In this document: positions 1 through 64,000 of the stretch, one piece after another
How positions within the stretch are numbered: the stretch's first letter is position 1
Layout of the letters: every line of letters starts with the position of its first letter
Assembly: GCA_003151615.1 (NCBI GenBank)
Contig: PLXZ01000003.1
Coordinates: 3,545-67,544 of the forward strand
Direction: 5' to 3'
DNA: 64,000 bases
Source of the DNA: Candidatus Tayloriibacteriota bacterium
GTDB taxonomy: Bacteria > Patescibacteriota > Minisyncoccia > Phycocordibacterales > PALSA-1337
Translations under genes and position numbers: made by a program
Notes under the pieces: model-generated
The model's database searches: none
Told to the model about the DNA's origin: nothing
What the model saw: the letters and a program-made list of their open reading frames with translations, nothing else

Positions 1-103
1 AATCAAATGATTGAAAGCGAAAACCGCCCATAGAATCAAGATGACAAGTATTGCGATGATTATGATTAACATGTTTTTTTATTATACTTTGATTATACCA
101 CTA

Positions 104-755
104 TTACTGTATGCGGACATACACCTGATCGGTCGTGCCGTTTTGATTGGAAACGCTGACCGTGTATATGCCGGGACTCAGTACCAGATATGACGGACAC
201 TGCAAACCTGTATTCCCTTCATCCTGCGTACATGCCTGAAACGGAACCGCCGCATTGATTGAAGTATCGGAGGAAGACGGTCCTTCCCACAAAACACCCT
301 GAACCGAACCATTTGAAATCCAGACGAGTGTATCGTTTCCGAAAAAGCCCGATCCGGTCAAAACCAAATTTCCTCCGACTGAAATAGGATTTGGCGAAAC
401 AGCCGACAAATTAATGGCAATCGCGGAAGAAGAACTGCCGGCCGATTGGGTCGGATAATTAACTTCGTCTCCAGTCGTGGACGCGGGTGTTGCAGTATTC
501 GACGAACCGTCCGATGGGCCGCTCAGGGAATCAGCCAGCGAAGACGATGAAGTTCCCGCGCCAATGATAATGCTCGAGGTTGTCGAAACGGGTGTTATGT
601 CGGAACTGGACGGCCCACTGAAAATAGTAACTCCCGAACCGGAACGAATGCCTGAAATCACATAATATCCCGCCACGCCTAAAACGATGCCGGCAAGAAC
701 TGCGACAATTACGATGAGCATTATCCTCTTATTCTGTGGGCTCATACGATGATTA
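104..755 (-). CDS. Hypothetical membrane-anchored Ser/Thr-rich secreted protein
   Basis: The track ORF is 104..793. I place the start at the ATG giving MSPQNKRIMLIVIVAVLAG (signal anchor) rather than the upstream GTG. Single N-terminal TM segment, long S/T/G-rich linker and a C-terminal globular region. A TATAAT-like motif lies just upstream. Confidence 0.5.
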
Positions 756-823
756 TACACCTTGACGCCCTGATTAATTTCAACAATTTGCACTATTTTC
801 CGAATATGATAGACTAGTCTGCA

Positions 824-1057
824 ATGAAGGTGATTTCATCTCTGCTACCCTATATACAGATTGTACTCGCAATCGTACTGATTGCGGTTATTCTCCTGCA
901 ACAGACGGGTGCCGCCATGGGCGGTGCGTTCGGCGGAAGCGACAATTTCAGCTCGGCTTTCCACACGCGTCGCGGATTTGAAAGAACCCTCTTTATCACA
1001 ACGATAGTGATCGGCATTCTGTTTGCTGCATCGGCAATCATCAACCTCATTTACTAA
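824..1057 (+). CDS. secG: Preprotein translocase subunit SecG
   Basis: 77 aa with two TM helices and the central LLQQ-G-AAMGGAFGGS glycine-rich motif typical of SecG. Confidence 0.7.
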   Translation: MKVISSLLPYIQIVLAIVLIAVILLQQTGAAMGGAFGGSDNFSSAFHTRRGFERTLFITTIVIGILFAASAIINLIY

Positions 1058-1131
1058 TTTACCAATTTTTGGTTTAAAAAATCTTTACCTGCAATCGGCG
1101 TACCCGCCATTCAGGAACGGACCATATTACC

Positions 1132-2913
1132 GTGAACGAAACCCAGGAAAAAAATCAGGAACAAAACGAAAAAGAGCTGCGCATCAAAGGCAGTAAAAAA
1201 ATCCTCGGCATGCTCCGAAGCTTTTCCGCGACTGAAAAGGTCATTTTTGCCGTGCTTGCAATCATCATGTCCGTAACCGCGACGATTCTCGCAGCCCGGA
1301 CAAATGCCCTTTTTTTGGTGCCTGTGCCGACGCAGGGCGGACAGCTGGATGAAGGCGTCGTGGGTCTTCCCCGTCTCATTAACCCTGTTTTGGCCTTCAC
1401 GGATACGGATCGCGATCTCACGGCCCTTGTCTATGCCGGACTTATGAAATATGAAAACGGAAATCTTGTTCCGGACCTGGCGCAGAGTTACACCGTATCG
1501 GCCGACGGGTTGACCTATGCTTTTACGCTCAAACCAAATCTCCAGTTCCAGGACGGCACGCCGCTGACGGCTGACGATATCCTCTTTACCATTCAGGCGA
1601 TTCAAAACGCCGCGCTGAAAAGCCCTCTTGCCGCGGACTGGGCGAATATTTCCGTGACGAAACTTTCGCCGAACCAAATTCAGTTCGTGCTGAAACAGCC
1701 GTATGCCCCGTTTCTTTCAAACACAACCATCGGCATCCTGCCAAAACATATCTGGAACAATGTCAGCACCAACGAATTCATTTTCAGCGAATATAACGTG
1801 AATCCAGTCGGCGCTGGCCCGTATAAAGTCGGAAGCATTGCGCGAAGTTCGAGCAATGTGCCCACTTCATATACGCTCGTTCCATGGAACAACTACCAGG
1901 GCGGCGAAGCCTACATTTCCAATATAGTCTTTCATTTTTTCTCCGACGAGAAGAGCGCGGTGGACGCGTATGAGAACGGGACGATAGACGCAGTTTCAGG
2001 AATTTCTTCTGATGATGCGGCGCACATCGGTTCAACAACTCCCGACGCGTCGGTATCCTCGCCCGTCCTGCCCCATATTTTCGGAGTTTTCTTCAATCAA
2101 AATCAGCAATCAATTTTGGCGGACGCGGCGGTGCGCCAGGCTTTGAATATCGGTCTCAATAAAAACGTTATCGTCAATGAAGTCTTCGACGGATACGCCA
2201 CGCCGATAAACAGCGCGATTCCCGTCGGCACGCTTTCAAATCCGGCGACATTCGATCCAAACGGAAGCACGACTGAAGCCAAAGCCATTCTTGTAAAAGA
2301 CGGCTGGACGATGGGAACGCAGGGTGTTTTTCAAAAGTACGCCAAAAAAACCGGCACGACGACCCTGGCTTTTTCAATATCGACTTCAAATTCTCCGAGC
2401 CTGACCCAGACCGCGAATATTTTGAAACAGCAGTGGGCAAACATCGGCGTCCGGGTAACCGTCAACATATATGAACAAAGCGACCTTAATCAGAACGTCA
2501 TCGCGCCGCGAAAGTACGACTCGCTTCTGTTCGGCGAGTCGTTCGGAACGGTTCCGGACCTGTACGCATTCTGGGATTCTTCGCAGAGAAATTCGCCGGG
2601 ACTTAATATTGCGATGTACGTCAACGCTTCGGCAGACAAGCTTCTCGAAGGCGCGCGAGCGGCATCAGACCCGACAGTCCGGCTTTCGGATTACGCTTCG
2701 TTCGATAAAATTATGCAAAACGACATGCCTGCGGTATTTCTTTACTCACCCGATTTCATATACGTCATGCCGGACAGCGTGAAAGGCACGGAAAACATCT
2801 CGGCCGCCGGCAACAGCGTGACGGATGCGTCGGACCAGTGGGACGGAGTATCGAAATGGTACATAGACACCGACAGCGTTTGGAAACCATTGGCAAAGTA
2901 CGCTCAAAATTAA
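1132..2913 (+). CDS. ABC transporter substrate-binding protein, family 5 (oligopeptide/dipeptide-binding, OppA/DppA-like), N-terminal TM-anchored
   Basis: 593 aa. GTG start; an alternative ATG lies at 1210. The N-terminal hydrophobic anchor is followed by a typical SBP_bac_5 fold, judged by length and conserved blocks such as DGTPLTADDILFT and YAFWDS. Confidence 0.8.
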   Translation: MNETQEKNQEQNEKELRIKGSKKILGMLRSFSATEKVIFAVLAIIMSVTATILAARTNALFLVPVPTQGGQLDEGVVGLPRLINPVLAFTDTDRDLTALVYAGLMKYENGNLVPDLAQSYTVSADGLTYAFTLKPNLQFQDGTPLTADDILFTIQAIQNAALKSPLAADWANISVTKLSPNQIQFVLKQPYAPFLSNTTIGILPKHIWNNVSTNEFIFSEYNVNPVGAGPYKVGSIARSSSNVPTSYTLVPWNNYQGGEAYISNIVFHFFSDEKSAVDAYENGTIDAVSGISSDDAAHIGSTTPDASVSSPVLPHIFGVFFNQNQQSILADAAVRQALNIGLNKNVIVNEVFDGYATPINSAIPVGTLSNPATFDPNGSTTEAKAILVKDGWTMGTQGVFQKYAKKTGTTTLAFSISTSNSPSLTQTANILKQQWANIGVRVTVNIYEQSDLNQNVIAPRKYDSLLFGESFGTVPDLYAFWDSSQRNSPGLNIAMYVNASADKLLEGARAASDPTVRLSDYASFDKIMQNDMPAVFLYSPDFIYVMPDSVKGTENISAAGNSVTDASDQWDGVSKWYIDTDSVWKPLAKYAQN

Positions 2914-2963
2914 ATCAAAAATTAACAAAATTATAAATCATTAATAATAACTCATAGAAAATC

Positions 2964-4991
2964 ATGAACCCTCCAGCAAATAACACAGACAGCAAGACAG
3001 AAAATAAGACTGCGCAGAAAACTCCGGCGTCAGCAATACCGGCATCCGCACAGACGACTGCACCAGCTGGTTTTTCGCCGCGTCCAGGCGGACCTTCGCG
3101 CGGAGGAAATCGCGGCATGGGCGGCGGAATGCGTGGCGGCTCACGAGGCGGTTCTCGCGGAGGCGGAGGGGGTATGAGAAGCGGAGGTTCACGGGGCGGA
3201 CGGAATGACCGACGCCCGGGCCCGCGTCCCGCAATGACTCAGATTCATAAACCTGTTGAAGACAGCGTTCCGCCGCTCGCGGCCGATTCGATTCGCATCA
3301 TCCCGCTCGGCGGCGTTGAAGAAATCGGAAAAAACATGACCGCCATCGAATTCGGCGAGGATATCATCGTCATCGACATCGGCTTTCAATTCAAAGACGA
3401 GAGCACTCCCGGCATCGACTATATTTTGCCGAACACAAAATATTTGGAAGAAAGAAAAGGTAAAATCCGCGCGGTCATCGTGACCCACGGCCACCTCGAC
3501 CATATCGGCGGAATCCCCTATATCATGCCGCGCATCGGCAATCCGCCTTTGTATACCCGCCTCCTCACTTCGATTTTGATCAAAAAGAAGCAAGAAGAAT
3601 TTCCGCATGAACAGCCGCTCGACATCAAGCTCGTCGAAAAAGACGAATCAATCACCCTCGGCAAATTGAAGGTGAAGTTTTTCGCGGTGACCCACACCAT
3701 TCCTGATGCCATGGGAATCATCGTCGAAACTCCGTACGGCGACATCGTTCACACGGGAGACCTTAAACTCGACCATGTTGACGGCGTACCGACGGACGAG
3801 GAAGAAGCGGAATACGACAAAAAATTCAAAAACCGAAACGTGCTCATGCTCATGGCCGATTCGACGAACGTGGAAAATCCCGGTTTCTCGACTCCGGAAA
3901 AATTGGTGCACAAAAATATCGAAGAAATCATAAAAAATGTGAAGGGACGTTTGATCGTCAGTACTTTCGCATCGCTTTTCGAGCGAACCTTGAAAATCGT
4001 GGAGCTCGCCGAAAAATACGGAAAAAAAGTCTGCGTCGAAGGCCGTTCGATGAAAAACAATATTGAAATCGCGATGAAACTCGGTTTGCTCAAGCCGAAA
4101 AAAGATACTTTGATTACGGCCGAACAAATCGACCAATTCCCTCCTGAAAGGATTATCATTCTGGCGACCGGTGCTCAAGGCGACGAATTCGGCGCAATCA
4201 TGCGCATTTCAAATAAAACGCATAAAAGCATCCGCATCACAAAACGCGACACTATTTTGCTTTCGTCATCGGTCGTTCCGGGCAATGAACGCGCGGTTCA
4301 ACGATTAAAGGACAACCTGTCACGCCAAGGCGCGCACATCATCCACTATCGCATGGCGGAAATTCACTCGTCCGGACATGCCAATAAAGACGAAACGGCC
4401 TGGATCCACAAGAAAATCCATCCGCGGTTCTTCATGCCGGTTCACGGATACCATTATATGTTGCGCGTGCACGGCGATCTCGCCCGCGACGCGAACAATT
4501 TGCCTGAAGACGCAATCATCATCCCGGACAATGGTTCAGTCGTTGAAATCCAGGGACTTTCGCTGGGCGGCGGCATTGACAAAAAAAGTCCCGACGCAAA
4601 AATCGTCAAGCTCGAACAGAAGGCCCCGTCCGGCATCGTTATGGTTGACGGTTTCTCGGTCGGCGACATTCAGGACGTGGTCATCCGCGACCGACAGGCT
4701 TTGGCACAGGACGGAATCTTCATCGTCTTCGCAATGATCAATGCCCAGACCGGCAAGCTCCGCAAATCCCCCGACATCATTTCCCGAGGCTTCGTCTATC
4801 TGCGCGAATCGCAGGAACTTCTCCATCAGGCGCGCCTCGTCATCAAAAATACCATCGAACAATCAACAAAAGGCCAAAACCCAATCAACATGGATTATGT
4901 AAAAGGCGCAATTACCGAAGACATCAGCAAGTTTTTGCTGCAGAAAACAGCGAAGCGACCGATTGTCATTCCGGTGCTGTTGACGATTTAG
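2964..4991 (+). CDS. rnj: Ribonuclease J (metallo-beta-lactamase/beta-CASP RNase) with RGG-rich N-terminal extension
   Basis: HGHLDHIGG zinc-binding motif, a beta-CASP region and an RNase J C-terminal domain. The first ~95 aa are low-complexity Gly/Arg-rich (RGG repeats). Confidence 0.9.
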   Translation: MNPPANNTDSKTENKTAQKTPASAIPASAQTTAPAGFSPRPGGPSRGGNRGMGGGMRGGSRGGSRGGGGGMRSGGSRGGRNDRRPGPRPAMTQIHKPVEDSVPPLAADSIRIIPLGGVEEIGKNMTAIEFGEDIIVIDIGFQFKDESTPGIDYILPNTKYLEERKGKIRAVIVTHGHLDHIGGIPYIMPRIGNPPLYTRLLTSILIKKKQEEFPHEQPLDIKLVEKDESITLGKLKVKFFAVTHTIPDAMGIIVETPYGDIVHTGDLKLDHVDGVPTDEEEAEYDKKFKNRNVLMLMADSTNVENPGFSTPEKLVHKNIEEIIKNVKGRLIVSTFASLFERTLKIVELAEKYGKKVCVEGRSMKNNIEIAMKLGLLKPKKDTLITAEQIDQFPPERIIILATGAQGDEFGAIMRISNKTHKSIRITKRDTILLSSSVVPGNERAVQRLKDNLSRQGAHIIHYRMAEIHSSGHANKDETAWIHKKIHPRFFMPVHGYHYMLRVHGDLARDANNLPEDAIIIPDNGSVVEIQGLSLGGGIDKKSPDAKIVKLEQKAPSGIVMVDGFSVGDIQDVVIRDRQALAQDGIFIVFAMINAQTGKLRKSPDIISRGFVYLRESQELLHQARLVIKNTIEQSTKGQNPINMDYVKGAITEDISKFLLQKTAKRPIVIPVLLTI

Positions 4992-4993
4992 TC

Positions 4994-5146
4994 TCTAGAT
5001 ACATTAAGTACAAGGAACCCGTATATACACTTTTCAAGAGACACGGAAATTTGAGGGCTTCAAATTTCCTCACCTCCGGACCGACGTCCGTCGGCAGGTC
5101 TCTCGTAAAGTATATATACGGGTTCCTAGTGCTTGTATATCTAGAT
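4994..5146. repeat. 153-bp nested imperfect palindrome (MITE-like or bidirectional terminator structure)
   Basis: Outer arms tctagatacattaagtacaaggaacccgtatatacacttt (4994-5033) and aaagtatatatacgggttcctagtgcttgtatatctaga (5107-5145) are near-perfect inverted repeats. Inner hairpins gaaatttgagggcttcaaatttc and ccgacgtccgtcgg lie inside. The element sits between the convergent rnj and the 5218..6144 gene. Confidence 0.7.
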
Positions 5147-5217
5147 TAATAGTCAACAAAAAAAGCAATCAGAAATGACTCCGACTGCTTGTGAAATAAC
5201 GAACGCGCTACGACATT

Positions 5218-6144
5218 TCAAACTGACACAAGTTTTTCGCATTTGTTGTCAATGTAGAAGCTTGCCTGACCGACAAATGAAGCAAGTCCGGCAAGCAACG
5301 TGAGCGACTGGAGCGGACTGTCAACATTGTGACAGGTAAACTCGCGGCCTTCACCCGGACGACGGGAATAAAACCCTGTGTTGATGCCGCATGCGTCACC
5401 GGGAACAGTAAGCCCAATGGAACTGGAATCGCAGTCAACACGGATCGTCCCGCGAGCATGCGTATATCCATTCCCCCACATGTGCGTTTCCGCGGCAATC
5501 ATTGCTTCAAGGACATTTTTTACGATAATATGCTTCAACTCAAACGGATTTGAAGCGACATAATCAATAAAATCGGCACCGAAATAACCGTCGACTCCAC
5601 TGCCGTGCTGGCCATGCCGAGCTATTACGGAGACAGTAACATGTTGATGTTCCTTGGCGGAAGTGTCCTCGTCAACATCAAGAATTGCGAATAACAAACC
5701 AAGGCTGGAGGTAACGGCATACGCCGCCCGCCAGTCGTAAGTGTGTTGTATTTTGCTACCGTCGCAACGCAGGCATTTTTCGCCTTCACGCCATTCGTCA
5801 ATGCTTTCGCCGGTGCCGGCGCAATGTTCACAGGTAAAATGCGTCGGCATTTTGATGTGAGGAAGCAAAACACGAAACTCAAGATAATCCCCTGAGTCAC
5901 GCGTCTTTTGAAGCGCATGGTTGAAACCAAAAGAATCGCCCCCCGCAAGATCACCTGAAAAAGAATCAAAAAATGTATCCAAATCATGCGTTTGGATTAT
6001 GTTTTGAATCCACGGCGCATCCCTGGAAATAACTTTGACGAAACGAAGACAATCGCGATGAACGTCAACGATAATTGCCTCTTGATTGCTATCCCAGCGT
6101 AAATGATACTTCCGCGGGATACGGTCATACTGCATTAATTTCAT
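5218..6144 (-). CDS. Hypothetical protein with DnaJ-type CxxCxGxG zinc-finger hairpin
   Basis: 308 aa. CEHCAGTGE-x13-CLRCDG matches the CR-type zinc-finger repeat. I recognised nothing in the rest of the protein. Confidence 0.5.
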   Translation of the reverse strand: MKLMQYDRIPRKYHLRWDSNQEAIIVDVHRDCLRFVKVISRDAPWIQNIIQTHDLDTFFDSFSGDLAGGDSFGFNHALQKTRDSGDYLEFRVLLPHIKMPTHFTCEHCAGTGESIDEWREGEKCLRCDGSKIQHTYDWRAAYAVTSSLGLLFAILDVDEDTSAKEHQHVTVSVIARHGQHGSGVDGYFGADFIDYVASNPFELKHIIVKNVLEAMIAAETHMWGNGYTHARGTIRVDCDSSSIGLTVPGDACGINTGFYSRRPGEGREFTCHNVDSPLQSLTLLAGLASFVGQASFYIDNKCEKLVSV

Positions 6145-6275
6145 AAGAACCCTTTTGTTAAAGATTGACTGAGATTAGAATACACCTTCACTAGGTTTAG
6201 TCAAATGAACGCAAAAATTTTAGTAAAATTTTATTCTTTTTTTAGAGAAAATTCATTTCGATTTGATATCGTAAA

Positions 6276-6653
6276 TTGATGTCAAAAGAAGAATTAAAAG
6301 AATTCATAAAAAATACTCGTGAAAAATACAAACATATAAGGTACGTAGAATGTCCAGCCTTTGGAGGTGAAAAAATATATTTTACCAAACATGGATTCAA
6401 TCATCTTTTGAGAAAAGGTCGAATACCGCGAAGTATGGACGAACAAATACGGAGACTCAAATTACTAAGATATGTCGTTAAAATAATTGAGAAAAACCAT
6501 GCATTTGAGAGTTATCGAAAAGCTGAAAAACTCAATTCTATTCTGCATTTCTGGTCTTTTAAAAAGGTCATCGCCGGTAAAACCATTTTTGTAGTTATTT
6601 GCCAAAGAAACGACAAACCTAAAACATTCCTAAGCATCATGGATAAAAATTAA
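6276..6653 (+). CDS. Hypothetical protein (AT-rich gene)
   Basis: 125-aa ORF. It is divergent from 5218..6144 and shares an AT-rich promoter region with it. A clear intrinsic terminator follows. Confidence 0.5.
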   Translation: MMSKEELKEFIKNTREKYKHIRYVECPAFGGEKIYFTKHGFNHLLRKGRIPRSMDEQIRRLKLLRYVVKIIEKNHAFESYRKAEKLNSILHFWSFKKVIAGKTIFVVICQRNDKPKTFLSIMDKN

Positions 6654-6669
6654 GCAGTTGACCATACGC

Positions 6670-6697
6670 GCAAAAGACCCCGAAGGGTCTTTTCATA
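6670..6697 (+). terminator. Rho-independent terminator
   Basis: aaaagaccccgaagggtcttttc: GC stem, cgaa loop, then a T-run. Confidence 0.7.
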
Positions 6698-6854
6698 GTG
6701 TCCACCATCAGCGACAATGCCGATAGAATGTATGGTGCGCAAAACCATCAGACGCGAACATTATTGCCATTAATAGTAATCTTTTGAAAAAAATTTGTCA
6801 ACAGATTGATTATTGATAACTCTGCTATAATTATCAGCATAAACTTCCAATAAA

Positions 6855-8033
6855 ATGCGCCACCACCCGTCGATCAATCATCCGACAAAGATTGTCTACA
6901 CGATCCTTCTCATCGGTTTCATTTATACCCTGCACCTGACATTGCCGGTGTACATCGCGTCGAGCTTCCTTTCGACCTTCACAGACGAAAACACGGTCGG
7001 ACTGCTCTATACGATTGCGTCGCTTTTCACTATCCTTGGCCTGTTTTTGATCGGTCCGGTTTTGACGCGCTTCGGCAACTATCGGACTTCTCTGGCGCTG
7101 ATTGCGATCCAGCTTCTGCTCTTTTTGGGCTTCATAACGGCCACTTCGTTCAATGCGATTGCGGTCATATTCATCGTGTCGACGGCGATCGTGGCTCTTA
7201 TGGGATTGAACCTCGACGTTTTTTTGGAGACCTATTCCGAAGTTCGCAACACCGGCGGCATCCGCGGTTTATATATGGCGATAAACAATGTGGCTTGGAT
7301 TTTGGCACCACTTTTGGGCGCGGCGCTCCTTGTCGGCATTCATTACCGCAATGTGTATGTTGCGGCATTCACGCTTCTTTTTGTTCTGCTCTATCTTATA
7401 TATAAAAATCTGCGGCATTTCGAAGATCCGCATTACGGACATCTGTCCTTTCATCAGACGCTCGGACGTGTATTTAAAAACAAGGATCTCTCCAAACTTT
7501 TTGCGGCAAACATTATTTTGAACACCTTCTACAGCTGGATGGTCATTTACATGCCAATCTATTTGTACAAAACGATGGGCTTCAGCTGGGACAGCATCGG
7601 CATCATATTGACGGTCATGCTTTTGCCATTCGTCATATTTCAATATCCGGCCGGCCGATTGGCTGACAGCGGCTGGGGCGAGAAGAAAATCATGAGCCTC
7701 GGCTTTCTCATCATGGGCCTTTCCTGCTGTGCCCTGGCGTTTATAACGACCAACAGCCTCATTGTGTGGGCCGTGGCGCTGTTTGTGACGCGCATAGGAG
7801 CATCGATCGCCGAAGTCATGATTGAAGCCTATTTCTTCAAAAAAGTCAGCCCAGAAAATGCGGATTTACTGACATCATTCCGCGTGACGCGATACGGCGC
7901 ATACATCATCGCTCCGGCAATCACCGCCATCGGCATTTATTACGGCATCAATAATGGAAACATTTTTATTGTCCTCGGCTTGATTATTTTCTGGGCACTG
8001 CGATACACGCTGACGATTACGGATGTGGTTTAG
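6855..8033 (+). CDS. MFS transporter
   Basis: 392 aa with about 12 predicted TM helices and MFS-type loop motifs (for example GRLADSGWGEKK between TM helices). Confidence 0.8.
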   Translation: MRHHPSINHPTKIVYTILLIGFIYTLHLTLPVYIASSFLSTFTDENTVGLLYTIASLFTILGLFLIGPVLTRFGNYRTSLALIAIQLLLFLGFITATSFNAIAVIFIVSTAIVALMGLNLDVFLETYSEVRNTGGIRGLYMAINNVAWILAPLLGAALLVGIHYRNVYVAAFTLLFVLLYLIYKNLRHFEDPHYGHLSFHQTLGRVFKNKDLSKLFAANIILNTFYSWMVIYMPIYLYKTMGFSWDSIGIILTVMLLPFVIFQYPAGRLADSGWGEKKIMSLGFLIMGLSCCALAFITTNSLIVWAVALFVTRIGASIAEVMIEAYFFKKVSPENADLLTSFRVTRYGAYIIAPAITAIGIYYGINNGNIFIVLGLIIFWALRYTLTITDVV

Positions 8034-8278
8034 AAGCCGGCGACGGATTTCGATTTCAAATATACTGCCACAGCCTCCCTGTCCGAATCCGCGAGAATTT
8101 CACCGTCGATATCGAGTGTCGGCGTTTTCGTCTGGCCCGATTTCGCGACAAGCTCGTCGAAATACGCCTTGTTGCCGAGGACTTCGCGCTCTTCATATTT
8201 GACGCCTTTTTCGGCGAAGAGATCGAGAACTCCCTTGCACCACGGACAACCGCGTTTTGTGTAGAGGATTATGGTCAT
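8030..8278 (-). CDS. Glutaredoxin-family protein (NrdH/Grx-like)
   Basis: 82 aa with a CPWC active site near the N-terminus and a thioredoxin fold. An extended -10 (TGcTATAAT) lies about 10 nt upstream of the ATG. Confidence 0.8.
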   Translation of the reverse strand: MTIILYTKRGCPWCKGVLDLFAEKGVKYEEREVLGNKAYFDELVAKSGQTKTPTLDIDGEILADSDREAVAVYLKSKSVAGF

Positions 8279-8321
8279 TAGATTTTTATTATAGCATGAG
8301 TGCCGGGAGTGCTTTTTCCTT

Positions 8322-8440
8322 CATCAGCATGCAAATGCGAATGCGAAAATCAGACCCTATATTTTAAGCCATACTTTGTGCGTAATTTATATTAAATTCG
8401 CATTTGCATGCTGATGATGTTTAAAGAAAGACTCGCTCCC
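8322..8440. repeat. Hairpin-forming repeat element, copy A
   Basis: catcagcatgcaaatgcgaatgcgaaaat ... attaaattcgcatttgcatgctgatgatg forms a long stem, followed by the tail tttaaagaaagactcgc. A second copy lies at 10569-10752. Confidence 0.8.
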
Positions 8441-8485
8441 GTCCGTTCGCGTACCCGTCCGCGCCTCCATTCCAACGACACATTA

Positions 8486-9391
8486 TTATTTTTTCAATTC
8501 CGCTGACGCAACAACTTCCCACTCCTTCAAAACGCGGCGCGCTTCGATAGTCAAAAACATCGGGATTTCCTTGCGGATGCGGTTTTCTTCCTCGGCGCGC
8601 GGGCCGGCGACGCTGTTTTTATGCGAAACCCATTCCTCCAAACGGGCCACGTTGAAGCCGGCCTTGGTCAAAGTCTTGAAATACACCTGCAACGGACGGT
8701 GGAACGAAACCGTGAATTTTTTTGAGGTCGCTCGATCCTCACCCGGAGTCATGTCGATTCGTTCGCGGGATTCGGACATATATGCGTCGATGCGACGATA
8801 TTGATGACCTGCGCCCGGAGCGCCCTTGCCCGGTTCGCTGACATGATCCCACTGCCAGCTCGAGCGTTTCGGTATTCGGAATGCCGGATGGTTCAAGACG
8901 ATGAACAAACGACCGCCTGATTCAGTTGCCGTCGCCGGCCTCAAAACGCGCGCGCATTCCTGCATGGTTCCGGCCAAGTCCTCAATATTTTGTAAAGCCA
9001 AAACGACCGTAATGAGATCGATGCTTTTGTCCGTGATAAATTTCAGCGAATTCGACGGTGCGACATGATATTCGATTTTCCGCGTGACTGCGTCGGGATT
9101 TGCCTTGGCAATTTCAATCAGTTCCTTTGCGATATCCGCGCCGAAGACTTTCGCGGGACCTTCACTCGTTCCGCCGGCCTTTCCGCTTTGCCCAACTTTC
9201 GCCAACTCACGCGCGAAAAATCCCTGACCGCATGCAAGGTCAAGGACATTCGCGCCTTTGAGCGCACTGCTTCCGATCATCCGCATAAGATTCGGCAAAA
9301 TAACGTCTTTCTGATACGTACCCTCCCGCTTCTCGAGAAGCTCGTCATACCAGCCGGACACGCCGCCCCATGAAGTTTTCGTTGTGTTCAT
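8486..9391 (-). CDS. Class I SAM-dependent methyltransferase with ~100-aa C-terminal extension
   Basis: VLDLACGQGFFAREL is motif I and FIVLNHP is the motif IV region. I place the start at MNTTKTSWGG (9391), which overlaps the stop of the upstream nuclease gene by 1 nt (translational coupling). The track ORF extends to 9532 in another frame of the nuclease gene. Confidence 0.75.
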   Translation of the reverse strand: MNTTKTSWGGVSGWYDELLEKREGTYQKDVILPNLMRMIGSSALKGANVLDLACGQGFFARELAKVGQSGKAGGTSEGPAKVFGADIAKELIEIAKANPDAVTRKIEYHVAPSNSLKFITDKSIDLITVVLALQNIEDLAGTMQECARVLRPATATESGGRLFIVLNHPAFRIPKRSSWQWDHVSEPGKGAPGAGHQYRRIDAYMSESRERIDMTPGEDRATSKKFTVSFHRPLQVYFKTLTKAGFNVARLEEWVSHKNSVAGPRAEEENRIRKEIPMFLTIEARRVLKEWEVVASAELKK

Positions 9392-9392
9392 A

Positions 9393-10193
9393 TTATTTTT
9401 TATGATTATTCTTGACGACTTTCGCAACCGCATTTCGGTACAAACAATAATCGCAATCGTCCGCGGCCGGCGGCACCGCTTCGCCATCAAGACACTTTTT
9501 ACAATCAAACAAAGCACCCTCGACCCACGCATCCGAACCGGTATACGGAATTAAATCAATATCAAATTCAAGCTTGCCATCAAATGACTTTCGATCGGTT
9601 TTTCCATTGCAGTACACAAAATATCCCGTGTCGGAAACGGTAAAACCGGTGCGACGGACGAGCCATTGATACATTTCCATTTGGCGCTTGTAACCGCCCT
9701 GCCATTCGGCATCGAGCGTGACTTTTGTCTCTTTGCTTGTGGCCTTGTAATCGACAATGATGATTTCGTTCTTGCCTTTTGGACCGGCCTTTTCGCGAAC
9801 CCATAAATCATCGACGGCTCCGGTCATGATGAAATTCGTCGGCTCATGATGAAATTGGACGCCTTTAAAATTTTCGCGCCACTCGTCAAGCTTGCTGTGG
9901 GCGAACGGAATTGCGTCGAGTCCGTACGCCTTCATGAGCGGATGCGCCGTTTTTTTGGCACGGTGAATGTCAAATTCCTTTTTGAGAAGGGTGTCGACGG
10001 CGGAATTGAGGGCAAAAGGATATCCTGGCGGACGTCCCACGCCAAGCCGCCGGTCCAGATAGAAACAGCGCGGACAATCAAGAAAAAGCTCTATTTTCGA
10101 ACGCGAAAGGCGAAAAGGTTCGCCGTCAGGCGCTGCGTTTTTCTTCGGATCATAGAGGTTACGGCTGCGATTCGGATTATAGTATTCGGACAT
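9393..10193 (-). CDS. PD-(D/E)XK nuclease, RecB/Cas4-like with Fe-S cysteine cluster
   Basis: An N-terminal CPRC cysteine plus CKKC-x13-CDYC near the C-terminus give the 1+3 Cys arrangement of Cas4/AddB nuclease domains. GAVDDL and IVDYK give the D...(D/E)xK motifs. RQMEMYQWL gives the RecB-family QxxxY motif. Confidence 0.75.
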   Translation of the reverse strand: MSEYYNPNRSRNLYDPKKNAAPDGEPFRLSRSKIELFLDCPRCFYLDRRLGVGRPPGYPFALNSAVDTLLKKEFDIHRAKKTAHPLMKAYGLDAIPFAHSKLDEWRENFKGVQFHHEPTNFIMTGAVDDLWVREKAGPKGKNEIIIVDYKATSKETKVTLDAEWQGGYKRQMEMYQWLVRRTGFTVSDTGYFVYCNGKTDRKSFDGKLEFDIDLIPYTGSDAWVEGALFDCKKCLDGEAVPPAADDCDYCLYRNAVAKVVKNNHKK

Positions 10194-10231
10194 GCGGCTA
10201 TTCTAGCACACTCGAGAAAATTCAAGAAAAA

Positions 10232-10507
10232 TTATTTGATCGCGCCCTCTTTTTTTAAAATTTCCCTTTTTTTGGCCGTACCTCCTCGGTTATAATTTCC
10301 AAGAGTACCGTCGGAACGGATGACTCGGTGGCATGGAATTTTCGGATCAAAATTGCCGGCCATGATTGTCCCGACCGCGCGTGCGGCTTTCGCATTTCCC
10401 GCCTTGCGCGCCACTCCCGCATACGTCATCACCTTCCCTTTCGGGATTTTTCTGACGATGTCGCGGACTTTTTCGGCAAAGGTTTTTGGCGTGGCTTTCA
10501 TGCGCAC
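10232..10507 (-). CDS. MGMT-family protein (O6-alkylguanine-DNA alkyltransferase DNA-binding domain only, active-site PCHRV retained)
   Basis: 91 aa. The PCHRV active-site motif and the surrounding helix-turn-helix of the Ogt/Ada C-terminal domain are present. There is no N-terminal domain. Confidence 0.8.
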   Translation of the reverse strand: MRMKATPKTFAEKVRDIVRKIPKGKVMTYAGVARKAGNAKAARAVGTIMAGNFDPKIPCHRVIRSDGTLGNYNRGGTAKKREILKKEGAIK

Positions 10508-10568
10508 ATTATAACAGAAAATATCATATCAAATTATGTCAGCGCGGGATTGATATGTCTTTTTTCTT

Positions 10569-10752
10569 CACCATCATGCAAATGCGAATGCGAAAATCTC
10601 GGGTCATATTTAGAGGCATATTTTATATGAAGAAGATATTAAATTCGCATTTGCGAATCGGGAATTTTGGGTCGAGGTTTTAAGCCATACTTTCGCTGTC
10701 AAAATAGAGTTTTTCGCATTTGCATGATGGTGATGTTTAAAGAGAGACTCCG
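10569..10752. repeat. Hairpin-forming repeat element, copy B (expanded)
   Basis: The arms are the same as copy A (gcaaatgcgaatgcgaaaat / cgcatttgcatg) but read caccatcatg/catgatggtg instead of catcagcatg/catgctgatg, so pairing is preserved. The internal segment is duplicated, and the tail is tttaaagagagactccgc. Confidence 0.8.
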
Positions 10753-10778
10753 CCCGCCATCCATGCTACTATGGCCGA

Positions 10779-12068
10779 ATGAAAAAAGGAGCGGCAAAAG
10801 AAGACCGAATATGGGACGTCATCGTTGTTGGCGGCGGACCGGCGGGCATGATGGCCGCGGGACGTGCGGCTGAACGCGGCGCCAGCGTTCTCCTCCTGGA
10901 GAAAAACGAATCTCTCGGCAAAAAACTGCTCATTACCGGCGGCGGACGATGCAATGTGACAAATGCCGAGCTCGACACGCGCGCATTGCTCGCGAAATTC
11001 AAGGACAGCGACCAATTTCTGTTTTCGGCTTTTACACAGTACGGTGTCGCCGAAACGCTCGACTTTTTTCATACGCGTAACATGCCGACAAAAGAAGAAG
11101 CTCTCAAGCGCGTTTTCCCCGCAAGCAATACCGCCCAATCAGTCTGGGAAACGCTTGTCGCATATTTGAAAGCGAGCGACGCAACAATCATGTCGAATGC
11201 GCAGGTCATCAAATTCAATGCATCGGAAGAAAAAGGCGCGCAAAAAATTACATCCGTATCATTGAAAGGAGGAAAAGAAATCCGCGGTAAATCATTTATT
11301 CTGGCAACCGGCGGCACATCGCGGCCGGAAACCGGTTCGACGGGAGATGGATTTAAATGGCTGCGCGAGCTCGGACACAAAGTTTCCGAACCAAGCACGG
11401 CACTCGTGCCGATTTCAATAAAGGACGTGTGGGCGAAAAAACTGGCCGGACTTACCTTGCCCGAGATAAAAATCACCGTCCTGCAAAATGACGTTAAACA
11501 AAGCATGAAAAAAGGCAAGATTCTTTTTACTCACGTCGGTTTGAGCGGTCCGACCATTTTGAACATGAGCAAAGACATTGGCGAGCTTCTCAAATACGGC
11601 GACGTTTCCGTTTCGCTTGACCTTGCGCCATCGCACGATTTCAGTACGCTTAATACGGCATTACAGGAACTTTTTAAAAAGGAACATCGCAAAAAAATTA
11701 AAAATGCTTTTGGCGAAAGCTTCGGTGACTTGATTCCTAATCGTCTTGTTCCAATCATTCTCGAACGTTCGGGGATTTCTCCAGAAACCGCATGTAACAG
11801 CGTAACCCGCGAACAGCGCATCGCCTTGATGCAGGTCATAAAAGATTTACGCATGCACGTTCGCGGACTTTTGGGCGTCGACAAGGCAGTCGTCACTTCC
11901 GGCGGTGTCGCCCTTTCCGAAATTGATTTCAAAACCATGCAATCGCGCATTGTGCCAAACCTATATGTTGTCGGCGACGTACTCGACATCGACCGTCCTT
12001 CGGGCGGCTACAGCCTTCAATTGTGCTGGACAACGGGATGGGTTGCGGGTGATAACGTAGCGAAATAA
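10779..12068 (+). CDS. NAD(P)/FAD-dependent oxidoreductase, HI0933/BaiN family
   Basis: VIVVGGGPAGMMAA dinucleotide-binding motif, GGGRCNVTN, and the C-terminal block characteristic of HI0933-like flavoproteins. Confidence 0.85.
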   Translation: MKKGAAKEDRIWDVIVVGGGPAGMMAAGRAAERGASVLLLEKNESLGKKLLITGGGRCNVTNAELDTRALLAKFKDSDQFLFSAFTQYGVAETLDFFHTRNMPTKEEALKRVFPASNTAQSVWETLVAYLKASDATIMSNAQVIKFNASEEKGAQKITSVSLKGGKEIRGKSFILATGGTSRPETGSTGDGFKWLRELGHKVSEPSTALVPISIKDVWAKKLAGLTLPEIKITVLQNDVKQSMKKGKILFTHVGLSGPTILNMSKDIGELLKYGDVSVSLDLAPSHDFSTLNTALQELFKKEHRKKIKNAFGESFGDLIPNRLVPIILERSGISPETACNSVTREQRIALMQVIKDLRMHVRGLLGVDKAVVTSGGVALSEIDFKTMQSRIVPNLYVVGDVLDIDRPSGGYSLQLCWTTGWVAGDNVAK

Positions 12069-12070
12069 GT

Positions 12071-13825
12071 TTACTTAACATACCCCAATAAAACCCTCGC
12101 CAAACGGATGTCCTTGAACGAAACGCTCGCACCTACTTTTGATTTGACGGGAGAAAGAAGCGGTGGTTTGCCTTCGGAATCGCCAGTCTGGGCGAGAGAA
12201 ACTTCTTCCATGGCTGTCTCAATTTTTTTAAAATGTTTCGCGGAAATTTCGTGTTTCAAATATGCGATGTCGGATTGCGAAATAGTTTCGTCCGCGATGA
12301 GGCGCTCTATGTGGTCGATGACGGTTTCAACGACAATGCCGCGCGCCGTTGCAATTTCTTTCAAGGATTTTTTCTGAAGAAGCAACTTGGCAGTGATATC
12401 GAATGTCGAAGTTTTTCCAGAACGATAGCCGGTGAATTCTTCATCGCCCTTCTTCCCCATCTTATGCATCGGCGCGGCCTGGGCCAAAAATTCGTTTTGC
12501 GAACGGGCGATTTCAACGGCATCAGTGCCGGACAAAACAGACTGGGCCTTGTCTGACAATGTGCGAAGATTGCGATCATATTTTAAAACTTCAGGATGGA
12601 CCTGCAGAGCCGCTTCGTTTATTCCCAAAATAGTGAGGCCTGCGAGCGTCCGCACGCGCGACAAAGCCACATATCCCATACCAGGCTCAAACGAACGCGA
12701 CAGGTCGACTTCAATGGCGTCGAGGCTCATTCCCTGGCTTTTATGCACGGTAATGGCCCAGGCCAAACGCAGTGGGTACTGATTGATTTCGGCGATGACG
12801 CGGCCTTCGTCTTCGATTCGCCAGCTGGCCTGTTCAATCATGATGCGCTCGCCCTGCGGATGTTCGCGCGACGGTGCAGTAATGATCGTCGGATCAAGAC
12901 CCGGTCCGCAGGAAACGACGACGCCGAGCGTTCCATTTACGTATCCCTTGTCAAAATTATTTTTGACGCACATGACGCGCGCGCCTTTTCGCAGACGCAA
13001 AGTTTCCGGCGCAAGACATGATTTTTTCAAGCCATCAACAAGCGGTTTTCGCCCGGTCGAACGCATTTCATATATAAATTCGGGAGAATTGACTTTCGAC
13101 AGTGCATTCTCGTTTATGACATCAACATCCGCATTGTGCGTATACAACCGCGTCGATTCAACCATCGGCAAACCTTCATCGTCCACAAGTTCCGACCGGA
13201 CGTTATGGCGACTGCGCAAATGTTCGCGGGCTTCGTCGGAAACTTCGCCGCTGCGGATTTCATTCAAAATGGTCAAGGAAATATCATCGACCTGTCGGTA
13301 ATTTTCGGACAAATAGCAGACGGTAAATTTTCCGTCATGCCATGCCTTTGAACGATATATGAAATGAGTCTCTCGGTCGCCGTATCGCGACACCGGCGGA
13401 AGCTGAAAAAAATCTCCGCACAAAACGACCTGCACGCCACCGAACGGCTTGTCGGATTTACGGACATGCTTCATAACCTGATCAATCAAATCAAGTCGGA
13501 AATGGTGCAGCATCGAAACCTCGTCGATGATCAGAACTTTCGTCTCCTGCATTCGCTTGCGCAGCCCCGCTTTATCAAAAATCGATTCCAAATCGTGCTC
13601 GGTCAAATCGTCTTTTACTCCAATTCCCGACCATGAATGTATGGTCATGCCGCCCATATGTGTTGCCGCGATTCCGGTGGACGCGGTAATACCCGTCGGC
13701 ACGCCGTGCTCACGCAAATACGCAATATATTGATTGACGACATGCGTTTTACCGGAACCCGCCGGTCCCGTTATGAAAACATTCACGCCCGTCTTTAAAA
13801 TGTCGAGTGCTTCGCGCTGAATCAT
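12071..13825 (-). CDS. ATP-dependent DNA helicase, Pif1/RecD-like (SF1B) with C-terminal HTH domain
   Basis: Walker A GPAGSGKT, LIIDEVSM (Walker B/DExx), and the Pif1 family C-terminal region with an HTH-like segment. Confidence 0.85.
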   Translation of the reverse strand: MIQREALDILKTGVNVFITGPAGSGKTHVVNQYIAYLREHGVPTGITASTGIAATHMGGMTIHSWSGIGVKDDLTEHDLESIFDKAGLRKRMQETKVLIIDEVSMLHHFRLDLIDQVMKHVRKSDKPFGGVQVVLCGDFFQLPPVSRYGDRETHFIYRSKAWHDGKFTVCYLSENYRQVDDISLTILNEIRSGEVSDEAREHLRSRHNVRSELVDDEGLPMVESTRLYTHNADVDVINENALSKVNSPEFIYEMRSTGRKPLVDGLKKSCLAPETLRLRKGARVMCVKNNFDKGYVNGTLGVVVSCGPGLDPTIITAPSREHPQGERIMIEQASWRIEDEGRVIAEINQYPLRLAWAITVHKSQGMSLDAIEVDLSRSFEPGMGYVALSRVRTLAGLTILGINEAALQVHPEVLKYDRNLRTLSDKAQSVLSGTDAVEIARSQNEFLAQAAPMHKMGKKGDEEFTGYRSGKTSTFDITAKLLLQKKSLKEIATARGIVVETVIDHIERLIADETISQSDIAYLKHEISAKHFKKIETAMEEVSLAQTGDSEGKPPLLSPVKSKVGASVSFKDIRLARVLLGYVK

Positions 13826-13855
13826 GGGAACAGTATAGCAAGTTTTGCCTTCTTT

Positions 13856-14545
13856 CTATATTTTCGGAGTACCCGGAGCGTGTTCCGGCGCCGACTGCGC
13901 CTGCACCGAATTCTTTGGAACAGTAGCCCGCGGAAGAAGAATGCCACTCGGCACGAACAGCAAGACGAGTGCGCTCACAAACGAAAATATTCCGGTTAGA
14001 ATGAAAACCGCGTCGTAGCCGAAATAATTCGCGAGTGTCCCGCCGATCAAAGCCGCGATGCCCGAAGCGATTCCGATTGTCGTGGAATCGAGAGACCAGT
14101 CGAACGTATAGTGATCCTTGTCCAAGTGCCGCGAAAAAATAGCCGACCAGGATGGTGCGTAGAGACCGTACGCTATCGCCTGCAAAAACACGGCCAAAAA
14201 CAATCCAGGAACCGTGGAAATGATCGGGAACGTCATCGCGGCAAAGCCGGCCAAAACCAGGCCGCACACCAATGCCTTAAAATCGCGGTTTTCGCCTTGG
14301 CCTTTGTCCAGATAAACCGCCGAGGGAATCTGGAAAATCGCCTTCACGATCCAATACAATGCCGACGCGAAGCCGACGGTCAAAAGCGTCGCGCCCGCCA
14401 CACGCCCGATAATGAACAAGCCCATGATCGGATTGACGATTCCCCACCCTCCCCACAAAAACAGATCCACCAAAACGAGCGCACGAATGACGCGGTTTAT
14501 CTTGATGTCCTTCGGATTGAAATGAATGTCTACTTTGAAGCGCAT
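13856..14545 (-). CDS. Hypothetical integral membrane protein (6 TM, MFS-half-like)
   Basis: 229 aa with about 6 hydrophobic helices and no recognisable catalytic motifs. Confidence 0.5.
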   Translation of the reverse strand: MRFKVDIHFNPKDIKINRVIRALVLVDLFLWGGWGIVNPIMGLFIIGRVAGATLLTVGFASALYWIVKAIFQIPSAVYLDKGQGENRDFKALVCGLVLAGFAAMTFPIISTVPGLFLAVFLQAIAYGLYAPSWSAIFSRHLDKDHYTFDWSLDSTTIGIASGIAALIGGTLANYFGYDAVFILTGIFSFVSALVLLFVPSGILLPRATVPKNSVQAQSAPEHAPGTPKI

Positions 14546-14579
14546 GCGTAATATTTAATATATTTAATGAAGCGAATCG

Positions 14580-15629
14580 CTAAACCCGGGCTTTTGAACT
14601 CCGGTAAATTTCAAGAAGCGAAAAGAGGAGCGCCAAAACTAACGGACCGAGGACGAAGCCAATCGGACCGAAGAAGACGATGCCGCCAAGAACCGACAGC
14701 AAGATGACGAATTGGTGGATTTTAATTCCGCGGTTGACCACGTAGGAGCCAAGCATGTTGTCGATGAGGATAATCGCCATGATTCCCCAGATCACCAGGC
14801 CGATTGCCGGACCGAAATTGCCCGTCAAAAACAGATAGACGATTCCGGGCACCAGGACAAGCGACGTGCCGATTCCCGGAATGAGGGCCGCGATCGCGGC
14901 GATGGAGCCCCATACGACGGGGCTTGGCACTCCGAAAATAGCGAAGCTCGTGCCGATCGAAATACCCTGCAAAATCGCCACTGAAATCGAGCCGACGAAA
15001 ATCGCCCGCACCGCCTGTTCCAATTTCGCGAAAATATGCTGGTCGTCGATGTCGCCGAGCGGCGAGAGCATGATGATCTGGCGCTTCAACTCATGCCCGT
15101 CGCGCAGAAAATAGAAGAGGGCCAGACACATGACAAAAAATCCGACGGTGATGCGCGCTACTTCGGCGAAGACGACATTAAAATTGCTGAAAACCCATTG
15201 CAAGATATTCTGCACGATGCCGACAATGTTGAACGAATCAAAGGTGAAGCCCGGATAGAGATTTGGGAAATAACCTTGGAGTGTGCCGAATGCCGTATTG
15301 AGAGTATTAATGAAAGCCTGCCTTCCCGCTTCATTTATCAGATACGCATACATCGAATTCGCTTCATCGTAAATTTTCAGCAGAACGAATATAAGCGGAC
15401 CGACAACGACGACGGCAATGACCACTACGGTCAGCAACGCACCGAATGTGCTCTTTTCACGCTTGCCAAAAAAAGTATTGGTAATCCATCGGTGCAAGGG
15501 GTCGAAAATAACGGCCAATGCCATCGCTAAAACGAGCGGTGTCAAAAACGGCAGGAAGATAAAAACGGCCAGCACCATAACCGCGAGAAGCAATCCGAAG
15601 AAAAAATAGCTGGGTGCGGGAGATATCAT
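14580..15629 (-). CDS. AI-2E family transporter (PerM/UPF0118)
   Basis: 349 aa with 8 TM helices. It has the typical AI-2E architecture, with a long N-terminal TM pair, a central soluble loop and a C-terminal TM bundle. Confidence 0.85.
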   Translation of the reverse strand: MISPAPSYFFFGLLLAVMVLAVFIFLPFLTPLVLAMALAVIFDPLHRWITNTFFGKREKSTFGALLTVVVIAVVVVGPLIFVLLKIYDEANSMYAYLINEAGRQAFINTLNTAFGTLQGYFPNLYPGFTFDSFNIVGIVQNILQWVFSNFNVVFAEVARITVGFFVMCLALFYFLRDGHELKRQIIMLSPLGDIDDQHIFAKLEQAVRAIFVGSISVAILQGISIGTSFAIFGVPSPVVWGSIAAIAALIPGIGTSLVLVPGIVYLFLTGNFGPAIGLVIWGIMAIILIDNMLGSYVVNRGIKIHQFVILLSVLGGIVFFGPIGFVLGPLVLALLFSLLEIYRSSKARV

Positions 15630-15636
15630 GGGAATA

Positions 15637-16083
15637 TTATATCATAACTATTTTATCCATCGGCAATCGGCGAATGTGACGGCTCAAAGCTTGCGCATTC
15701 GGGATCGTTTTTTCGACAAGCACCCAAAAATCGCGGCCGTGATTGAGCTCAACAAGATGGCACAATTCATGCACGATGACATAGTCGCGCAATTCCGGGG
15801 AAAGATGCACAAGCCGATAATTGAAGTTCAAATTTTTCTGGGCTGAACAGCTTCCCCATCGCGAACGCTGGTTGCGGATGCTGACGCGGCCGAATTTCAT
15901 TTTTGTAGCAAAAGCCGGATCGAGTCGGACATATTCCCCCGCAAAATATTCAAGCCGCGACAAAATAATTTCACGCGCCGCGTTTTTATGCGCGACATAA
16001 TCGGCGCGATTCGGAGATTTGGGCATTCGACCGGCGCGGCGAACCCTGCGGCGCACTTTTCTTCGGCGATAGATATAAAACAT
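15637..16083 (-). CDS. YgjP-like metal-dependent hydrolase (DUF45/M48-like, HEXXH)
   Basis: A HELCHL zinc-binding motif near the C-terminus and a size typical of YgjP/WLM-like proteins. Confidence 0.75.
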   Translation of the reverse strand: MFYIYRRRKVRRRVRRAGRMPKSPNRADYVAHKNAAREIILSRLEYFAGEYVRLDPAFATKMKFGRVSIRNQRSRWGSCSAQKNLNFNYRLVHLSPELRDYVIVHELCHLVELNHGRDFWVLVEKTIPNAQALSRHIRRLPMDKIVMI

Positions 16084-16095
16084 TTCCCAAGTATA

Positions 16096-16845
16096 CTACT
16101 TTAACAGACTTAACCAGGAAAATATCCCGCCGAGACCCTTCCAAAATCCGGAGAAAAATTGTACTAAAAAATTACCCTTTTTGTCTTTTGTTGTCGAAGG
16201 TTTTGGCGGTTCTTCCGGTTTGCTCGTTGACGTCGAAGACGATCCGTACGATGAGCTTGAATAGTACGAAGTTCCCGTGCGCGTATTGTTTTGATTGTTC
16301 TGATTTTGAGGGTTATTGTTTCGACGTTCGTTCGGATTTGGCGTTCCACCCGTCTCAGCGGAAGAATTTCCTGTTGACGAGCCTCTTTCCGCACCGGGTC
16401 CGGCGCCTGCACCGGGTCCGGCACCCGCGCCAGATCCTCCGTTTGTTTCCGTACGCGTCCGTCGAGCTCTCGCGCGTTCGTACCGCAATCTCTCATCATA
16501 TTCCGCCCGTTGAGTTGAATCTTTCAACGCAGTGTAAGCTTCCGAGAGATATCGATACGCAACATCATCCCCTCCCACACCCGTATCCGGATGATATTTT
16601 TTTGAAAGTTTTCTAAAACTTATTTTAATTTCGTGAATTGTCGCCGTTTCCGAAACATCGAGACGTTCATAATAATTCATTTTGGAAAGTTCTTCGGCGG
16701 TGCGAAGTTTCTCCGGTTCTGGTTCGGGTGCCGCTTCCGGTTCGGGTATAGGGTCGGCTTCAGGTTCAAGACTGGGTTTGTCTGCAACCTCCACTTCCGA
16801 AGGAGGAGTATCGATCATTTGTAACCCAAATTCTTCCATTGACAT
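16096..16845 (-). CDS. J-domain (DnaJ-like) protein with acidic PE-repeat N-terminus and Gly/Asn/Ser-rich C-terminus
   Basis: YYERLDV...KKYHPD...AYTAL gives a J-domain with the HPD tripeptide. The flanking regions are low-complexity. Confidence 0.8.
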   Translation of the reverse strand: MSMEEFGLQMIDTPPSEVEVADKPSLEPEADPIPEPEAAPEPEPEKLRTAEELSKMNYYERLDVSETATIHEIKISFRKLSKKYHPDTGVGGDDVAYRYLSEAYTALKDSTQRAEYDERLRYERARARRTRTETNGGSGAGAGPGAGAGPGAERGSSTGNSSAETGGTPNPNERRNNNPQNQNNQNNTRTGTSYYSSSSYGSSSTSTSKPEEPPKPSTTKDKKGNFLVQFFSGFWKGLGGIFSWLSLLK

Positions 16846-16992
16846 GGTTTATTTATACCATACATTCTAATTATTTCAAGTTACGTAATTATTGCCACAC
16901 ATTGACGACAAGCCCGATAAATTGTAGATTCAAGCTAGGACAGCAGGCAAACCAAAAAACAACGGCAAAATGCCGTCACAAAAGCACATTTT

Positions 16993-18006
16993 ATGAAGAA
17001 ATATAACGTCGGTGTAGTCGGTGTCGGAGCGGTCGGGGCCGAAATGGTCAGACTGCTGGAACAACGCAACTTCCCCATTGATTCATTGCGAGTTTTCGGG
17101 CGAACCGAACGCGAGGAACATATTGCGGACAAAGCCCGCATTGTCGAAATGACGACGGCGGAAGTATTCCACGGCCTCGACTTCGCATTTTTTGCGGGGA
17201 CGGAAGGCGAAAAAGGAGCTTCGAAACAGTTCGGCTGGGAAGCGGCCAAATACGATTGCATCGTCATCGACAACGGTGACGACTTTCGCATGGATTCGCG
17301 CGTGCCCTTGGTCATTCCGGAAATTAATCCGGAAGCGCTCAAAGGCCACCGCCGCTTCATCGCCAATCCCAACTGCAGCACGATTATCATGCTCATGGCT
17401 CTCGCTCCCCTACACCGGTTCAACAAAATCCGGCGCATCACGGCAAGCACCTATCAGGCGGTATCCGGCAGCGGATCCGCGGGGGTGAAGGAGCTGGATC
17501 GGCAGGCTACGGCATGGGCACACGGGCATGAACTTTTTCATGAAGTTTACCCGCATCCGATTCTCCACAATGTCATTCCCGCAGTCGGCTCATTCAAAAG
17601 CGACGACGGTGAAAGCACCGAGGAAATCAAAATGCGCAAGGAAACGCATAAAATTCTGGTTGACGATTCGATTCTTATTTCAACCACGTGCGTTCGTGTG
17701 CCAGTTGTGAACGGACACAGCATGTCGCTGAACGTCGAATTCGAAGAGCCGATGCCACCGGAACAAGCGAGAGAAATTCTCGGCGTAGCTCCCGGCATCG
17801 TGCTCATGGACAACCCGAAAGTGCACTTCTACCCCACGCCGTTACGGGCATCGGGAATATCGGAAGTGCTCGTCGGCCGCATCCGCCGAGACCAAAGCGT
17901 CGCGGGCGGAAAAGGCCTCACTCTGTTCTGCTCCGGCGACAATATCTGGAAAGGCGCTGCGCTGAACGCAATACAGATTGCGGAAGCGCTGATACGGGGC
18001 AAATAA
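16993..18006 (+). CDS. asd: Aspartate-semialdehyde dehydrogenase
   Basis: VGVVGVGAVG Rossmann motif, the NPNCST active-site Cys, and a length and C-terminal domain typical of Asd. Confidence 0.9.
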   Translation: MKKYNVGVVGVGAVGAEMVRLLEQRNFPIDSLRVFGRTEREEHIADKARIVEMTTAEVFHGLDFAFFAGTEGEKGASKQFGWEAAKYDCIVIDNGDDFRMDSRVPLVIPEINPEALKGHRRFIANPNCSTIIMLMALAPLHRFNKIRRITASTYQAVSGSGSAGVKELDRQATAWAHGHELFHEVYPHPILHNVIPAVGSFKSDDGESTEEIKMRKETHKILVDDSILISTTCVRVPVVNGHSMSLNVEFEEPMPPEQAREILGVAPGIVLMDNPKVHFYPTPLRASGISEVLVGRIRRDQSVAGGKGLTLFCSGDNIWKGAALNAIQIAEALIRGK

Positions 18007-18032
18007 AATTGCCGTGGAAACAATCACATAAT

Positions 18033-18064
18033 GCCCGATACGAAAGTATCGGGTGTTTTTTATT
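18033..18064 (+). terminator. Rho-independent terminator (bidirectional position)
   Basis: cccgatacgaaagtatcggg hairpin followed by tgtttttt. Confidence 0.7.
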
Positions 18065-18378
18065 TAACTTTCCAATTTATAGATATCCAAAGCCACCTCT
18101 TCATAGGGATGAACTTTTTTGACCGCCAAAATCACACTCTCCACGATATCCGTATTGCATGTCACTTCAATTCGTTCTTCCTCAACTTCTTCAAGTTTCC
18201 CTACTTCTCCTATATGCGGCTGGGCCCCTTCCTGCGGTTTAAATCTTCCAATCCCTCGAATCGAAAAACTGCAGAAAGAATAATTGCCAATTTTGCCGGC
18301 ACTGGCTTCACCAATCGCTTTTCGCACAATGTCGGCATGGCTTGAGGGAACGTAGATGATGAGTTTGGAATTGGGCAT
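18064..18378 (-). CDS. Stand-alone Nif3-insert-like PII-fold protein (COG3323-like)
   Basis: AGKIGNYSFCSF...G.GRFKP.EGA.PHIGE.G.LEEVEEERIEV...HPYEEVA.DIY.L matches the PII-like insert domain of Nif3/YqfO proteins. Confidence 0.55.
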   Translation of the reverse strand: MPNSKLIIYVPSSHADIVRKAIGEASAGKIGNYSFCSFSIRGIGRFKPQEGAQPHIGEVGKLEEVEEERIEVTCNTDIVESVILAVKKVHPYEEVALDIYKLES

Positions 18379-18402
18379 TAAAAAAAATAATTACTAACCG
18401 AG

Positions 18403-18924
18403 CTAAACTTTCACACTAGGATCAAGAGCTTTTTTTAATTTTTCTTTAAGATTTTCAATCGGTTCTAAATCAGAAATTTTTTTTGTAAGCTTAAAACTTG
18501 AATTTTGGTTTTTTCCCATTGAAACCAAGTTTCCTGCTAAACCGGTCGCAACATCCCCTTTATTCCAAATTCCAAAAACCAAATGATCTGGAGTAACACC
18601 AAGACACAATAAATAATCATATTTTGAATCATACCTAATATGATTAAATTGAAAATTTCCCGATATGTCTTCTGAAGCTAGTTTTACTTCAAATTTTTTA
18701 TCAGCAATCTTTAAATCCCAATCTCCAAGTCGTTCCAATTTTTCAACAGTAAAATTAAGTTCTGTTACATATCTTTTAATAAATTCTTCACCTGCATCAC
18801 CTTTACTACTGTTCGGTAGATTTTTGAAAGCTTGATGCGGTTGACCTGCCCATTTTTCATGTATCAATTTCGCCCCAATTACTTCAAGAAATAGTTTATT
18901 CGGATCAATCATTTTTGAGGCCAT
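18403..18924 (-). CDS. Putative Type II restriction endonuclease (small PD-ExK candidate)
   Basis: 173 aa and AT-rich. It overlaps the upstream DNA methyltransferase gene by 20 nt. GDWD ... FEVKL is compatible with a PD-(D/E)XK core. The assignment rests mainly on context. Confidence 0.45.
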   Translation of the reverse strand: MASKMIDPNKLFLEVIGAKLIHEKWAGQPHQAFKNLPNSSKGDAGEEFIKRYVTELNFTVEKLERLGDWDLKIADKKFEVKLASEDISGNFQFNHIRYDSKYDYLLCLGVTPDHLVFGIWNKGDVATGLAGNLVSMGKNQNSSFKLTKKISDLEPIENLKEKLKKALDPSVKV

Positions 18925-19837
18925 TATTTAATAAAGCTAATTTAATATGATACATAGAAATATGTCTGCAGTTATGAGTGGCTAAATTACTATACTTATT
19001 CCAATCTATATTTTTAAGAATATTTTTTATTTTTCTTATATCTTTTTTAATTATAATACCGTATCCACAACCATATTTTACTTCTGAAAAATTATTTACT
19101 AGTATAGGTGGATTACCAAAATATGTTCTCTGTAAAAAGGTATCGCAACTCTTAATCTTCTTCATTCCGCACAATCTCTCCTTTCTCATATCAACAGTAA
19201 ATAGCTCAACAAAACTATCACAAAAACTTAAATCAGGCAATGCTGGCGCATCACCTTTTTTCCAAATCTGCCATAGGGTATTGACTTGAACGTGTTCTCC
19301 ATTTGGAAGAACAAACAAATCACCAGAAAGTTTTTCAGAATGAACAAGCGTCATTCCTATTACTCTATTTTTTGGACTTCCTTTACCATCACTTTGAAAT
19401 GACATCGGAAGAATAAAACCAACATAGTCACAAAACTCAGCTGCACGATTCAAGAAAGCTAAAGCAAGCCAACCCCTATAACCAAAAGGAGGATTACCGA
19501 TCGCAATACAAGGTCTCTGATCTGTATTATTTGGCATCCATGTCAAAAAATCTTGCTGTATATATTCTTTATTAAATTTTTCAACATCAATACCAATACG
19601 ATTATTCTTAGGAAGAAGATTATAAAAAGAACCCGTACCTGCGCTTGGCTCGACAATTTTATAATTCTTTATTGATGCACCATCATTTTTGAGAAATTTT
19701 TGAAATGAATTCCAACAGTATTCAGCAACTTTTGGTAGAGTATTATACTGATCTAAACCTACTTCCCTACCACGTACCCAATTTGGAATACGATCAGTAT
19801 TTTCCCAAGCTTTATTTCTAAGAATAGTTGCATTCAT
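18905..19837 (-). CDS. N6-adenine DNA methyltransferase, gamma class (Type II R-M modification subunit)
   Basis: EPSAGTGSF (motif I) precedes IGNPPFG (motif IV NPPF), and a C-terminal target-recognition region follows. The gene is very AT-rich relative to its flanks. Confidence 0.8.
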   Translation of the reverse strand: MNATILRNKAWENTDRIPNWVRGREVGLDQYNTLPKVAEYCWNSFQKFLKNDGASIKNYKIVEPSAGTGSFYNLLPKNNRIGIDVEKFNKEYIQQDFLTWMPNNTDQRPCIAIGNPPFGYRGWLALAFLNRAAEFCDYVGFILPMSFQSDGKGSPKNRVIGMTLVHSEKLSGDLFVLPNGEHVQVNTLWQIWKKGDAPALPDLSFCDSFVELFTVDMRKERLCGMKKIKSCDTFLQRTYFGNPPILVNNFSEVKYGCGYGIIIKKDIRKIKNILKNIDWNKYSNLATHNCRHISMYHIKLALLNNGLKND

Positions 19838-20397
19838 ACCATGAATTATAGCCCAAAAATGATCTTCAGGAAAGGCATTTTAAAAACCTATTTTTGTGGA
19901 TAACTAAGCAACAATAAGCCTATTTTTAGTCCTAAAATGATCATCTTTCAAATAAAATTTCAATGTTTTAATTGATTTCAATTATTTTATTTTGAAGATA
20001 TAATATATCAAGTTTAATCCTTTAAAATGCTGGCGATAGGGATACTTGGACCCTGGGTTCTGTATTGGTTAGGATCTACCTTCTTTTAGCCTTCCTGAAT
20101 AGTCGCTTTCTCGCAAGGCGATTGTTCGGGGAAGCGCATAAAAGTCGAGTTCCCTAATTATCAGAACAATTTCAAGATATAACAATGTCAAGAAGAACTA
20201 GTGCTAAAGTTGCCTCTGAAGCATCTAAGGTACTGAGAGATCCCAAGGCTACCAAAGTGGAGAAATCCGCGGCGGCTAGTGCAATCTCTCAGAGATCCAA
20301 GAAGTAGTTAATACTTCTACTTATTGCCAGCATTTTAGTGGATTAAAATCTCGCACCTTTTCATGTATAATATGCTGACAAGTAACAAATAAAGATA

Positions 20398-20799
20398 ATG
20401 ACAAAAACACAAAAAGTTTGCTATTACGTGATGTTGACGCTAATAAGTGTGCTGTTTCTCTTTTCGGGATATTCGAAGGTTTCGGGACAGGTGGCGGTGA
20501 TACAGGGCTTCCAGGCGGCGCATCTGCCGATTTGGTTCATGTATTTCATCGGCGTGTGTGAAATTCTCGGCGCAATCGGGCTGTGGCTGCGAAAGTTCCA
20601 AGCTTGGGCTGCGTACGGGCTTTTCATCATTCTCGCCGGAGCGGTCGTAACGACGGCAATGTTCGTAAGCGTTCCCGAAGCTCTCTTTCCCGTCATCACG
20701 GCAATTATTCTCGGACTTGTGCTATGGCTCGGCAAAAAGCGTTCAAAAATAATGTCGACTGCAAGCGCTCCGACACAAATTTCGACTCCGACGATATAA
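20398..20799 (+). CDS. DoxX-family membrane protein
   Basis: 133 aa with 4 TM helices and a DoxX-like arrangement. Confidence 0.7.
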   Translation: MTKTQKVCYYVMLTLISVLFLFSGYSKVSGQVAVIQGFQAAHLPIWFMYFIGVCEILGAIGLWLRKFQAWAAYGLFIILAGAVVTTAMFVSVPEALFPVITAIILGLVLWLGKKRSKIMSTASAPTQISTPTI

Positions 20800-20816
20800 G
20801 TTATTAGTCTGCTTCT

Positions 20817-21377
20817 TCAAGCATTCCCCAATTCCACCACCCTTTCAAAATGTGCCTGCGAAACGGGCATGACGGAGAGACGCTGGCCGTTCTGAAGAAC
20901 GAGCATGCCGCTGAGCTTTGCGCCTTCTCTTTTTAAATCTGCGAGGAAAACGGGTTGCGCGAATTTGCTGACAAATTCCAAGTCAACGCACATCCACATC
21001 GGTGGTTTCCCTGCTTTTACATATGCGACGGCTTTCGGGTCGAAATGTTCGTCTTTTGGATTGAGGGCGCTTTCGTCAATGTGCGCTTCGCTCGCCACCC
21101 GCGCAGTGCCATAAACACCGGCCGGAGATTTCGGCGTGCCGTTTGAATGATAGAAAAGCACAAGGTCGTTGATTTTCATTCCATCGCGCATAAAATTCCT
21201 GGCCTGAAAATTGCGGATGCCTTCCCATGGGACGGGACCGCCCTTTTTACCATTACCACTCTGACTGTCGCGTTTCAAATCATCAATCGAATAACATTCC
21301 GCTTCTGATTTTACGAGCCAGAATTTTTGCCCTGATTTTGTTTCTTGTTTGATTGAATTGTTTACTTTTTTAGCCAT
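20817..21377 (-). CDS. EVE-domain (PUA-like) protein
   Basis: FWLVKSEAECYSIDDL ... WEGIRNFQARNFMRDGMKINDLVLFYHS ... RLSVMPV matches the EVE domain consensus. I place the start at MAKKVNN; the track ORF extends to 21395. Confidence 0.8.
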   Translation of the reverse strand: MAKKVNNSIKQETKSGQKFWLVKSEAECYSIDDLKRDSQSGNGKKGGPVPWEGIRNFQARNFMRDGMKINDLVLFYHSNGTPKSPAGVYGTARVASEAHIDESALNPKDEHFDPKAVAYVKAGKPPMWMCVDLEFVSKFAQPVFLADLKREGAKLSGMLVLQNGQRLSVMPVSQAHFERVVELGNA

Positions 21378-21474
21378 ACTAATATGATACCGCATAATCT
21401 AAAATTAATTGACAACATTGAAAATAACCATATAGTGATTTCAGAAGCAAAAAACAATAACCTTTTTAAAATGT

Positions 21475-21861
21475 ATGCCTAAGATAATCAATCTGAACAA
21501 GGTAAAGCGCTCTTTTCAAATCACCATTGGCCTGCGCGAAGGATACAAAAACGGGAAACTTCACACGATAAAAGAAGTCGAAAAAATCATCGGAAAATGG
21601 CTGCTGGAGCAAAAATTCGCAAACAAGCCATACTTGGCGGGCACGATAACCCGGAGCACGGTCGTTTACGCCCACAAAACCGTCATCACCGAACCCGTTG
21701 CAATATATGACGGGAATGTAAACCCGCTCTACATGCAAAATTTTAACGACAAAAAAATCGTGGAATCTTTGACCGAGATTGTCGAAATTCTCATGAAAAA
21801 ACTCAACCAGACCCGCATTTATTTTTCTTATCTGGATCAGATTTACATCGCGGAAAAATAA
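21475..21861 (+). CDS. Hypothetical protein
   Basis: 128-aa ORF, followed by the terminator at 21868-21912. I recognised no motifs. Confidence 0.45.
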   Translation: MPKIINLNKVKRSFQITIGLREGYKNGKLHTIKEVEKIIGKWLLEQKFANKPYLAGTITRSTVVYAHKTVITEPVAIYDGNVNPLYMQNFNDKKIVESLTEIVEILMKKLNQTRIYFSYLDQIYIAEK

Positions 21862-21867
21862 ATGCCA

Positions 21868-21912
21868 AGTTTCTTAATCGACAGATTGCATCGGGCAATC
21901 TGTTTTTTTATT
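21868..21912 (+). terminator. Rho-independent terminator (bidirectional, shared by convergent genes)
   Basis: acagattgcatcgggcaatctgt hairpin followed by ttttttt. Confidence 0.7.
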
Positions 21913-21919
21913 TCCCCAT

Positions 21920-23569
21920 TTATTTCTCTTCCACCAAACCCTTCCCCAAATCGAGCGTTTCATCGATTCGAATCTGCGAAATGAATTCGGGCACGTGGGA
22001 GACGATGATCATGGCACCTTCGTAGTCATTCAACGCCTTCGCGATAACGGGCAAATGGCGGAAATTGATATGGTTTGTCGGCTCGTCGAGAATGAGCAAT
22101 CCGGGCTTTTGCAAAACGAGACGCGCGAACGCGACGAGACCCTTCTGCCCTTCTGAAAGAGAAGCAATTTTCGTGTGAATAGAATCTGCGGTAATAAGAA
22201 AGCTCGCGGCGACTGCGCGGAGTTCGGTTTCGATGAGGCGACCGGCGGTGGCTCGGATGATTTTCTCGAGAGATTCGTACACGGTATCGTTAAAATCCAT
22301 CATGGAAAAATCCTGGCGATAATAACCGACGCGGATGCCTTCGGAAATGACAGTTCCACCGCTGGTCTTTTCATCCAAAGGTGATTTGACCGTACCGCTC
22401 GCATCCACTTCGCCTGCGGCGGCGTAAATTTTTTCGAGCAAGGTTGATTTGCCAATGCCGTTCGGACCAGCCAACATTAAATGATTTCGACGACGCAGGG
22501 CAATAGACGAAGTCCGTTTGACCGGCTTGTGCGTTTTAGGATCCAAAACTGAATATGCCTTTATCGTAATGATGTCGCCCGGAATGCTCGACAAATCAGG
22601 CTGAATCGGAATCTCGAATTCGCGGATGGTTTTATCCTCGCGGCGCACGTCCACTTTTTCTTCCTCCAATTCTTCGGCGCGCTCGCGCATGCGTTTGGCG
22701 ACCAGACGCATCTGACCTCCCTTCATGGCGAAGAAGTTGGCCTTTTCCTTGTTCGCCTGGATTTCTTTCGCCAATTGGGCATTTTTCATATTTTCCTTTT
22801 CGATGCGTGCGGTGATTTGGCTGACCACGTCCTTGTAGTTGCCGACATACTGTTCGACTTTGCGGGTATAGACGTCGAGATATAAAACTCCGTGCGTAAA
22901 GGCATTGAGGAAATCCGCATCATGCGAAATAACGAGACATGTTTTTTTATAATTGACCAAAAATTGCGTCAAGTGTTGAATTCCGGCCTTGTCCAAATTG
23001 TTCGTCGGCTCGTCGAGAAGTAAAATGTCGGGGTCCTGAATGAGAGCCGACGCCAAAAGCAAACGCGCCTGCTGTCCGCCCGAAAATGTCTTGACAATGC
23101 GGTCCTTAAGGTCGACATGTGCGGTTTTCGCAGTCGACTTTGGCATATGCAAATTCACCACTTCCAAAACGGCATCAATACGCGGATCCAAATCATATTT
23201 CTTTTCCTTGAAACATTTCGCGAAAAATTCACGAACGGTCAATTCCAGATCGGGACGATGAATGACCTGGCGCGCGGTCGCGACCGACGCACCGTTTGAA
23301 ACAAAAATTTCGCCGCTCTCCGGCTTCAGGCCACCGGCACTTTTATCAGTTCCCGGAGCACCGAGGACCATTCCGAAAATAGTGCTCTTGCCCGCCCCAT
23401 TCTGACCCATGATGGTGATTTTTGTGCCGCGGCGAACGGTAAAGCTTACTTCCTCAAGAAGCATTTTGTTCGGCGTGTATTCAAAAGACACGTCATCGAA
23501 ACGGATGACAGTATCGCCGGAAAAGTTCGGGCGTTCTGATTTAGAGCTGTTTTTATCGTTTTTGGCCAT
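21920..23569 (-). CDS. ABC-F family ATPase (tandem ABC domains, no TM; translation-factor type)
   Basis: Two Walker A motifs (GQNGAGKST; GPNGIGKST), two LSGGQ-like signatures (LSGGQQARL; LSEGQKGLV) and a charged inter-domain linker. The start is set at MAKNDKN. Confidence 0.85.
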   Translation of the reverse strand: MAKNDKNSSKSERPNFSGDTVIRFDDVSFEYTPNKMLLEEVSFTVRRGTKITIMGQNGAGKSTIFGMVLGAPGTDKSAGGLKPESGEIFVSNGASVATARQVIHRPDLELTVREFFAKCFKEKKYDLDPRIDAVLEVVNLHMPKSTAKTAHVDLKDRIVKTFSGGQQARLLLASALIQDPDILLLDEPTNNLDKAGIQHLTQFLVNYKKTCLVISHDADFLNAFTHGVLYLDVYTRKVEQYVGNYKDVVSQITARIEKENMKNAQLAKEIQANKEKANFFAMKGGQMRLVAKRMRERAEELEEEKVDVRREDKTIREFEIPIQPDLSSIPGDIITIKAYSVLDPKTHKPVKRTSSIALRRRNHLMLAGPNGIGKSTLLEKIYAAAGEVDASGTVKSPLDEKTSGGTVISEGIRVGYYRQDFSMMDFNDTVYESLEKIIRATAGRLIETELRAVAASFLITADSIHTKIASLSEGQKGLVAFARLVLQKPGLLILDEPTNHINFRHLPVIAKALNDYEGAMIIVSHVPEFISQIRIDETLDLGKGLVEEK

Positions 23570-23749
23570 GTTTACGTCGTGAATAGTTGAGGAATCAGAA
23601 TAGCATTTTCCGCGCAACTTCGCTATTTTTAGCTCAACTCTCCAACATTATGTGCACAACTTTCATTGCATTCCCGCATAAGAAGCATAGAATTGAAATT
23701 GGCGGTTTCACACAGTTCTCTTCAAACAAACAACAAAAAAGGAGACTCG

Positions 23750-24256
23750 ATTATGCGACACAAAAGAGTGTACCATCTGCCGGCGAAGGTTAAACTTCCG
23801 TTCGACATCGGAACCGCAGAATCCAGAAAAGATTTTTACGGATATAAGGTTCGAGAAGGCTTTTTTCACTTTCCGGAAATAGTTCTGGATATCATTGAAA
23901 ACGAGCCCTCGTATTTTAAACACGCAATCAGGAACACCATGACTGCCTGCCGCGGCGCTCAATTTTCGTGCGGAACAATACTCACGAAAGACAGCGACGC
24001 CGATGTGCCTTTTTTATTCACTCCATCCGAATTGAAACGATACCATGTCATCAATGTATATCGTGAAAAATTCGGAGACGAACCTTCGGTGGCGTCCTTT
24101 ACCGTCATGAAACTTGCCCCGAGAACTTCCCTGCCCGAACGCCGGGAAACACTCGATTTTTTGATCGGTCTGGTTCTCGAGGAAGAAGAGCGCAAGAAAC
24201 ATCTTCTTGAACAATCAGTTTCCGATACTTTTAAAAAACACAAAGGATGGGGGTGA
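23750..24256 (+). CDS. Hypothetical protein
   Basis: Strong RBS (aaggag) 8 nt before the ATG at 23750. 169 aa. A terminator hairpin (cccgcccgcgaccagcgccggcggg plus a T-run) follows at ~24277-24310. Confidence 0.55.
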   Translation: MMRHKRVYHLPAKVKLPFDIGTAESRKDFYGYKVREGFFHFPEIVLDIIENEPSYFKHAIRNTMTACRGAQFSCGTILTKDSDADVPFLFTPSELKRYHVINVYREKFGDEPSVASFTVMKLAPRTSLPERRETLDFLIGLVLEEEERKKHLLEQSVSDTFKKHKGWG

Positions 24257-24341
24257 CCGCTTCCGTTCCTGAATTCAGTTCCCGCCCGCGACCAGCGCCG
24301 GCGGGAATTTTTTGTACCGGGTAGTATGCTACAATTGCCCC

Positions 24342-24770
24342 ATGTCAAAATCATTTTTGAAGGTTAACCCGGCAAATGAAGTCACCATACGGAAGAACGG
24401 CAGCGACGAAAAAAGCCTGCTCGTCCGGGCATTGCTCGGGGGAACTTTCGGGACCGACAGCATCGAAACATTGAAGACATGGGCGCGCCAGCTCGGCGCA
24501 GCCATTCAGACGGCCAGCGAAAGCATCGACAAAAAGCCCATCTGCGTTCTCATCGACATCAGCACCTTTGAACTTTACACTGATCCGCAGGTCGTCACCG
24601 TTTTGGTCAACCTTATGAAGACCGACAATCCTTTCGTGCACAAGACGGCGACATTCGGAGGCCGGACCGATCTGGAAATGATCGAGAACATCATAAAAGG
24701 TTTTGCGGGACGCGACAATCTGCGGAATTTCAAAACAGAAGCCGAGGCCCTGGCTTGGCTCTCGGCTTAA
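24342..24770 (+). CDS. Hypothetical protein, STAS-like fold suspected
   Basis: ICVLIDISTFELYTDPQVVTVLVNLMK ... AEALAWL resembles STAS/DUF4325-type domains. The start may instead be at 24312. Confidence 0.4.
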   Translation: MSKSFLKVNPANEVTIRKNGSDEKSLLVRALLGGTFGTDSIETLKTWARQLGAAIQTASESIDKKPICVLIDISTFELYTDPQVVTVLVNLMKTDNPFVHKTATFGGRTDLEMIENIIKGFAGRDNLRNFKTEAEALAWLSA

Positions 24771-24800
24771 GTTTGCTTAATTTTTAAAGCTTATTTCTTG

Positions 24801-25520
24801 CTAGTTGCCTGTCGGATGAGCGCTCTCGCTCTGTCCCGCAGGACCAGTTACGAATTTGAATGATTTGACCATGGCCGTGAATTCCTGGGTTGCTTCTGAA
24901 ATGATAGTGCCGTTATTGGTCTGCATTGCTCCGTTTGAAGTTTTCGTTGCAACCGCGCCGAATGCGAACACATAGCAGTACTGATCGCGACCAGTGCCCT
25001 GCTGAAGCGTGTACATCATGTCCGTATAGTTAAGGCTGGCCGTCGAATTCTGCACCGAGAGTGTGCCGAATGAATTCGTGCCGACTGTTGTCGTTGATTC
25101 CTTTACAGTAGCCGATGAGCCAAGCGATGGGAACACGCAAGCTCCCGAAGTCGTGTATATGCTCGCTGCGAGAGTTGCGATGCTGTTTGAAGTTGAGGGG
25201 TTCTTGCCGGCGATTGTCAGAGGAATGGTGAAGCTTGGTCCGGAAGGATCAGATTCGATTTTCCATGAAGACGTATAGTCCACCGAGAAGCCGAGTTCAT
25301 TGTTTGTGTAAAGCGAGACGCCGTTTGAAGTGGAAACTACTTCCGTTACTGGGATTGGAGTTGTTGTCGGAGCGGCGGCATTAGGACCAGTCGGAGCGGC
25401 TACGTATCCGCCTGTTGTACCGGAGTATGTCGAGGAACTGCCGTGCTTGCCAATAAAGACTGCGATAATAATGATTACAATGACGACGATTACGCCGATG
25501 ATAATATTTTGTTTTTTCAT
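24801..25520 (-). CDS. Hypothetical N-terminally anchored extracellular protein
   Basis: An N-terminal TM helix (IIIGVIVVIVIIIIAVFI) followed by a Thr/Ser/Gly-rich mature region. Confidence 0.5.
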   Translation of the reverse strand: MKKQNIIIGVIVVIVIIIIAVFIGKHGSSSTYSGTTGGYVAAPTGPNAAAPTTTPIPVTEVVSTSNGVSLYTNNELGFSVDYTSSWKIESDPSGPSFTIPLTIAGKNPSTSNSIATLAASIYTTSGACVFPSLGSSATVKESTTTVGTNSFGTLSVQNSTASLNYTDMMYTLQQGTGRDQYCYVFAFGAVATKTSNGAMQTNNGTIISEATQEFTAMVKSFKFVTGPAGQSESAHPTGN

Positions 25521-25664
25521 GATGCGAGAAGTATACCATTATTGTCTATTGACAGCAATAGCCGGCAGGAGTAGCATTTTACCTGAACAGCACTGCGATG
25601 GGACGCATACTCGGGTCTGCGTTTACAGCCGCAGAAGTCAAAAAACAGCACAACAGACAACGTT

Positions 25665-25868
25665 ATGAGCAAACAGCATCAGCATGTGGCACATCATCCG
25701 CAAGCAAAGGCGGCACACGGAAACAGCGGTGAGCGCGACAACCGGTTCAGGGTCAGGCAACCGACCGGCCACGATCGCGCATACGTCGGCGAATTTCCCG
25801 ATCACAGTCACGACGGGATGACGCCTCACCGGCACGGCGATGGGTGGGAAGACGCAGTTTACGCTTAA
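25665..25868 (+). CDS. Small His-rich hypothetical protein
   Basis: 67 aa with many His/Asp residues, followed directly by a strong terminator. Whether it is coding is uncertain. Confidence 0.3.
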   Translation: MSKQHQHVAHHPQAKAAHGNSGERDNRFRVRQPTGHDRAYVGEFPDHSHDGMTPHRHGDGWEDAVYA

Positions 25869-25895
25869 TTTAAACACCCCCAACCGGCTCAGCCG

Positions 25896-25935
25896 AAAAA
25901 GGACTCGCACGCTTCACGCGCGCGAGTCCTGATTT
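25896..25935 (+). terminator. Rho-independent terminator (bidirectional)
   Basis: aggactcgcacgcttcacgcgcgcgagtcct hairpin followed by gatttttttaag, with an A-run on the other side. Confidence 0.75.
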
Positions 25936-25953
25936 TTTTAAGAGTTCCGAAAA

Positions 25954-26661
25954 CTATTGCGCGACACCGGTCGTAGTCGCGACCGTCACTTTTTCCATGA
26001 CAACCGGCGTCAGAGGCTTGTCAGCTCCATCCACTTGGGTCGCGGCAATAGCATCAACGACATCCATGCCCGAAATCACATGACCGAATATCGTGTAGCT
26101 GTGCGGCAGTGGCGTGTCTTTTTGCATAATGAAAAACTGCGAGCCATTCGTGTTCGGACCTGCATTTGCCATTGCGACCGTTCCGCGGATGTAGCCTGCC
26201 TGATATGACGGAGTCGAGGAATTAAGCTCATCCGCAAACGTGTACCCCGGACCGCCCGTTCCTGTACCCGTCGGATCTCCTCCTTGAATCATGAAGCCTT
26301 CAATGACGCGGTGAAATATCGTGCCATTGTAAAAGCCCTTATTCGCCAAAGTTATGAAATTATTTACTGTATTCGGCGCATCAGCGTCATAAGTGTCGAA
26401 AACGATTGTGCCTTTATTTGTTTGAATGGTAACCATATGTTCGTTGTTAGTTATATTGCTGTTAATTGTCGTTGAAGCGGAAGTCTGGGTTGTTGTCGGC
26501 GCAGTCGAAACTGGCGCTGAAGCCGAATTGCCCGAACCATTCGCCCAGACAATGAGAGCTATGATTACGATAATCAGGATCACAATGAATGACCAGACTA
26601 CCACCGCCGCTCCCCTCTCGTCTTTTTTAAATTTTTCCTGTTGATTCATGTGATTTTGCAA
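25954..26661 (-). CDS. Peptidyl-prolyl cis-trans isomerase, cyclophilin type, N-terminal TM-anchored
   Basis: [29 protein letters not shown] cyclophilin signature, with an N-terminal TM helix. Confidence 0.85.
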
Positions 26662-26681
26662 ATCACGTCGCGCAAGTCCTT

Positions 26682-27719
26682 TTAGCGCGACGCTTTTATT
26701 ATTTTAACATATTCCTCGACCGCCGCCACTATTTTTTTCTTTGCATCATCGAGAGATACGCCTTTGAGCACGACTCCCGCCGCGGCCTTATGTCCGCCGC
26801 CACCGAGCGATTCGGTTATTTTCGCGAGATCGTATTTTTTGGCATCGCGCGTGCGGAAACTTACTTTTATATTTCCCGGCGCCAGTTCGGTTATGCAAAC
26901 GCCGATATCCCAGCCGACCGCCGATTTTATGATGTTTGCTACCATTCCTCCGTTTATGCTCAATTCAGTGACGCCGATTTCCCGCAAACGAACCGCCGAA
27001 ACCGAGGCGACTGCCAGGAAACCGCCGAGAAATGTCTCTATACTGCCCAGCGCCGCGCCCTGAAACAAAAGCTCCTGCTGGCTTCGCGAATTGTCCATGG
27101 TAAACAGAAAATCCGAAAAATCAGGCGCATTCCGGACCAATTCAGCCGCTGCTGAAAACGTTTCGGGTGTTGTCGTCGCAAACCGAAAACCGCCCGTATC
27201 CGTGTACGAACCCATGAAAAGATTGAGGGCGATATCGTGCGTCAATTTAATTCCCCATTCCTTGAACAGATCAAATAAAATGAGCGTCGTTGACGGATAT
27301 TCGGTCACGACCAAATTGATGTCGCGGGCGTAGTTGAGATTGCTGACATGATGGTCGATGTTGACCGTTTTCATGGTTTCCGGAAAAAAGATTTCATCCA
27401 CCCCCTTAACCTGGGATATTCTGTCGAGCGAGCCGCTGTCCAAAATCAAAAACAAGTCGAATTGCGACCGGTCAATTTCAAAAAAGTTTTTCGGAACAAT
27501 TTCGGCCGCACCCGGAAGTCGCGCAAAAACCTCAGGAATAGAGCTGTCGCCGCGAATGAGGGTTGCTTTCTTGCCAAATTGTTCGAGAGCTAATTTCATG
27601 GCCAAAGCCGAACCGATTGAATCGCAATCGGGAAAAATATGGCAATGAAGCAGGATATTTTTAGAAGCCTTGATAAGTTCGAGTATTTTCGGCGCAGTGT
27701 TTTTAACGTTTTCGGTCAT
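26682..27719 (-). CDS. nrnA: DHH-family phosphoesterase (NrnA-like oligoribonuclease/pAp phosphatase)
   Basis: DHH motif (NIDHHVSN), DHHA1 with GGGGH near the C-terminus, and a length of ~345 aa. Confidence 0.8.
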
Positions 27720-27752
27720 GTGTGTATGTTAAAAGCATTCTAGCATAATTTT

Positions 27753-28547
27753 TTAGAACGTATTTACATTCGGAACTTTTTCGATGCCGTACGCGTGGAC
27801 GCCGTCGGGCAAAACGTCTCCGGCAACAAAAATCTGGTCACCGATGCCGACGTCAACGCTGTTCGCGGAGTTCAGGTTCGGAGGCAGGATGACTTTCCAA
27901 ACGAGGCTGGTTGTCGCCGCATCGTCGATGTCGCTGTCCTGGTCGTCGCTTTTCAAAATGAGAAATGCGGGACCGCCCGGCGTGGCAATGCCCATGAACA
28001 CGACGGTTCCCCGGAACAAGCCTTCATCGTGCGGAGGTTGCCGGACATTGTCATAGAGACTGCCGAGAAAAAATCCCGGCGCTCCGCCGCTTCTCTCCGC
28101 ATGCCATACGGCGGCATGAAGGGATGTTTCCTCGTCAATTGCCAGGCCCGCCAGGATGACTACGACGAAAACTCCGCCGAGCAGATATATGAGCGGACTG
28201 CGGTAGCCGAATTTAAACGAGCGCAAGAGGCGTTCGAGAATCACGAGCAGAACAAGATCGATGAGGAAAAGCCCCCATGGAAAAGTCAGGATAAAAGCCT
28301 TCAGTCCCTGCCAGCCAAAACCGAGTAGAATCAGACGGCCGGAGGCCCGCAGCGAAAACGATATGAAGCTGACGAAAAATGCCGAGGTCAGCAGGATCAT
28401 AAGCGCCACGATTATAATGACGACCATTTTGCCCACGAAGAAGGACTTCGAACGCATGCGAATGTCCCCCGCCTTGATTTTTTCCAGGACGGACTGCATG
28501 ATGTCATTTTTATTCTTGTTTTCGTTGTGATTGTTTTCTGTGTTCAT
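27753..28547 (-). CDS. Hypothetical polytopic membrane protein (possible anti-sigma factor partner of the upstream ECF sigma)
   Basis: Lies immediately downstream of the ECF sigma gene on the same strand. It has 4-5 TM helices and an extracytoplasmic C-terminal domain. Confidence 0.45.
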   Translation of the reverse strand: MNTENNHNENKNKNDIMQSVLEKIKAGDIRMRSKSFFVGKMVVIIIVALMILLTSAFFVSFISFSLRASGRLILLGFGWQGLKAFILTFPWGLFLIDLVLLVILERLLRSFKFGYRSPLIYLLGGVFVVVILAGLAIDEETSLHAAVWHAERSGGAPGFFLGSLYDNVRQPPHDEGLFRGTVVFMGIATPGGPAFLILKSDDQDSDIDDAATTSLVWKVILPPNLNSANSVDVGIGDQIFVAGDVLPDGVHAYGIEKVPNVNTF

Positions 28548-28566
28548 ATATTTTTATTGAAAGTTT

Positions 28567-29166
28567 TTACTCAAAATCCTTGGCCCGCTCCGGCAATTGC
28601 TTCTTCAGGAATTCCTTGGCCCGTTTGAGCCTGATGCCGACGGTGCCGATCGGCACGCGGAGGATGTCGGCGATTTCCTTGTAACTCAACTCCTCTAAAT
28701 AATACAAAACAATGATTTCGCGGTAATTCGGCGGCAAGCCCGCGAGACCGCGGTCGATCAAAACACGCATCTCTTTTTGTTCGCGGTCGGCCGGCGCCGT
28801 GTCGTCGTAGGTCGGATGCGCCACAAGCGTGTCAAAATCAATGAACGAAACCGGATTGCGCGAATTTTTCTTTATGGCATTTACGAACATGTTGTGCGCG
28901 ATGCGATAAATCCAAGGCGAAAAACGCTGGTCAGGATCAAAACTTTTGATGCCCTGATACGTTTTGATGAAAACTTCCTGAACCGCGTCGGTGACATTTT
29001 CCTTGTCAGAGAGAAATTTCCGGCCATAGCGAAGAAGCTTTTTCTCATAGCGCTCCATGAGTACGGCAAATTTATCCTTGTCCCCGTGCTGGACGAGCAA
29101 AGCCACTTCTTCGTCGGAAAGCGCAACAGTTTCCGGTTCGGCCGAATTTTCTTCAGTTTCGAGCAT
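28567..29166 (-). CDS. RNA polymerase sigma-70 factor, ECF subfamily
   Basis: Region 2 (FIKTYQGIKSFDPDQRFSPWIYRIAHN) and the region 4 HTH (LSYKEIADILRVPIGTVGIRLKRA). Confidence 0.85.
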   Translation of the reverse strand: MLETEENSAEPETVALSDEEVALLVQHGDKDKFAVLMERYEKKLLRYGRKFLSDKENVTDAVQEVFIKTYQGIKSFDPDQRFSPWIYRIAHNMFVNAIKKNSRNPVSFIDFDTLVAHPTYDDTAPADREQKEMRVLIDRGLAGLPPNYREIIVLYYLEELSYKEIADILRVPIGTVGIRLKRAKEFLKKQLPERAKDFE

Positions 29167-29413
29167 GTGTGCATTATATACCTTTTTATAAGGCCTGCCC
29201 GAGATAGTACAGTTATTACGAGAGTTTTATTCCAAGCGAATAGTTGCAACTATTTTTAGTGTATAATTAGTGTTTCAAGTATATGAACGCACCATTCATT
29301 AAAAATCAAAATAGCGCGGATAACTCTGCGGAAAATAAAGCTATTATCGCGATATTAAAAGCTCAACAGGAACCAACATTGAAAGGTGATTTGCGCGACC
29401 TCTTAAATGAAGT

Positions 29414-30247
29414 TTAACTCAAATCTTTGAGTTTCTTCGCCTTACTTGACTGAAAATTCTCGCTCGACAACGCGCGTTTGCCGGTCTTTTCTTCTATTTT
29501 TTTACGCGCATCCCCCGCAATGCCGCCACCTGCGCGGGCTACGCTTTTGTGTTCATCAATATTTTTCGGCTCATCTTTTTTTGAGATTTCCGTCGTGGCG
29601 GTTTCAGCCAACATGTTCAAAACCAGTTCGAGGTTCATCATATTGTCACGCAAATTTTCCTTTTTCAAGCCTTTAAAATTTTTGTAGTCGCGCGTGCGCA
29701 AACCGGCCCACGCAAAAGTGATTTCGTCCGTCAACACCGCAAAATCAGTCGGCGATTTAACGCCACCCTTTTCCCATTCGTCGGTCAAATCTTTTCGTAT
29801 CTCGATGGACTTGAGACGCTGATTGATCCAGCTCAAACTGTAACCTTTCTTCAAATATGTCCGCAAAGCGCGGTTAATTGCCAGTTCCGGGTCCTCGGTT
29901 TCTTCAACGCGTTCATACCCGACGCGGGCTAACCAGAGTTTAAATGGTTCAGCTTTTGGAGATGGAATTGATTGTATAATACGGAATATTGTCTCGGTGT
30001 CGGCGACGTCGGTTTCTCGTTGTTTCCCGTCTTCAGCAATCATTTTCAACTGTCCGATTTTTGCGGACAGTTCACTTCCCTCGTCGTTAAGGCGTCTTTT
30101 GAGATCATCCCAGTATTTTCGGGGTCGGTCGCTACCAGATAATGCCGCCACAACGTCAACAACCGAGAAAAACCATTTCTCGCTTTTCTCGTCCCATGAT
30201 TTTCTGATTGTCGCGCCTTCGAATAAAGCGACTGCGGTTTTTTCCAT
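29414..30247 (-). CDS. dinD: DNA-damage-inducible protein D homolog (Bro-N/KilA-N-like N-terminal domain)
   Basis: An N-terminal Bro-N-like block (KWFFSVVDVVAALSGS). The C-terminal half aligns with E. coli DinD (TDFAV..KGLKKENLRDNM..ELVLNMLAETATTEISKK). Confidence 0.8.
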   Translation of the reverse strand: MEKTAVALFEGATIRKSWDEKSEKWFFSVVDVVAALSGSDRPRKYWDDLKRRLNDEGSELSAKIGQLKMIAEDGKQRETDVADTETIFRIIQSIPSPKAEPFKLWLARVGYERVEETEDPELAINRALRTYLKKGYSLSWINQRLKSIEIRKDLTDEWEKGGVKSPTDFAVLTDEITFAWAGLRTRDYKNFKGLKKENLRDNMMNLELVLNMLAETATTEISKKDEPKNIDEHKSVARAGGGIAGDARKKIEEKTGKRALSSENFQSSKAKKLKDLS

Positions 30248-30326
30248 GCAGTAATTTTACGCTCATGGTTGAAATACGCAACTGGCGCAGGATATTTTTT
30301 TGTGTCTTATTCAGAATTGAGTTCCA

Positions 30327-30945
30327 TTATTTTTTTGAAATGGAATTCAAAGTTATGTCGGCAAGATTTTTACACCCCGCCATACGCATACATTCCTTGA
30401 GTTCAGTATCAAGAATATTCAGGACATCAACAAGTCCATCTTTGCCGTTCATTGCCAAGCCATACAAAGCAGGCCTTCCAATAAGGACAGCTTTTGCTCC
30501 CAGGGCTAAAGCTTTGAAAATATCGGCTCCATTTCTAACACCACCATCAAGATACACGTCAATCTTTTCTTTTATGTCGGATGAAAGCATTGTCAGACTA
30601 TCGAGCGTTGCAATGGCCTCATCGTTTTGTCGGCCACCATGATTTGAAACCACAATAGCTTTAGCCCCAACTTCGATAGCCTTTTTGGCGTCATCATTGC
30701 TCAAAATTCCCTTGAGGATAACTGGCAGTTTTGTATATGAGATAATCTCTTTAATGACATCCCAATTGAGAACCATCGGCATATATTTCTCATAGTAATC
30801 ATCGAGAGTTGTATACGGTAAGGCTGAATTTTCAGGAAATACCGGCAGTCTTTTGAATATAATCCGTCAGACTTGGACCAAGCTTTTCTATGACAGCTTT
30901 TTGATAGTCAGCTATATTTTGAAGTTTTTTAACCTTCATAGCAAC
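30327..30945 (-). pseudogene. Disrupted FMN-dependent alpha-hydroxy-acid dehydrogenase (LldD/glycolate-oxidase family) remnant
   Basis: The 151-aa ORF carries only the C-terminal half (SNHGGRQ and the TIM-barrel end). Upstream on the same strand a 35-aa ORF (MKVKKLQNIADYQKAVIEKLGPSLTDYIQKTAGIS*) matches the family N-terminus and is then interrupted. About 150 aa of the middle are missing. Confidence 0.6.
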
Positions 30946-30974
30946 ATTATACTATACAAAAAAACCAACCCTAT

Positions 30975-32348
30975 CTATTCAACAAACGTAAGAGCTTTCC
31001 CTTTCTTGCCACCTCTGCCGGTTCGGCCGATGCGATGGACATAGTCGTCGTAGGTTGCGGGAATTTCGAAGTTGATGACGTGGGTAACGCCGGAGATGTC
31101 GAGGCCGCGGGCCGCAACGTCGGTGGCGACGAGAACTTGCACGTGGCTCTGCTTGAACATGGTCAGAGCTTTCTGTCGGCTGCCGTGAGTTTTATCTCCG
31201 TGAATCGAGTCTGTCTTGAATCCGCGATCATTCAAAATTTTCGCCAATTTTTCGGCACCGTGTTTTGTGCGGGTGAAAACGAGAACTTTGCCAAAGCCGG
31301 GTTGCGTGAGCAGATCCGACAAAACATCTACTTTCATTTTCCCTGAAGGCACGCGCACGACGTCCTGATCCACATTTTTTGCGGTGTCCTGAGTTTTTAC
31401 CGAAATTCGCGCGGGATTATACAAAAACTGATTGATCAGAGCTTCGATTTCGCGCGACAATGTCGCGGAGAAAAACAATGTGTGACGCTTTCCCGTCGGC
31501 GGCATAGCCGGCATTTTGCTCATGAAAAATTTCATGTCGGCAATGAATCCCATGTCGAGCATGCGGTCTGCTTCGTCCAAAACAACTGTATTAAAAAGAG
31601 CGAGGTTCAAAACTTTTCGTTCGATGAGGTCCTTGATTCGTCCCGGCGTACCGATGACAAAGTTATTGTGATAGCGGAGTTCGCGGATCTGCGGACCGAT
31701 TGGCGCGCCGCCGACGACACAGACCGAAAAAATCTTCAAACTGTCACGATTTGTCGCAATGCCGGCAAAACCTTTCAATTCCTGGTCAATCTGAATTGCC
31801 AATTCGCGGGTCGGGGCGCAGATGAGAATGTTTTCCTTTTGGCCTTGACCTTTATCCTGTGCAGCCAACACTTTGCTGATAAGGGGAATGAGAAATGCCG
31901 CCGTCTTGCCGGTACCCGTGTTTGCGATGCCGACGACGTCTTCACCTCGGAGAATATGAGGAATGACACGGTCCTGAATCGGAGTCGGAGCCGTGTAGCC
32001 TTTCGTCAGAATATTTTTCTTGAGACGTTCGTCGATGGCGAAGTCCGTGAAGTTGTGTTCGGGTTTGAAAACGTCTACTTCTTCAGTAATGACGGCCTTG
32101 TTGATGAAACGCGCAACGTCAATGCGTTCGCCTTTCGGTCCGCCGCCTCGGCCTCCTCTACCCCCGCCGTATCCGCCGCGACTTCCGCCAGAGCCACCAT
32201 AACCGCCGCGAGAACTGTAACCACCTGAACGCGGTGCGTATCCGCCACGCGAAGGAGCACCGAAACGCGAAGCGCTTCGGGGTGTAAAACCGCCGGACCG
32301 CGGTGATCGCGATGCCGAGCTTGATGATGAGTTTCCTTTAGGATTCAT
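30975..32348 (-). CDS. DEAD-box ATP-dependent RNA helicase with RGG/SR-rich N-terminal extension
   Basis: Q-motif, Walker A (ANTGTGKTAAF), DEAD (VVLDEADRMLDMGF), SAT, and the HRIGRTGR motif VI. The first ~85 aa are Gly/Arg/Ser/Tyr-rich. Confidence 0.9.
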   Translation of the reverse strand: MNPKGNSSSSSASRSPRSGGFTPRSASRFGAPSRGGYAPRSGGYSSRGGYGGSGGSRGGYGGGRGGRGGGPKGERIDVARFINKAVITEEVDVFKPEHNFTDFAIDERLKKNILTKGYTAPTPIQDRVIPHILRGEDVVGIANTGTGKTAAFLIPLISKVLAAQDKGQGQKENILICAPTRELAIQIDQELKGFAGIATNRDSLKIFSVCVVGGAPIGPQIRELRYHNNFVIGTPGRIKDLIERKVLNLALFNTVVLDEADRMLDMGFIADMKFFMSKMPAMPPTGKRHTLFFSATLSREIEALINQFLYNPARISVKTQDTAKNVDQDVVRVPSGKMKVDVLSDLLTQPGFGKVLVFTRTKHGAEKLAKILNDRGFKTDSIHGDKTHGSRQKALTMFKQSHVQVLVATDVAARGLDISGVTHVINFEIPATYDDYVHRIGRTGRGGKKGKALTFVE

Positions 32349-32407
32349 GAGGTGCTAAGAGTATATTAAATTAGGACGATTGTCAAGAAATGCCCGCGTA
32401 CAAACAA

Positions 32408-32437
32408 AAAAGAAACCATAGCGGTTTCTTTTTTGAG
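32408..32437 (-). terminator. Rho-independent terminator for the doxX-like gene
   Basis: agaaaccgctatggtttct hairpin followed by tttttgtttg on the minus strand. Confidence 0.6.
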
Positions 32438-32462
32438 CTTTTATCTTTTATAAAGCAGCAAA

Positions 32463-32852
32463 CTAGATCGACCATGCCCACGGCAATGCGATCCCGAACA
32501 CCATGAAAAGCGCACCGATGATTGCGACATTTTTCATGAACTGAATCTTATCCATTTGTTTTGCATGAGGATCAGTAACCTTCCAATATGCGTGAATTTT
32601 GAATGAAACGCCGACAAGGAAGATGACGAGGAGCAAGATACCAACTCGAGGCCATGCGCCGAGAAGAATCGAAAGTCCGCCGAGAAGAGCGAGAATTCCG
32701 GAACCGATAACTGCCGTTTTTGTCGACTTTACGCCTTTTGACTGGGCATAGCCGGCAAGCATCGCCGAATTTTTGAAGTGTCCGTACGCGACGTCAAGCC
32801 AATAAATGCCGAAAATAATGCGTCCGATAAGTAACAGAATTGCTATTGTCAT
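32463..32852 (-). CDS. DoxX-family membrane protein
   Basis: 129 aa with 4 TM helices. Confidence 0.7.
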   Translation of the reverse strand: MTIAILLLIGRIIFGIYWLDVAYGHFKNSAMLAGYAQSKGVKSTKTAVIGSGILALLGGLSILLGAWPRVGILLLVIFLVGVSFKIHAYWKVTDPHAKQMDKIQFMKNVAIIGALFMVFGIALPWAWSI

Positions 32853-32911
32853 GTAATTTTGTATAAATTAATAAATACCGTTAAGTGTCTTCGGCGCTAT
32901 GATATACTATT

Positions 32912-34576
32912 TTGATGCCGGAATCAACCAACAGCAGCGCTTTTTTCGACAGCCTCAAACCTGGCTTCAAAGGCGATCTTGACGCCTCCGACGCGACCCT
33001 CGCCGCGTATTCGCACGACGCCAGCCTCTTCACCCTCCGTCCGCGAATCGTGGTTTTTCCAAAAGATTCCGTCGACGTGCAGGCGCTCGTGAAATGGGTA
33101 AACTCAAACCGCGTCGCGCATCCCGAACTCTCCATCACCGCGCGTTCAGCAGGCACCGATATGTCGGGAGGCTCGATCAATCACTCTATTATATGTGACT
33201 TCACCCGCTACATGAATGCAATCGGCGAAGTGAATGCGGAATTCGGAACGGTTCAGCCAGGCTGTTTTTATCGCAATTTCGAAAAAGAAACGCTCAAATA
33301 CGGCGCAATCATGCCCACCTACCCTGCTTCGCGCGAAATCTGCGCGGTCGGCGGGATGGTCTCGAATAATTCGGGCGGAGAAAAAAGCTTGAAGTATGGA
33401 AAAACAGCGGATCATGTCGATCAATTGAAAGTGGTCTTCACGGATGGAAATGAATATGTCGTGAAGCCATTGACCGCCGATGAAATCAAGACGAAAATTT
33501 GCGGCAATTCTTTTGAAGCAGAACTCTACAAAAAACTGTGGGATTTGATTCAAAAAAATTATGACGCTATAAAAGCGGCGAAACCTGACGTCTCGAAAAA
33601 CTCCGCCGGCTACTATTTATGGAATGTATACGACAAAAAAACCGGTATTTTTGATCTGTGCCAGCTCATTGTTGGATCGCAAGGCACGCTCGGTTTCGTT
33701 ACCGAAATTACTTTCAAATTAGTGCCAGTTGAACCGTTTTCAAACATGCTTGTCGTCTTTTTACCAAACCTCACCCATCTCGCCGACATTGTCGATGAAA
33801 TCGCGCCTGCAAAACCGGACAGTGAGGAATCATATGACGATTACAGTATGAATCTCGCTGTTAAATTCTTCTTTGACTTCTTCAAGGAGCTCGGTTTCTG
33901 GGGTGCGATAAAACTCGGCTTTCAATTTATTCCCGACGCATGGGACGTTCTCATTTCCGGACACATTCCAAAATTGATTCTCATGGTCGAATTCACCGGA
34001 AAAACGGAAAAAGAAATTCGCGACAGGCTCGTTGCGTTGAAGGCGCAGATAGCCCACTTCGGCTATAAAATCCACATCGCGCGTTCATCCGCGGAAGCCG
34101 ACAAATACTGGCGCATCCGCCGCGAGAGCTTCAATCTTCTGCGTAAACACACGAAAGGTAAAAAAACTGCTCCTTTCATCGACGACATTATTGTAAAGCC
34201 TGAATACTTGCCGGAATTTTTGCCGAAGGTCCAGGCCCTCATCAACGAATATAAATTAATTTACACGATCGCGGGACATCCCGGCAACGGAAATTTTCAT
34301 ATCATTCCTCTCATGGACCTCAATTCCCCTCTTTCGGCCGACATCATTTTGGAACTGTCGAAAAAAGTCTACGACCTCGTCCACGAATATCACGGCTCGA
34401 TTACGGCAGAACATAATGACGGTATTATCCGTACGCCATATCTCCTACAAATGTACGGGACGGAAATGATCGCCCTGTTTCAGCAGACAAAAAATATTTT
34501 TGATTCTGCAAACATTTTCAACCCTGGAAAAAAAGTCGGCGGCACGTTTGACGACATCAGAAAGGCAATAAAATAA
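32912..34576 (+). CDS. FAD-binding oxidoreductase (FAD-linked oxidase, GlcD/D-lactate dehydrogenase family)
   Basis: An FAD_binding_4 N-terminal domain (RSAGTDMSGGS) and a C-terminal FAD-oxidase domain (HPGNGNFH). Confidence 0.85.
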   Translation: MMPESTNSSAFFDSLKPGFKGDLDASDATLAAYSHDASLFTLRPRIVVFPKDSVDVQALVKWVNSNRVAHPELSITARSAGTDMSGGSINHSIICDFTRYMNAIGEVNAEFGTVQPGCFYRNFEKETLKYGAIMPTYPASREICAVGGMVSNNSGGEKSLKYGKTADHVDQLKVVFTDGNEYVVKPLTADEIKTKICGNSFEAELYKKLWDLIQKNYDAIKAAKPDVSKNSAGYYLWNVYDKKTGIFDLCQLIVGSQGTLGFVTEITFKLVPVEPFSNMLVVFLPNLTHLADIVDEIAPAKPDSEESYDDYSMNLAVKFFFDFFKELGFWGAIKLGFQFIPDAWDVLISGHIPKLILMVEFTGKTEKEIRDRLVALKAQIAHFGYKIHIARSSAEADKYWRIRRESFNLLRKHTKGKKTAPFIDDIIVKPEYLPEFLPKVQALINEYKLIYTIAGHPGNGNFHIIPLMDLNSPLSADIILELSKKVYDLVHEYHGSITAEHNDGIIRTPYLLQMYGTEMIALFQQTKNIFDSANIFNPGKKVGGTFDDIRKAIK

Positions 34577-34679
34577 GCTGTACAAACTCGCCCGCGGCCT
34601 TATTGCCAAAATAATAATCGGGAGTATACTCATGCCAGCACGGTAAAAACAACAAAAGCCCTTCAAAAATAAGGACGTT

Positions 34680-35258
34680 ATGAAAAATGACATTGTAAAA
34701 CCGCAGTTGGAAATTCACCGCGCCACTGTCTGTCTTTTCATAAAACAGGCGCGGGCAACGGGCGACCCTTCATGGGTCTATCTCGCCATCAAAGGCGACA
34801 AAATAGGCAAAGGCTTCAGGAACGGCTACGGCGGAAAAATCGAACCGAACGAAACTCCGCGGCAGTGCACTGCGCGCGAAGTTCATACGGAAAGCGGCGG
34901 CGTCATCGTCGATCCAAAGCTCCTGCGATACATGGCGCTCGGCGAATTCGTTACAAACAATGAGAACGGGACAAAAACCGTCTTCAAAGTCAACTTTTTC
35001 CTCGCCGAAGAATGGATCGGTGAATTTCGCGACACCCCGGAAATGTTCGGCGGCGCGTGGTATCCCGTTGACAGACTCCCGACCAATGAACTGATGCTCG
35101 ACAACCGGGAATGGCTCGGCGAGGTCCTGAAAAATAATGCAAATTACGAACGGAGCTGTAAATCCTATCTGATCGAGGCTGTTTACGGGCCGAGACAGGA
35201 ATCTCTCCTGCAACCTGTTATTCTGACTGCCTTGGATCGCAGGATGGAAATTGACTGA
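34680..35258 (+). CDS. NUDIX hydrolase
   Basis: GGKIEPNETPRQCTAREVHTESGG fits the Nudix box Gx5Ex7REUxEExG with one deviation. Confidence 0.6.
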   Translation: MKNDIVKPQLEIHRATVCLFIKQARATGDPSWVYLAIKGDKIGKGFRNGYGGKIEPNETPRQCTAREVHTESGGVIVDPKLLRYMALGEFVTNNENGTKTVFKVNFFLAEEWIGEFRDTPEMFGGAWYPVDRLPTNELMLDNREWLGEVLKNNANYERSCKSYLIEAVYGPRQESLLQPVILTALDRRMEID

Positions 35259-35280
35259 TAGAAAGTCGGAAAATAAAGAG

Positions 35281-35317
35281 GCGCAACCATTTGCTGGTTG
35301 CGCCTTGTTTTTTTGAA
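35281..35317 (+). terminator. Rho-independent terminator (bidirectional)
   Basis: aggcgcaaccatttgctggttgcgcct hairpin followed by tgttttttt. Confidence 0.75.
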
Positions 35318-35330
35318 TACCGTTCGGCGT

Positions 35331-35888
35331 TTACATACCGCTTTTCCGTTTCACGCACGGAAGCCGAAGCAAAGCCCCTAAATTGCGTATCGTGTGATGC
35401 GGTATCTGAAACAAGTTTGCCGGCCGTGCCGCGGCGTATGAACCGTGGAGCATGCGGACAGTCGTAAAACCAAGCATGTTCCCGTAATAGATTTCGGAAT
35501 CAATCCTGTTGCCGATGACGACAACGTGCCGACCCCAAATCCTGTCGTTTTCATGGGAGTTTTCGCGATATTGCTTCGCTATGGCGCGAAAGGCGTCCTC
35601 CTTGTCCTCATTTTTTTCGACAATATGAATCTCGGAAAAAATGTTTTCAAGACCAAGACGCACCCCAAGGAGCAAGCTTTTCTGAGTCTGTGTCACTTTG
35701 TCGCCTGCAGTGACCAGCACTTTCGGACCGTCGAGCACTGAAAGGACTTCCTTCGCGTCCGGCATAAATTGAAGCCGGAGGCGGAAATAATCGGTTTCCT
35801 CCGACCAAGACTTCTTCCACCCGCTGGTGTCGCAGAGCGTATCGTCAAGGTCGAAAAGATAGAGCCGTTTGTTGTTGTTCGCATTCAT
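35331..35888 (-). CDS. HAD-family hydrolase
   Basis: LFDLDDTL motif I (DxDxT) and a downstream Rossmannoid HAD core. Confidence 0.7.
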   Translation of the reverse strand: MNANNNKRLYLFDLDDTLCDTSGWKKSWSEETDYFRLRLQFMPDAKEVLSVLDGPKVLVTAGDKVTQTQKSLLLGVRLGLENIFSEIHIVEKNEDKEDAFRAIAKQYRENSHENDRIWGRHVVVIGNRIDSEIYYGNMLGFTTVRMLHGSYAAARPANLFQIPHHTIRNLGALLRLPCVKRKSGM

Positions 35889-36874
35889 ATGTTTGCGATG
35901 AGTGAAGCGGTTTTTTCGTGATGGCGGATGATGTCTCCGGACTGGTCGGCCACATCGACGGGAATGACGGTGTCAGCCAGCGTTTCCAGTTTTTTCGCGT
36001 CAAACTTGACGGGAAATGCCATTTCCAATTCGTAGCGCCGGAGAATTTCCGGCCGGATTGCGCCGTCATTTGCAATGACAACGTCGAATTTGTCCCTGCC
36101 GATTTTACCAAGAATTTTTTCGGCAAACATGGAAGCGGAATAGTCGTGCGTTTCGGCTTTTTTCGTCATGATATTCACGACGAGAATCAGCCGCGCATTC
36201 GTTTCCGCAATTGCTTCTTTGAAACCCGCAACCAGCGTATTCGGAAGAATTGAAGTGTATAAATCCCCGGGACAAAAAACTATTTTATCCGCAGAAACCA
36301 ATGCTTCGTATGCTCCCGTGTAGATATTGGCGACTGGTTCCAGATATGCGTCGGATACGCTTCGCGCATCCCCGATGGGACGCATGTCAATCTTGCCTTC
36401 GCCTTTCAAAACCGTGCCGTCGCTCAATCGAACGCAGAGTTCCGCGTCAGTGAGGCTCACCGGCAAAACTTTTCCCTTCACGCGAAACCACGTGCAGAGA
36501 ACGTCAATCGCCGCGGGCATGCTTCCCGTTATTTCGGCAAGCGCAGTCAGCATGATGTTGCCGACCGTGGCGCCGTCGAGAGATGCACCATTACTGCGTT
36601 TGAAACGGTAGGCCAAAAGTGCCCGCAATTCATGGGCAATTTTGTCGTCGGATAAGGCAAGAACCGCCTGGCGGACGTCGCCCGGAGGCAGAACGCCGTG
36701 TTCGTCACGAAGTTCGCCGGAGTGTCCACCATGATCAAACATGGTCTGGATGGTGGTGATGTTGTCCCGGATGTTTTTCAGATGTCGGGCAATGCGGAAA
36801 ACTCCGCCTCCCCCGCCGACAAGCACGATCGATTCATGCATGCCGCTTTTTCTGGCATTTTTTTCAGAAGTCAT
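35885..36874 (-). CDS. yvcK: YvcK/UPF0052 family gluconeogenesis factor (CofD-like)
   Basis: VLVGGGGG ... FDHGGHSGELR ... LPPGDVRQ are conserved blocks of the YvcK/CofD family. Confidence 0.85.
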   Translation of the reverse strand: MTSEKNARKSGMHESIVLVGGGGGVFRIARHLKNIRDNITTIQTMFDHGGHSGELRDEHGVLPPGDVRQAVLALSDDKIAHELRALLAYRFKRSNGASLDGATVGNIMLTALAEITGSMPAAIDVLCTWFRVKGKVLPVSLTDAELCVRLSDGTVLKGEGKIDMRPIGDARSVSDAYLEPVANIYTGAYEALVSADKIVFCPGDLYTSILPNTLVAGFKEAIAETNARLILVVNIMTKKAETHDYSASMFAEKILGKIGRDKFDVVIANDGAIRPEILRRYELEMAFPVKFDAKKLETLADTVIPVDVADQSGDIIRHHEKTASLIANI

Positions 36875-36988
36875 AATTCCCTTCGTATTTGATTGTCAAA
36901 AGACAATAGGTTTACTGTGTCAGACTAAATTAGACTGAACTGAGATTACCTTCTCCACGCCAAAAAAGCAATTAGAGGGAGGTGTAAA

Positions 36989-37942
36989 TTATTGAACCGA
37001 AGAAGCGGATGTTGAAGCTGATACGGAAGCAGAAACACCGCCACCCAAAGCCTCGACGCCTTTCACGATAGATTTTGCGTCTTCCGTGGCGGCCTTGATG
37101 TCGCTGTTAGCTGTCTGGATATCAGCGCGGGCGGTTTTGAGAGCTGCGGCGTTGCTTGTGGCAATTGTCGCATCGCCGTTATCCGGAGTAAGACTTGCAG
37201 TGACGTTGACCGCTGCTGTTGTCTGCGTCTGAACATCGGCCATTTTTGCATTCAAATCTGAGAGCGATGCCTGAAGAGAAGCGACATTTTTGCCGGCTGA
37301 TTGAGCCGCCGTGATTCGTGTCTGGAGTTTCGCCGAAAGAGTCGCCATCGACGTTACAATCGTCTGCGCACGATCAGCTGCAGCCAAGATTTCAAGCTGT
37401 GGAATGACCAGAACATACACGCGATAGTCTTTCGTTATCGACTGCATGTCCATACGGAGAGGAGATGAACTCGACAAATCGCCGCGGGCCCCGGTTGGCG
37501 TGGAACTTGCGTCAACCTGGATTTTTTCCTGGAGCGTGGTAAGTTCGGATATCAAATTTTGAACTTCAGTTGAAATCGTTGTCTTTTCCGAAGCGGAAAT
37601 TTTCACCATCGCGTTCACGCGAGTCAACAGATTATTGAGAGAAGCGATTCGGGCCGTTATTTCGGCGTTCGAACGTTTGTCTATTTTACCGATATCCTGA
37701 TCTTGGCGCTGTTCTAGCATTTGTTGACGGGTCGTTGAAGATTCCCTTTTCATTGAAGTGCTTGCCGACGCAGACACCCCTGAAGAAATGTTTGCTTTGA
37801 TGATTCCAGTTTTTACTGTAGCCGAAACTCCCGCACTGGCTGATATTTGCGCAGAAGCGCTCGCAACCGCAATGCTTGCGGCCAATAGAGTGGCGGTAAT
37901 TGTTCCTGCACTATATTTTATGATGTTATTTTTTATATTCAT
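36989..37942 (-). CDS. Hypothetical secreted alpha-helical Ala/Ser/Thr-rich protein
   Basis: Signal peptide/TM at the N-terminus, followed by a long low-complexity coiled-coil-like body. The C-terminus ends ...SSVQ. Confidence 0.5.
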   Translation of the reverse strand: MNIKNNIIKYSAGTITATLLAASIAVASASAQISASAGVSATVKTGIIKANISSGVSASASTSMKRESSTTRQQMLEQRQDQDIGKIDKRSNAEITARIASLNNLLTRVNAMVKISASEKTTISTEVQNLISELTTLQEKIQVDASSTPTGARGDLSSSSPLRMDMQSITKDYRVYVLVIPQLEILAAADRAQTIVTSMATLSAKLQTRITAAQSAGKNVASLQASLSDLNAKMADVQTQTTAAVNVTASLTPDNGDATIATSNAAALKTARADIQTANSDIKAATEDAKSIVKGVEALGGGVSASVSASTSASSVQ

Positions 37943-37976
37943 ATATTTATATTATATTTAAAATAATGCCGAAAAA

Positions 37977-38255
37977 TTATTGCACCGAAGAAGACTGGCT
38001 TGCCGCCGCTGAATCCTGATCCATTGCCGCAGATTGTCCGGAAACAACCGACATGTCGGAATTGAGAGCCGCATCCGAATCATCCGACGATGAGGTCGTC
38101 AGTCCTGAAACGGGAGCATTCGAAGGAGAATTTTCAGTTAGAGGCGCGCTCACCGGAGCGACAACAGGCGAAGTCGTCCCGAAAAAACACCACGCGATGA
38201 GGCCGACCGCAATGATAACTACAATCCATAATATTATTTTTGAGCTTTTTGACAT
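37977..38255 (-). CDS. Small hypothetical membrane-anchored protein
   Basis: 92 aa with an N-terminal TM helix and a Ser/Asp-rich tail that also ends ...SSVQ. The last ~17 nt are nearly identical to the end of the 36989..37942 gene. Confidence 0.45.
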   Translation of the reverse strand: MSKSSKIILWIVVIIAVGLIAWCFFGTTSPVVAPVSAPLTENSPSNAPVSGLTTSSSDDSDAALNSDMSVVSGQSAAMDQDSAAASQSSSVQ

Positions 38256-38323
38256 ATGTTTAAAGTTTTAAAACGCTAATCTGATATGCCTTAAGTATAC
38301 ACCCAAGAGGTTTTTAGGAAAAA

Positions 38324-39526
38324 CTACCCAAACGTAAACGTGTACGCGTCGAGGCCCGAGCCTTGAACGTCAATTTCAACCGTGTGCTGGCCGTAGACTG
38401 TGCTTTGAATCAAATTATAAAGTTTGTTCGCCTGAATTGTCATCGTTCCCTGCGATTTGCCGTCAAGGATGATGTTTATTTTCACGCCGTTTGGTGCAAC
38501 CACGCTGTTTGCCGCCGCAACAAAATACATATTTTTCGCACTATATGTATAGAAAATTTTTGAAGTGGTGCCAACGCTCTCCGCATACTGGTCGGCGAAA
38601 TTCCATGTACCAGAAAGATAGAGCGAATTCGGTTGGATACTCGACAATGTCGGCGCGGTCAAAGTCTGCTCGCCGGCCGCTCCCTGCGTTCCATTTGCCA
38701 AATATTCGTTTCGAGCCGCACCGAAATATGTTTCCGGACTCTGCACATCGTTTGCATCCACGCTGACCGCAGCCGAAGGATTGACGAGACCTGTCGGAAC
38801 ATTATCAGGCAAGCCCAAAACCTGATCGCGCTGTTTAAGTGCGGCCTGAATTTCCTCTTCCGTTTGCGCATAATTTCCTTCACCAATTCCCTGGTCAACC
38901 ACAAAACCGTCGATATTGATCAGATAATGCGCGGGCCAATATCGATTATTGTATGCGTTCCATGTACCCATGTCGCTGTCAAGCACCACAGGATATTGTA
39001 TGCCGTATTGCAAAACCGCCGCAGCCACGTTCGAATAGACTTTTTCAAAATCAAATTCCGGAGTGTGTACGCCGACAATTTCCAATCCGTAATTTTTATA
39101 CTTCTGATACCAGGCATTCAGATATGGAATCGTACGCTCGCAATTGATACAGCTGTAAGTCCAAAAATCGAGAAGGACGACTTTGTTTCCGGCAAATTGT
39201 GAAAGCGCGAACGGAGCGGAGCTTGAAGCATTCGGGCTGTTGATGAAGCCCGTCGGATCGACGATTTCCTTCGCCATTTGATACTGTTGGGATTCTTGCG
39301 CCACACGTGAGCTATTTTGCGCGGCTGTTTCAGGAACAACAGGTGCAGTCGAAGTTGAAGTCGCAACCGAACCAGGCAAAGTGATTCCATCAGTCGACGT
39401 CGCGTACGACACCACCACATTTTGAATCGACCCCGGAGCGACATGCGGCTTGTTCACTTCTAAATACACGATCACGGCGATGATGACAATGACGATGCCG
39501 ATTTGAGTTATTTTTTTTGGGTTCAT
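38324..39526 (-). CDS. Thioredoxin-like (TlpA/ResA-type redoxin) protein with large C-terminal extension, DipZ C-terminal-like
   Basis: An N-terminal anchor, the redoxin motif DFWTYSCINCERTIPYL (CxxC), and a C-terminal domain of ~180 aa. It is adjacent to ccdA. Confidence 0.75.
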   Translation of the reverse strand: MNPKKITQIGIVIVIIAVIVYLEVNKPHVAPGSIQNVVVSYATSTDGITLPGSVATSTSTAPVVPETAAQNSSRVAQESQQYQMAKEIVDPTGFINSPNASSSAPFALSQFAGNKVVLLDFWTYSCINCERTIPYLNAWYQKYKNYGLEIVGVHTPEFDFEKVYSNVAAAVLQYGIQYPVVLDSDMGTWNAYNNRYWPAHYLINIDGFVVDQGIGEGNYAQTEEEIQAALKQRDQVLGLPDNVPTGLVNPSAAVSVDANDVQSPETYFGAARNEYLANGTQGAAGEQTLTAPTLSSIQPNSLYLSGTWNFADQYAESVGTTSKIFYTYSAKNMYFVAAANSVVAPNGVKINIILDGKSQGTMTIQANKLYNLIQSTVYGQHTVEIDVQGSGLDAYTFTFG

Positions 39527-39531
39527 AATTT

Positions 39532-40344
39532 TTATTTATTTAAATTGATGGAGCTGTCAGCAGGCTTCTTGATCGCAGTCGAAGCAAGATACGACAAGAA
39601 TCCGGGAATGATCGGCAAGATACACGGACTCAAAAACGAACCGAGACCGGCGATGAAAGCGATTCCCGCATTGACGAGATTGAGCGAACTAATGTCACCT
39701 CCGGCATTTGTGCCGAAATTGAGACGGTCGAGAGCCATCGCCAAAAACTGAAAATTCGCAATTTTTGAAAGATCGCCCGTGAAAATAAATATACCAATCA
39801 AAACAAGGAGTGCGCCAAAGAAATATTCAAAATATTTGAGCCATTTCCCCGCTTTATTAATAAGCCTCTCCGCCTGCGTCGTAAACAATCCGACGAGCAA
39901 AAACGGGATGCCGATGCCAAGCGTGTATGAAAACAGCAACAAAAATGCGCTGACTGCTTGTGTGGCCGCAAGCGCAATGATAGCCCCAAGGGCGGCCGAA
40001 ACGCACGGCGTCCAGCCCACCGCGAATGCCGCGCCGAAAACAAATGACGTCGCATAATATGAACCAAAGCGTTTTTTGACGCTGACCGCATGCGTGCGCT
40101 CCAGAAATTTAGGTTTGATAACGCCGAGCAGGAAAAGCCCGAATAAAATAATGATTGCCCCGCCGACATAACCAAGTACCGATTCGACCGTTGCATTCGC
40201 ATGCGCGAAAACCGTCTGAAGCAAAACGCCGACCAACGAGAAAACGACCGAGAAACCGAGTACAAAAAAGACGCTGCTCAAAAATATGCGCCAATCGCGT
40301 TTTTGTTTTTGGGGATGGTTTTGCAAAGGGTTTACAGCTTCCAT
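39532..40344 (-). CDS. ccdA: Cytochrome c-type biogenesis protein CcdA (DsbD transmembrane domain family)
   Basis: 6-8 TM helices with paired cysteines in TM helices (LSPCILP; GWTPCVSA). Confidence 0.85.
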   Translation of the reverse strand: MEAVNPLQNHPQKQKRDWRIFLSSVFFVLGFSVVFSLVGVLLQTVFAHANATVESVLGYVGGAIIILFGLFLLGVIKPKFLERTHAVSVKKRFGSYYATSFVFGAAFAVGWTPCVSAALGAIIALAATQAVSAFLLLFSYTLGIGIPFLLVGLFTTQAERLINKAGKWLKYFEYFFGALLVLIGIFIFTGDLSKIANFQFLAMALDRLNFGTNAGGDISSLNLVNAGIAFIAGLGSFLSPCILPIIPGFLSYLASTAIKKPADSSINLNK

Positions 40345-40365
40345 AGTTCCGAAATTATATCACAA

Positions 40366-41580
40366 TCATTTGAACTCGAACACGACAATTTCCGATTTCG
40401 TGCCGACGCGCAATGGCGGTCCCCAGGTGCCGACGCCACTCGATGTATAGACCTGCATTTTTCCGCGCTCATGCAGACCGTAGTTGTAGCCGGGAAAAAC
40501 AAGCCATGCCAACCAGGTCGCCGGCCAGACCTGTCCACGATGGGTATGTCCGGAAATCTGAAGTGACATGCCGGCCTTTACCGCAACATCCAGATCTTTA
40601 GGCTCATGCTTGAGCAGAATTGACGGTCGCGGCGAAGTGCCGGAAAAATGCGGGGCGAGGCGCGACAAGACTTTCGAAAATTTTTCGGCGGTATCGGTGT
40701 GTGCATGGTCAACTCCGGCAATGGCCATCCCATCGACCACGACAACTTCATCTTCCAGGACGCGCAACCCGGGAATATTTTTAACCGCGTTCAGACAGCG
40801 TAGTGCACCGATCTCCGAAAATTCTTCGTGATTTCCCATGACAAAATAAACACCATCGGAAATAACGTGCGGCGTCCGCAATCCGGTCGTTGGCGCGCAC
40901 AAATCCCGCAACGGAGCAATCGCCGCATTTTCATCAATTTTCACTCCATCAAAAAGGTCACCGCCGATGAAGACCAAATCCGGCTTTAACTCCTGAATTT
41001 TCTTGACGGTCTTCTCCAAAAATTTCGGTCCCCGGACGTGGCCGAGATGAAGGTCGCTGACCCATACTGCTTTTTTTCCTTTCCATGATTGGGGCAGATT
41101 TAATAATTTGACCGAAACCTTTGTCACAACGGTTCTTCCCGCATGAATGACGCCGTAAACACCGACTGCCAACGCGACAACAAACAGCATGAAGCCGATT
41201 TTTGAAAATATGAATGCGTGGCTGTGAAGCGGAAGACCGACAATCGAGCCTCGTTCAAGAAACGAATTATTGAAAAAAATGAGCGCGCCGTAGGCAAACG
41301 CCGCGAAAAAGAAATACATCAGAAATCCCGTCCAAACCGCCGAAACTCGGTACGCGATTTTGGTCAAAATATTCCGCGAATAAAACGAAAGGAACGTCAT
41401 GGTTGTAAAACTGAGCGTCAGCACGAGGAAAATAATGCGCAGAGTCACGATGACATGCCAGGACAAAAGGCTCGGCCACAAAAGCGAAGTTATGGTTATG
41501 AGGGCTTCATATACAACAGCATGAGCAAAGCCTAAAATGCCGAGCACAACTATGGTAATGGGAACGAGGATGAAAGGCAT
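40366..41580 (-). CDS. Membrane-anchored calcineurin-like metallophosphoesterase
   Basis: An N-terminal block of ~5 TM helices, then VWVSDLHLGH, GDLFDG, GNHE and GHTH motifs. Confidence 0.8.
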   Translation of the reverse strand: MPFILVPITIVVLGILGFAHAVVYEALITITSLLWPSLLSWHVIVTLRIIFLVLTLSFTTMTFLSFYSRNILTKIAYRVSAVWTGFLMYFFFAAFAYGALIFFNNSFLERGSIVGLPLHSHAFIFSKIGFMLFVVALAVGVYGVIHAGRTVVTKVSVKLLNLPQSWKGKKAVWVSDLHLGHVRGPKFLEKTVKKIQELKPDLVFIGGDLFDGVKIDENAAIAPLRDLCAPTTGLRTPHVISDGVYFVMGNHEEFSEIGALRCLNAVKNIPGLRVLEDEVVVVDGMAIAGVDHAHTDTAEKFSKVLSRLAPHFSGTSPRPSILLKHEPKDLDVAVKAGMSLQISGHTHRGQVWPATWLAWLVFPGYNYGLHERGKMQVYTSSGVGTWGPPLRVGTKSEIVVFEFK

Positions 41581-41597
41581 AAAATGTTACGCGCCGG

Positions 41598-41996
41598 TTA
41601 ACTTTGATTCTTAATCTGATTGTCAGTCCGGCCGCGCAAAAGGTCGCGAATTTCGGTCAGGAGAATTTCTTCACGCGAAGGAATGACCGTCGGCGCAGGG
41701 GCATTTGCTTCCTTTCTCCGAAGAATATTGATAAATTTTATGGCGACAAAAATAGCGAGCGCAACGATGATGAAATCAATAGTCGCCTGCAAAAAATCAC
41801 CAAAACCGAAGGGACCGACTGCGATATTCGCCAAATTAATGTTCCCTGTCAAAAACCCGATACACGGAGTAATGATGTCGGTCACGAGAGACGTCACGAT
41901 TTTCTGGAACGCCGCGCCAATGACGACGCCGACTGCAAGATCAATGACACTCCCCTTCAGGGCAAACTGCTTGAAATCCTTGACGAAGTTTTTCAT
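41598..41996 (-). CDS. mscL: Large-conductance mechanosensitive channel
   Basis: GSVIDLAVGVVIGAAF in TM1 and the overall 132-aa architecture. Confidence 0.9.
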   Translation of the reverse strand: MKNFVKDFKQFALKGSVIDLAVGVVIGAAFQKIVTSLVTDIITPCIGFLTGNINLANIAVGPFGFGDFLQATIDFIIVALAIFVAIKFINILRRKEANAPAPTVIPSREEILLTEIRDLLRGRTDNQIKNQS

Positions 41997-42051
41997 GCGG
42001 GTATTTTAACACAAATTCGGCTGCGCACCATAAATAGTGTAAAATGGAGCC

Positions 42052-42972
42052 ATGATAACGTATTTCCAAGCGGTGATTCTCGGAGGCCTGCAGGGCGTCG
42101 CCGAATTGTTTCCGATATCGAGCCTCGGGCATAGCGTCATTCTTCCCGCATTGCTCGCTCCGATTGCCGGCTGGCACATCGATCAAGGCAATAATTTTTT
42201 TCTGATTTTTTTGGTAGCGACACACTTGGCGACGTCGATTGTTCTGTTCGGCTTTTTCTGGAAAGACTGGAAACGAATCATTTCCGGCATATTTAGCTCG
42301 ATCGCGCGGCGTTACATTGATCCGACAGATACCTATGCCCGCCTGGGTTGGCTTATTATCGTCGCAACCATTCCGGCAGGAATTTTAGGCTTATTGTTTC
42401 AGGAGTCGTTGCAGAAATTATTCGCTTCGCCGCGACTGATCGCAATTGTCTTAATAGCGAACGGATTGTTGCTTTATGGCGCGGAAGTTTTGAAACAGCG
42501 CGGCAAGAAAAGTACACCAAAAATGGAAGAATCGAAATCATTGATATCGGCCGTTGCATCGCCCGATATTGCAATCGCGCGCATCACATGGTCGCAATCG
42601 GTAAAAGTCGGCTGTGCGCAGGCTCTTGCTCTCATTCCCGGGTTCTCGCGCAGTGGTGCATCGCTTGCCGGCAGTTTGCTTGTTGGTTTGGACCACGAAG
42701 CCGCGGCACGATTCGCTTTTCTTCTGGCAACGCCGATTATTTTCGCCGCGGGTATTCTGAAACTGCCGGATCTCCTGTTGCCCGGACAGACATATCCGTT
42801 TACAACCGTTATCGGACCATTGCTCGCCGGTTCAATTGCCGCAGCCATCGGAGCATATTTTTCCGTACGATTCCTGACGCGATATTTCAAGACAAAGACA
42901 TTGAAGCCGTTCGCAATCTATTGCGTCGCCGCCGGAATAGTCGCCAGTGGATTGTTCTTACTGTTGAATTGA
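42052..42972 (+). CDS. uppP: Undecaprenyl-diphosphate phosphatase
   Basis: GVAELFPISSLGH and GFSRSGASL motifs with 8 TM helices. Confidence 0.9.
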   Translation: MITYFQAVILGGLQGVAELFPISSLGHSVILPALLAPIAGWHIDQGNNFFLIFLVATHLATSIVLFGFFWKDWKRIISGIFSSIARRYIDPTDTYARLGWLIIVATIPAGILGLLFQESLQKLFASPRLIAIVLIANGLLLYGAEVLKQRGKKSTPKMEESKSLISAVASPDIAIARITWSQSVKVGCAQALALIPGFSRSGASLAGSLLVGLDHEAAARFAFLLATPIIFAAGILKLPDLLLPGQTYPFTTVIGPLLAGSIAAAIGAYFSVRFLTRYFKTKTLKPFAIYCVAAGIVASGLFLLLN

Positions 42973-43224
42973 TTGTTTCGGACCGCTCTTGAACCAAGCC
43001 AATATAAAAAGAGCTAATGCGAGAATGAGCGAAGCAATGGCATGCTTCAAATGAATATGGGTTGAACCTGCTTCGAAACCTGGTATAAATGAAATTAGCG
43101 AACCTGCAGGCGTAATAAAATAGTAAATTGAAATTATAATAAAGATGATGCCGAGAATGATTGAACCCCAGACGATTGATTTTTTATTCATACGTGAAAT
43201 TATACTATAAAAACCGCCACCCAA
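42958..43224 (-). CDS. Small hypothetical membrane protein
   Basis: 88 aa with two TM helices. Its 3' end overlaps the uppP stop by 15 nt, in a convergent arrangement. Confidence 0.4.
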   Translation of the reverse strand: MGGGFYSIISRMNKKSIVWGSIILGIIFIIISIYYFITPAGSLISFIPGFEAGSTHIHLKHAIASLILALALFILAWFKSGPKQSIQQ

Positions 43225-43228
43225 AAAA

Positions 43229-43798
43229 CTAGTACTTTCTTACCACGCCTTTCACAACCGCGGCAATCCTGAAATCCTCCTTTGGATATATAGGCTTGTA
43301 TTTTTTATTGGCTGGTTCAAGATACGGCGATCCGTTCGGTTTCTTGCGGAAATACTTCATGGTCCAGCCGCCATCTACTTCGGCAATGACAATATCGCCG
43401 ACTTTTGGTTCGCCTTTGCGTTGGGCAATAACCAAGTCACCCTCGTGAATGCCGGCCTCTATCATAGAATCACCTTTCACTTCCAACATATAGGTTGAAT
43501 TTTTGTCCTCGACAAGATAATCATCGATATTCATGGTATCGAGAGTGTCTTCTTCGGCAACCGAAGGAAAGCCCGCTTCAACAAGACCAAGCACGGGAAC
43601 TTCCCCGAGTAGTTTGTTCGGGATGAGACGTCCGCTGGCGTCTTTACGTACAATACCCTCTTCGATCAGTTTATTGACTAATTTATAGACGGCATTTTTC
43701 GATTTGAAGCCGACCAGCTTCATAATCTCCGCATAGCTTGGCATGCGTTTGCTGTTCCGATAGAAACCGAGAATTTTATTCGTATAGTCGGTAATCAT
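43229..43798 (-). CDS. lexA: LexA repressor
   Basis: An N-terminal winged HTH and a C-terminal S24 peptidase domain with GDSM (Ser) and Lys (RKGEPKVGD) residues. A GAAC-N4-GTTC box lies upstream of the operon. Confidence 0.9.
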   Translation of the reverse strand: MITDYTNKILGFYRNSKRMPSYAEIMKLVGFKSKNAVYKLVNKLIEEGIVRKDASGRLIPNKLLGEVPVLGLVEAGFPSVAEEDTLDTMNIDDYLVEDKNSTYMLEVKGDSMIEAGIHEGDLVIAQRKGEPKVGDIVIAEVDGGWTMKYFRKKPNGSPYLEPANKKYKPIYPKEDFRIAAVVKGVVRKY

Positions 43799-43806
43799 AA
43801 AATCGA

Positions 43807-44031
43807 TTACTGGTAAGTATACTCCCTAAACACCCTCGTGAACCAGTGGGCACGTATTGGGGCCGCACGGAACGAAGACTGGCGGTTGATTCCATTCAGT
43901 TGGGAAATTAGGAACTTGTGCCGGCGTGACTCCTTCTTGTACGACTCCCCTCGTATGATTTTCAGATCAATAATCTGATTCAGTTTATTAATCTCCGCTT
44001 GCACTATTTTGCTTAATCGATATTTGCTCAT
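43807..44031 (-). CDS. Hypothetical small basic protein, co-oriented 8 nt upstream of lexA
   Basis: 74-aa ORF between the LexA box and lexA. Whether it is coding is uncertain. Confidence 0.3.
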   Translation of the reverse strand: MSKYRLSKIVQAEINKLNQIIDLKIIRGESYKKESRRHKFLISQLNGINRQSSFRAAPIRAHWFTRVFREYTYQ

Positions 44032-44102
44032 ATTTTTATATTTATTCTTATGCTTATAAAGTGAACGCTAATAATGTAATCTCTGGGCAATTTCTGTATA
44101 GA

Positions 44103-44118
44103 TATAGTATAAGTGAAC
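44103..44118. promoter_or_regulatory. Cheo-type LexA operator (SOS box)
   Basis: gtGAACaatcGTTCac is a perfect GAAC-N4-GTTC palindrome in the divergent intergenic region between the lexA operon and the alkA-like gene. Confidence 0.6.
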
Positions 44119-44172
44119 AATCGTTCACCTGCAAGGGGTCAACTGTGGATAACTAGTTTAATGGCTTAGAAC

Positions 44173-44808
44173 ATGTACAATATGGGCATGTACAGCAAAG
44201 CAAAACTCCATTTTAAGAAAGCGGATCCGAAACTGCACAAGGCTTCGCTCGAATTTGAAATTGACGATTTGACCGCGTCGGAAAACCTGTTCGAAGACAT
44301 TGTCTGGACAATTGTCGGTCAGCAGCTTTCGGGCAAAGCGGCTGACACCATTTTCAATCGTTTGCGCGAACAAGTGGCAAGCTACTCCCCCGCCTTCACG
44401 CCGGAAGCGTTGCTTGAAATGACGGACATCGAAATGCGGACGTGCGGAATTTCAGGTGGAAAATCGAGAGCGATTAAAAATCTCTGTGAAAAAATCGTGG
44501 CGGCTGAACTTGACCTCGCGGCATTGGCGCTTTTGCAGGACGAACAAGTCAAATTGGAATTGACGAAAATAAAAGGCATTGGACCGTGGACAGCCGAAAT
44601 GATACTGATGTTTTCGCTCGGCAGGACCGACGTGTTTTCGACCGGCGATTTGGGTCTGCGAAAAGGCGCGATGGCTTTATATGGACTGCGGGCATTGCCC
44701 GATGAGAAAAAATTGCTCTCGCTTGCGAAGAAGTGGTCTCCCTACCGAACCTATGCCGCGCGCGTTTTATATCGCGTTGCCGACAAAAAGAAGACGGAAA
44801 AGAGATAA
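44173..44808 (+). CDS. DNA-3-methyladenine glycosylase II family (AlkA-like, HhH-GPD)
   Basis: HhH-GPD motif (IKGIGPWTAEMILMFSLGRTDVFSTGDLGLRKG) containing the catalytic Asp. Confidence 0.8.
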   Translation: MYNMGMYSKAKLHFKKADPKLHKASLEFEIDDLTASENLFEDIVWTIVGQQLSGKAADTIFNRLREQVASYSPAFTPEALLEMTDIEMRTCGISGGKSRAIKNLCEKIVAAELDLAALALLQDEQVKLELTKIKGIGPWTAEMILMFSLGRTDVFSTGDLGLRKGAMALYGLRALPDEKKLLSLAKKWSPYRTYAARVLYRVADKKKTEKR

Positions 44809-45942
44809 CTACTGATATTGTATAAAGCTCGGTTCGGGCATGAGATTGAGAGCCGCTGAATCAGTCATGAGACCAGGACTTGGCGGAGCAATATCGTTTT
44901 TATAGAAAAGTTTCAGGCCGGTGAACTGGACCGGGTAGTCTTCGACAACTTGGCGGTAGACTTTTGTCTTTTGCGCGGGCGTGCCGAAGCCGTCCATGTC
45001 CATGACAACCTGCACCTGCGATAAAGGCATGATGTCCTGCGTATTGGTGACCATGTTTTCGGTGAATCGATGCACAACCAAAATTTTCGGCGGGATATGG
45101 TTTTCAGTCACGAGATTCGCCAGGAAATTTGCCGCAAAATTAATGTCGCTCGCATCCATCGAACCGATGACCGTTCCCGGACGTTGGCCGGGCTTCATGG
45201 AAAATTCCGGATCGAGCGCCAATTCCACGTTCGGCAGTTTCAAATACTGCGCAAGTAAAGGCACTTCAGTCTCTACATTGCTCTGGCCGACTTGAATATC
45301 TAAAATAACCAGACCATTGACCTGATTGGCGAGCGTAATTGCTTTTTCAATCTGATCGCCTGGCATGCGCAATCGGTATTTTCCATCGGCACCCGGAGCC
45401 CCTTGCGCAGTCACCGCAATATAGTCGAGAGCTGGAATGACCGGAGTTTTCGGATCTGCGGCTTGCCATTTCGAAACTTCGCCCATGAGCATACCAAGCA
45501 TGACCTGCGGCGGATTCTGCCCGAGCACGCCCAATTCGCCGGTATAAAAGTTTCCGTAATACGCGACGATGCGGTTGAACGGAAGCAAAGCGCCATAATT
45601 CGGATAGACCGTTTTTACCGGCCAAAGCGGCGGCGTGGTGGTTGCGACTGGTTTTGTCGAAGTTCCCATGATTGAAGTAGAAACTTTTTTTGTCGTTGAT
45701 GAAGTTGAAGTGCTCATGGAAACGCTTGTTGAAGCAGTGGTCGTTGCCGTTTCCATTTGAATATTCAACCACAACGGTCGCGCAATATACGCCAATTTTT
45801 CGTCGTACAAAACTTTATTCAAAATGGGCGGAGGAATGACTTTGGCCGGCGTGCTCGTTGCAACGTAATTTATCGCAGTCATATTATACTGGCCGATGCC
45901 GTAAACGATCGCACAACCGCAAACAAAAATAACTAAAATCAA
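44809..45942 (-). CDS. Hypothetical exported protein (possible glycoside-hydrolase-like TIM barrel)
   Basis: An N-terminal TM/signal and a Thr/Ser-rich linker, then a ~250-aa domain. Its family is unknown to me. Confidence 0.45.
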   Translation of the reverse strand: MILVIFVCGCAIVYGIGQYNMTAINYVATSTPAKVIPPPILNKVLYDEKLAYIARPLWLNIQMETATTTASTSVSMSTSTSSTTKKVSTSIMGTSTKPVATTTPPLWPVKTVYPNYGALLPFNRIVAYYGNFYTGELGVLGQNPPQVMLGMLMGEVSKWQAADPKTPVIPALDYIAVTAQGAPGADGKYRLRMPGDQIEKAITLANQVNGLVILDIQVGQSNVETEVPLLAQYLKLPNVELALDPEFSMKPGQRPGTVIGSMDASDINFAANFLANLVTENHIPPKILVVHRFTENMVTNTQDIMPLSQVQVVMDMDGFGTPAQKTKVYRQVVEDYPVQFTGLKLFYKNDIAPPSPGLMTDSAALNLMPEPSFIQYQ

Positions 45943-46023
45943 AAACCCTATAAAAATAGGGTGCGATGTTTTTTTCTTCGCCGCCGATTTGTTTTCCGGT
46001 TTCGTTTTAATGCCGACAGTATA

Positions 46024-46623
46024 TCACAATGGTATCGAATACTTCGCCGGATTTTTGAGGATATCCTCGAGCTCGCCGATTTTTTCGCGTACAATGAGTT
46101 CCTCGACAAAACGCATCGGATACAGAAATTCTTTTTTTCTCGTCATTTCCAAAACTTTTTCGAGGGACAACTTTATGACCTCGTTTTTCTCGCCCGGATC
46201 AAGATGTTTCTCTTTCGTTCCCTGATATCCGGTTGCAATAAAAGTATACGTAAACCATTCCAACCCCGGAGCCGGTACGCCGATATGGACCAGATGATAA
46301 TTTTTAAAAATGAGTCCCGTTTCCTCTTCCAATTCGCGGCGAGCAGCAACGTCCAAATCTTCGCCGGGATTGACCATTCCGGCCGCCAATGCAAAGCCCG
46401 GCTTGTCCCAATGCGGCTGCTGTTCGTTCACGATCACGATTTCATCGTCAATGACCGGCATGATGACGACCGTATCGTCCCTTTTTATGACTTCAAATGT
46501 TTCGGTCGAGCCGTCGAACATTTTCTGCTGCCACTGGTACGCGTCAAAACGAACACCCTTAAAAACCAGTTTGGCTTTTTCCGAATGAAGTTTTGTATGC
46601 GGTGGAAGAGGGCGTTTTTTCAT
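46024..46623 (-). CDS. NUDIX hydrolase (ADP-ribose pyrophosphatase-like)
   Basis: GMVNPGEDLDVAARRELEEETGL is a canonical Nudix box. Confidence 0.8.
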   Translation of the reverse strand: MKKRPLPPHTKLHSEKAKLVFKGVRFDAYQWQQKMFDGSTETFEVIKRDDTVVIMPVIDDEIVIVNEQQPHWDKPGFALAAGMVNPGEDLDVAARRELEEETGLIFKNYHLVHIGVPAPGLEWFTYTFIATGYQGTKEKHLDPGEKNEVIKLSLEKVLEMTRKKEFLYPMRFVEELIVREKIGELEDILKNPAKYSIPL

Positions 46624-46634
46624 GAGATTAAAAT

Positions 46635-47192
46635 TTATTCAAATCTATCAAATGTAAACCATTTCAATTCACGTACCGGAATATTATATTTGTTTTCAAT
46701 AACCCATGCGGCATTGTGGAAAACAGCATCCTTCCAATCATAACCGATGACCCTTGCTGCTTTTTTCAACGCATCCTCTGATTCTCCTTCGAGTTCAACA
46801 TACGTTGGAATCCTCGGCCACGTATCAATATCAAAGGTCACGCCATCGAGTTTAAAACTATGCCGTTTTTTCTGCTGATGCCGATAGGGATTCAAGCCGA
46901 TTTTCTGAAAAAGCAATTCCGCTTTTTTATAGTCATCGATGCCAAGCTCGATTTCGAAACTTCCACCAACCACATGCTCCCGATGTTCCTTATAACTTAA
47001 TTTTATTGTGTCTCCCATCTTTCTCAATCGAACAAAGCGGTTTTCTTTTCGCCATTTCAAATCATTGTCATATATAATGGTTTCTTCAAGCATCATTTCT
47101 CCCTCATCATGGGCGCCAAGTTCAAGAAGCTTTTTAATTAAAGCGTTTTTGTCTATTTCCAAAAAGCGACATTCAATTTCCTGGTTGGTCAT
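46635..47192 (-). CDS. CYTH-domain protein (triphosphate tunnel metalloenzyme / class IV adenylate cyclase-like)
   Basis: The N-terminal EIECRF (ExExK-type) motif and ~185-aa size fit CyaB/CYTH. Confidence 0.75.
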   Translation of the reverse strand: MTNQEIECRFLEIDKNALIKKLLELGAHDEGEMMLEETIIYDNDLKWRKENRFVRLRKMGDTIKLSYKEHREHVVGGSFEIELGIDDYKKAELLFQKIGLNPYRHQQKKRHSFKLDGVTFDIDTWPRIPTYVELEGESEDALKKAARVIGYDWKDAVFHNAAWVIENKYNIPVRELKWFTFDRFE

Positions 47193-47204
47193 ACTTGGCG
47201 ATAA

Positions 47205-47837
47205 TTATATATTTTTTCCCACACCCTTAATTTCATTCCACTTTGCGCGCGGACATTTGTTTGGCCAATTTCGCCAGCCCTGCTCGTCGCGATATTTTGG
47301 GAATTCGTCTTTCTCGACCCAATGAAGTTTTGAATCGTCGGTGATGTGGGTTGTAAACTCCTTTCCGTTCAAATGGTCGATTTCGTGCTGGAAAATTCGG
47401 GCGGTGTAACCTGAATGCTCTTCTTCGATTTCTTTTCCTTCTTTCGTAAGCGCGCGAATTTTAATTTTAACCGGACGGGTGACAAGACCGCAGACGCGGC
47501 TCGTGGAAAAACAGCCTTCATACCATTCGGCCTCTTCAGCAGATGAAGATACAATTTCCGGATTTATATACAAACGCAGGTCACCGACTTTACCCTTGCC
47601 GTCGGCAACGACATCCACCAAAATAATTCGTTTTGAAATGCCGATTTGCGGCGCGGCCAAACCAACCAAAAGAGGCTTACCCGAATCCTTTCGTTCGCCG
47701 AATGCAGCTTCAAACATGTCTTCGATTGATTTTATAGTTTCAGCAGATTGAAGTTCGCCCGCGGAAACTTTTTTCGCAACAAGCAAAAGTACCGGATCGT
47801 TTGGCGCCGCAAATTTTTCGAGGTTGAGCGTGGGCAT
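47205..47837 (-). CDS. def: Peptide deformylase
   Basis: GLAAPQIG, EGCFS and HEIDHLNG motifs. Confidence 0.85.
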   Translation of the reverse strand: MPTLNLEKFAAPNDPVLLLVAKKVSAGELQSAETIKSIEDMFEAAFGERKDSGKPLLVGLAAPQIGISKRIILVDVVADGKGKVGDLRLYINPEIVSSSAEEAEWYEGCFSTSRVCGLVTRPVKIKIRALTKEGKEIEEEHSGYTARIFQHEIDHLNGKEFTTHITDDSKLHWVEKDEFPKYRDEQGWRNWPNKCPRAKWNEIKGVGKNI

Positions 47838-47916
47838 ATGATGGCAGCAATTGTATCACAAAGAAAAACGCGACAGATTTCTCCGTCGCGCTCTCTGATT
47901 CGATTCCCGTCCCCAA

Positions 47917-48759
47917 CTATTTCTTAAAAAGCTTCGAGAACTCTCCGTTGGACATTTGATAATTGAAACCGACCTCTTTTTCCTGAAGGCGGCCCTGCGT
48001 GTCTTTGTCATATTTCGGCAGCTCTTTGTCCTGAAAAAATACAACCATTGACCACCTTCCTTTATTCACCGTCTCGGGAGTGGAAATGACGCGATGATAC
48101 AGTCCGCGCAGTTTGCCTTTCGACCAGAGCTGCAGCTGCATCGCAGGAAAAGCAATCGCTTCGCCTTCGGACACCGGCATGTCAATCCATTGTTTATCCG
48201 CATATGTCAGACATTGCACACCTTTGCCTTTCTCCCACAAATGAAACGTGAACGCACTCTGATCAACATGTGCCGAAGCAGTTTCAACACCAATTTGACC
48301 GGGCTTAAGCGAAGGATAGTGGATGCAGCGGACGAACGGAACGATTTTTCCGTTCTTAACTTTATCCACGAAACCTTTTAATCCATATTTTTCTTCAGCC
48401 TGTCCCGCAAAATCCAAAAGTGCCGGCTCGAAAAGCTTCGTTAAATTTGTCGCATCCCGGACAAAGTCAAGAACCGCCGGATCTTTGATATTTTGAACAT
48501 GGGCATCCAGCCAATTTTTGTCGGTAGTTGAAACATCAAAATTTTCCTTGAGATCGCCCTTGTTACCTTCACCTTCCTTCAGTTCATAGCCCACACCGTC
48601 TTTATTATTGCTGTAAGGAAATGCCTTCTTCACTTCCACAGGCAAAGCGCAAAATTTTTGCCAGGAAAGCGCCGTTTTGTTCACGGCCAAGCGTAAATCC
48701 GCTGGATATGGCAAGGTCATAAAACCTTTTGTTTCAAGATCGTTAATTGATGTATTCAT
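47917..48759 (-). CDS. 2-oxoglutarate/Fe(II)-dependent oxygenase family protein
   Basis: HVDQSAF (HxD) ... LYHRV (distal His) and a double-stranded beta-helix-type length. Confidence 0.65.
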   Translation of the reverse strand: MNTSINDLETKGFMTLPYPADLRLAVNKTALSWQKFCALPVEVKKAFPYSNNKDGVGYELKEGEGNKGDLKENFDVSTTDKNWLDAHVQNIKDPAVLDFVRDATNLTKLFEPALLDFAGQAEEKYGLKGFVDKVKNGKIVPFVRCIHYPSLKPGQIGVETASAHVDQSAFTFHLWEKGKGVQCLTYADKQWIDMPVSEGEAIAFPAMQLQLWSKGKLRGLYHRVISTPETVNKGRWSMVVFFQDKELPKYDKDTQGRLQEKEVGFNYQMSNGEFSKLFKK

Positions 48760-48850
48760 ACGTTTATAATTTAACTGGCTGTTAATGGTTGATTGATACC
48801 GAAAAACTGTCCGTCAAGAAGTCTAGCTTTTCGCGCAAAAACAAAAAAGC

Positions 48851-48880
48851 GAGGATGTCCTCGGTAGAAAAAGTCGCCTA
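48851..48880 (-). terminator. Rho-independent terminator
   Basis: cgaggacatcctcg hairpin followed by cttttttgttttt on the minus strand. Confidence 0.6.
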
Positions 48881-48892
48881 TTTATTGCATAT

Positions 48893-49630
48893 TTACAAGC
48901 CGTCCACCGTATCACTCTGAATATTTTCCTCGAAGAAAAAAGGTATTTTATTTACCGTTCCGTTTTTTATCGCTTTCAGGGCAATTCGAATTCCGTTGAG
49001 ACTGTCGAATTCGGCTGACTCATTTTTTATGGCCTCATCAATTGGAACCCAAACGTTGTGTCCAAAATTTGTGTCTGGCAAAAGTTCGCCCGAACACGAA
49101 TCCGCATACGCAATCGGAAACATGAGATCCGAAAAAAGTTCGCCCGATTTGTACATTATTCTGCGTTCACAGCCGATAATTTTAAAAACTGCATCGAGCC
49201 CCGTTTCCTGTTTTAGTTTTCTGGTTGCCGCGGGCTCGATCAATTCGCCTTTTAACACCACCCCGCCCGGTACGCCGACTTTTCCATATGAAGGATTTGA
49301 TTTTCGGACCTGATTAAGAATTTCAATTTTTCCCTTCACAATGCGCGACACGATCGTAATGACATTTATCTTGAAGAGGCTCGTTATCGCATCATTTGTC
49401 GGATACGGGTCAGCGACATATTTGATGCCCGTTTTGGAAAGCGAATATCCGTCGTCATTTTTGACAACCATACCCTTTTTAACGAGATGCTGGAGATGAT
49501 AATTAAAAAGGTCGTTCGGCACTTTTTCAGGTTGCAGCTCGCTATATCGCAAAGAAGCAGCGTTTTTCAATTTCGACAAAATATGGTTCTGAATTGGAGA
49601 TAGATTTTGAAGCATGAGGGCGGTGAACAC
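48893..49630 (-). CDS. NUDIX hydrolase with N-terminal winged-helix domain
   Basis: GGVVLKGELIEPAATRKLKQETGL Nudix box. The N-terminal ~70 aa look like a wHTH. Confidence 0.7.
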   Translation of the reverse strand: MFTALMLQNLSPIQNHILSKLKNAASLRYSELQPEKVPNDLFNYHLQHLVKKGMVVKNDDGYSLSKTGIKYVADPYPTNDAITSLFKINVITIVSRIVKGKIEILNQVRKSNPSYGKVGVPGGVVLKGELIEPAATRKLKQETGLDAVFKIIGCERRIMYKSGELFSDLMFPIAYADSCSGELLPDTNFGHNVWVPIDEAIKNESAEFDSLNGIRIALKAIKNGTVNKIPFFFEENIQSDTVDGL

Positions 49631-49717
49631 ATACTAGACCCAATTTGACAACCCTGCAAATTCGAGTAACCTTACCGCAGAAACCAGGGTTAGCCACCTT
49701 GTTGTTCCCCACATAAA

Positions 49718-51034
49718 ATGGCTACACGAAACAAGAAAAACAATACTATGAGCACCGATATCATGAAGTTCAGACGGTCGCTTCTGCCCAAAGCGGGCGG
49801 AAACAAGTTCCAAAAAATTAAGGAACAAACTGCCGAAGCCCAGCAAAAAAATCCAAACCTCAAAATCATCAAGCTGTCCATCGGCCAGCCCGAAGGTCCG
49901 GCGATCATCGAAGCCTGCGCCGCGGCGGCAATTGCCATTTTGACCCGCAAGGAAAACATCCACGAATACCAGGACAACGGTATGCCCGGCTGTCCGGACT
50001 TCGCTCCGCGCTTCGTTCAATGTCACGTCAAAACCAAACTGGCTAACATTCCAAAGGATGTCATTGATTACGGTTACCTCGCCATCCCTGGCATCAAGCC
50101 GACGATTGACGTCGTCTTGAAAGCCCTCGGCAGTTGGACGTGCGTGCGCAACACCCCGTATCAAACTTCAATCGTCGGCACCATGACCGAACCGGGATAT
50201 CCGACCCCGAAGGACCAAGGTGTCATGATCAAAGGCATCGAACTCTTCGACCTGCCCGCAATCGCAGAAAAAGGGTTTTTGTTTGATCCTTCGGACATTG
50301 ATGCCGTTGTCGAACAACAATTCCCGGGTCGTAAACTCGGCGAAGGCGACATGCTCATGCTCAACCTTCCACTCAATCCCGCAGGCATCGTCGCCAGGCG
50401 GGAATGGCTGGAAAAATTATGCGCGTATTGCGAAGAGCGCGGCATCCGCCTCGTCAACGACGCGGCCTACTCCATGCTCGTCAACAGCGAACAAGCGGTT
50501 ACCCTGACTGATGTGGCAGTGAACTTCCCCGGTCTCAACTGGGGGGAAATGTTCTCGGCCTCAAAGGCGGGTAACAACACCGGCTGGCGCATTGGCGCCG
50601 TCGTCGGTTCGCCAGAATTCATGGGCGACATCAAGCGCATCAACGGCAACATGAACAGCGGTCCGGTCGCCGCAATGGCAATCGGCGCCTTGGAGCTGTT
50701 TGAAAAGTATCCGCACAAAATCGCCGAATATCGCGATCTGTATCACAAACGCCTCATTGTTTTGCGGGACATCCTGCACAACGCAGGCATGCGAATCGCC
50801 GTCAACCCGGAAGCAGGATTTTTCCTGCTCTACGACGTGCCGAAATTTGCGTTCGGACGCGAAATCAAGGACGCCGAAGAATTCAATGCACTCCTGATTG
50901 AAGAAACCGGCGTCGTCGGCGTGCCGTTCGGCGCCTCGAACCAATGGATCCGTTTCGCAATCTGCGCGGCGGACGTCATCGCCTTGAAGAGCGAAATCCA
51001 GAGGGCGTTCGAAAAAGCCCAGGTTTCGTATTGA
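49718..51034 (+). CDS. Class I/II PLP-dependent aminotransferase, probable LL-diaminopimelate aminotransferase (DapL-type)
   Basis: Aminotransferase class I fold of 438 aa, including a SASKAGN-type PLP-lysine region (FSASKAGNNTGWRIG). The DapL assignment is inferred from length and the neighbouring lysine-pathway genes. Confidence 0.7.
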   Translation: MATRNKKNNTMSTDIMKFRRSLLPKAGGNKFQKIKEQTAEAQQKNPNLKIIKLSIGQPEGPAIIEACAAAAIAILTRKENIHEYQDNGMPGCPDFAPRFVQCHVKTKLANIPKDVIDYGYLAIPGIKPTIDVVLKALGSWTCVRNTPYQTSIVGTMTEPGYPTPKDQGVMIKGIELFDLPAIAEKGFLFDPSDIDAVVEQQFPGRKLGEGDMLMLNLPLNPAGIVARREWLEKLCAYCEERGIRLVNDAAYSMLVNSEQAVTLTDVAVNFPGLNWGEMFSASKAGNNTGWRIGAVVGSPEFMGDIKRINGNMNSGPVAAMAIGALELFEKYPHKIAEYRDLYHKRLIVLRDILHNAGMRIAVNPEAGFFLLYDVPKFAFGREIKDAEEFNALLIEETGVVGVPFGASNQWIRFAICAADVIALKSEIQRAFEKAQVSY

Positions 51035-51065
51035 TTCAGATTGAATCGTTTTGTTCCAATTCAAG

Positions 51066-51096
51066 CCCGTGTGCATTTCGCGCACGGGTTTTTTTC
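51066..51096 (+). terminator. Rho-independent terminator
   Basis: cccgtgtgcatttcgcgcacggg hairpin followed by tttttttc. A second, opposite-facing hairpin at ~51121-51150 serves the minus-strand gene. Confidence 0.75.
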
Positions 51097-51183
51097 TTTT
51101 CATTTTTTATTTTCACCATTCAGTACAAAGAAAAAAGCCGCTCCCCTCTGAAAGGAACGGCTTTGCACAAAACCGATTCGTAA

Positions 51184-51705
51184 TTATTTCGCAGGCTCGG
51201 CTACCGGCGTCGCATCTCGCAGGAACAGAATTTTTTCGGCAAGTTTTGCGTTCGCCGCTTCAACGACCCGGGCATCAATCATGCCGGCAAACATATTTGA
51301 GACGAACAAATCGTGTTCCCACTTTGCGAGACCGCTTGTCCCCACGCAAATACCATTGAGATACACGCCGCCCGCAAACTTGAAATCTTCACCCGTCAAA
51401 AGATGCGGCACGGCGGCCATGGCAATGTGGTTTGACATCTTCGTCCTCCACGCCAATTCCGCCTTTGCCTTGGCGAACACATTATAGGGATATTTCCATT
51501 TTGTGATGTCGCTTTCACCAAGAGTGCCTGACCACAAAACAGGCGGATGACTTGAGGGCTCTTCCAGAAAAGGCGACGGGTCAAGAACAACGATACAGGC
51601 CCCAACCCGGCCGGGCACCGAAGTAATGAAACGCTCGGTAAGCATTGGTGCGATCATTGCAAAACATTCGTTAATCAAACCAGTTGTAAGAAACTTCGAG
51701 TTCAT
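51184..51705 (-). CDS. Hypothetical protein (possible GlcG/DUF336-like)
   Basis: The track ORF runs to 51828 and would overlap lysA, so I place the start at MNSKF. The segment FAGGVYLNGICVGTSG resembles GlcG-type proteins only weakly. Confidence 0.35.
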   Translation of the reverse strand: MNSKFLTTGLINECFAMIAPMLTERFITSVPGRVGACIVVLDPSPFLEEPSSHPPVLWSGTLGESDITKWKYPYNVFAKAKAELAWRTKMSNHIAMAAVPHLLTGEDFKFAGGVYLNGICVGTSGLAKWEHDLFVSNMFAGMIDARVVEAANAKLAEKILFLRDATPVAEPAK

Positions 51706-51903
51706 AATAATATTCAATTTTGTTTGTCTTTCCGCCGCAACACGCGGCGAATCTGGGCTATTTCTAGCTTTTGAATCGACTTCTGTCAAGTGTTCTTGAC
51801 ACGACCATTCAATATCAGTAATGTTCATGGCAGATTGGAGAGACAGCAGCTCTCAGCCCTTTGTAATACTGCTCAACAACAACTCGGACAACACCTGAAG
51901 ATT

Positions 51904-53268
51904 ATGCCTGTATCAAAATCATTTGAAGAACGCCTGCACAAGTCACTCCCGCAAATCATTGAAAAATTCGGCACGCCCTTCCACATTTATGACGGGCCTG
52001 GTATCCATGACACATTGCGCGACATGAAAGAGACCTTCCGCCTGCGAAATCTGTCCTTCAAGGAATTCTACGCCGTGAAAGCGCTTCCGAAACCCGCAAT
52101 CATGGAAATCATCAAGGACGAACAATGCGGTTTCGACTGCAGTTCGATTCCCGAACTTCGTCTCGCGCGCAATGCCGGGGCGAAACCGGAAGACATCATG
52201 TTCACGGCCAACAACGTCAAGAAAGGCGAATTCCGCGAAGCCCTCGACCACGGCGGTTGCATCATGAATCTCGACGGCATCGAATACATCCCGAAACTGG
52301 AAGCACTCTGCCGTGAAATCACCCGCCCGTTCCCGGAACTCATTTGCTTCCGTCTCAACCCTGGAACGCGCAAGACCGGAGATTCGGTCAATTCAATCAT
52401 CGGCAACCCGGTTGACGCAAAATACGGGGTTCCGATTGAAGACATCGTCGAAGCCTACCGTGCAATACAAAAAATTGCCGAACAACAAACAAACCAGGAT
52501 CGTAAAAAACAACGTTACGGACTACATACGATGGTATGTTCGAACGACCGCGATTACACGCACATGGTCGCGACCTACCGCTTACTTCTGGAAGTTGCCG
52601 CGCAATTGAAAAAGGAACTCGGCATCGAGCTGGAGTTCGTCAATGTCGGGGGCGGCCTGGGCATTCCGTATCGTCCCGGCGACACCGCGTTTGATTTGAA
52701 GGCGTTCGCCGACGAATGCTACAAGCTTACGATGGCGTTTGCCCAGGAACACGGCTATGCTCCGGCAATCTTCATGGAAAGCGGACGCTATGTTACCGGT
52801 CCGCACGGTGTGCTCATCAATCGCGTGATTAATGTGTTCAAAAAATACAAAAATTATGTCGGCATTGAAGTTGCCATGCCTGCGCTCATGCGGGTCGGCA
52901 TGTATCCGACGTCGGCGTATCACCACTGCATCTTGCTGAATCCAGACGGATCGCCGATTGAAGAAGGCAGCCGTCCGATCATCAAGGTCACCATCGTCGG
53001 CTCAATCTGCGAAAACTGCGACGTGCTGGCCCGTGATGTTGAAATGCCGGAACCGCGCGAAGGCGACCTCATCATGACGTGCGACACGGGTGCCCACGGT
53101 TCGGCAATGTGCTTCAACTACAACGGACGCGAACGCATCCAGGAACTTCTCGAGGGTTTCTACGGAAACGTCCGCCGCATCTGCCGCGCTGAAACGTATG
53201 ACGATTTGGATATCCGTCATCAAGGGTTGGAAGGACAGGAACATCGGCTCAAGGTTTCGAACAATTGA
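51904..53268 (+). CDS. lysA: Diaminopimelate decarboxylase (Orn/DAP/Arg decarboxylase family 2)
   Basis: PLP-lysine motif FYAVKALP and the C-terminal beta-sandwich with a Cys (CENCD). The start is set at MPVSKSF. It is somewhat longer than canonical LysA. Confidence 0.8.
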   Translation: MPVSKSFEERLHKSLPQIIEKFGTPFHIYDGPGIHDTLRDMKETFRLRNLSFKEFYAVKALPKPAIMEIIKDEQCGFDCSSIPELRLARNAGAKPEDIMFTANNVKKGEFREALDHGGCIMNLDGIEYIPKLEALCREITRPFPELICFRLNPGTRKTGDSVNSIIGNPVDAKYGVPIEDIVEAYRAIQKIAEQQTNQDRKKQRYGLHTMVCSNDRDYTHMVATYRLLLEVAAQLKKELGIELEFVNVGGGLGIPYRPGDTAFDLKAFADECYKLTMAFAQEHGYAPAIFMESGRYVTGPHGVLINRVINVFKKYKNYVGIEVAMPALMRVGMYPTSAYHHCILLNPDGSPIEEGSRPIIKVTIVGSICENCDVLARDVEMPEPREGDLIMTCDTGAHGSAMCFNYNGRERIQELLEGFYGNVRRICRAETYDDLDIRHQGLEGQEHRLKVSNN

Positions 53269-53296
53269 ACAAATTGTGGATAACCACAACACAAAG

Positions 53297-53332
53297 CCGT
53301 CCCGCGACATGCAGGACGGCTTTTTTATTTAA
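53297..53332 (+). terminator. Rho-independent terminator (bidirectional)
   Basis: aaagccgtcccgcgacatgcaggacggcttttttattt. Confidence 0.75.
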
Positions 53333-53606
53333 TGGAACGCTTGAGAATGCCCTCGACGTTTTTGCCCGCACGAATCAACGCCAATTTCTTCTCGCGCGAC
53401 AATCTTTTTATTTCCGCTTCGCGCTGTCGGCCATGCGCCAAATCCCGGCATTTTTCCGAATACACCATCCGCACCGGCCGGCGAATTTTCGTATAGTGCG
53501 CGCCGTTTTTGGAATTGTTGTGCTCGTGCAAACGCTTCTCCAAATCGTTGGTACAGCCGACATACAGGGTTTTGTCTTTGCACTTCAGAATATAGACAAA
53601 GTGAAT
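53325..53606 (-). CDS. GIY-YIG nuclease family protein (stand-alone ~95 aa)
   Basis: FVYILKCKDKTLYVGCTNDLEKRLHEHN matches GIY-YIG. The start is set at MIHFVYIL. Confidence 0.75.
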   Translation of the reverse strand: MHFVYILKCKDKTLYVGCTNDLEKRLHEHNNSKNGAHYTKIRRPVRMVYSEKCRDLAHGRQREAEIKRLSREKKLALIRAGKNVEGILKRSIK

Positions 53607-53975
53607 CATGAAAATGTATGCGGTAACTGTATCATTTTCAGCCGACGCGTACAAAAGCGAAAATAAAAAAACGCCAGAGAATCAGATTCTCCGGCGTTCG
53701 GGGCGCATCGGTATGCAGGTGTTGATGTCTGCAAGTGCGACGCTAAAAGTGAAAAATTTAAACTGAAAAGTTGAAACCGTGGGGGTGTTCCGTAGGCCGG
53801 GATGGCTGGCGGGATCCGGTCCGTTCTTCAGCGGCATGACGCACAGGCCGCGCAGTACGACGGAACACCCCACCCGCGTTCCAACTTCTCATTCAGTCTT
53901 TCGGAAACATCGTATCATGACGCTGGCGCAAGATGCAAGTCTGGCAAACCTTTGGCCGGAACCTTCCGCATCACA

Positions 53976-54503
53976 CTACGCAACTTTCCGCGTTTTTGCG
54001 GCATGGTCAAGAAGGTCATGCAGAATATGCAGACCGCGGTGAATGCGCACGACAACTGTGTTTTCCCCCGCAGCGCTGATGCCGGCAATTTCTCGAATTG
54101 AAAGCTGCTGGAGATAGCGCATCTTGATTGTCGCGCGATAAGGCTCGCGGATTTCTCCCAAATATTTAACCGCCTGGACGCCGTCGATCGAATCGATCAA
54201 ACGTTCCGTCTCATCCGTTCCCGGATCAAAGCCGTCCTCGCACATCGTGTCAAGCGATTCATCCGGACTCCTCTTGCGATACTGGTCGATAATGAGGTTG
54301 CCGAGAATCTTGTACAGAAATGCCTTCATGTTCATGACATCCTTGCCTTCGCTGATGTGCCGCCATGCCCGGAAAAATGTTTCCTGAAGAAGGTCCTTGG
54401 CGAGTTCGCAGTCGCTTATTTTACGGAGACAGAATCGGTACAATGGCTCGGAGTATTCCGCATACGCATTGTTAAAATTCAATTGTATTTGAGTGTTTTT
54501 CAT
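53976..54503 (-). CDS. RNA polymerase sigma-70 family factor (ECF-like)
   Basis: Region 2 (LQETFFRAWRHI) and the region 4 HTH (LSIREIAGISAAGENTVVVRIHRG). Confidence 0.8.
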   Translation of the reverse strand: MKNTQIQLNFNNAYAEYSEPLYRFCLRKISDCELAKDLLQETFFRAWRHISEGKDVMNMKAFLYKILGNLIIDQYRKRSPDESLDTMCEDGFDPGTDETERLIDSIDGVQAVKYLGEIREPYRATIKMRYLQQLSIREIAGISAAGENTVVVRIHRGLHILHDLLDHAAKTRKVA

Positions 54504-54667
54504 ATGTTTTATATATTTAAGGATAATATTAATATTTAATATTATTTTAATATAATAGTCCTATAAAAAAGAAAGTCAAACAAAAAAAAGCCCCATTTTT
54601 AGGCTTTTCTGTGCATTAACTGTGTATAACTTTAATATTTATTTAATATAAAGGTCGGATTATTGTA

Positions 54668-55339
54668 TTACTTTTCCCGTAGCGTGTAGCCCACGCGCCG
54701 TATTGTATGTATAAGAGGCTTCGTCCCTGCTGGATCCATCTTTCTGCGAAGATAGCGCATATGAACGTTCAATTCATGATTTATTTCGACAAATTCAGAA
54801 CCCCACGCCTCGTCAAGCAATTGCCTGCGGCTCAAGGCCTGTCCCGCATTGCGGACGAGAGTTTCCAAAAGACGGTATTCCTTTGGCGTCAAGGCAAGCT
54901 TCTTCCCTGCCCGGGTGACCTCGTGGCGATTTCCGTCCATGACAAGATCCCCTACTTTCAATATCGGCTGTTCAACGGTTTTTCTGCGGCGGAGCACGGC
55001 GCGTATGCGGGCCAGCAATTCCGTTATGCCAAAAGGCTTCACCAAATAATCATCGGCACCAAGATCAAGCCCCTGGACGCGATCGCCCACAAGTCCGCGC
55101 GCGGTGAGCATGATAATCGGCGTCGGTATATGATGGGCGCGCAATTCCCTGCAGACTTCCATGCCGTCTTTTTTCGGCATCATGATGTCGAGAAGTATGA
55201 GCGTATATTTGTTTTTCATGGCTTTCGCCAAGCCTTCCTCGCCGTCATACGCCGCATCAACGGCATATTTTTCGGCTTTGAGGGCTTTCTTGAGTATTTC
55301 GACGAGCTTCTTTTCGTCTTCAATGATGAGAATAGTCAT
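54668..55339 (-). CDS. OmpR-family response regulator
   Basis: A receiver domain (D in LILLDIMMP) and a C-terminal winged-helix trans_reg_C domain. Confidence 0.9.
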   Translation of the reverse strand: MTILIIEDEKKLVEILKKALKAEKYAVDAAYDGEEGLAKAMKNKYTLILLDIMMPKKDGMEVCRELRAHHIPTPIIMLTARGLVGDRVQGLDLGADDYLVKPFGITELLARIRAVLRRRKTVEQPILKVGDLVMDGNRHEVTRAGKKLALTPKEYRLLETLVRNAGQALSRRQLLDEAWGSEFVEINHELNVHMRYLRRKMDPAGTKPLIHTIRRVGYTLREK

Positions 55340-55451
55340 AGGCTACCTATAATAGTACGAAAAAATTTAAAGTCAAGATTAATATTATATTAAAAGTTAT
55401 AAACAGATTATTAACATACTAGTCCCCAAATTTAAGCAAAAAGAGCTTGAC

Positions 55452-55480
55452 TTCCAATTTTTAAGGGACTATATTGTTAG
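55452..55480 (+). promoter_or_regulatory. Sigma-70-like promoter (TTGACT-17-TATATT)
   Basis: ttgacttccaatttttaagggactatatt lies upstream of the small ORF at 55513. Confidence 0.45.
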
Positions 55481-55512
55481 TATTATTAAATTAGTATTAA
55501 ATTATAAATACC

Positions 55513-55776
55513 ATGTCTATAGCACTCAAATACACAACCCTGAAGGACGCCAGCATTCCCCTCGCGCATTTTCGTGCGGAAAAAAAACGGCATTCCTTGT
55601 ATGGACATGGTAAAGCCCTTGCGATCACCTCTGTGGTAGTCCTCGCGATGGTGCTTCCGTTCATATTCCTGTACGCACTCGTCACCCCTCATGGAAATCA
55701 AACGGCCTTTCTCGAACAATACGCCTCATCTCCAATACCAGCGCCTGCCGTAAATGATTATCTCGCCGCGCACTAA
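55513..55776 (+). CDS. Small hypothetical membrane protein
   Basis: 87 aa with one TM helix, preceded by a consensus-like promoter. Confidence 0.4.
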   Translation: MSIALKYTTLKDASIPLAHFRAEKKRHSLYGHGKALAITSVVVLAMVLPFIFLYALVTPHGNQTAFLEQYASSPIPAPAVNDYLAAH

Positions 55777-56993
55777 GCGACCGAAAAAACCGGCAATGTC
55801 AGTCTGAACGTACTTCCCTTTTTTTCCTGAGATTTGAGCAGTGAAACGTTACCTTCGTGGGCTTCGACAATAAATTTAACGATAGCCAGTCCCAACCCGG
55901 TTCCTTCGTGGTTTTTTTCACGGGCGTTTGGAGCGCGATAAAACCGATCAAATACATGGGGAATGTCGCCTTTTGGTATGCCAATGCCGTCATCGGCGAC
56001 GTCGACATGCACTACCGATTTGCGATTGAGTTCATTCGAAGCCGACACGCTCGCATGACCCAGACTGCAGGTTATCGCCACTGATCCTTTTTCCCTTCCA
56101 TACACAAGGGCATTTTTGACGACATTGCCGAACATCTTGTCGAAATACAGCCTGTCGCCCGTTATAACGACATCCGGCACGTCGCCCATGTCGAGCGAAA
56201 GTGAAATATATTTTTTGGCGGCCTGAATCGAGAATCTTTTAATGGTCTGCTCGAGAATTTCCCCGAGCCTTATGTGACGGGCCTCTCTTTTTCGGTTAAA
56301 GGAAGCGTTATCAGTGACCAGGACCGACAAGTCGGAAACGAGCCCTGACATATGGTTGACCTCATAGTCAATGTCGCGAAGGGTTCTTTTGATTTCCTGC
56401 GGATTTTTCGAATTTCCCCGAAGGGCAAGATCCACGTTGCCTTTTATGATTGCCAGCGGGGTGCGCAGTTCATGTGTCGCTTCGGCCAAAAATTCAGTCT
56501 TTGCCTTCTCCTGCTCGCTCGACATCAGGCGTCGAATGGTGATGGCCTGCGCCACGACAGTTCCAATAAATTCGCAAAGAATCTTTTTCTCCCTCGCAAA
56601 TGATTCCTGTTTTTTGAAGCAAATGACGATGTTTCCGTACGTTTTCGCGCGGAATGAGATGGGAATGATGACAAAGCTTTTCATATATCTGCTGACGTCA
56701 GATTTGTCCGCGCGTTTTTTCACGATTTTTACATAGTCGGGTTCGCGGTTTTTTATGACGCTGTAATTTCTACCGTCTTTCTGCGGAGGTAGAGGAGTGT
56801 AGGGCGTGCGCGTGCTTTTGTACACCAAAGTCAACTCGCTGGAGGCATAGGAGTTAAGCCATACAAAACCGAAATCGGCATCGAGTATTTTGATTCCAAT
56901 GTCGGTAAAAGCCTTGATGACCTTGACCTCATCGATTTCGTTCAGACATTCCACGACCGTCTGGTTAAGCTGTGTTATTTTTTCGTACAACAT
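55773..56993 (-). CDS. Sensor histidine kinase (cytoplasmic, GAF-HisKA-HATPase_c)
   Basis: H-box AEATHELRTPLAII, plus N, G1 and G2 boxes in the C-terminal domain. An N-terminal GAF-like region is present and no TM helices. Confidence 0.85.
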   Translation of the reverse strand: MLYEKITQLNQTVVECLNEIDEVKVIKAFTDIGIKILDADFGFVWLNSYASSELTLVYKSTRTPYTPLPPQKDGRNYSVIKNREPDYVKIVKKRADKSDVSRYMKSFVIIPISFRAKTYGNIVICFKKQESFAREKKILCEFIGTVVAQAITIRRLMSSEQEKAKTEFLAEATHELRTPLAIIKGNVDLALRGNSKNPQEIKRTLRDIDYEVNHMSGLVSDLSVLVTDNASFNRKREARHIRLGEILEQTIKRFSIQAAKKYISLSLDMGDVPDVVITGDRLYFDKMFGNVVKNALVYGREKGSVAITCSLGHASVSASNELNRKSVVHVDVADDGIGIPKGDIPHVFDRFYRAPNAREKNHEGTGLGLAIVKFIVEAHEGNVSLLKSQEKKGSTFRLTLPVFSVA

Positions 56994-57060
56994 TTTTGCC
57001 GGTATTTAAATTGTAACCCATTTTTGCCCATAAAAAAACGGATGAAAGCGGAGTGCGTTT

Positions 57061-57969
57061 TCATCCGTTGAAGTTTTCCGGTGCGGCCATGATGGTCATG
57101 GCGGTGATTTTTTTCGAGAAGTATTGGTAATATTCCTCGTTGAATGCCTGGACGGGGCGACCCGCGCCGGCGGACAATTTTTCAAGTATCTCCTGTTTCG
57201 TCCGGACCGTCGTCGTCTTTTCAACGGCATCGGGATTGTGGTCCTTCAGGGCATTGATGACGACTACGGCCTTTTTTCTGTGCGGGTCGGCAAGGCTCGA
57301 AAGCGAAACTTCCCCGACTCGTTCCAAGACCATTTCCATCGAACTGTTCGAGAGACAACCCAGGAGCCTGCAGAAATACCAGATGTCGACTGAATCGAGA
57401 TCCAGTCGGACCAATTCAGGGTCTGCCAGAATCGAACGTATTTCCCCGCAAACAACCTTAGGAGGATAGGGCAATTTTTCCCTCGACTCAATCGTGTCTT
57501 TCTCCTCGCTCGGACGAATGTCTTTCAGCACATTCTTCCATTGCGCTTTCAGGTCCTTTTTTGCGAGCCTGCAGGCAAAGTCGCTGATGTCGATCCACCA
57601 TGTTTCCATGCCGACCTCGGAAACTTCCTTCAGCCATTGCGAGTCGTATTTTTTTCCGAAACCGACCCCCACGATTTTCCGGCGCTCCGCCCATCGCTCC
57701 AACCGTGAAGCTTCATCGCCCGGAGCAACCCGTCCGATGGCCCTCCACATGTAGTCCGCGGCGAACGAACCGAAACGGACATTTTCCTCAACGGCCTGTT
57801 CAACCGTGACCCGACCTCTTTCGGAGTAAGGCGTAAAAGCATAAGGATTCCTGAGACGTTTATTCCACATCTTCCGAAGCCGTCTCTGCCGTTGGAGGTT
57901 CACATAAAGTATTTGCGTTTGTTCGAGAGACTGCGTTGTTGTTAAGCCAATTGCTGGCATGTCAATCAC
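57061..57969 (-). CDS. Hypothetical protein, possibly SAM-methyltransferase-like
   Basis: IVGVGFGKK and WWIDISD resemble MTase motifs I and II only loosely. A terminator hairpin overlaps the stop codon. Confidence 0.35.
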   Translation of the reverse strand: MIDMPAIGLTTTQSLEQTQILYVNLQRQRRLRKMWNKRLRNPYAFTPYSERGRVTVEQAVEENVRFGSFAADYMWRAIGRVAPGDEASRLERWAERRKIVGVGFGKKYDSQWLKEVSEVGMETWWIDISDFACRLAKKDLKAQWKNVLKDIRPSEEKDTIESREKLPYPPKVVCGEIRSILADPELVRLDLDSVDIWYFCRLLGCLSNSSMEMVLERVGEVSLSSLADPHRKKAVVVINALKDHNPDAVEKTTTVRTKQEILEKLSAGAGRPVQAFNEEYYQYFSKKITAMTIMAAPENFNG

Positions 57970-58026
57970 CCCCCTTTCTACCGAATTTATAACACGAAGT
58001 TAGGGGTTTTGCAATGGGAGGCGGCT

Positions 58027-58362
58027 TTATTTTTTGTCCAAAACTCTGATGGACCGGGCAATAATCATAAATGCGTAGGCCCACAAAAACGGTAGCCATA
58101 CCGGCATGATGCCAAACAAAGTATGCCGGACAAATATTTCCACTCCCGTTGAAATGAAAAACCATTCCGACAAAAAGAGACCGATAAACCCGAACACCAA
58201 AAATATCCAGTCATTTTTCTCGCGCTTGATTGTGAGCGTTACGGCGATAAACAGGACGTAAATTCCTGACAAAAGAAAATCGTTTTGAACGAACGGTATC
58301 AGTCCGATCATTATAATGATTGTCAGAATATATAAAAGTATTTTTTGTATGCCGATTTTCAT
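58027..58362 (-). CDS. Small hypothetical membrane protein
   Basis: 111 aa with 3-4 TM helices. Confidence 0.45.
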   Translation of the reverse strand: MKIGIQKILLYILTIIIMIGLIPFVQNDFLLSGIYVLFIAVTLTIKREKNDWIFLVFGFIGLFLSEWFFISTGVEIFVRHTLFGIMPVWLPFLWAYAFMIIARSIRVLDKK

Positions 58363-58374
58363 AATTATTTTTTA

Positions 58375-58929
58375 TTATTTCTTCTCAAATGCCATTGCGA
58401 ACATTCCGGGCGCTTCAACTATTTCCGATTTTCCGAGCAACTCTTTCAAAAATTCGCGGATATTTTCTTTTATTTTCTTGACCTTGGTTTTATCATCGGT
58501 ATCTACTTCGGCTTCAATAAAATATCTCGGTGCTGGCGAATGATCGAATTTGATCGTATCAATTGTTATGCTAACATCCGAATCTTGCATCTTCCCCGCA
58601 AACCATTCACGCTGTTTTCGAATTACGACTGTATTTGGAAAAGCCTTCACCTGCGAATCAAATTCGTTGCGCGCGACCTCATGCTCGTTTTCCTTTCGCG
58701 CCGGCTGACCATCCACCATTTCCCAGATTTTTTCGGTATATATAAATTTTCCGTCTTCGTTACGATATCTTTTCAAGTCATAACCGCCGTATGGAGATTT
58801 GTCCGCCTGAATATAATAATCGTCCTGCGGAGTAATACCTTCCGACGAAAAATCCCGAGTTTTGAATTTGGAAATCAAATCCTGCCGCTCTCCGTCCGTG
58901 ATTTCTACTTTGAGTTCAACTTCGTACAT
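58375..58929 (-). CDS. CYTH-domain protein (second copy in window)
   Basis: N-terminal EVELKVE (ExExK), ~184 aa. Confidence 0.7.
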   Translation of the reverse strand: MYEVELKVEITDGERQDLISKFKTRDFSSEGITPQDDYYIQADKSPYGGYDLKRYRNEDGKFIYTEKIWEMVDGQPARKENEHEVARNEFDSQVKAFPNTVVIRKQREWFAGKMQDSDVSITIDTIKFDHSPAPRYFIEAEVDTDDKTKVKKIKENIREFLKELLGKSEIVEAPGMFAMAFEKK

Positions 58930-59040
58930 GGGTTTATTTTATCATGGATTTTCATTGCTTTCGCGGCGTTTATATTGTAGTGTATTCCCCAGCAAACCGG
59001 ACTATTCGTAATAGTCCATTTCCCAAGAAACTTTAAAAAT

Positions 59041-59778
59041 ATGCTCCTTAAACGTCTTATTATCGTCGGATATCCTGAAGGAAATCTTGCCGGCGCAATC
59101 TACAAGCACGCTTACGCTGAAGCCTTGGTCAACTCTGGTAAATTCAAAGTCATGTTTTACAAACCTGAAATGAAACTCTCGGGATTGAATCTCTCCGGCA
59201 TCGTTGTCATTTATGCGGGCAAAGGCGGCAGATTGCAGGAAACTTATGAACTCTGCGAGACCTATGACCTGCCGCTCATTCAGGCGGCTACCGGTCTGGC
59301 AAAACCGGAAAATCCCGGATTCCCCTTCATCAATGCCCCAAATCTCAGTCCGTTGATCGTCACTTTTTTCAAAGCCCTGAAAAATTTCAAGGCTCCTTAC
59401 GAACCTCTGATGGACCAGCTCACAATCAAGATTCAGGAGTCGCATCAGAAAAGCAAGAAAACCGTTCCAGGGACTGCAAAGAAAATGTCCGAAATCCTGG
59501 GATACGAATTCAAACCGGAGCAGGATTCAATCCGCGACCATACCCGTCAGCTGAAAGAAATCGGCATTCCGGGAGAACATCTCGGGCGACATGCCTACCA
59601 CAATATCACCATTGAGGGATTCATGGCCGAAATAGGCCTGACGACCCGGGTTCTGGGTCTCGATACCTATGGTGTCGGCGCTCTCTGGTTTGCCGAAAGA
59701 ATTCTCGCGCGCGATAATAAAGGCATGCTCGACGACGGCTACCAGGAAATCGAGGAGTTTTTGGAAGAAATCAAATAA
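59041..59778 (+). CDS. dapB: 4-hydroxy-tetrahydrodipicolinate reductase-like (divergent DapB)
   Basis: ESHQKSKKTVPGTA matches DapB E(A)HHxxKxDAPSGTA. INAPNLS matches FAPNFS. The C-terminal block TRVLGLDTYGVGALWFAE resembles the DapB tail. The N-terminal GxGxxG is degenerate. Confidence 0.65.
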   Translation: MLLKRLIIVGYPEGNLAGAIYKHAYAEALVNSGKFKVMFYKPEMKLSGLNLSGIVVIYAGKGGRLQETYELCETYDLPLIQAATGLAKPENPGFPFINAPNLSPLIVTFFKALKNFKAPYEPLMDQLTIKIQESHQKSKKTVPGTAKKMSEILGYEFKPEQDSIRDHTRQLKEIGIPGEHLGRHAYHNITIEGFMAEIGLTTRVLGLDTYGVGALWFAERILARDNKGMLDDGYQEIEEFLEEIK

Positions 59779-59834
59779 AACCGTGTTCTGAAAACCATCA
59801 AGCCCTCCGGCATCTACCGGTCGGCTTTTTTATT

Positions 59835-60491
59835 TTATTTTTTAATCAATTTATCGGTATAGCCCTCTTTAACCAAAAATTCGTAGGCATCCCAAACTTC
59901 CGCCGGAATATCCTGTTCTATTTGAAAGCCGAACTTCGGATATTCCCTGATGCGCTGGAGGTCGCCGACCATGCTATTGATCATGCGGGTCTTGCTCATG
60001 AATTCATTCGGATATTCTTCAAAGGAAATTGTCGGAGAAGTCACAATAATTTCAACGTTCGGAATATGAGCAACAGCAGCCGCGTACGCCCGACGTTCCA
60101 TGTAAGGCTTCTGCACAATAATGATTCGCTGCGGATTAATTCCGCGTTCCTTCATGTGCCTGATTCCAAATTTAAAATTATCTCCCGTGCTTTGCGATTC
60201 ATTTTCAATAATGATTGCTTCTTTTGGAACACCCATTTTGATGGCCAAATCCGCGAAAACTTCAGCCTCGGTCGTTCCGATGAATCGTTCGCGTTCAGGC
60301 TTATGGTTATGGATCGAACCGGAACCAGTAAAGACTATCGCAGGAGCCCAACCGTCGAGATACAGTTGCGCCGCATGTTCCCCGACGCGCGTATCACTGT
60401 TGCCCAATACAAAAATAACATCGGACTTTTGAAGTGGCTGATGCATGAGCATGTAATTCCAGATTTTGAGAGCGGCGTAGTCGATGGTCAT
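59835..60491 (-). CDS. YdcF/DUF218 family protein
   Basis: The DUF218 (ElyC/SanA/YdcF) fold is suggested by VIFVLGNS, FTGSGS and IIIVQKPYMERR blocks. Confidence 0.7.
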   Translation of the reverse strand: MTIDYAALKIWNYMLMHQPLQKSDVIFVLGNSDTRVGEHAAQLYLDGWAPAIVFTGSGSIHNHKPERERFIGTTEAEVFADLAIKMGVPKEAIIIENESQSTGDNFKFGIRHMKERGINPQRIIIVQKPYMERRAYAAAVAHIPNVEIIVTSPTISFEEYPNEFMSKTRMINSMVGDLQRIREYPKFGFQIEQDIPAEVWDAYEFLVKEGYTDKLIKK

Positions 60492-60512
60492 GATGAAGGA
60501 ATTATAGCAAAC

Positions 60513-61514
60513 CTAAACCTTCTCGATAAATTTTTTTAAACTATTCAAGTCAAGCTCAACCATTTTTGACTTCCCTTCTTTTTGAATGACCGGAAATTGT
60601 ATGGTTTTGCCTGTGATTTTCTTGTCGTGAATTACGGAGGACCATCCGGCTTTCATTTTCTTGCCCATTGTGATGCCCAGATGATTCAAAAGCCGGACAA
60701 GATTAATCCGAACGGACGACGCGGATAAACCCAGCGATTCGGTAAACTGAAGTTCCTGAATGAGGCCGAGAATGACAGCCCTTCCGTGGTTGATTTTATA
60801 TTTCAATTCAATCGCATGACCGACAGTGTGTCCCGCATTGAGAATTTGGCGCACCGTAGCATCCCGAAAATCTTTTTCAGTATACGATAATTTGACCGCA
60901 ATTGATTTTTTGACAAGGCTGTCCAATCGCTGACTTTTGGGAAGCGAATTAAGAGTTTCCTTGTTCAAAATCGATAAAATACTTTTATCCTTAATTAATC
61001 CTGCCTTTATGATTTCACCGAGACCGTCGGCAATTTGTTCCCGGGACAAGGATCTGATAAATCGGGTATCCACGACAGTAACGAGAGGTACGGCAAAAAC
61101 TCCTATCTGATTTTTATATTTCAGAAAATTAATGCCGGTCTTTCCGCCATGGGCGCTGTCGACTTGGCCAAGCAACGTAGTGGGGATCTGCACATAGCGA
61201 ACGCCTCGCAGATATATTGACGCGGCAAAACCAACCAGATCGCCCACTGTTCCCCCGCCCAACGCAATCACAATGCTGTTTCGGTCGAGATTCAGTTTGC
61301 TGAATTGTGCGAGCAGTTTTTGAAGCTCTTCCCATTCTTTGGCTTTTTCACCATCGGGAATGAGAACAGTTTTAATATTTGAGAACTTAATTTCATTGAT
61401 CGCCCACTTTAATTTTTTAGCCAAAATGCCCGAAGTTACGATGCAAACCTGCGACGGTCTTGCCTTCTTTAAGATTGAATTGAGCGAACTGATTGAGTAA
61501 GTGATTTTCGACAT
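60513..61514 (-). CDS. 3-dehydroquinate synthase family (AroB-like sugar-phosphate cyclase)
   Basis: VIALGGGTVGDLVGFAAS ... QIPTTLLGQVDSAHGGKTGINF and His residues in the C-terminal metal site. Confidence 0.8.
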   Translation of the reverse strand: MSKITYSISSLNSILKKARPSQVCIVTSGILAKKLKWAINEIKFSNIKTVLIPDGEKAKEWEELQKLLAQFSKLNLDRNSIVIALGGGTVGDLVGFAASIYLRGVRYVQIPTTLLGQVDSAHGGKTGINFLKYKNQIGVFAVPLVTVVDTRFIRSLSREQIADGLGEIIKAGLIKDKSILSILNKETLNSLPKSQRLDSLVKKSIAVKLSYTEKDFRDATVRQILNAGHTVGHAIELKYKINHGRAVILGLIQELQFTESLGLSASSVRINLVRLLNHLGITMGKKMKAGWSSVIHDKKITGKTIQFPVIQKEGKSKMVELDLNSLKKFIEKV

Positions 61515-61521
61515 ACATAAA

Positions 61522-62184
61522 TTACTTTAACACAATCTTCGCCAGAGCCGGATCCGCCAAACTTTTGACGACATGGTCGGCCTCAGAAAAGTCCTGGTGT
61601 TTTGTAAAATGATTTGGAATGGCAACTGCGATGCATCCCGCGGATTTTCCAGCGCGGATTCCATTCACGGCGTCCTCAAGAACGAGACATTCGCCGGGCG
61701 AAAGCTTCAAATCTTTGACGGCCTTTAAATATATGTCGGGACTTGGCTTTGCCACCGCAACATCCTGACCACTGACGATTACTTCGAAACGATCCTTTAT
61801 ATTGAACCTCCCGAGAAGCGCGTCGATCCATTCATGATGGGAACCGCTGGCAATGGCCTTGCGGATGCCGTGTTTGTCGAGAAAATCAAGAAATTCAAAA
61901 AGTCCCGGCATCGGCTGCGACTGGATTTTGAGAAGCTCCAGATATTTGCCGTCGCGTTCCTGGGCAACAATCACCGGATCCGCGTCAATGCCCAATTCCT
62001 CGAGCATGACTTTTATGGCATCGAGCGGTTTCCTTCCCATCATTTTATTCTGAATCTCGAGGGTGAAAACTTTTCCGTGTTTGAGGGCAATATCGGTCTG
62101 CACAATCGAAAAGAGCGATTCCGTATCGAACATCAGGCCGTCCATGTCGAAGATGACTGCCGCAATTTTGTTTTCTTTTATCAT
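61522..62184 (-). CDS. HAD-family hydrolase (beta-phosphoglucomutase-like subfamily IA)
   Basis: AAVIFDMDGLMFDTE motif I, the KP motif and a C-terminal DD (LEDAVNG). Confidence 0.8.
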   Translation of the reverse strand: MIKENKIAAVIFDMDGLMFDTESLFSIVQTDIALKHGKVFTLEIQNKMMGRKPLDAIKVMLEELGIDADPVIVAQERDGKYLELLKIQSQPMPGLFEFLDFLDKHGIRKAIASGSHHEWIDALLGRFNIKDRFEVIVSGQDVAVAKPSPDIYLKAVKDLKLSPGECLVLEDAVNGIRAGKSAGCIAVAIPNHFTKHQDFSEADHVVKSLADPALAKIVLK

Positions 62185-62187
62185 ATA

Positions 62188-62724
62188 TTATTCCTTAAAC
62201 AAATGTGCATTCTCCAAATGAATGAGCGCTGTTGTCACTGCCTGTTTCGTATATGAAAGTCTGGTTAGTCGTCCATGTGTCAAAATCCCAATCAGTCCTT
62301 CCGCTGCACCCACGTTTTTATTTGTCGTCAAGCCGGCCGCTGCGGTTGCATCAGACATATTCATGCCTTTTTCCATCAGTTTGAATACAGATTTCGGCGG
62401 CTCGAATGCGGAAGAAAGTCCAAGATGAATTTCCTTTCCGTCATAGATAGCGCAGACACACAGATCCATCATGCCAGTTTTGGTATACGGAACCTGGACC
62501 ATTCCGCTCTCGATACCAAAACTATAATCGGCATCTCCAATGGCAGACTTCGCCCGATTAATGGCACCTTGAATCGTTTCATCCAATGACTTTGGCTGAT
62601 CACCCACCCCGCTCGGTACAGAGACACCTTCAATAACTGCATCCAAAAGCATCGGGTATTCCTTCGCCAATTCTTTGACTGCTGATATCTTCTGGGGGTT
62701 GAGGGATGCAATGATAAGTTTCAT
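62188..62724 (-). CDS. Inosine/xanthosine triphosphatase-like (YjjX/DUF84, Maf/Ham1 fold)
   Basis: MKLIIASLNPQKI and FGIESG motifs. The start is set at MKLIIAS; the track ORF is longer. Confidence 0.65.
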   Translation of the reverse strand: MKLIIASLNPQKISAVKELAKEYPMLLDAVIEGVSVPSGVGDQPKSLDETIQGAINRAKSAIGDADYSFGIESGMVQVPYTKTGMMDLCVCAIYDGKEIHLGLSSAFEPPKSVFKLMEKGMNMSDATAAAGLTTNKNVGAAEGLIGILTHGRLTRLSYTKQAVTTALIHLENAHLFKE

Positions 62725-62737
62725 AATATAAATTATG

Positions 62738-63400
62738 TTACCAACCTCTTTCCTTGCCTTCCAGCCAAAACTTTCCCGTCTCGACTTTTGAAATTGCCAA
62801 CTTGTAAATGTCATCCGCGGCTTCTTCGGGAATGCGTTCTCCTTCCGGTCCGCCCATATCGGTTTTCACCCAACCCGGGTCGAGGGAAGAAACAATTATA
62901 TTTTTTGGCTGCAATTGGCGGGCCATCGTCCTGGTAAACATATTCAAGGCCGTCTTGGAAATCTTGTATGCGGGAGTATGCCACGTATTTTCGATCGGAT
63001 CACCGAGAGAAGCAGCCATCGAAGATATGTTGATGATATGGCTTGGTACATTAAGAAATGGCAATAATTTAATGGTAAAGTCCGCCGTACTGATTACGTT
63101 GACTTCAAGAGTTTCCCTGAGCTTGTCCGTATCGAGATCGTTTCCGATGTCATCAAGAGCAATCGCCGCATTATTTACAAGTACATCAATTTTCCTGCCA
63201 ATTTTTGCAATATTTTTGATTGCCGCATCAATGCTTTTTTCGTCCGGGTATGCCAATGCAAGCGAAACAAAATTCTTGTCATTGATGTCTACTTTCCCTT
63301 TGGTCGAAGTGCCAATTGTAAACCACCCTTCCGCAAGAAATTTCTTGACAGTTGCCAATCCTATTCCCCTGCTTGCGCCCGTGACGATTACGGTTTTCAT
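62738..63400 (-). CDS. Short-chain dehydrogenase/reductase (SDR)
   Basis: TGASRGIG cofactor motif, NNAA, and the YxxxK catalytic motif (YKISK). Confidence 0.85.
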   Translation of the reverse strand: MKTVIVTGASRGIGLATVKKFLAEGWFTIGTSTKGKVDINDKNFVSLALAYPDEKSIDAAIKNIAKIGRKIDVLVNNAAIALDDIGNDLDTDKLRETLEVNVISTADFTIKLLPFLNVPSHIINISSMAASLGDPIENTWHTPAYKISKTALNMFTRTMARQLQPKNIIVSSLDPGWVKTDMGGPEGERIPEEAADDIYKLAISKVETGKFWLEGKERGW

Positions 63401-63430
63401 GAAGCTATTATAGCAAATTTATGCCTTTTA

Positions 63431-63997
63431 TCATTTTTCAAATACCAAATAATTCCCTTCACTCACGACTTCAATTTTTCCGTCCACGACCTTCAGGGCC
63501 GAGTCATCATCGAGGGCATAGAGCGGATATTTCAATTGCGACCTGAACGGCTCGATCATTTCCTTCCGCACATTTTCAAAATTCTCGGAATCAAGATGCG
63601 GGATTAAAAGACAGTCGACATATCCGAACGGGATTGTTTGGACTCCGGCTTCAGCAGGATCATCATCGTACAATTTCTCCATCAATGCACTTGGCAACTG
63701 CCGCACGACCGCCATGCTTCCGGCGCTGATTCCCATATAGACGCGGGTCTTCAAAAATTCGGGCAGCATCGCATCAAGGCCGCAACCGCGCATTTCCTTC
63801 ACCAGATACTGCACGTCACCGCCGCCGAAATAGATGAGGTCGGCCGCTTCGAAACGCGGACGCCAGATGTTTTGCGAAACGCCGGCGATGTCCAAAACGT
63901 CGACGGACTTATATCCCTTCTTTTGAAGCTGCTGGATATTTTTAATGAGCCAGCTTTTGTCACCCGGAATCGTATTCGCCGCAGTCGGCACGAACAA
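63431..63997 (-). CDS. Peptidase S51 / type-1 glutamine-amidotransferase-like protein (N-terminus beyond window)
   Basis: IYFGGGDVQYL and GISAGSM (nucleophile Ser). The ORF runs to the window edge. Confidence 0.6.
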   Translation of the reverse strand: MFVPTAANTIPGDKSWLIKNIQQLQKKGYKSVDVLDIAGVSQNIWRPRFEAADLIYFGGGDVQYLVKEMRGCGLDAMLPEFLKTRVYMGISAGSMAVVRQLPSALMEKLYDDDPAEAGVQTIPFGYVDCLLIPHLDSENFENVRKEMIEPFRSQLKYPLYALDDDSALKVVDGKIEVVSEGNYLVFEK

Positions 63998-64000
63998 AAT

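Follow-up and report, generated by a model that had tools for sequence, protein, structure and literature searches.

On balance, the two repeat copies found in the window (the whole 64-kb stretch of DNA analyzed here) are best explained as independent members of a small REPIN/ERIC/Correia-like family of hairpin-forming intergenic repeats. The family is confined to one narrow Patescibacteria clade, made up of Paceibacteria-like MAGs recovered largely from peat metagenomes. In Patescibacteria, where genomes are very small and intergenic spacers short, few regulatory or repetitive elements are known; here a non-coding element of 120-190 nt is kept at several loci. Its upkeep at multiple loci, its conservation above that of synonymous sites, its exact spacing and its covarying stems point to one of two things: a selfish hairpin repeat that persists and has no described counterpart in Patescibacteria, or a functional DNA/RNA module near leaderless promoters. 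Either outcome would merit cataloguing.

Copy A occupies positions 8312-8434 of the forward strand (123 nt), between the methyltransferase stop codon (8486) and the promoter of the grx gene, and was delimited with a repeat finder. Copy B occupies positions 10559-10750 of the same strand (192 nt), between the divergent MGMT and flavoprotein promoters. Their homology was confirmed by sequence comparison and by the repeat finder, over essentially the same intervals that a sequence-only reading had proposed (8322-8440 and 10569-10752). Copy A is a one-unit element of the u1 type. Its 22-nt 5' arm (8321-8342), which includes the box GCAAATGCGAA at 8331-8341 and the copy-specific outer stem CATCAGCATG, is 100% complementary to the 3' arm (8396-8417), which holds the inverted box TTCGCATTTGC at 8397-8407; the central loop motif TTTTAAGCCATACTTT lies at 8362-8377. 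Copy B is a two-unit element (u1 + u2), closed by a perfect 21-bp stem between its 5' arm (10568-10588, with the box at 10578-10588 and the outer stem CACCATCATG) and its 3' arm (10713-10733). Between these arms lie the unit 1 central motif TTTAGAGGCATATTTT (10609-10624), the central palindrome TTCGCATTTGCGAA (10644-10657), which is common to both units and in which the 3' box of u1 and the 5' box of u2 overlap, and the unit 2 central motif TTTTAAGCCATACTTT (10678-10693).

The arm and tail strings reported as common to both copies are exact, and each occurs at two window positions only: GCAAATGCGAATGCGAAAAT at 8331 and 10578 (0.04 expected by chance) and GATGTTTAAAGARAGACTC at 8416 and 10732. 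The two compensatory stem pairs noticed in the sequence-only reading are likewise real, with CATCAGCATG:CATGCTGATG in copy A corresponding to CACCATCATG:CATGATGGTG in copy B through T:A to C:G and G:C to T:A replacements. The predicted fold of copy A reaches -54.4 kcal/mol as RNA (z -8.7) and -31.7 kcal/mol as DNA (z -7.6), and that of copy B -64.9 kcal/mol (z -4.0). Covariance model scores were 86.8 bits for copy A (8331-8407) and 82.9 and 43.4 bits for copy B (10578-10654 and 10655-10715). A search of the window with the central motif gave five matches against 0.39 expected, three of them inside copies A and B. Searches of the 64 kb with nhmmer and the covariance model revealed no further copies; the only additional hit, at positions 6201-6266, scored weakly (20 bits), lacks the central motif and was not counted.

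The architecture of the family was established from ten copies, which yielded 15 repeat units and one divergent unit. Every copy consists of one or two 69-nt units, in which an 11-12 nt box and its inverted copy stand exactly 55 nt apart in 15/16 units (14/15 of the main family plus the divergent unit). The box sequence is invariant across all main-family copies. A conserved 16-nt motif, TTTWRAGCCATAYTTT, occupies the middle of the loop with 1.58 bits per position, compared with 0.67-0.70 in the flanking loop; the rest of the unpaired loop is variable, and no conserved pairing inside the loop was found among family copies. Beyond the boxes, each unit has another 10-20 bp of closing stem, the sequence of which is copy-specific while its self-complementarity is kept, and the outermost ends are the least conserved part of the element. 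The u1 and u2 unit types each cluster across genomes, which identifies the two-unit form as ancestral. The internal loop duplication that had been proposed for copy B is correct as to length, B being 69 nt longer than A, but the cross-genome comparison reverses its direction: the two-unit form is the older one and copy A lost a unit. In one related genome (L013), unit 1 is 100% identical between its two copies (L013A and L013B), which may reflect intragenomic copying or conversion.

Analysis of stem covariation provides further evidence for the hairpin. Across eight full copies and 24 stem pairs, 7/24 pairs changed on both sides, and the observed values were reached by 0-1 of 500 shuffles. Stem cells are paired in 90.6% of cases, and sliding the partner by 1-3 columns leaves only 25-38% paired. 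The divergent copy (L036 4147-4223) carries a compensatory C:G to A:T change inside the otherwise invariant box. Hairpin complementarity is therefore maintained, as the comparison of A and B alone had suggested. Identity of the elements between genomes is 76-86%, or 81-86% by a narrower figure, whereas four-fold degenerate sites of neighboring genes are only 42-58% identical (0.42-0.58); loops of the same unit type are 71-82% identical. Two qualifications apply to the causes of this pattern. Quasipalindrome template switching is a replication route to stem complementarity (PMC7202029), and the stem covariation could partly be a by-product of replication through this route rather than of selection. 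The strict spacing and the sequence conservation could equally reflect a host function.

Copies were also recovered at other loci, and at least five unrelated loci are occupied in total, all of them in promoter-proximal spacers. The contig of the window carries a third copy at a distance of ~113 kb, in the spacer separating murB from secA (L030 11070-11193); the 64-kb window holds two copies, and 21 kb of additional sequence accessed through orthologous loci adds one. Among related genomes, L013 carries copies at both sites orthologous to those of A and B, one of them inverted; L022/L016 carry a copy at site B (MGMT/flavoprotein) and L023 one at murB|secA. Copies upstream of a Fur-like gene are present in L027/L036 and L040/L041, and a copy adjoins an aminoacyl-tRNA synthetase gene in related genomes. 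No copies beyond these were found in ~300 kb of related loci. A pattern scan of genome contigs returned only five palindromes, from Lachnospiraceae, Phaeodactylibacter and Dysgonomonadaceae; inspection assigned them to coding-region or other hairpins unrelated to the family. Ten of 14 metagenome matches were likewise rejected as chance palindromes, and nothing resembling the element turned up in viral contigs or in phage and plasmid records.

At orthologous sites, orientation and unit number differ between genomes, and the element may be present or absent between sister lineages. At site B, it is present in the window and absent from L034 (86% identity), present in L013 and absent from L035 (88% identity), and present in L022 with one arm only in L007 (87% identity). 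Site C (murB|secA) is occupied in L030 and empty in L033. Sites with and without the element, compared within the power that flank divergence allows, show no consistent target-site duplication; their boundaries are ragged, with 12-60 nt of extra flank. At site C, at most a TAG direct repeat is seen. Most copies look vertically inherited. The elements are inherited at their sites, where they switch orientation, shed a unit when the stretch between repeated boxes is deleted, erode until a single arm is left or disappear in full.

The genes around the two copies are not part of the element. On the reverse strand (8030-10501) these are grx (8030-8278), a SAM methyltransferase (8486-9391), a PD-(D/E)XK/Cas4-like nuclease (9393-10193) and an MGMT-like gene (10232-10501); no tRNA or tmRNA genes were found in the window. 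Candidate promoters adjoin both copies. The putative flavoprotein promoter (10744-10772, forward strand) would combine GAGACT of the element tail, as a -35-like hexamer, with a 17-nt spacer and the extended -10 TGCTACTAT in front of a leaderless gene (ATG at 10779). This promoter was identified by visual inspection, the consensus scan having given no hit there; the same arrangement of GAGACT, spacer and extended -10 is also seen in L013, L022 and L007. On the reverse strand, the leaderless grx has a putative extended -10, TGCTATAAT, at 8288-8296, 16 nt from the left end of copy A and compared with L007. The MGMT-nuclease-methyltransferase operon has a putative extended -10, TGTTATAAT, at 10508-10516, a box also found in L007 and L034. 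The element may incidentally contribute to promoters, in that the hexamer AAGAC(T/A) within its A-rich ends could serve as the -35 region of adjacent extended -10 promoters, such as that of the flavoprotein gene.

Copies A and B do bracket exactly three genes and share one orientation, judged by the loop motif, as the sequence-only reading had stated. That reading offered a repeat-bounded cassette as one interpretation. In such a model, the two direct copies would act as recombination or boundary sites (attC-like or MITE-pair-like) mobilizing the MGMT-nuclease-methyltransferase operon. In its favor, the right end of copy A lies 51 nt from the methyltransferase stop codon and the left end of copy B 57 nt from the MGMT start codon, just outside the operon ends. 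The comparison with relatives nevertheless makes this model extremely improbable. The operon and its outer neighbors are syntenic in genomes that lack the repeats. L007-L012 have the order grx-methyltransferase-(extra genes)-nuclease-MGMT-flavoprotein, the same as in the window, with a 20-nt grx/methyltransferase spacer free of any repeat and a single arm in the MGMT/flavoprotein spacer, and L034 and L035 have repeat-free spacers of 36-42 nt. Finding the same genes without flanking repeats is the very outcome that had been named in advance as contradicting a cassette boundary. The two copies of L013 are inverted relative to each other and MGMT is missing there, while the remaining copies of the family adjoin unrelated genes. 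Integron cassettes are present or absent exactly at their repeats and have an integrase nearby; neither pattern is seen here, and the ~65 ORFs of the window contain no transposase, integrase or Y1/RAYT (Y1_Tnp) domains. Judged by gene order, the operon between A and B is ordinary ancestral synteny, not cargo. This result carries a warning: an operon can come to lie between two direct copies of a dispersed repeat by accident of position, and comparison with relatives is needed before such bracketing is called a cassette.

Two further explanations assign the element a direct role in gene expression. The box (TTCGCAwwTGCGAA, or its TGCRAA hexamers) may be the site of a clade-specific 101-aa protein consisting of a Fur-family DNA-binding domain only, so that the elements would form an operator array in front of leaderless promoters. 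The genes under its control would have redox, DNA-repair and housekeeping functions and would include that of the regulator itself, and the constant 55-nt distance would set helical phasing or looping. The invariant box, the fixed spacing and the promoter-proximal position of all copies are consistent with this, as is the 7-2-7 palindrome ATTCGCA-TT-TGCGAAT of the two-unit copies. In both distinct contexts seen, the Fur-like gene has a copy 90-107 nt upstream, with dnaE on the other side in one and an aminoacyl-tRNA synthetase gene in the other. The protein matches Pfam FUR at 27.2 bits over the DNA-binding domain (wHTH) only. Its distribution is no wider than that of the element (4 clusters among 5.8 billion proteins; one cluster and 2 weak hits among 1.84 billion representatives), and its cluster P0244 has the same longest contig (497,979 nt) as the window flavoprotein P0001. 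However, an operator leaves unexplained why outer stems differ between copies yet remain self-complementary and why the box covaries in the divergent copy. Stand-alone boxes occur in the window at chance level (5 versus 3.6 expected), sister lineages have the same promoters without the element, and the neighbors grx, MGMT, flavoprotein, secA, dnaE and aminoacyl-tRNA synthetase show no obvious common theme; an operator array is therefore regarded as unlikely. A structured RNA, in which the transcribed hairpin would serve as a 3'-end stabilizer or processing site (e.g., for RNase III) or as an sRNA with a target-pairing loop motif, is held to be about equally doubtful. The very stable fold of copy A (z -7.6 to -8.7), the covarying stems and the location just past a stop codon at sites A (methyltransferase) and C (murB) would suit such a role; a relative encodes RNase III at locus L040, and such effects within mRNAs are described for the hairpins of ERIC and Correia elements (PMC10969869). 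Against it, the whole window gave 0 Rfam hits at the gathering threshold, and a permissive search (E<=10) returned only miRNA-model noise, with E of 1 or more, overlapping the copies. At sites B and D, divergent promoters flank the element and point away from it, and the element is found in either orientation at orthologous sites. Counts of wobble pairs do not favor one strand (G:T 6 versus A:C 4), and the loop lacks conserved internal pairing. The terminator role also suggested earlier is not supported: with a T-run in front and an A-run behind, the stem lacks a U-tract, and the scan for terminators was negative at A and B.

By analogy with REPINs, ERIC and Correia elements, the active form is probably a hairpin extruded in single-stranded DNA or in a transcript, and the elements may have been mobile in the past. 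A trans-acting protein is proposed to read the invariant box at the base of the loop together with the central loop motif, which would explain why sequence is fixed at these two places and only complementarity is kept further out. The Fur-domain protein is a candidate for this partner. If so, the hairpin repeat and the clade-restricted 101-aa protein would form a previously unrecognized repeat-protein partnership, a REPIN-RAYT analogue built on a non-catalytic DNA-binding protein that reads box and loop motif on extruded hairpins or looped DNA before leaderless promoters. Such a partnership, which would give genome-reduced Patescibacteria a portable regulatory or architectural module, is considered quite unlikely at present.

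The element was compared with several known systems; a literature search on MITEs or palindromic repeats in Patescibacteria/CPR found nothing relevant. The attC sites of integrons are imperfect palindromes of 57-141 nt, with structure conserved more than sequence, that lie in direct orientation at cassette boundaries. The present element shares the palindrome, the more strongly conserved structure and the direct orientation, but it has no integrase and no R/L core sites, the genes enclosed are not a cassette and the copies sit at scattered single loci. An attC identity was rejected on unit size, genomic context and lack of partner genes. TIGR (tandem interspaced guide RNA) arrays also occur in Patescibacteria and also alternate a conserved edge, a variable segment, a conserved center, a variable segment and a conserved edge (PMC12045711). 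They are, however, long arrays of 36-nt units with box C/D motifs that adjoin a Nop-domain Tas gene, in CPR bacteria and phages (PMC12045711), whereas the units here are 69 nt long, dispersed and present as one or two per locus. A TIGR array was rejected on these differences, together with the lack of a Nop-domain protein in the window.

Correia elements and other MITEs resemble the repeat more closely. Like them (MITE definition in PMC11602168), it is a non-coding element of 100-200 bp with terminal inverted repeats of 20-30 bp. It also fits the wider MITE limits of at least 10-15 bp of inverted repeat around a short non-coding core (50-800 bp): its perfect arms span 21-22 bp and, at 87% complementarity, extend to ~31 bp. 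Correia elements are known to bring promoters with them, to invert and to sit upstream of genes (PMC10969869), and a position directly upstream of genes, promoter-like hexamers at the ends and inversion are all seen here. In contrast, the target-site duplication of 2-10 bp expected of a MITE was not found, and the ~65 window ORFs include no related IS or transposase. The spacing inside the element is strictly constant, and the outermost ends are the least conserved part, whereas ends bound by a transposase are usually the most conserved.

ERIC elements, the intergenic repeat units of enterobacteria, include longer variants distinguished by an internal block of ~70 nt, and relatives may differ in whether an orthologous site holds an ERIC copy. 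The element is similarly an imperfect intergenic palindrome of ~125 nt with a copy number that varies between related taxa. It differs in belonging to another phylum, in having no sequence similarity to ERIC and a much lower copy number, and in that its longer form is ancestral and made of two homologous units. An ERIC copy at the 3' end of a gene can change the level of its transcript (PMC10969869).

REPINs, which are hairpin-forming REP doublets mobilized by RAYT tyrosine transposases, offer the remaining comparison; the RAYT (Y1 transposase) gene is single-copy and usually has the repeats on its flanks. REPIN boxes are GC-rich and those of the element AT-rich; the 55-nt spacer of the element forms an unpaired loop that is conserved at its center; a handful of copies (2 + 1 in the accessible part of the genome) stands against tens to hundreds; and, with no RAYT in the accessible sequence, the recurrent neighbor of a copy is instead the gene of a small Fur-like DNA-binding protein. 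Yet the hallmark of REPIN-RAYT systems, inverted boxes at a fixed distance that form a compensatory hairpin, is present (55 nt in 14/15 units; 7 covarying pairs). The published description of REPINs is a close match (PMC3116915): it has a pair of conserved regions in inverted orientation, a spacer for which length is important, frequent compensatory changes, and singlets left behind as remnants. Further REPIN features (PMC3116915), namely a long hairpin predicted in ssDNA or RNA, tandem higher-order arrangements and long-term vertical inheritance at a site, all have their counterparts in the family described here.

The two hairpin repeats of the window, copy A (8312-8434) and copy B (10559-10750), belong to a repeat family referred to here as the element. 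A repeat finder aligned 8312-8351 with 10559-10598 at 93% identity and 8397-8434 with 10713-10750 at 92% identity, and reported long inverted repeats inside each copy. In the 64-kb window there are exactly two occurrences of the 20-mer GCAAATGCGAATGCGAAAAT (0.04 expected) and exactly two of the 19-mer tail (0.08 expected). Both stems are perfect, with 22 bp in copy A (8321-8342/8396-8417) and 21 bp in copy B (10568-10588/10713-10733), and their RNA folds are much more stable than those of shuffled sequence (z of -8.7 for copy A and -4.0 for copy B); the DNA fold (z of -7.6) likewise lies far above shuffled stability. The copies differ at two positions per stem arm (T:A to C:G and G:C to T:A), with pairing restored. 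The homologous hairpins and compensatory substitutions described by the sequence-only reading are thus borne out.

That reading had also considered the repeats, alternatively to matched operator/terminator elements, as possible bounds of a mobile or recombining cassette of three minus-strand genes, encoding an MGMT-type protein (10232-10501; 89 aa, with a PCHR active-site motif and a DNA_binding_1 domain only), a PD-(D/E)XK Cas4-like nuclease (9393-10193) and a SAM methyltransferase (MTase; 8486-9391). Copy A separates the MTase stop codon from the promoter of a glutaredoxin gene (grx; 8030-8278, minus strand), and copy B lies between the divergent promoters of the MGMT gene and an HI0933-type flavoprotein gene (10779-12068, plus strand). 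Related contigs were fetched with the flavoprotein as anchor; its nearest named homologues come from Patescibacteria/Parcubacteria/Paceibacterota MAGs, and the window has a match in an ENA metagenome contig of 333 kb. Contigs L007-L012 (flavoprotein 81% identical) share the window's gene order, SecG-SBP-RNase J-MFS-grx-MTase-(two extra genes)-nuclease-MGMT-flavoprotein-Pif1, with a grx/MTase spacer of 20 nt and an MGMT/flavoprotein spacer of 86 nt that holds a single arm and tail only (TTTTCGCATGTGCATGCTGGTGGGATTAAAAAGAAGACT). In L034, the window's closest relative (86%), the latter spacer is 36 nt long and repeat-free, with back-to-back promoters. L035 (88% to L013) is also repeat-free, and L013 itself carries a copy at each of the two orthologous sites, with the grx-side copy inverted and MGMT missing. 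The same gene order without repeats in relatives indicates that the three genes are ancestral synteny, around which the repeats come and go. This counts against the boundary claim on the terms in which it was made and leaves a mobile cassette very improbable: of the two proposals, a maintained hairpin stands and the cassette falls.

The surrounding genes vary between relatives. The window, L007, L022 and L034 have the MGMT-type gene; L013, L035 and L014 lack it, and there the nuclease gene directly faces the flavoprotein gene. The MTase/nuclease junction is a variable slot, empty in the window (9391-9393) and filled in relatives by one to three unrelated genes (L007 6416-8505; L013 1767-4817; L014 6380-9109): a pair of hypothetical genes, a gene for an Ig-like surface protein of 1016 aa, or a hypothetical pair with a holin-like gene in addition. 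Within the nuclease CDS, an imperfect 20-nt tandem direct repeat (TCCGGTCATGATGAAATTCG / TCGGCTCATGATGAAATTGG) occupies 9819-9858. Two orphan genes (5218-6653; 308 aa with paired CxxC motifs, minus strand, and 125 aa, plus strand), neither with a Pfam, PADLOC or PHROG match, separate RNase J from the MFS transporter; these two adjoin each other in L007 and L014, which marks the orphan pair as a ~1.9-kb insertion specific to the lineage. Elsewhere, a 151-aa ORF (30327-30782) matches only the C-terminal 40% of an FMN-dependent dehydrogenase (profile 205-348 of 350) and is probably a gene fragment. The window also encodes a LexA-like S24 peptidase (43229-43798) and a Bro-N domain protein (29414-30247), a type often associated with phages.

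Additional copies of the element exist and flank unrelated genes. A scan of JGI metagenomes with a gapped pattern returned 14 matches, four of them true relatives. Copies lie in the MGMT/flavoprotein spacer of L022/L016, between murB and secA in L023, and between a Fur-like gene and dnaE in L027. Via the MurB orthologue a third copy was reached on the window's own contig, some 113 kb away from copy B, where it occupies the spacer between murB and secA (L030 11070-11193); in L033 this spacer is empty (45 nt). The Fur-like protein as query led to two further loci, L036-L039, with a copy at the same site as L027, and L040/L041, with a copy between the Fur-like gene and an aminoacyl-tRNA synthetase gene rather than dnaE. 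A divergent copy occupies L036 4147-4223. Neither nhmmer nor a covariance model found a further copy in the window or across ~300 kb of related loci, and no true match came from a scan of GTDB species representatives or from viral contigs, phage records or plasmid records.

Stacking the copies revealed an architecture of one or two 69-nt units. The distance from the box GCAAATGCGAA to its inverted counterpart TTCGCATTTGC is exactly 55 nt in 14 of 15 units and 54 nt in the remaining one; the divergent copy keeps the 55-nt distance with the boxes GTAAATGAGAA/TTCTCATTTGC. Loop positions 21-36 hold a conserved motif, TTTWRAGCCATAYTTT, at 1.58 bits/position, against 0.67-0.70 bits/position in the flanking loop, and no conserved pairing was found in the loop interior. 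A palindrome at the centre, TTCGCATTTGCGAA, is common to the two-unit elements. First units cluster with first units across genomes, and second units likewise, so the two-unit form is older than the divergence of these genomes. Copy B does exceed copy A by 69 nt; with the two-unit form the older one, the difference points to a unit lost from copy A and not to a duplication gained by copy B. Among single units, the unit-1 type is represented by copy A and by the copy between murB and secA, and the unit-2 type by that of L022, as would be expected from deletion between directly repeated boxes. An AT-rich inverted repeat between the two orphan genes (6201-6266; TCAAATGAACG...TTTCGATTTGA) gives a weak covariance-model match (20.4 bits, E 0.036 over the window), lacks the central motif and may be a decayed relative or a chance match. 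Five Bacteroidota contigs (L005 4609-4670, L006 1230-1291, L019, L020 and L028) carry a conserved 62-nt stretch between the same 11-nt inverted boxes, one side extended to CATGCAAATGCGAA, in a coding-like context; they were rejected as an unrelated, chance overlap with the search pattern.

Three sister pairs emerge from the flavoprotein identity matrix (window/L034, L013/L035 and L022/L007), and in each the MGMT/flavoprotein spacer holds a full element in one lineage and none or half in the other; the outgroup L014 has no element. The window and L022 have common flanks outside this element (left GCGCGGGnTGAT, right CCCGC..CTCATGCTACTATGG), so the two look orthologous despite inversion and a different unit number. 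The simplest history would be one of repeated complete or partial deletion and inversion in place. Orientation also differs in the grx/MTase spacer (window versus L013) and upstream of the Fur-like gene (L036 versus L040). This gene and its upstream element lie between RNase HII and dnaE in L036 and after the synthetase gene in L040, and the divergent L036 copy occupies the position matching the L040 site, which suggests rearrangement between element copies. No target-site duplications were found at sites with or without the element, and no transposase, integrase or Y1 domain among the ~65 window ORFs.

Across the 24-bp stem of eight full copies, 90.6% of cells are paired and seven pairs have changed on both sides, values reached in 0-1 of 500 shuffles; sliding the stem partner by 1-3 columns leaves only 25-38% pairing. 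In the window's genome each of the three copies has an outer stem of its own, and all three are perfect (CATCAGCATG, CACCATCATG, CACTATCATG). The inner 14 bp do not vary within the main family, but the divergent copy shows a covarying change there (C:G to A:T). Maintenance of the hairpin is upheld by this covariation, with templated quasipalindrome mutation, which can yield complementary arms without selection, as an alternative source (PMC7202029). Elements are 81-86% identical between genomes, compared with 42-58% at four-fold degenerate sites of neighbouring genes, so the element is either constrained or renewed time and again from conserved copies. The two L013 copies have a 100% identical unit 1, showing intragenomic copying or conversion.

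An extended -10 box (TGnTAnnAT) can be read 5-7 nt 5' of the ATG of grx (8288-8296, minus strand), the MGMT operon (10508-10516, minus strand), the flavoprotein gene (10764-10772, plus strand) and secA (L030, about 11237-11245), which would imply leaderless mRNAs for all four. The (G/A)AGACT tail hexamer lies 17-18 nt 5' of the flavoprotein -10 box in all tail-bearing genomes, so the element probably supplies the -35 region of that promoter.

We lean towards reading the element as a REPIN/ERIC/Correia-like hairpin repeat family with no relation to any cassette. An operator array, in which the box is the binding site of the Fur-like protein, appears unlikely. The invariant box and fixed spacing would suit it, and an element copy lies 90-107 nt upstream of the Fur-like gene (L027 1211-1516; L036 10001-10267; L040 10001-10306; P0244 in the window's genome) in both distinct contexts seen. 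The 101-aa protein, with a Pfam FUR match over the DNA-binding domain only, is moreover distributed as narrowly as the element (four clusters at 90% identity among 5.8 billion proteins; one cluster and two weak matches among 1.84 billion representatives). However, binding leaves the copy-specific, co-varying stems unexplained, and no stand-alone boxes were found in the window; a link to this clade-specific DNA-binding protein is a tentative candidate. Similarly doubtful is a role as a transcript structure: the grx/MTase and murB/secA copies do lie directly 3' of stop codons, but those at the flavoprotein and Fur-like genes lie between divergent promoters, orientation flips, and Rfam gives no match. 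The wobble pairs (six G:T, four A:C) show no strand bias and so nothing pointing specifically to RNA. What stands is a hairpin repeat family, undescribed, low in copy number and precisely built, of a narrow Patescibacteria clade.

In its behaviour the element resembles palindromic dispersed repeats known from other bacteria, from which it differs in its unpaired loop with a conserved centre, its AT-rich sequence, its very low copy number and the lack of a known mobilising enzyme among the ~65 window ORFs. Correia and ERIC repeats parallel it in size, in lying upstream of genes, in inverting and in carrying promoter elements (PMC10969869). The closest published fit is provided by REPINs, which likewise have two conserved inverted sequences and a length-sensitive spacer, often show compensatory changes, and occur also as singlet remnants and in tandem (PMC3116915).
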